The translations under genes and the position numbers were made by a program. The notes beneath the pieces were generated by a model, which was given only the letters and a program-made list of their open reading frames with translations, was not told where the DNA came from and ran no database searches. From Promethearchaeota archaeon Loki_b32 (GTDB lineage: Archaea; Asgardarchaeota; Lokiarchaeia; Sigyniarchaeales; SOKP01), in assembly GCA_005223125.1 (NCBI GenBank), contig NJBH01000057.1, forward strand, positions 1-15,672: a stretch of 15,672 nucleotides of DNA, written 5' to 3'. Below are positions 1-15,672 of this stretch, piece after piece. Every line of letters begins with the position of its first letter. The first letter of the stretch is position 1.

Positions 1-654
1 GATTCAAAATCAACTTTTTTAACAGTGAAAAATAACCCACCTGAAATCCACAGTTATGAAATTAATGGATTATCTATGACTCAAGGTATTTCTATATTTT
101 ATGGTAGAAATTTGGTATTTTCATTTAATGTATCTGATACTGAAGGTGTATCATATGTTAAGATTGCTCTTTTAAATGAAAATAATGAGTGGTTTAACAT
201 TACAAGAGATTATAAAGGAACCAATACAGAAATTACAATCAGGACTGTCGATTTAACAGGTGGGATTTGGTATGTATACGTTTATGTTATAGATACCGAT
301 GGGACAGTCACAAGTCTTATTGACGATTATGATATGGCTCCTCAGGGGATAAGAATTATTCCAGATGTTTTAAGCAGTTACCTACCATGGATTGTATTTT
401 TTGTTGGGCTTATTATTGGGGTTCTTGCTGGTATCGGTGTAATCTATAAGTACTTCAAATCAAAATTTGGTGAATCTCAAGCAGTTTCTCCTAAAAAGAG
501 AGAAACCACCTCTAAGAAACAAATGCCCAAGAAAAAAGTAAAACCTAAAATTGTTGAAGAGGACTTCAAGGAAAAAGATAGTAAAGAATCAATACCTGAG
601 AAAGAAGAGTTAAAAGAGGGCGTTCCTAAAAGAAAAATAAAAAGAAAATTATAA
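1..654 (+). CDS. C-terminal part of a single-pass (type I-like) membrane/surface protein, 5'-truncated by the window
   Basis: Frame 1 is open from base 1 (DSKSTFLTVKNNPP...), so the GTG at 25 is probably internal. A beta-rich region is followed by one hydrophobic helix (YLPWIVFFVGLIIGVLAGIGVIY) and a Lys/Glu-rich tail ending KRKIKRKL; stop TAA at 652-654. Confidence 0.8.
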   Translation, partial: DSKSTFLTVKNNPPEIHSYEINGLSMTQGISIFYGRNLVFSFNVSDTEGVSYVKIALLNENNEWFNITRDYKGTNTEITIRTVDLTGGIWYVYVYVIDTDGTVTSLIDDYDMAPQGIRIIPDVLSSYLPWIVFFVGLIIGVLAGIGVIYKYFKSKFGESQAVSPKKRETTSKKQMPKKKVKPKIVEEDFKEKDSKESIPEKEELKEGVPKRKIKRKL

Positions 655-703
655 ATAATAATAAATAGTTCTAATTTATTTTTTTGAGATTTTTACTTTA
701 TAT

Positions 704-1615
704 TTAGCTTAAAATTTCATGAAGTTTATACTGAAATTTTCCAAGGTTTCCTCCATAATTACCAGCAGATATACGATTTATCCCCGGAACTTTAACTGCT
801 GCTTCAATTCCCAATTTCATAGCTTTTTTAATCACTTCTTCAGTAGCTCCATCAAAAATAATTTCATAGACACAATTATCTCCTTCTCTTAATTGAGAAT
901 TTTCTATTTTTTCTCTCAATGAAGGACACAAAGGCTCATTAGTAGAAGCATTTAAGAAGCTATATTTTGAACCGACTTTCGAGCCAGAACGTACAATCCC
1001 TCCTGGAAATGGAGTAATTACATTATGAACATCTTTTACAGCATCAATTGCTTTTTCTGCTGCTTCTAAAGAAGAATCTTGGTCTTTTCCAATTATTAAA
1101 AAGTTTCCACCAGCAATACCCTTCCCAACTTTAGCTATACTTTGAACGATAAATTCTCCTTCCATAACAGGAATTTTCCATGCCTCAAAGGGAAATTTTT
1201 CTTCAATTTTTTCTTGAAATCCATCACCAAAAAATTTAAGATTTGCTCCTAATTTTATTTCAAATTCCTTTGTGGGATCTAAAGATACATTTAAGGCATC
1301 AAAACAAGCAGTTGTAGGGCAAGTAAATACACACTGGCCAATCCGATTCATTACTACCCTACTCATTTCTTCCTTTTTATTTTTAAAGAACATTAACATT
1401 ACCCCTGGACGATTGTCAGGTGTTTGGTCGGGTGGAATAAATATATCTATTCCTGCTTCAGCATCACAATGAATAGTCGAAGTACCATAACCCGTTGTAA
1501 TTTGAGCCGCTGTTTTAACCCACTTTTCATTTTTTGCTGTCACTAAAATTCTGCTAAAAACTGATCCAAATGCTTCACAAAAAGTATCTTCAATTTCTAC
1601 ACCATTTATCTCCAT
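704..1615 (-). CDS. ftr: Formylmethanofuran--tetrahydromethanopterin N-formyltransferase
   Basis: Family-typical N-terminus MEINGVEIEDTFCEAF and motifs CDAEAGID, TPDNRPG, RIGQCVFTCPTTA, FFGDGF, GIAGGNF, PFPGGIVRSGSKVGSKY, ISAGNYGGNLG. Confidence 0.97.
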   Translation of the reverse strand: MEINGVEIEDTFCEAFGSVFSRILVTAKNEKWVKTAAQITTGYGTSTIHCDAEAGIDIFIPPDQTPDNRPGVMLMFFKNKKEEMSRVVMNRIGQCVFTCPTTACFDALNVSLDPTKEFEIKLGANLKFFGDGFQEKIEEKFPFEAWKIPVMEGEFIVQSIAKVGKGIAGGNFLIIGKDQDSSLEAAEKAIDAVKDVHNVITPFPGGIVRSGSKVGSKYSFLNASTNEPLCPSLREKIENSQLREGDNCVYEIIFDGATEEVIKKAMKLGIEAAVKVPGINRISAGNYGGNLGKFQYKLHEILS

Positions 1616-1625
1616 CTTAAATAAA

Positions 1626-1632
1626 ACTCCTT
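1626..1632 (-). promoter_or_regulatory. Shine-Dalgarno-like site for ftr
   Basis: AAGGAGT on the minus strand, 10 nt upstream of the ATG at 1615. Confidence 0.6.
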
Positions 1633-1687
1633 TTAATTATGTTATTGTTTAATAATTTTATTAATTTGTATTATCTAATAGCATTCT

Positions 1688-1746
1688 ATTTTATATAAAA
1701 TTTTAAAAAAAAAATAAAAACATTGTAAAATTGTAAGGTTATATAA
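1688..1746. promoter_or_regulatory. Candidate TATA boxes in the ftr/mtd divergent region
   Basis: Perfect palindrome ATTTTATATAAAAT at 1688-1701 (readable as TATA on both strands). TTATATAA at 1739-1746 lies about 25 nt before the mtd ATG, compatible with a leaderless transcript. The AT-rich background limits specificity. Confidence 0.45.
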
Positions 1747-1770
1747 TTCTAATTTTAAAATTTAAAAAAG

Positions 1771-2625
1771 ATGTTGAATATGAATGAAGAAAGTAAAATA
1801 CTTAAAATCGGAATGCTTAAGAATGGGACTATTGGCTCATCTTTATTACTTGCATTTTTAATTGATGAGAGAGCAGAAGCTACAAGAGTTAATGTAAGAG
1901 AAGTGACTTCTGGTGCCAAAATGCATCCTGCAGACCATTGTTTAGAAACAATGAAAAAATTACTTGAATTTGAACCAGACTTAATTGTAATGTCCAGTCC
2001 TAATGCTGCTTTACCTGGACCTAAAGCAACAAGAGAACTGACTGGTAATATTCCTACTATTGTAATATCAGATGCTCCAGCTAAAAAAGCAATAGATGAA
2101 ATTAAAGCAAAAGGTATGGGATACATTTTAGTGAATTGTGATAGTATGATTGGAGCACGTAGACCATTTCTTGACCCCGTTGAAATGAGTATCTTTAACT
2201 CAGATTTGTTAAAAGTTCTTGCTATTACCGGAGCACTCCAAATCATTGCTGAAGAATTAAATAAAGTTATTATGGATATGCTTGAAGGAAAATCACCCGT
2301 TTTACCACAAATTATCATTGATGCAAATATCGCCACTGAAGCAGCCAAATTCTCTAATCCTTATGCTAGAGCAAAAGCTATAGCAGCTTTTGAATTAGCA
2401 GCATCAGTATCGAAGGTTACAGCAAAAGCATGTTTCCAGCTAAAAGAAAGATCTGAGTATATGCCGTTATTAGCAGCCGCTCATGAAATGATGAGGACTG
2501 CCGCTTTATTGTGCGATGAAGCAAGGGAAATTGAAAAATCTAATGATACAGTTATTAGAAGACCACACCATGCTAAAAAACAAAGATTTTTATCAAAGAT
2601 TGGGTTATATGATAAAGAACAATAA
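1771..2625 (+). CDS. mtd: F420-dependent methylene-tetrahydromethanopterin dehydrogenase
   Basis: Motifs DERA, SGAKM, SPNAALPGP, DSMIGARR-FLDPVEM, FNSDLLKVLA, FSNPYARAKA, AAHEMMR, EAREIEKSND-V-R-PH. The start could be 1771 or 1780. Confidence 0.95.
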   Translation: MLNMNEESKILKIGMLKNGTIGSSLLLAFLIDERAEATRVNVREVTSGAKMHPADHCLETMKKLLEFEPDLIVMSSPNAALPGPKATRELTGNIPTIVISDAPAKKAIDEIKAKGMGYILVNCDSMIGARRPFLDPVEMSIFNSDLLKVLAITGALQIIAEELNKVIMDMLEGKSPVLPQIIIDANIATEAAKFSNPYARAKAIAAFELAASVSKVTAKACFQLKERSEYMPLLAAAHEMMRTAALLCDEAREIEKSNDTVIRRPHHAKKQRFLSKIGLYDKEQ

Positions 2626-2684
2626 CAAAATCTGAACTAATAAAAATTCCTTAAAATCTAATTTTTTCTTTTAAATTTTTGAAT

Positions 2685-3641
2685 TTAGTATTCAGAAGAT
2701 TTCAGATATAGTTTTAAATTTTTAAATGTATCACCAGTTAATGCATTCATAACACTTGAAAAAACTTCAGGGCTCTTATTCCTTGTTACTGCCATTAAAA
2801 CAGCTCCATTACTAACTTCTTTTACTAAAATCCAACAATTTTCCGATTCATAGATGATAGTTGACAATGATAAAGGAGAAAGGTTTGAAACACTTTGAAG
2901 TTCCATAATCTGTTGATAAATACTATAAATATTAGAATCTAAAGTCCCAATTTCAAATCTCATAAATTGTAATGGTTTTGATTCAAATTTACCGAATGTA
3001 GAAGAAATTAACAATCCATCGGGTTGATTAAACAAAAGATACTCTGATAAAGTATTGATTTTCAACTCATCTAATAAGTGGCGTATTTTTCCTAGACGTT
3101 GCAAAGATAATGTATTCTTTTGGATCTCATAATCTAGGATTTCAATTAATCTATGCTGAGCACTGCCTTCTTTAACAGACACCGGAGTAAATGCTATTCT
3201 TTCCATCATGCCATTGTTTAAATCCTTTGTTAGGATTTGATAGTAATCATCTTCCTTTGATTCTTGTAAATCAATTTTATTTAATAAAACATAGATTGTA
3301 TCGATTTTAGGAGAAAATTCCAATACATATTTCAAGAATTTTTCAAAAATATCACGTACTTCAAGGTCTACAGCAGCAGAATCAACCATAAAAACAGCGG
3401 TTGCAGCTTCTGAGAATATAAGCTCACGTTGGGATTCTGAGAAGTATCTCTCAAGGTAGCGCTCTTGACCCCCTAGATCCCAAACATTCAGTTCCATAAT
3501 ACCTCGAAAAATAAAGTTTTCTCTTGAAACACCTTTAGTTGGTTTCAAGTTTAACACTTTCATGAAATTGTATCCCAAGCATGTCGTCCTCATAAGTGAG
3601 GTCTTTCCAGCATTTTGAGGTCCAAAAAGTATGATCTTCAT
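2685..3641 (-). CDS. RagA/Gtr1-like small GTPase with C-terminal roadblock/longin-like domain
   Basis: G1 GPQNAGKTS, G2 PT, G3 WDLGGQ followed by Rag-like ERYLERYFSESQRELIF, G4 NKID, G5-like SVK. The ~140-aa C-terminus contains YLLFNQPDGLLISST and alternating helices and strands, as in roadblock domains. Confidence 0.85.
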   Translation of the reverse strand: MKIILFGPQNAGKTSLMRTTCLGYNFMKVLNLKPTKGVSRENFIFRGIMELNVWDLGGQERYLERYFSESQRELIFSEAATAVFMVDSAAVDLEVRDIFEKFLKYVLEFSPKIDTIYVLLNKIDLQESKEDDYYQILTKDLNNGMMERIAFTPVSVKEGSAQHRLIEILDYEIQKNTLSLQRLGKIRHLLDELKINTLSEYLLFNQPDGLLISSTFGKFESKPLQFMRFEIGTLDSNIYSIYQQIMELQSVSNLSPLSLSTIIYESENCWILVKEVSNGAVLMAVTRNKSPEVFSSVMNALTGDTFKNLKLYLKSSEY

Positions 3642-3847
3642 TAAATGTAACTCGAATTTGATTTTATTTTTTCTTTATCTTCAATATATCTTTTATACTT
3701 TAATTTTTATTTAATTTTTTCTAATTATTAAAAGAAAGTTAAATATTATTATAAATTGATCTCTTGACGATTCAATTAAATATAATTTTTAATTACCTTA
3801 AATTATAAAAATCGATTTAAGAAATAAAGAGATGGAATGATTAAAAA

Positions 3848-4381
3848 ATGGAAAAATCACTTTTAAAACATATTAGAAATGTCCCAGATTGGCCAAAACC
3901 AGGAATCCAATTTAAAGATATTACTACTTTATGCAAAAATCATGCACCATTCAAAGAATCATGTGATAGAATTATTAATCATTATAAAGACAAAGGAATT
4001 ACTAAAGTAGTGGCTATTGAAGCTCGTGGATATGTATGGGGGGGTGTTTTAGCTTATCAATTAGGCACTGGATTTGTTTTAATAAGAAAACCAGGTAAGC
4101 TCCCATACAAAACTTTAAGTGAAACATATCAGCTTGAATATGGGACAGATAGTATAGAAATGCATATTGATGCTATCGAAGAAGGAGATAAAGTTTTGGT
4201 GTTTGATGATTTATTGGCAACCGGAGGAACTGCTAAAGCAGCATGTAATTTAGTAGAAAAAGCAGGTGGAGATATATTAGGTATAGCCTTTGTAATTGAA
4301 TTAACAGGAAGTTTACATGGTAGAGATAAATTAGTAGGTTATGATGTTTTTTCGCTAGTAGAAATACCAGTTGAAGAATAG
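3848..4381 (+). CDS. apt: Adenine phosphoribosyltransferase
   Basis: PDWPKPGIQFKDITTL, IEARG, RKPGKLP, YQLEYG and the PRPP-binding loop VLVFDDLLATGGT. Confidence 0.97.
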   Translation: MEKSLLKHIRNVPDWPKPGIQFKDITTLCKNHAPFKESCDRIINHYKDKGITKVVAIEARGYVWGGVLAYQLGTGFVLIRKPGKLPYKTLSETYQLEYGTDSIEMHIDAIEEGDKVLVFDDLLATGGTAKAACNLVEKAGGDILGIAFVIELTGSLHGRDKLVGYDVFSLVEIPVEE

Positions 4382-4432
4382 AATAATTTTAATGTAGTTC
4401 ATTTAAAAAGATATTAAATAAATATAATTTTT

Positions 4433-5431
4433 TTATGCTCTTTCTAATTCTGGTGGAATGTAGTTAAATGTATTGAAAAATCTTTTCCTTACTTTATTAA
4501 TATTGAATTTTTGTGTTTGAGCCCCACTTGTTTCCACTACAAATGACCCAATTATAGCTCCTAATCGGCATGAATCCAATAAAGTCATATCTAAAGTTAA
4601 TCCGGTTAATATTCCAGCACGATATCCATCACCAGCTCCAGTTGTATCAACAATTTTTGCAGGAGTTGCAATTGGGATCTTTATTTTAAAGATTTTATTG
4701 TTTTCGTTTTTATATATTAATATGGAACCTTCAGATCCTTTTGTAATTATAATTGCTTTAATATGTTCAAGAATATTCTCTTCAGTTAACCCGGATTTCT
4801 CTTTTATTTGCTTTATCTCATGGGCATTCCCAATTAATATTTCTGATTTTTTAATTATATTTATTAGGCTATCTTTCTGAAAAAGTGGGGTCACTTGACC
4901 AGGATCAAATATTGTTTTTATTCTTAAATCACTTAATTGAATAGCAAAATTAGTCATAGCTTCAACACTCTGGGTCGAATTTATAGCATAAATAAATTCT
5001 TCTGGATTTGAGACTTTTTCTTTTAATTGAATATCCTTGCACCTATCTAAAGCACCACCATGAAAAATGATCATTTGATTAGATTTAATGTCATTAACTA
5101 TATAACAAGCGGCAGTGAAAAGATCCTCATACACATCAACTCCTAAATCTACATTTTTAAATTGATTAATGTGATCCATATATCCTAATCTCTCGAAATC
5201 ATTCCCTACAGAACCTAATAAAGAAACTTTGGCAATACTTAAAAGTCCTAGATTGTAAGTAATATTACCAGCTGTTCCTCCAAAAAATTGATAACGACTG
5301 TCTGCGGTAACAGTGCTTTGATATTCTTCCTTATCATGATTGATGGATACAGCATTAAGAAAACTTTCTTTAAAACCCATTATATAATCAAAAGCTAATG
5401 ATCCAAGAACAAGAACTTTATTTTTTAGCAT
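4433..5431 (-). CDS. PfkB-family kinase, probable adenosine/nucleoside kinase
   Basis: GSLAFDYIM, GGTAGN, FDPGQ, TKGSEG and the PfkB signature DTTGAGDGYRAG. It lies between apt and the MTA phosphorylase. Confidence 0.85.
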   Translation of the reverse strand: MLKNKVLVLGSLAFDYIMGFKESFLNAVSINHDKEEYQSTVTADSRYQFFGGTAGNITYNLGLLSIAKVSLLGSVGNDFERLGYMDHINQFKNVDLGVDVYEDLFTAACYIVNDIKSNQMIIFHGGALDRCKDIQLKEKVSNPEEFIYAINSTQSVEAMTNFAIQLSDLRIKTIFDPGQVTPLFQKDSLINIIKKSEILIGNAHEIKQIKEKSGLTEENILEHIKAIIITKGSEGSILIYKNENNKIFKIKIPIATPAKIVDTTGAGDGYRAGILTGLTLDMTLLDSCRLGAIIGSFVVETSGAQTQKFNINKVRKRFFNTFNYIPPELERA

Positions 5432-5602
5432 GACACATTAAATTTAAATTTAAAAATATATTTTACAGTAATCAATATTGTGTTAAAACTTTATAGAATT
5501 TGGTAGTAGCGAGTATTTTTTTGAAAACTAATTTATAAAATTCTAAATTTTATATTTTAAACATTCTATAAATTTTACTATAAATTAGGTAGGAGATAAA
5601 CG

Positions 5603-6352
5603 TTGGTAAAAATAGGAATTATTGGAGGTTCGGGATTAGATAATCCGGACATTTTAAAGGATTCTAAAGACATTAACGTAGATACATCATATGGAAAACC
5701 TAGTTCTCCTTTAAAATTAGGGAAAATCCATGATGTAGATGTAGTTCTCATTGCCAGACATGGAAGAGAACATACTATACCACCAACCCAAGTAAATTTT
5801 AGGGCTAACATACAAGCGTTGAAAGATCAAGGTTGTTCCCATATCCTCGCAACAACCGCTTGCGGAAGTTTGAGAGAGAAGATAGATAGGGGTGATCTAG
5901 TTATTCTTGATCAATTTATAGACTTCACTAGACTCCGGAAAATATCTTTTTTTGAAGAGTTTGCTCCTGGAAATATGAAACATAAACCAATGGCCGAACC
6001 TTATTCAGAAGAGTTAAGAAAAATTCTTATTGAAACTGCTAAGGAACTGAATCTCAAATATCATGAAACAGGAACAGTTGTTACCATTGAAGGTCCAAGA
6101 TTTTCCACAAGAGCAGAATCAAATATGTTTCGGATATGGGGTGCTGATGTAATAAACATGAGTATTGCTCCTGAAACTATTTTAGCAAACGAAGCAGGTA
6201 TACCATATGCTGCTGTTGCTATGTCAACAGATTATGATTGCTGGAAACTTGATGAGGCTCCCGTGACTTGGGAAAAGATATTAGAAATTTTTGGTAAAAA
6301 TGTTAATAGTGTAATTGCTTTGTTAACTAATACTATAAAGAAAATGCAATAA
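5603..6352 (+). CDS. mtnP: S-methyl-5'-thioadenosine phosphorylase
   Basis: IGIIGGSG, RHGREH, TACGSL, DQFID, EGPRFSTRAES, GADVINM, TDYDCW (the DYD motif typical of amino-purine-specific MTAPs). TTG start preceded by AGGTAGGAG at 5587-5595. Confidence 0.95.
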   Translation: MVKIGIIGGSGLDNPDILKDSKDINVDTSYGKPSSPLKLGKIHDVDVVLIARHGREHTIPPTQVNFRANIQALKDQGCSHILATTACGSLREKIDRGDLVILDQFIDFTRLRKISFFEEFAPGNMKHKPMAEPYSEELRKILIETAKELNLKYHETGTVVTIEGPRFSTRAESNMFRIWGADVINMSIAPETILANEAGIPYAAVAMSTDYDCWKLDEAPVTWEKILEIFGKNVNSVIALLTNTIKKMQ

Positions 6353-6355
6353 CCA

Positions 6356-6386
6356 TTCTTTTTTTTAGCACTTCTTTTTTTTTTTA
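6356..6386 (+). terminator. Oligo-T archaeal-type terminator after mtnP
   Basis: Two tandem TTC(T)n tracts immediately after the TAA stop. Confidence 0.55.
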
Positions 6387-6546
6387 AAAAGGTCTTGGAT
6401 TTTAAGAAATACAAAATAATTTGTATGTATTTACAATTATTTCGAACTTTTTCTTTTTTAGATTTGATAAAATTATTATTTTTTTAATTGTTTTTACAAT
6501 GTAATAATTCTTTTAAAGCTAATAATTTTCTTAGAGACTTTTAAAA

Positions 6547-7854
6547 ATGACCACTATCTCGTTTCTTGGGGCATGTAGAGAGGTTGGACGTAGTGCAATC
6601 TTAATAGAATCTAAAAGTGGTGCCAAATGTATGTTAGATTATGGGATTCGATTTCACGGAGAAGATAGACTCCCATATAATACCAATTTAAAAAATCTAA
6701 AAGCTGTTGCTCTAACTCATTGTCATCTTGATCATTCTGGAGCCTTTCCTTTCCTATATAAGACTAAAAAAATTCCATTTTTCACAAATTCTATTTCTCT
6801 AGCAATAACTGAAGTTTTAATTAGAGATATGATAAAAATATCGAATTATTTACATCCATTTGGATATAGAGAATTAGATCTCTTAAAACAAAATTCATAT
6901 TTTCTAAACAATGGAACACGTCAAAAAATTCATGATAATTTTTTTATAACCTTTATTGATGCAGGACATATTCCTGGAAGTGTATCCATTTTGATTGAAG
7001 TAGATCATAAAAAGATATTATATTCAGGTGATATAAATACACAAATTACAAATTTAATAAATCCTGCAAGTTCTATTAATATCCCTGAGATAGATACTCT
7101 GATCATTGAATCTACCTATGCTCTTAAAGAACATCCTCCAAGAGAGCAGCTTGAAAAAGATTTTGCGGAGAAAATTATTGACATAACTGATAATGGTGGA
7201 AGAGTTTTAATTCCTGCTTTTGGTGTTGCACGATCTCAAGAAGCTTTGTTAATATTAGAGAAGTTTAACTACAGCGGGAAAATTTTTATTGATGGATTAG
7301 CACGAAAGGTATCTATGTTATATTTAGATTACCCTGATTTTATAAAAAATATTAAACTATTTAGGAAAGCTTTAAAGAAAGCACAATTTGTGTCGAGACC
7401 TAAAATGAGATCAAAGGTTAAAAATACTAATGGAGTTATTATATCTCCTTCTGGAATGCTTAAAGGAGGGACTGCAATTAATTATATCCAATCAATTTTG
7501 CATGATCCTTTTTCAGCAGTCTATTTAGTTGGATATCAAGTAGAAGGAACTCCAGGAAGAAAGTTATTAGATGATGGAATTTTTGAATTTAAAGAATCAA
7601 GAGGTCATAAAAATAATCATGTGGATTTAAAAATCAAAGCTAAGTGTGACTATAATTACTTCGATTTTTCAAGTCACTCTGATAATATTCACATCCATAA
7701 ATATATTAAAAATTTAAAATTCCAAAAAGATTCAAATCTTGATGTTTTTTGCATTCATGGAGACAACAAATCAACAACTCGCTTAGCAGGCGAGTTAGTC
7801 TATAAAGATTACAATTCCGTAGCTCCTGAAACGGGGGAAATATATCAAGTTTAA
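6547..7854 (+). CDS. Metallo-beta-lactamase/beta-CASP ribonuclease (aCPSF2-like, no N-terminal KH domains)
   Basis: FLGACREVGRS, LDYG, THCHLDH (HxHxDH), AGHIPGS, YSGD, ESTY, PAFGVARSQE, SGML, VGYQ, FSSHSD, IHGD. The 435-aa protein starts directly at the MBL domain. Confidence 0.9.
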   Translation: MTTISFLGACREVGRSAILIESKSGAKCMLDYGIRFHGEDRLPYNTNLKNLKAVALTHCHLDHSGAFPFLYKTKKIPFFTNSISLAITEVLIRDMIKISNYLHPFGYRELDLLKQNSYFLNNGTRQKIHDNFFITFIDAGHIPGSVSILIEVDHKKILYSGDINTQITNLINPASSINIPEIDTLIIESTYALKEHPPREQLEKDFAEKIIDITDNGGRVLIPAFGVARSQEALLILEKFNYSGKIFIDGLARKVSMLYLDYPDFIKNIKLFRKALKKAQFVSRPKMRSKVKNTNGVIISPSGMLKGGTAINYIQSILHDPFSAVYLVGYQVEGTPGRKLLDDGIFEFKESRGHKNNHVDLKIKAKCDYNYFDFSSHSDNIHIHKYIKNLKFQKDSNLDVFCIHGDNKSTTRLAGELVYKDYNSVAPETGEIYQV

Positions 7855-7878
7855 ATCAATACTATTAAATATGTTGAG

Positions 7879-9399
7879 TTATTTACTCTTTAATTGATTT
7901 CGTATTGTAATGTTACAATTTTCCAAAAAGACGTCTACTTTATCAACAGGGATTTTAGTTCCCGCTGCTGGGGGATGTCCACCACCTAATACGTCTAATT
8001 GTGAGAGTTCACATGCTTCTCTAATCGCTTGCGAAAGATTTACGCCCTTTGAAACGATTTTTTTATGTGCTCTTCCTGAAACTTTATACACATTCTCATC
8101 TTCTCTTTTTACTAAACCAAATACAGGTTTTGAGATATCAAACCCCTCAATTCTTTCGAACACTAACATTGAAGCAATTGTTCCAACAATATTCTCTGGA
8201 ATAACATCCTCTCCAAAAAAATATTGAATAAATTCCATTTGTTGAATTTTTTGATTATCTTGGATCCAGTTTAGACTCTTTCCTAGCGATTTTTTATAAT
8301 TTTTGAGCACTTCTTGAGATTTCTGATAAGCAATTTTTCTATCGCCCATTGCTATTGCGATTCCTAATGAAGCACTATTTGTCCGTCCACAAGCATTTAA
8401 GAGATTAGAAAATTCGGCCATATCATGTAATTCTGAGCCAGTTAATTCATTCTTTAGTAAATATCTGTTTATAATTAAGTTCTCTACAATTTTTCTTGGT
8501 TCAACACCAAGTTTTATTGATGCATATTCAATAATTGCAGAAGTTATTTTCTGTTTTTCATCATTATTAAGTTCACTTAGTGTTCGGATATTACCATTTG
8601 AGTTTTCCATCAATATTCCCAAAGTTTGTAAAAAAATAAGAGATCTATTGATATCCCCTGTTAATCCTGGCAGATTAATTTCTTTTGAATATGCAATTGC
8701 CTCATTTAACGGTTTTATTGATGAAAAATTTAAATCATTCTTGATTTTCACAAGTCCAATGTTTTGTGCATCTTCTAAAATAAGTGAATTAAGTCCAAAG
8801 AAAGTTTTATTTGGGCCTTGGTTCTGAATATCACCAATCGCGCCAATGATTGCAATTGGCGATAAATCAATATTTTTTTTGTTTAAAGATTTAGCAAAAA
8901 AATAACTTAAACCTGCTCCAGATATTTCTAAACTTCCATTAAATCTGAAAAAATATGGATTGACATGCCATTGAAAAGTTTTTTTATGGATATCTTTAAT
9001 TAAATCAATATCTTCCTTGGAAGACACATTCTGGGGAAGGTGATGATCTAATACAATAAAAAAATTAAAATTCTCTTTCAATATCAATTCATTTTGAAGT
9101 TCAAAATACTGGCCGCTCCCAAAATCAGAAAAGATTATAAAATTATTAAATTCTTTCACTTTTTTAGATATTTTTAAGATCTCTTCTTTTTCCAATTGAC
9201 GTAAAACAGTAATCTGAAACGGTATCTTTTCTCTAAATAAAGCTTTACCAAGAATAGCCCCTGAACCTAATCCATCAGCGTCTAAATGTGTATATATATG
9301 AACCGATGAATTCATTTCTTTTATACTGTTGATAAAACTATTTGTGACGATTTCTACGGCTTCGAGAAACTTTTCTATTTTATCTTTAAAATCATTCAT
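7879..9399 (-). CDS. DHH-family phosphoesterase, archaeal RecJ/Cdc45 (GAN)-like
   Basis: HLDADG, DFG, LDHH, GAIGD, EFSNLLNACGR and the DHHA1 motifs KVSGR and GGGHPPAAG. Confidence 0.9.
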   Translation of the reverse strand: MNDFKDKIEKFLEAVEIVTNSFINSIKEMNSSVHIYTHLDADGLGSGAILGKALFREKIPFQITVLRQLEKEEILKISKKVKEFNNFIIFSDFGSGQYFELQNELILKENFNFFIVLDHHLPQNVSSKEDIDLIKDIHKKTFQWHVNPYFFRFNGSLEISGAGLSYFFAKSLNKKNIDLSPIAIIGAIGDIQNQGPNKTFFGLNSLILEDAQNIGLVKIKNDLNFSSIKPLNEAIAYSKEINLPGLTGDINRSLIFLQTLGILMENSNGNIRTLSELNNDEKQKITSAIIEYASIKLGVEPRKIVENLIINRYLLKNELTGSELHDMAEFSNLLNACGRTNSASLGIAIAMGDRKIAYQKSQEVLKNYKKSLGKSLNWIQDNQKIQQMEFIQYFFGEDVIPENIVGTIASMLVFERIEGFDISKPVFGLVKREDENVYKVSGRAHKKIVSKGVNLSQAIREACELSQLDVLGGGHPPAAGTKIPVDKVDVFLENCNITIRNQLKSK

Positions 9400-9511
9400 T
9401 ATGTCTAGAAGTAGGTGATCATAAATCCAAAATTAATATTATAATATATTACATTATCAAAATAATAATATATACTCAATCAAAAAAAGTAATTTAATAA
9501 GGTGAAAATAA

Positions 9512-10507
9512 GTGCATCATGTAAAAATGAATGAACTAGCCAAACAAATCGTTGATAATATCATTCAGAATAAGGAAATCTATAACGCAGAAATATTCAA
9601 CTTAGATAATGGCTCAACTCTTCTAGATATGACTAAGGCCTCTTGGATTGGTGGAAAATTAGTAGGAGAAATATGTATGGGAGGTTTAGGAACAGTTGAA
9701 TTTTCTTTTTATAATTTAGATGGCCATTATATACCAAGTGTCAATGTATATACTTCAGAACCGATAATCTCGTGTATGGCTTCTCAGTTGGCTGGATGGA
9801 ATGTTAAACTGAAAAAAGAAGTGGAAAAAGAGGGGCAAATGAAAAAGAAAGTTATATTCCAATCATTAGGTTCAGGACCTGCTCGTGCTAAAAGTAAAGT
9901 AGAAAAAATATTTGAAGAATTAGACTATACAGATGATTCAAATTGTGCTGTTATAGTTTTTGAAACCCCCAAATTACCAAATGAAGAAGTTATGGATATT
10001 GTGGCCAATAAGTGTAGAGTTGATCCAAATAATACCTATGCAGTATGTGCACCAACTGCATGTTTAACGGGTTCCATTCAGGTAGCTGCTAGGATTGTAG
10101 AAACTGGAATACATAAATTACATGAAATTAAATTTCCAATTGATATAATAAATGATGGTTTTGGAACAACTACAATTGCTCCTATTGCTAAAGATGATCT
10201 AGGTGCAATGGGGCGTACAAATGATTCTATAAGTGCTGCGGGGTTAACATATTACACAATAAATGTTGAAAAGGATAAAGAAGAAGAATTATTTGAACTT
10301 CTAAAAAAAGCACCAGCAAATACATCTCATAGTTACGGTAAACCGTTTCTCGAGACATTTAAAGCTGCAAACTATAACTTTTATGATATAGATAAAGGAT
10401 TATTCGCTCCAGCCAAATATACTATAACAAATATTAAAACTGGTAATAGTCTTACTGTTGGAAAAGTAAATCATGAATTATTAAAACAATCTTACGGTTT
10501 AGATTGA
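9512..10507 (+). CDS. mch: Methenyltetrahydromethanopterin cyclohydrolase
   Basis: EICMGGLG, CMASQLAGW, GSGPARA, APT...GSIQVAARIVETGIHK, AMGRTND, YGKPF, IDKGLFAPA. GTG start with AGGTGA at 9500-9505; alternative ATG at 9527. Confidence 0.95.
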   Translation: MHHVKMNELAKQIVDNIIQNKEIYNAEIFNLDNGSTLLDMTKASWIGGKLVGEICMGGLGTVEFSFYNLDGHYIPSVNVYTSEPIISCMASQLAGWNVKLKKEVEKEGQMKKKVIFQSLGSGPARAKSKVEKIFEELDYTDDSNCAVIVFETPKLPNEEVMDIVANKCRVDPNNTYAVCAPTACLTGSIQVAARIVETGIHKLHEIKFPIDIINDGFGTTTIAPIAKDDLGAMGRTNDSISAAGLTYYTINVEKDKEEELFELLKKAPANTSHSYGKPFLETFKAANYNFYDIDKGLFAPAKYTITNIKTGNSLTVGKVNHELLKQSYGLD

Positions 10508-10566
10508 AAAAGAGATTGACTTAATTCAATTTTTAAGTTTTTTTAATTTTTAAAGAACAAGTGATT

Positions 10567-11508
10567 TTACAAGTTATTTATTTCTGCTTCATATTTCAAT
10601 ATTTCATTAACAGAAATATCTCTATCAAATTTGATTTTTTTTTGAATTCCTAAATAAGCACACGCTAATTTAGCTGCAGCTGCAACTTCTGCTTTTTTAA
10701 GAGTTATCGAGTATTCATCTTGTTGGACCTGGTCATCTTCATATAGATTCTCTTGAAATTTCCTCTCATGAAATCTAATAGATCGTTCACTTTTCATTTT
10801 ATATAACAAAGAAGCCATTTTATTTGCTACTTTAAAAGGTAATTGATTCTTAACTATTAATCGAATTATATTATTAACATCAAAATAATTTAATGTATCA
10901 AACTTAGCACGAAGAAAACTTTTTAGATTTTCAGAATTATTTTCACATTCAATTTCAGTCCAATCATGGATTGCGAGTTTTCTTCTAAAAAATATTACTT
11001 CCCAATCAATATTTAATTCTTTTAATAGTTCAAATAGTAAATTATCGTTAGGTTTTCGTGATTCTATAATTATATAAAGCTGTAGACCATAGTATTTATG
11101 TTCTTGTTGAAGAAAAAAACCTCGTTGTTGCATAGAAGCAAGGATCATCACACTAATAGAGTAAATATTTTCCGATAAATTCTTCTTCCCACAATTTAAA
11201 TAAATAACATTACCTTCTTCACTTATATATTCACAATCTAAAAATCCTAAAATACTCTCTTTATTACCCTTAATAAAATCCAGTAAACCAGTAAGAGTAG
11301 GTTTAACGTCAAATTTAACCAAATCATTTTCTCCAATTGTAACATAATCATTGTAATTACTGCCAATAGCCAATTTAATAGAATTTAATTTTAATTCTTT
11401 ATCAGAACCAAATACTTTCTGAAAAGCTTCATTAATTGGTAAAATTTCTTCGTCCAAAATCTTTAAATCTGCAATGGAACTTTCATATGGTTCGGGGTCA
11501 CTTAGCAT
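10567..11508 (-). CDS. Hypothetical protein with possible C-terminal TFB/cyclin-like helical repeat; start uncertain (frame open to 11706)
   Basis: 313-aa ORF with protein-like composition. The frame continues 66 sense codons upstream of the first ATG. The C-terminus (IIRLIVKNQLPFKVANKM...VAAAAKLACAYLG) resembles a TFIIB repeat by eye. Confidence 0.7.
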   Translation of the reverse strand: MLSDPEPYESSIADLKILDEEILPINEAFQKVFGSDKELKLNSIKLAIGSNYNDYVTIGENDLVKFDVKPTLTGLLDFIKGNKESILGFLDCEYISEEGNVIYLNCGKKNLSENIYSISVMILASMQQRGFFLQQEHKYYGLQLYIIIESRKPNDNLLFELLKELNIDWEVIFFRRKLAIHDWTEIECENNSENLKSFLRAKFDTLNYFDVNNIIRLIVKNQLPFKVANKMASLLYKMKSERSIRFHERKFQENLYEDDQVQQDEYSITLKKAEVAAAAKLACAYLGIQKKIKFDRDISVNEILKYEAEINNL

Positions 11509-11894
11509 CTTATTTAATATTGGAGCTTCTGAAGCATCTACCTCAATTTCATATGATTTTGTTAAATCCTTACGGATGATACAAAAAGATTTCTTCTTTT
11601 TATTATAGATCGAAAGTGAAGTATTATCATCTATGACAGCACGAAATTTTTCAATAAATTTACCTTCTGTATTACTTGATCCTATCCTTCTTCTTCGAAT
11701 GTTTAATCAACTAAATATAGATAAAAGTATCTTATTTCTATTAATTAATTTATAAAATTTTTATCTTAAATTCTTAACTAAAAAATATTATAAGAAATTT
11801 CTTTATTAAATTAAAAATAAAAGGGCTTATAATGTTAGTAATTTTTGAAAAGGAATATGTAAATTAAAATTTGGCAACAAAGGTATTTTAATCT

Positions 11895-12074
11895 TTAATC
11901 TAATTCTCCTTCTAAAAAAAAATTATCTCCTTTCTTCACGTATATCATTGTAGAACCGAAGTTATTTCGTACTGTGTATTTATCCCCTTGGACGTCTAAT
12001 ATCTCAATAGAATAAGACAATCTTCTTTGGTCCATGATTTCTTCAATAATTTTTTTTTCTTCCTGTGAATCCAT
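11895..12074 (-). CDS. Small hypothetical protein, 59 aa (not in the ORF track)
   Basis: Manual translation gives MDSQEEKKIIEEIMDQRRLSYSIEILDVQGDKYTVRNNFGSTMIYVKKGDNFFLEGELD*. ATG at 12074, TAA at 11897-11895, with a purine-rich GTAGTGGT upstream. It looks more GC-rich than the flanking spacers. Confidence 0.7.
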   Translation of the reverse strand: MDSQEEKKIIEEIMDQRRLSYSIEILDVQGDKYTVRNNFGSTMIYVKKGDNFFLEGELD

Positions 12075-12560
12075 GATTCTTAATCATTTACCACTACAAA
12101 AAAAAGTTATTATTTTGATAATTGAATTGAATGCATGAATAGATTTAGATAATTTTAATTGTAGGATGTATCTTAAAATAGATTAAAGTTATTTATTGAT
12201 AATTAGCTTAATAAGAAACAAAAAATAAAATACTGATGATGGATTTTCACTTAACTAAATCAATTTATTATAAGAATTAAAGAAGAATGAAGTCAAGGAT
12301 CCAGATCGAATAAATTTAGCATGGTAAAGATATTACTATAACCATCTCAGTTTAAATTTTATCCGATTTCCAAAAGAACAAAAGAATTAAAAATGTTAGA
12401 AAACCTATAGGGAAAAGAACTTTCTATCAAAGTTTTAGCATTTATTATAGGTTAAACTTCATGAGATAAGATATTATCAAGTTTATCATTAAGAATTTTA
12501 ATCTTATTGTTTCTATTCTTTATTAAAAAATCGAATTTTTTTTATTAAATATTACATATT

Positions 12561-12612
12561 TTTATATAAACATGTGTTTAATTAAAATAACTATTAAAAA
12601 ACATGTTTTTTA
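12561..12612. promoter_or_regulatory. TATA box plus palindromic candidate operator upstream of the glycosyltransferase
   Basis: TTTATATA at 12561-12568; AAACATGT at 12568 and 12599; perfect 18-bp palindrome TAAAAAACATGTTTTTTA at 12595-12612. Confidence 0.45.
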
Positions 12613-12660
12613 CACGATTAGATTTTTTTAAGAACTTAGACCTTTTACCCTGGACGCATA

Positions 12661-13911
12661 ATGGTTAAACAGAAACTAGATATCGGATTTTTCACATCAA
12701 TGTATTCACAAGTGAATGGTACAGCAATTGCTTGTAGAAACCTTGCTGAAGCTGTAGCAAAATATACTGGACATAATGTTCATGTTTTCGCACCAGGGAT
12801 TGATAAACCTAAAAATATACCTAAAAACTTACACCTCCATAACTTTTTTGGTGCTAAAATTGCCCCTAAAACCGGTTTTGTTTTAAGTTTTCCAATCCAC
12901 AAATACTTTTTTTGTAATCATGATTATTTAGATATATCCCATATTCATACACATGCTAGTTTTGGTTCAATGGCAATCAATTGGGCAAAATATTTAGGTA
13001 TTCCGATGACAGGAACACATAATTCACCATTATCCTTTTATACTGCACAATATATACCTGTGCTTGGTAAATTATTAGCTAGAATGGATTGGGTTTGGCG
13101 TTATGAAAGACATGTATTAGATAAGTATGATTTAGTATCTGTCCCAACCAAATCAAAAAAGACCTTACTTAGGGATCAAAGATTTAAAGAACCAATTGTA
13201 TGTTTAACAAACGGGATCTCGGATTTATATTTTACAGACGTAAAAGAAAATGGAATACGAGATAAATACAATTTGGATGGTAAGAAGATACTTTTATATG
13301 CTTCTAGGTTATCTCCCGAAAAACACCAACTAAATGTAATTAAATCATTCAAAAAGATACAAAAAGAAGTACCAGATTCGCATTTAGTTCTAGTTGGGAG
13401 CGATGGCCCGTCAACCTCCCATGTTTTAAAGTTACTTAAAAAGAAACATTATAAAGATAATATCTCTTATTTAGGTCGTGTACCTTTTTCGGATTTATTA
13501 AAATTATATAATACAGCAGATCTAGCCTGCCTTTGGTCTTGGATTGAGGCGGAAGGGTTAGTTTTGATTGAAGCAATGGCACAAGGAACACCATGTGTAG
13601 GAGCAAACGCGGTTGGAATTTCGAATGTTATTAGACATGGCAAAACGGGATATCTTGCTAGTAACTTTGATGATTTCAGGAAAAAAGTAGTTAAATTACT
13701 TAAAGATGACGATTTACGGGCAGAAATGGGAATTAATTCTAAAATGGTGGCCCAAAACTATAGAATTAGTAAAGTAGCTAAAACATGGGTAAAACTTTAT
13801 AAGTTTATAATCAATGAACTTTATCCCATGAGATATTATAAGAAGGAAAGGAAACAAAGAGTCGAATTGGTTAAAAATTTTATACAGAAATTACCAATTG
13901 TTAATTTTTAA
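12661..13911 (+). CDS. GT4-family (GT-B) glycosyltransferase, resembling diacylglycerol glucosyltransferase-like members
   Basis: N-terminal FFTSMYSQVNG, HIHT, GTHN, NGI, SRLSPEK and the E-x7-E donor motif EAEGLVLIEAMAQGTP, followed by HGKTGYL. Confidence 0.9.
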   Translation: MVKQKLDIGFFTSMYSQVNGTAIACRNLAEAVAKYTGHNVHVFAPGIDKPKNIPKNLHLHNFFGAKIAPKTGFVLSFPIHKYFFCNHDYLDISHIHTHASFGSMAINWAKYLGIPMTGTHNSPLSFYTAQYIPVLGKLLARMDWVWRYERHVLDKYDLVSVPTKSKKTLLRDQRFKEPIVCLTNGISDLYFTDVKENGIRDKYNLDGKKILLYASRLSPEKHQLNVIKSFKKIQKEVPDSHLVLVGSDGPSTSHVLKLLKKKHYKDNISYLGRVPFSDLLKLYNTADLACLWSWIEAEGLVLIEAMAQGTPCVGANAVGISNVIRHGKTGYLASNFDDFRKKVVKLLKDDDLRAEMGINSKMVAQNYRISKVAKTWVKLYKFIINELYPMRYYKKERKQRVELVKNFIQKLPIVNF

Positions 13912-13930
13912 TATTCTATCTTGAGAATTT

Positions 13931-14704
13931 TTAGAAGTTAAATTGTTCTCTAATTTTTTCAACTTTAATTTTACAGGGTTCACATAATTCATTTGATTTC
14001 TCATCAATCTCTTTAATATCTTTAGAAAATCTCATAACACAAGAGTTGTTAAGACAATGATCTGGACCTAAAATTATATGACCCACCTCATGAAGTATTT
14101 CTTTAAGAATTCGCATTCCTAAAAGAGTGTGATTTTCTGGTCTATTATAGAACTGTTCTTTTAACTTTAATGATGATACTATACAGCATCTATGTTTTAA
14201 GTGAGCCTCTCCAAATAAAAATAAGATGTTATCATTGTAACTTGAAAATATAGGAAGATCAGTAATTGCAAGTATCATTCCAAGATTTTCCTCATTTCTT
14301 TTATCAATTAAAATTTGGTAAAATTTATTAGTTGGATGTATTTTAATTTTATTAGAAGATTTCTTCATTTCTTTATATTCTTTTTTCACACCCTTGTAGA
14401 AAAGCTCAATAGAGAAACTATAACCTCCTAAATCTCTAATATTAAAAAAAAAAGAATCATAAATCTGATTTAAGTAAAGTTTAATTTCTTCAAAAAAGGG
14501 TATTTCAAAATCTCCAAAAAACAGAATTCCTAAATGACACGGTAATATGAGTTTTTTTGGGGTCTCATCAATTAATTCAAATTCTATAGGGTAAGAAATT
14601 CCGATTCGATAAATCAATTTTTTTAATTTTACTTTATATCTCTTAATCTTTTGCATATATTTTTGGAGTTTTGGCATTGCTAGAATATTTAAAGTTACGT
14701 CCAA
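13931..14704 (-). CDS. amzA: Archaemetzincin-family zinc metalloprotease (peptidase M54)
   Basis: ITDLPIF, FLFGEA, RILKEILHEVGHIILGPDHC-x4-CVM-FS...D-K...LCEPC (zinc motif, Met-turn and Cys4 site). The start is uncertain (TTG at 14704 or a downstream ATG). Confidence 0.88.
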   Translation of the reverse strand: MDVTLNILAMPKLQKYMQKIKRYKVKLKKLIYRIGISYPIEFELIDETPKKLILPCHLGILFFGDFEIPFFEEIKLYLNQIYDSFFFNIRDLGGYSFSIELFYKGVKKEYKEMKKSSNKIKIHPTNKFYQILIDKRNEENLGMILAITDLPIFSSYNDNILFLFGEAHLKHRCCIVSSLKLKEQFYNRPENHTLLGMRILKEILHEVGHIILGPDHCLNNSCVMRFSKDIKEIDEKSNELCEPCKIKVEKIREQFNF

Positions 14705-14832
14705 TAAGAAGTTTCTTTCTTACAGCAAAAAAAGGAAAGAAAGGATTTTATTTTATTATTAATAGGTATTTAAGTCATTAATAATATTATAAATTAAAAA
14801 CTGATATTTTAATAATATATTTGCTCAAAATT

Positions 14833-15672
14833 ATGACAGAAGTTTCTGAAGATAAAGAATATGTTAAAAAAGATTTTATCCCGCACTTTTTTCCAACTTA
14901 TAGGATAAAAAGAAGATTATATCCTTTACCTATAATTCTTGTGGTCATTATAGCGGGAATATTAGCTTATTTAACTTATTTTGAAGCGGGAATTCAGTTT
15001 GATGTGGGATATTTTTCAGAAAGCGAAATGGGAGCATTAGGTGGGATTTTAAATGGGTTAATTTATACAGCAATAGCAGTGATCTCAGCTTTTATTATCA
15101 TATTTATAATAAAGAAGAAAGGGATAGATGTCTTAAGATATATTTTTGGATTTAGTTTTGCTCTAATAGGCTTTTTTCAAACTTGGTTTTTTGGACGAAT
15201 TGTGATTTATGTGTTTTTTTTAGAATTACCACTTTTATTCTATTTACTTTATTATGAACTAATTTTTCTTTCAGCAGTTTTTACAATTCTTATGATTTAT
15301 CAATATTTTACTTCACAATCAATAAAAACAAAAAATTTTATAGTTTTATATATAGGTTTATTAATTGGCGCGTCAATGGGGGTTTTAATGCCCCTCTGGA
15401 CAACTCTAGCTATATTAATAGGGATTTCTTGTTGGGACATATTTGCTGTATTATATAAACATGGACCCATAAAACAATTAATTGATATAGCATCCACTCC
15501 AGAAGAAGATAATGACCTATCTGACATAGAACTAAAGCAAAAAATTGAAAGTGGAGAATATGAATATGATACCTCTAAATTAGAAATTGGAATAGGAGAT
15601 TTGGCATTTTATAGTATGCTAACTTCAAGTGCACTTGTTCAAACAAATAATATAATAGTGATGATTTTAACT
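14833..15672 (+). CDS. Presenilin-family (A22) intramembrane aspartyl protease, 3'-truncated by the window (not in the ORF track)
   Basis: 280 uninterrupted codons from the ATG at 14833, with about 7 hydrophobic segments. First catalytic motif MPLWTTLAILIGISCWDIFAVLYKHGPIKQL (WD at 15433-15438); second catalytic motif EIGIGDLAFYSML (GxGD at 15589-15600). Confidence 0.93.
   Translation, partial: MTEVSEDKEYVKKDFIPHFFPTYRIKRRLYPLPIILVVIIAGILAYLTYFEAGIQFDVGYFSESEMGALGGILNGLIYTAIAVISAFIIIFIIKKKGIDVLRYIFGFSFALIGFFQTWFFGRIVIYVFFLELPLLFYLLYYELIFLSAVFTILMIYQYFTSQSIKTKNFIVLYIGLLIGASMGVLMPLWTTLAILIGISCWDIFAVLYKHGPIKQLIDIASTPEEDNDLSDIELKQKIESGEYEYDTSKLEIGIGDLAFYSMLTSSALVQTNNIIVMILT

Follow-up and report, generated by a model that had tools for sequence, protein, structure and literature searches.

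Genes for an archaemetzincin (peptidase family M54) and a presenilin are neighbors far more often than expected by chance, and their adjacency recurs in many deep lineages. One such pair lies at the end of a 15,672-nucleotide stretch of DNA from Promethearchaeota archaeon Loki_b32 (GCA_005223125.1, NJBH01000057.1:1-15672), the whole of which was analyzed and is called the window here. Because the same genes are neighbors in distant archaea, often overlapping within one operon, a working partnership is likely, and we consider a functional tie between a soluble zinc peptidase and presenilin to be probable on balance. A more specific reading, to which we give about an even chance, is that the pair is a local, rearranged form of an old cluster of beta-CASP, archaemetzincin, and presenilin genes in which the soluble M54 protein partners presenilin at the cytoplasmic face of the membrane. 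A literature search found no paper linking the M54 and presenilin families in archaea, and the linkage, kept across phyla and often translationally coupled, gives either family its first clue from genomic context.

The gene pair and its shared spacer

The following features of the window enter the analysis.

6547-7854, plus strand: gene for an aCPSF2-like beta-CASP RNase, third member of the proposed ancestral cluster, here 6 kb from the pair (Pfam Beta-Casp, Lactamase_B, and RMMBL)
13931-14677, minus strand: M54L, a divergent archaemetzincin paralog of 248 amino acids from ATG 14677 (Pfam PF07998, fold, motif, and tree)
14678-14832, no strand: shared AT-rich spacer of 155 bp, putatively a compact promoter region acting in both directions (divergent-pair spacing and alignment)
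14747-14793, no strand: conserved core containing an inverted repeat with 17-nt arms (repeat search and spacer alignment)
14833-15672, plus strand: presenilin, an A22A-type GxGD intramembrane aspartyl protease, residues 1 to 280 of about 324 (PF01080; remainder on contig C14, positions 1-262)

The first-pass annotation had described a divergent archaemetzincin-presenilin gene pair, and Pfam called both genes, on opposite strands. The open reading frame (ORF) at 13931-14704 on the minus strand matched Peptidase_M54 with 74.3 bits (cut-off 24.4), and the ORF at 14821-15672 on the plus strand, which is open at the window end, matched PF01080 with 54.7 bits (cut-off 34.3). The M54 ORF of more than 60 relatives encodes 248 amino acids with the N terminus MPKLQKY, and ATG 14677 is therefore the likely start rather than the upstream TTG at 14704, which would yield 257 amino acids. 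Counted from the start codons that relatives use, ATG 14677 for M54 and ATG 14833 for presenilin, the spacer spans 155 bp (14678-14832), and the 128 bp (14705-14832) given previously is revised accordingly.

Spacers of divergent pairs measured 78 to 273 bp over 92 loci. Alignment of 41 distinct genus-level spacers revealed a core of about 48 nt with at least 90% conservation, and an inverted repeat (arms 14747-14763 and 14777-14793, 13 nt apart, 88% complementary) coincides with the conserved block. The core is a candidate for back-to-back archaeal TATA/BRE core promoters or for a shared operator. Rfam and tRNA scans of the window found nothing.

The window is the entire contig C34, and the presenilin gene runs past its end. 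C34 ends with the same 127 bp with which contig C14 begins, and C14 carries the C-terminal piece of presenilin, with the PAL-motif end, at positions 26-253. Given this exact overlap, presenilin is intact and about 324 amino acids long. The catalytic motifs SCWDIF (WD, transmembrane segment 6 [TM6]) and GIGDLAFY (GIGD, TM7) are in the window and LPGLP is on the C14 continuation; both aspartates, the glycine of GxGD, and the P..LP residues are invariant in the presenilin alignment. Hydropathy analysis indicated several hydrophobic segments within residues 1 to 280, and Loki presenilins also have an acidic N-terminal extension and a charged loop. Like archaeal PSH (PF06550 type, such as MCMJR1), the protein is a stand-alone archaeal GxGD protease with no cofactor genes in the cluster neighborhoods examined, but the window presenilin and its relatives match PF01080, not PF06550, as their main family. 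Nicastrin, APH-1, and PEN-2 were absent from the neighbor genes scanned with Pfam, and the ORFs of 340 to 348 amino acids downstream of presenilin had no Pfam match at the loci examined. To our knowledge, archaeal presenilins have been studied solely as in vitro models of gamma-secretase.

The M54L paralog

Archaemetzincin structures have been solved since 2010. The AlphaFold2 (AF2) model of M54L (pLDDT 86, pTM 0.82) had its best PDB matches in 3LMC, 2X7M, and 3ZVS, and M54L shares the fold of AmzA (MEROPS M54; 2X7M, 3ZVS/4AXQ, and 3LMC) and of human AMZ1 and AMZ2 (Foldseek probability 1.0, TM score to target 0.67 to 0.80). ADAM and TACE catalytic domains were distant structural matches. As in archaemetzincins generally, a Pfam M54 match is accompanied by HExxH with a third histidine, a four-cysteine site, and a Met-turn: the window protein has the motif HEVGHIILGPDHC...C..CVM...C..C, and thus the catalytic glutamate, three histidine ligands, the four cysteines of the second zinc site, and the Met-turn are all present. 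These elements are all kept in about 95 M54L sequences. Across the M54 alignment, H, E, H, H and three of the four cysteines are invariant columns, the fourth cysteine (CVM) is in all rows shown, and the methionine is kept at 90% or more. The NCBIfam archmetzin score of the window protein was 104.1, under the cut-off of 145, which marks it as a member of an outlying subfamily.

Archaemetzincins are defined by an extended motif of exact spacing, HEXXHXXGXXHCX4CXMX17CXXC (PMC3427221). M54L departs from that spacing and reads HExxHxxxGxxHC, with one surplus residue between the second histidine and the glycine. The surplus residue holds across the approximately 95 M54L sequences, in some of which aspartate replaces the glycine, and M54L activity could be altered or abolished by it. 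Spacing is normal in the canonical paralog on contig C45 of the same genome and in the presenilin-linked M54 proteins of other Asgard families (f4, f6, f8, and f25, described below). M54L further differs from known archaemetzincins in an N-terminal extension of about 45 amino acids that includes a basic helix, an internal insert of about 15 amino acids, and a conserved C-terminal NF, as seen in the alignment. In the AF2 model, the added helix occupies residues 2 to 24 and is joined by a low-confidence linker; it is amphipathic, lysine rich, and strongly basic, with a hydrophobic moment of 0.5 to 0.6 and a net charge of +7 to +9 per 18 residues. The first-pass annotation had cautioned that the metzincin has no evident signal peptide or TM helix, and hydropathy upheld the caution: M54L has no N-terminal hydrophobic segment, signal peptide, or TM segment, with a peak 19-residue Kyte-Doolittle mean below 1.58. 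A sheddase role is therefore unlikely. Signal peptides and TM segments were absent from the other presenilin-linked M54 proteins as well.

A maximum-likelihood tree built from 60 Asgard M54 proteins united the presenilin-linked M54 proteins of f1 and f3 in one clade with 100% support and a branch length of 1.0. Every other M54 protein fell on the opposite side of the tree. That side holds the C45-type paralogs from these genomes, and M54 proteins linked to presenilin in f4, f6, f8, and f25 also grouped there, with the canonical proteins and not with M54L. The canonical paralog of the window genome encodes 192 amino acids and occupies a conserved locus of its own. We conclude from these sequences that M54L is a fast-evolving paralog clade distinct from canonical M54; judged by its position, it probably descended from an ancestral presenilin-linked gene and diverged after duplication.

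Among family-level loci readable for M54, 15 of 78 cleanly lacked M54L and kept presenilin. At the M54L-less loci, the gap between the flanking GT4 gene and presenilin was typically 70 to 160 bp (269 and 676 bp in two loci), and no M54L pseudogene remnants were found there. The losses were scattered over several places in the presenilin tree. We conclude that the linked M54 gene is dispensable for presenilin.

Linkage at short and long range

Within the genus of Loki_b32, a long M54 gene adjoined and diverged from presenilin in 22 of 24 genomes, and the conserved gene order ran MTAP, beta-CASP, DHH, mch, orphan, GT4, M54, presenilin, 3-hydroxyacyl-CoA dehydrogenase, and onward. The family survey covered 80 family-level loci from public genomes labeled Promethearchaeota (that is, Lokiarchaeia), 78 of them readable for M54, and in genus and family alike the pair sits inside a block of more than 18 kb of conserved gene order. 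Because the whole block keeps its order, adjacency at genus and family level is uninformative and was dropped as evidence of coupling. The pair observed in the first pass thus stands, but its adjacency within the genus is background synteny and the membership of beta-CASP had been overlooked.

At longer range, Asgard genomes were sorted into kinship groups, labeled f1, f2, and so on, in preference to NCBI organism names, which proved unreliable: genomes within one GTDB genus appear under Hod-, Hermod-, Odin-, or Thorarchaeota, and "Deferrimicrobium" is the label of one f6 protein. Loki CR_4 (f3) has kept the divergent pair despite shuffled flanks. One genome of f6, in a second order of the Loki class, has the beta-CASP gene facing M54, which in turn diverges from presenilin. 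A divergent pair was also found in f25, which belongs to another Asgard class, the one that includes the 1.3- to 1.4-Mb family f7; one f25 genome has nothing but a TnpB-type gene and a small ORF inserted between the two genes. In f8, part of a third, small Asgard class, M54 and presenilin are codirectional, and the stop codon of M54 and the start codon of presenilin overlap, reading TGATG or GTGA. In f4, which NCBI records name "Sigynarchaeota," the genes divergent from presenilin form a unit of two, the first for a 790-amino-acid protein and the second for M54. The 790-amino-acid protein has five predicted TM helices and Peptidase_S15 and PepX_C domains, and three peptidase genes thus stand in a row, with S15 between M54 and presenilin. 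Such an additional exopeptidase-type gene is consistent with the fragment-clearing role considered below. Orthologs of the beta-CASP gene abut M54 in f6 and lie one to three genes from it in f25 and f4.

The linkage is not universal. In f9, for which 31 genomes were searched, M54 and presenilin were never on one contig in genomes holding both. The two genes were likewise unlinked in the sampled f5, f7, f10, f13, f16, f17, f19, f20, f24, f26, f27, and f32, with one to four genomes per family among the matches listed. Presenilin was found in 11 f2 genomes, none of which had M54, and occurred almost without M54 in f31 among the matches listed. Control archaeal genomes contained M54 and no PF01080 match.

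Beyond Asgard archaea, metagenome contigs were scanned with an alignment of presenilins headed by an f8 protein; the scan yielded 80 loci, 64 of them with readable upstream sequence. M54 lay immediately upstream of presenilin in 41 of the 64, in tandem in 26 and divergently in 15; two more had M54 within 4 kb, and 21 had none. In the tandem loci, candidate presenilin starts overlap the M54 stop by 4 to 23 nt or, in a few cases, fall just past it. An aCPSF2-like beta-CASP gene was directly upstream on the same strand in 17 of the 26, its stop either 9 to 15 nt ahead of the M54 start or overlapping it. The frequent overlap of stop and start between M54 and presenilin genes favors functional coupling.

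The tandem loci corresponded to one presenilin clade (34 rows, 100% support), and four observations lead us to place that clade in Bathyarchaeia. In the sampled Asgard genomes, no presenilin exceeded 40% identity to the clade; the nearest named relatives and Atlas clusters were Bathyarchaeial; the M54 of one tandem subclade was 50 to 58% identical to that of Bathyarchaeota BA1; and the ArcTGT on the 827-kb contig of one locus (L210) was 71 to 75% identical to NCBI-named Bathyarchaeota and Bathyarchaeia proteins. The f8 presenilins grouped beside the tandem Bathyarchaeial clade in the tree, and transfer of the operon between phyla is therefore possible.

To control for background synteny, ORFs of 31 loci were mapped onto the window genome. 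Among loci from other classes, 19 of 82 neighbor pairs other than M54-presenilin were also neighbors in the window genome, eight of them in one cluster, and about 77% (63 of 82) were unshared between classes. The shared pairs fell into seven clusters, of which four were scanned; these four proved to be the operons L1-L10-P1, PTH2-TruD, PadR-ABC ATPase-permease, and CCG-FAD oxidase. Adjacency between classes thus marked functionally linked genes in every case checked.

The first pass had proposed conservation of the adjacency across Asgard genomes as a check, and linkage extended to three Asgard classes and to Bathyarchaeia, well outside close relatives. M54 and presenilin thus have the genomic context of conserved operon partners, with linkage in distant lineages, persistence through rearrangement, and codirectional overlaps, in some lineages and not in others such as f9.

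Explanations for the linkage

Some explanations of the linkage need no tie between the two proteases. The pair could belong to an old, still unshuffled string of housekeeping genes that have nothing to do with one another (ArcTGT, PHP, beta-CASP, MTAP, APRT, and others), an explanation that we regard as unlikely though far from negligible. A cluster that holds an RNase gene and that follows ArcTGT and PHP protein genes in the Bathyarchaeial operons may be such a string. Conservation of the entire block in the genus and family is in keeping with it, as are the lingering of beta-CASP, MTAP, and APRT near the pair in f3, f4, f6, and f25, the frequent loss of M54L, and the many families in which both genes are unlinked. 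Nevertheless, no other link in the block is as tight or as persistent as the M54-presenilin junction: the junction is overlapping or translationally coupled in two lineages, it outlasts changes of orientation and flanking genes, and the gene inserted into it in f4 encodes yet another peptidase. Moreover, most other neighbor pairs are unshared between classes, and the four scanned clusters of the seven that were shared are all functional operons. The linkage might instead belong to M54 and the RNase, with M54 serving in the processing or regulation of beta-CASP and presenilin a passenger at the operon end. The short gaps or overlaps directly upstream of M54 in 17 tandem loci and the abutting genes of f6-type loci speak for such an arrangement, but M54 and presenilin are adjacent without an adjacent beta-CASP gene in f1, f3, and f8, and the unlinked M54 genes examined never adjoin beta-CASP, which makes this explanation decidedly improbable.

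Two further explanations accept a tie between the proteases and differ in what M54 would cut. Eukaryotic presenilins undergo autoproteolysis, and M54 could replace that step by cutting the acidic N-terminal tail or the cytoplasmic TM6-TM7 loop of presenilin in maturation, activation, or quality control. Translational coupling hints at stoichiometric partners, and the basic helix of M54L could dock on the acidic extension or charged loop, which would be cytoplasmic if the topology is eukaryote-like. Action on presenilin itself is nonetheless improbable: presenilin with intact catalytic motifs persists where M54L, or all M54, is absent, and archaeal PSH is active without processing. In animals, shedding by an ADAM metzincin precedes cleavage by presenilin within gamma-secretase, and the first-pass annotation had accordingly proposed two-step regulated intramembrane proteolysis in which the metzincin cuts before presenilin. 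The parallel is that a PF01080 presenilin with both aspartate motifs and a PAL-like motif is linked, by conserved adjacency, to a protease of metzincin fold whose model distantly matches ADAM and TACE catalytic domains. A site-1 protease, however, works outside the membrane and cytoplasm, which calls for a signal peptide or a membrane anchor; M54L has a lysine-rich N-terminal helix instead, and its peak 19-residue hydropathy is below 1.58. A soluble metzincin that lacks an export signal, as here, would not be expected to shed ectodomains, and the other linked M54 proteins have no signal peptide or TM segment either. Furthermore, the closest folds are small, soluble, single-domain archaemetzincins of cytosolic type, M54L is dispensable in relatives in a way that sets it apart from animal ADAM, and the cluster has kept neither a substrate gene nor an anti-sigma-like one; among neighboring genes, none for a single-pass membrane regulator was kept beside the pair in any lineage examined, although substrates may well be encoded in other parts of the genome. 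We conclude that an ectodomain cut by M54 ahead of presenilin is highly improbable. The functional coupling proposed in the first pass gains support from the broad and often overlapping linkage, but the ADAM-like order of cuts does not.

The role that we favor is action of M54 at the cytoplasmic face, such as fragment clearance; the first-pass annotation had named the clearing of released cytoplasmic fragments as one option, and it would fit better than the ADAM-like order. Presenilin would release peptides or cytoplasmic stubs from single-pass membrane proteins or from signal-peptide remnants, and the soluble zinc peptidase, acting alongside presenilin, would most likely degrade or trim them. 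In M54L, the lysine-rich amphipathic helix could hold the enzyme at the membrane surface. In other systems, cytosolic zinc peptidases finish what membrane proteases begin, and disposal pairs include SppA followed by oligopeptidase A, RseP followed by ClpXP, and the gamma-secretase intracellular domain followed by insulin-degrading enzyme. The proposed logic would be shared by analogy, in that a membrane protease frees fragments and a cytoplasmic, often zinc-dependent, peptidase removes them, but the enzyme families are unrelated to M54 and presenilin. We know of no case in which the genes of these disposal partners are operon partners. A stronger claim, which we advance only tentatively and think rather unlikely, is that the three-gene operon either is older than the Asgard/Thermoproteota split or spread as a unit and that, within it, presenilin has the archaemetzincin as a dedicated partner in the cytoplasm.

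Fragment clearance would also be consistent with the peptidase activities reported for M54 proteins; human AMZ1 and AMZ2 are reportedly aminopeptidases. For the M54 family as a whole, no physiological substrate is known (PMC3427221; PMC4681839). If the stronger claim is true, handling of presenilin- or SPP-type cleavage products would be the first physiological role for M54, AMZ1 and AMZ2 included, and archaeal presenilins would gain their first pathway context. If the link holds, it would point to a partnership of membrane protease and cytosolic peptidase that was ancestral in the lineage leading to eukaryotic presenilin, and AMZ1 and AMZ2 would be worth seeking downstream of gamma-secretase or SPP.

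Contig ends and the ORF-poor stretch of the window

The presenilin gene runs off the end of the window, which is contig C34, and its C-terminal end lies on a second contig of the same genome, C14. The last 127 bp of the window (15546-15672) were identical to the first 127 bp of C14 (G000:C14:1-127), an overlap that is probably the assembler's k-mer. Because the overlap is exact, we conclude that the break within presenilin is artificial and that C34 can be merged with C14.

Between the orphan 313-aa gene and GT4, the neighbor of the archaemetzincin (M54) gene, the window contains a 1.15-kb stretch (11509-12660; GC content, approximately 25%) that is free of ORFs of at least 60 aa. Rfam and tRNA scans of the window gave no match there, and relatives often carry a 71-aa ORF at the matching position. 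One shorter ORF lies within the stretch:

Window 11895-12074, minus strand: 59-aa ORF

Organism labels of related metagenome-assembled genomes at NCBI were inconsistent (loci L060-L139). Genomes of a single GTDB genus were labeled Promethearchaeota, Hodarchaeota, Hermodarchaeota, Odinarchaeota, or Thorarchaeota, and a protein from the second Loki order (f6) was labeled Deferrimicrobium.

Loci without M54 in its usual slot, and a second M54-like protein

In f2, a Loki family that lacks M54, a P-type cation ATPase gene adjoins a longer presenilin of 457 aa. The ATPase has Cation_ATPase_N and Cation_ATPase_C domains in a SERCA/PMCA-like architecture. Presenilins have been proposed to act as Ca2+ leak channels, which makes the adjacency curious. 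A few Bathyarchaeial loci carry, in place of M54, genes for an ArsR/HxlR-type HTH protein and an unknown 200-aa protein between the beta-CASP RNase and presenilin genes. Genomes of f9, another Asgard family, encode a second M54-like protein of approximately 165 aa, whose only match to the M54 profile covers the final 50 profile positions, at the Cys-rich end; it may be a degenerate or nonproteolytic archaemetzincin-like paralog.

L035:9806-12646 and L036:3924-6899 (genomes G025 and G032): P-type cation ATPase
L207:3612-4795 and L223:2066-3252: ArsR/HxlR-type HTH and 200-aa proteins
G169:C11:130687-130836: partial M54 match in f9, example

Genes around the linked pair

The Bathyarchaeial beta-CASP/M54/presenilin operon is preceded by genes for ArcTGT and a PHP-domain protein, and in one subclade it is followed by co-directional radical-SAM, ThiF-family, and TauE exporter genes. 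In one genome of the Asgard family f25 (G083), a TnpB/Cas12f-like gene (TNB domain) and a 131-aa ORF separate M54 from presenilin; a transposon seems to have split the pair recently. Directly 3′ of presenilin-linked M54, a small PRC-barrel protein gene was found in two distant lineages, the Loki family f3 and f25.

L175:2837-9184 and L210:678-5693: surroundings of the Bathyarchaeial operon
L044:1582-2484: TnpB/Cas12f-like insertion
L029:7740-8036 (f3) and L042:9583-9948 (f25): PRC-barrel gene
L109:8776-10752: Peptidase_M1 gene

The Peptidase_M1 gene is the second gene downstream from presenilin in some Loki family loci, and similar ORFs of 658 to 661 aa were found in L073, L079, L081, L084, L101, and L114. 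Thus, those Loki loci hold one more peptidase near presenilin.

Follow-up and report, generated by a model that had tools for sequence, protein, structure and literature searches.

Does an Asgard archaeon carry a presenilin that is closer to the eukaryotic enzyme than to the GxGD proteases usually found in archaea? The question is raised by a membrane protein reading frame that runs off the end of a contig, which an initial annotation, made from the sequence alone, took for a presenilin. Presenilin is the catalytic heart of gamma-secretase, and relevant to both Alzheimer's disease and Notch signalling, while much of the mechanistic work on stand-alone enzymes relies on the euryarchaeal presenilin homologue PSH, a distant relative. 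Our answer is that the locus very probably encodes a complete, stand-alone, nine-helix GxGD intramembrane aspartyl protease of the presenilin type, about 324 residues long, in a Lokiarchaeia-like Asgard archaeon.

The window, by which we mean the whole stretch of DNA that was analyzed, has 15,672 nucleotides and is an entire contig (G000:C34:1-15672) of a genome of 4.13 Mb in 71 contigs, with an estimated completeness of 95.5%. The open frame of 280 codons that had been reported at its end is found there, on the + strand. It can start at TTG 14821 (284 codons in the window) or at ATG 14833 (280 codons), and it is still open at 15672. Close full-length homologues start with MTEVSEDKEY, which matches ATG 14833. 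The part of the gene in the window (14833-15672, + strand) covers TM1-TM7 and part of TM8. The frame leaves the window because the window is the whole contig, and not because the gene is broken. The two strings that the initial annotation had quoted, MPLWTTLAILIGISCWDIFAVLYKHGPIKQL and IGIGDLAFYSML, are both present in the translation, and both catalytic aspartates are intact as it had said, Asp202 at nucleotides 15436-15438 and Asp256 at nucleotides 15598-15600.

The 3′ end of the gene is found on another contig of the same genome, C14. The last 127 nucleotides of the window (15546-15672) are 100% identical to C14:1-127. A k-mer overlap such as this one is usual where an assembly breaks. Contig C14 extends the frame by 44 codons to a stop after TM9 (these 44 codons and the stop are at L002:128-262, outside the window), and the joined protein has 324 amino acids. 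The C14 part reads ...NKLLPGLPISIFLG..., and in a pairwise PDB sequence search it aligns with KKALPALPISITFG of human PSEN1. Downstream of the break the initial annotation had expected a PAL motif; the 3′ end is indeed intact and aligned with LPALPISI of PSEN1, but the motif itself reads P-G-L. In a genome of the same genus (G206), the genes for a glycosyltransferase (GT4), an archaemetzincin (M54, minus strand), a presenilin (PS) and a 3-hydroxyacyl-CoA dehydrogenase (HADH) follow each other on one 1.05-Mb contig. Joining C34 to C14 gives the same order. The presenilin of G206 is 83% identical across all 324 residues, and its 3-hydroxyacyl-CoA dehydrogenase is 88% identical. From the contig overlap, the in-frame 3′ end and the gene order of G206, we conclude that the presenilin gene is complete.

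It would also be conceivable that the gene is truncated or disrupted here, and that we are looking at a pseudogene at the edge of a contig. The window by itself has no stop codon for this frame, and the genome does contain gene fragments, as seen from a 47-codon copy of the TM3-TM4 region on a different contig (C36). However, C14 starts with exactly the last 127 nucleotides of the window and stays in frame to a stop after TM9, its part of the protein matches positions 329-404 of the PF01080 profile, and the gene downstream on C14 also follows the presenilin in 5 of the 6 loci examined from f1, the clade to which the window protein belongs. Thus, we regard a pseudogene as very unlikely, and the gene as complete.

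Compared to the closest full-length homologue, P0003, the window part of the protein has 99% identity and the C14 part 89%. This jump in divergence beyond the overlap suggests strain-level variation or recombination at that place. Probably, strain variation explains why the contig breaks inside the gene, and C34 and C14 may belong to two strains that differ slightly.

As for the fragment copy, it is a small ORF of 47 codons starting MNIFGFSFALIVFFQTWFFGE (C36:82516-82643, or L003:1497-1640, + strand), with 78% nucleotide identity to the presenilin TM3-TM4 region (about 15140-15267 in the window). It sits in an intergenic gap with unrelated genes on either side, and it may be either a relic of the presenilin gene or a small membrane peptide derived from it.

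To which family of GxGD proteases does the protein belong? The window part alone matches the presenilin profile PF01080 with 54.7 bits, against a cut-off of 34.3, and PF01080 is the only membrane-protease family that it matches. Both halves of the gene exceed the cut-off, the window half at C34:15019-15507 (profile positions 52-208) and the 3′ half at C14:26-253 (profile positions 329-404). The full-length P0003, 99% identical to the window part, reaches 86.1 bits (2.8e-24). Neither the window part nor P0003 has any match at E ≤ 1 to PF06550, the family of PSH, or to PF04258, the family of the signal peptide peptidases (SPP/SPPL). A real PSH from Bathyarchaeia gives the reverse result: 7.6e-72 for PF06550, 2.6e-6 for PF04258, and only 0.038 for PF01080. 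The assignment to a presenilin-type (A22A-like) enzyme made by the initial annotation is thus borne out by the profiles.

A search of 5.8 billion proteins reports 474 homologues, which together with the 54.7 bits of the window part rules out a chance pattern. The best 120 of these homologues are all PF01080 proteins, nearly all of them with 310-355 residues, and their named sources are Promethearchaeota/Lokiarchaeia and other Asgard MAGs. Many proteins from Promethearchaeota MAGs are 82-99% identical to the window protein, and LCGC14_1201970 from Loki's Castle, named 'Presenilin' in UniRef, is 74% identical. Most NCBI records of Asgard and Thermoproteota proteins of this type say 'hypothetical protein'. 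The suggestion of an Asgard host agrees with these nearest named homologues, and with the presence of the gene in 129 of the 134 genomes of the window's own family.

A PDB sequence search with P0003 retrieves PSEN1 (E-value 1.3e-12) and PSEN2 (E-value 1e-8), aligned over TM1-TM6 and TM7-TM9; none of the archaeal PSH chains is retrieved, even with the threshold relaxed to E ≤ 10. When alignments are compared to each other using hhalign, 40 archaeal PF01080-type sequences match 24 eukaryotic presenilins with a probability of 99.9 and an E-value of 1e-34 over 284 columns. The archaeal set matches PSH with an E-value of 6e-16, and the eukaryotic presenilins match PSH with an E-value of only 8e-6. 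By these E-values, the archaeal family lies between presenilin and PSH, and much nearer to presenilin.

One could still argue that this is an ordinary archaeal protease of the PSH or SPP type (PF06550 or A22B-like), with a superficial resemblance to presenilin in its motifs. After all, the arrangement YD...GxGD...PxL is common to all GxGD proteases, and PSH, too, is matched significantly when profiles are compared (6e-16). But the protein lacks any PF06550 or PF04258 match at E ≤ 1 where a real PSH scores in reverse, PSH chains are absent from its PDB sequence matches, PSH forms a separate clade in the tree (100/99), and the predicted fold is nearer to PSEN1. Pfam, the PDB search, the tree and the predicted fold together refute a PSH/SPP-type identity, to which we assign a very small probability indeed. 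That the protein is nearer to eukaryotic presenilin than to PSH or SPP, as had been proposed from a few motifs, is what sequence, profile comparison, predicted fold and tree all indicate.

The individual residues tell the same story as the profiles. The TM6 catalytic aspartate is found in W201-D202 (15433-15438, + strand), equivalent to Y256-D257 of PSEN1; its context I-S-C-W-D-I aligns with 'isvyDl' of PSEN1 in the PDB sequence search. The TM7 catalytic aspartate is in the GxGD motif, G253-I-G-D256 (15589-15600, + strand). Between them is the acidic TM6-TM7 loop (residues 208-252; 15454-15588, + strand), predicted to be cytoplasmic. This short acidic loop had already been noticed; its 46 residues include 12 D/E and 5 K/R. 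On C14, P302-G303-L304 precedes TM9 and aligns with P433-A434-L435 of PSEN1 (LPGLPISI vs. LPALPISI), the middle residue of the PAL motif being Gly instead of Ala, as it is in most archaeal members. Residues D202, G253, G255, D256, P302, and L304 are invariant in 40 archaeal sequences, and D202, G253, G255, and D256 are also invariant in a 110-sequence alignment that includes eukaryotes.

Lysines and arginines are distributed unevenly: there are 7 in the N-terminus, 5 in the TM6-TM7 loop and 3 in the TM8-TM9 loop, and none in the loops on the opposite side. By the positive-inside rule, the N-terminus and the TM6-TM7 loop are therefore predicted to be cytoplasmic, which is the orientation of presenilin. 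The N-terminal cytoplasmic segment (residues about 9-27, ...DFIPHFFPTYRIKR; 14857-14913, + strand) is itself conserved, with the core [PG]-[TV]-[YF]-[RHQ]-[VI] retained in subclades f1 and f3. AlphaFold2 predicts two short beta strands in it. PSEN1 is known to form a hybrid sheet with its substrate. The N-terminal strands might join those that precede GIGD in a sheet, in the position of the hybrid sheet of PSEN1.

The AlphaFold2 model was made for P0003, using the 110-sequence alignment as input, and has a mean pLDDT of 90.6, a pTM of 0.88, and nine TM helices. It includes a helix similar to TM6a (212-221) and two beta strands, one at 243-245 and the other, running into GIGD, at 249-253. Using Foldseek, the top matches are human PSEN1 chains, with TM-scores of 0.72-0.74, 22% identity and an E-value of 3e-9, and the best among them are substrate- or inhibitor-bound states; PSH has a score of 0.56 and SPPL2a of 0.51. 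Using VIA-align, PSEN1 has a Z of 27.4-27.9 (rmsd 2.5 Å over 273 residues, 23-24% identity), SPPL2a a Z of 21.1, and PSH a Z of 20.7. The comparison with PSEN1 that the initial annotation had proposed has a positive outcome in the model, in which PSEN1 is the best match in the PDB (Z of 27.9 vs. about 21 for PSH and SPPL2a). The model may lean towards PSEN1, because eukaryotic presenilins are present in the alignment and AlphaFold2 was trained on PSEN1 structures.

For the phylogeny, we used the joined window protein together with archaeal representatives, named eukaryotic presenilins and PSH-type proteins. For the archaeal representatives, 1.84 billion cluster representatives were searched exhaustively using phmmer, with 725 matches. 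The eukaryotic presenilins are from Anaeramoeba, plants, green algae and animals, and the PSH-type proteins are from Bathyarchaeia, Thermoplasmatota and Methanobacteriota. The PSH-type proteins are the only outgroup; SPP/SPPL are absent. We inferred two maximum likelihood trees, a quick one with 126 rows and a careful one with 62 rows and 311 columns under LG+C20 PMSF, and the two are concordant. PSH is split from the rest with support 100/99 in the careful tree and 99 in the quick one. The window protein is in its own family clade, f1 (100/99), the Thermoproteota group (Thermoprotei and Thermofilum MAGs) is one clade (100/99), and the eukaryotic presenilins are one clade (100/100) with a long stem of about 2 substitutions per site.

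The backbone that connects the archaeal groups and the eukaryotes is weak, with bootstraps of 84-93. When rooted by PSH, the tree has the eukaryotes near the base, not beside any Asgard lineage, a position that may be due to long-branch attraction. The eukaryotes do not appear as sister of the window's subfamily in the free tree. When they are constrained to group with that subfamily, the log-likelihood drops by 4.6 units, and the AU test does not reject such a tree (p-AU 0.37). As far as these sequences go, a special relation between the window's subfamily and eukaryotes is neither shown nor excluded. Thus, the phylogeny proposed by the initial annotation gives a clear answer for one half of the question, in that the protein falls outside PSH (100/99), but for the other half the placement of the eukaryotes is weakly supported in a tree with PSH as the sole outgroup and without SPP/SPPL.

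How common is this gene? PF01080 has matches in 272 of the 400 genomes of the phylum, 255 of them above the cut-off, and in none of 14 control genomes. Proteins of this type are also found in Thermoproteota. On the other hand, PF06550 is found in only 13 of the 400 genomes, and a profile search with it finds no gene in the host genome. Because PF06550 is rare and PF01080 is common, a GxGD protease of Asgard archaea is normally of the presenilin type, and the window protein is not an exception but belongs as an ordinary member to a widespread Asgard family. Four weak PF06550 matches can be cross-checked (in G108, G110, G111, and G306), and the same ORFs score better on PF01080. The strongest PF06550 match is in 'Ca. 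Hodarchaeum mangrovi' (G057), on a contig of 5.9 kb (JAEOUE010000107.1; L009 / L017). We do not accept it as an Asgard PSH: with 97% identity to a Bathyarchaeota protein, it is probably a contamination of the bin.

Motifs so similar to those of eukaryotes could raise the suspicion that eukaryotic DNA contaminates this MAG, or that the gene was recently acquired from a eukaryote. Yet the neighbors of the gene are archaeal (Mch, archaemetzincin, RecJ/GAN-like) and their order is conserved in related genomes, the family is found in 272 of the 400 genomes of the phylum, identity to eukaryotic presenilins is only about 22%, and these presenilins form a clade of their own (100/100), with a long stem, outside the archaeal groups. 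Synteny and distribution refute contamination or transfer, for which we see practically no chance, and the gene is a genuine member of the Asgard family.

A presenilin on its own is not a gamma-secretase, and the genomes were also searched for the other three subunits. In the host genome (95.5% complete), Aph-1 and nicastrin have no match, and PEN-2 (PF10251) gives only noise, with in-frame stops. Across the 400 genomes of the phylum there is no credible nicastrin, APH-1 or PEN-2. The nicastrin matches in the phylum are weak and mostly partial (profile positions about 3-85), in ORFs of 340-1640 amino acids that are most likely M28-like or PA-type peptidase domains. The absence of all three partners makes this a stand-alone presenilin homologue rather than a gamma-secretase.

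A single Aph-1 match in the phylum is above the cut-off, a membrane protein of 242 amino acids in another genome (G009:C39; L117:1468-2196). It matches Aph-1 (PF06105) end to end with 26.6 bits, just above the cut-off, and YhfC (PF10086) with an E-value of 7e-14. The double match would make sense in view of a link that has been made between APH-1 and the CPBP/YhfC-like superfamily. We reject the protein as an Aph-1: it scores better as a YhfC protein, it is on a different contig from the presenilin of that genome, and it has no counterpart in the host genome.

Upstream of the presenilin, and head-to-head with it, is a gene for an archaemetzincin (Peptidase_M54; 13931-14704, − strand) with the motif HEVGHxxxGxxHC. 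The two genes are separated by a divergent intergenic region of 128 bp (14705-14832). The presenilin has this neighbor in 5 of the 6 f1 loci; loci of f26 (divergent) and f33 (tandem) have it as well (L108, L113). In the f3, f6, f7, f18, f19, f24, and f28 loci, it is absent within 4 kb. As a functional link, the pairing is suggestive, not strong. The remaining genes of the window are ordinary archaeal housekeeping genes. Between a glycosyltransferase gene and a 313-aa ORF that matches no Pfam family (10567-11508, minus strand), the window also includes a region of 1.15 kb (11509-12660) with about 25% GC, in which no ORF is longer than 60 codons and Rfam has no match. There is no Rfam match anywhere in the window.

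What would such a protein do? We infer that it is catalytically active, with substrates oriented as for presenilin, and that it has a role in housekeeping or regulated proteolysis. In the mechanism that we propose, D202 in TM6 and D256 in TM7 would lie on opposite sides of an intramembrane cavity that water can reach, and would activate a water molecule to hydrolyse the TM helix of a substrate entering laterally. P302-G303-L304 before TM9 would complete the active site, and the PGL and the strand before GxGD would shape it as in PSEN1. The N-terminus and the acidic TM6-TM7 loop would be on the cytoplasmic side, as in presenilin. From that orientation, we expect type I-like substrates whose N-terminus is outside, either single-pass membrane proteins or stubs. 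The enzyme would act alone, without nicastrin, APH-1 or PEN-2. A link to the cytoplasmic archaemetzincin, for instance in trimming the cytoplasmic fragment that is released, is speculative.

A different proposal exists in the literature, in which the main role of the protein would be that of a cation (Ca2+) leak channel instead of a protease. A survey of transporters (PMC7997004) lists homologues from Loki, Heimdall and MK-D1 under TC 1.A.54 and proposes a channel role, and this idea for Asgard presenilins is repeated in PMC9433394, which cites PSH work with both protease and channel activity. Against a channel as the main role, the catalytic aspartates, the glycines of GxGD and the P-x-L are invariant, which indicates selection on proteolysis; moreover, channel and protease roles are compatible. 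We consider a main role as a channel unlikely, and favor a protease. Apart from the passing mentions in PMC7997004 and PMC9433394, full-text literature searches report no dedicated study of Asgard presenilins. Thus, the Asgard branch of PF01080 is already known, in databases and in print, yet it is uncharacterised, and the gene in the window is an ordinary new member of it. This particular copy adds little, the family being widespread, labelled in databases and noted in print.

The family as a whole is relevant to the question of whether eukaryotes have the catalytic subunit of gamma-secretase from their archaeal host. It is possible, with the odds slightly against in our judgement, that the archaeal PF01080-type proteins are the direct ancestors of eukaryotic presenilin, passed on through an Asgard-related host and already active alone. 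If so, the catalytic subunit of gamma-secretase would be older than its three partners, and as a minimal model for the catalysis of gamma-secretase, the archaeal family would come closer than PSH. The conserved N-terminal strand and the pairing with archaemetzincin would then point to an unexplored archaeal module of regulated proteolysis. In any event, being nearer to the human enzyme (a profile E-value of 1e-34 vs. 8e-6 for PSH, and a Z of 27.9) and apparently free of partners, the family could provide the better minimal model.

We can now set the protein against the known systems. With PSEN1 and PSEN2 (A22A, PF01080; PDB 6IYC, 8X53, 9K95) it shares the Pfam family and, as predicted, the nine-TM fold. 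It also shares the catalytic D in TM6, the GxGD in TM7, a predicted N-in topology, and the motifs PxWT, AVLxxxGP, FYS and LP-x-LPISI. The model resembles the substrate- and inhibitor-bound states of PSEN1, with a TM6a helix and a strand before GxGD. On the other hand, identity is only about 22-24%, and where PSEN1 has YD, GLGD and PAL, the Asgard protein has WD, GIGD and PGL. The TM6-TM7 loop has more than 100 residues in presenilins and 46 in the Asgard protein, from which the region of the PSEN1 loop that is cleaved is missing, and the long N-terminus of presenilins is here a short conserved segment. Membership in a gamma-secretase complex is impossible in a genome without nicastrin, APH-1 and PEN-2.

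The SPP/SPPL proteins (A22B, PF04258; PDB 9K93) are, like the Asgard protein, partner-free GxGD intramembrane aspartyl proteases with a related fold (Z of 21.1). The Asgard protein differs from them in that it has no PF04258 match and an identity of 12-14%, in a comparison made by Pfam and fold only. SPP has the opposite membrane orientation to presenilin and cuts type II segments, whereas the distribution of K/R in the Asgard protein predicts the orientation of presenilin. Compared to the PF01080-type proteins of Asgard archaea and Thermoproteota that are already in databases, the window protein has no notable difference. Finally, PSH (MCMJR1 of Methanoculleus marisnigri; PF06550; PDB 4HYG, 4Y6K) belongs to another Pfam family, has no pairwise sequence match and only 14-15% structural identity (Z of 20.7), and after the first Asp it reads SVYKTKHM, in contrast to the presenilin-like AVLYKHGPIK of the Asgard protein. 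But PSH is also an archaeal GxGD protease of about 300 amino acids, with nine TM helices and a short loop, that stands alone and needs no partners, and it is in these respects the best functional analogy for the Asgard enzyme.
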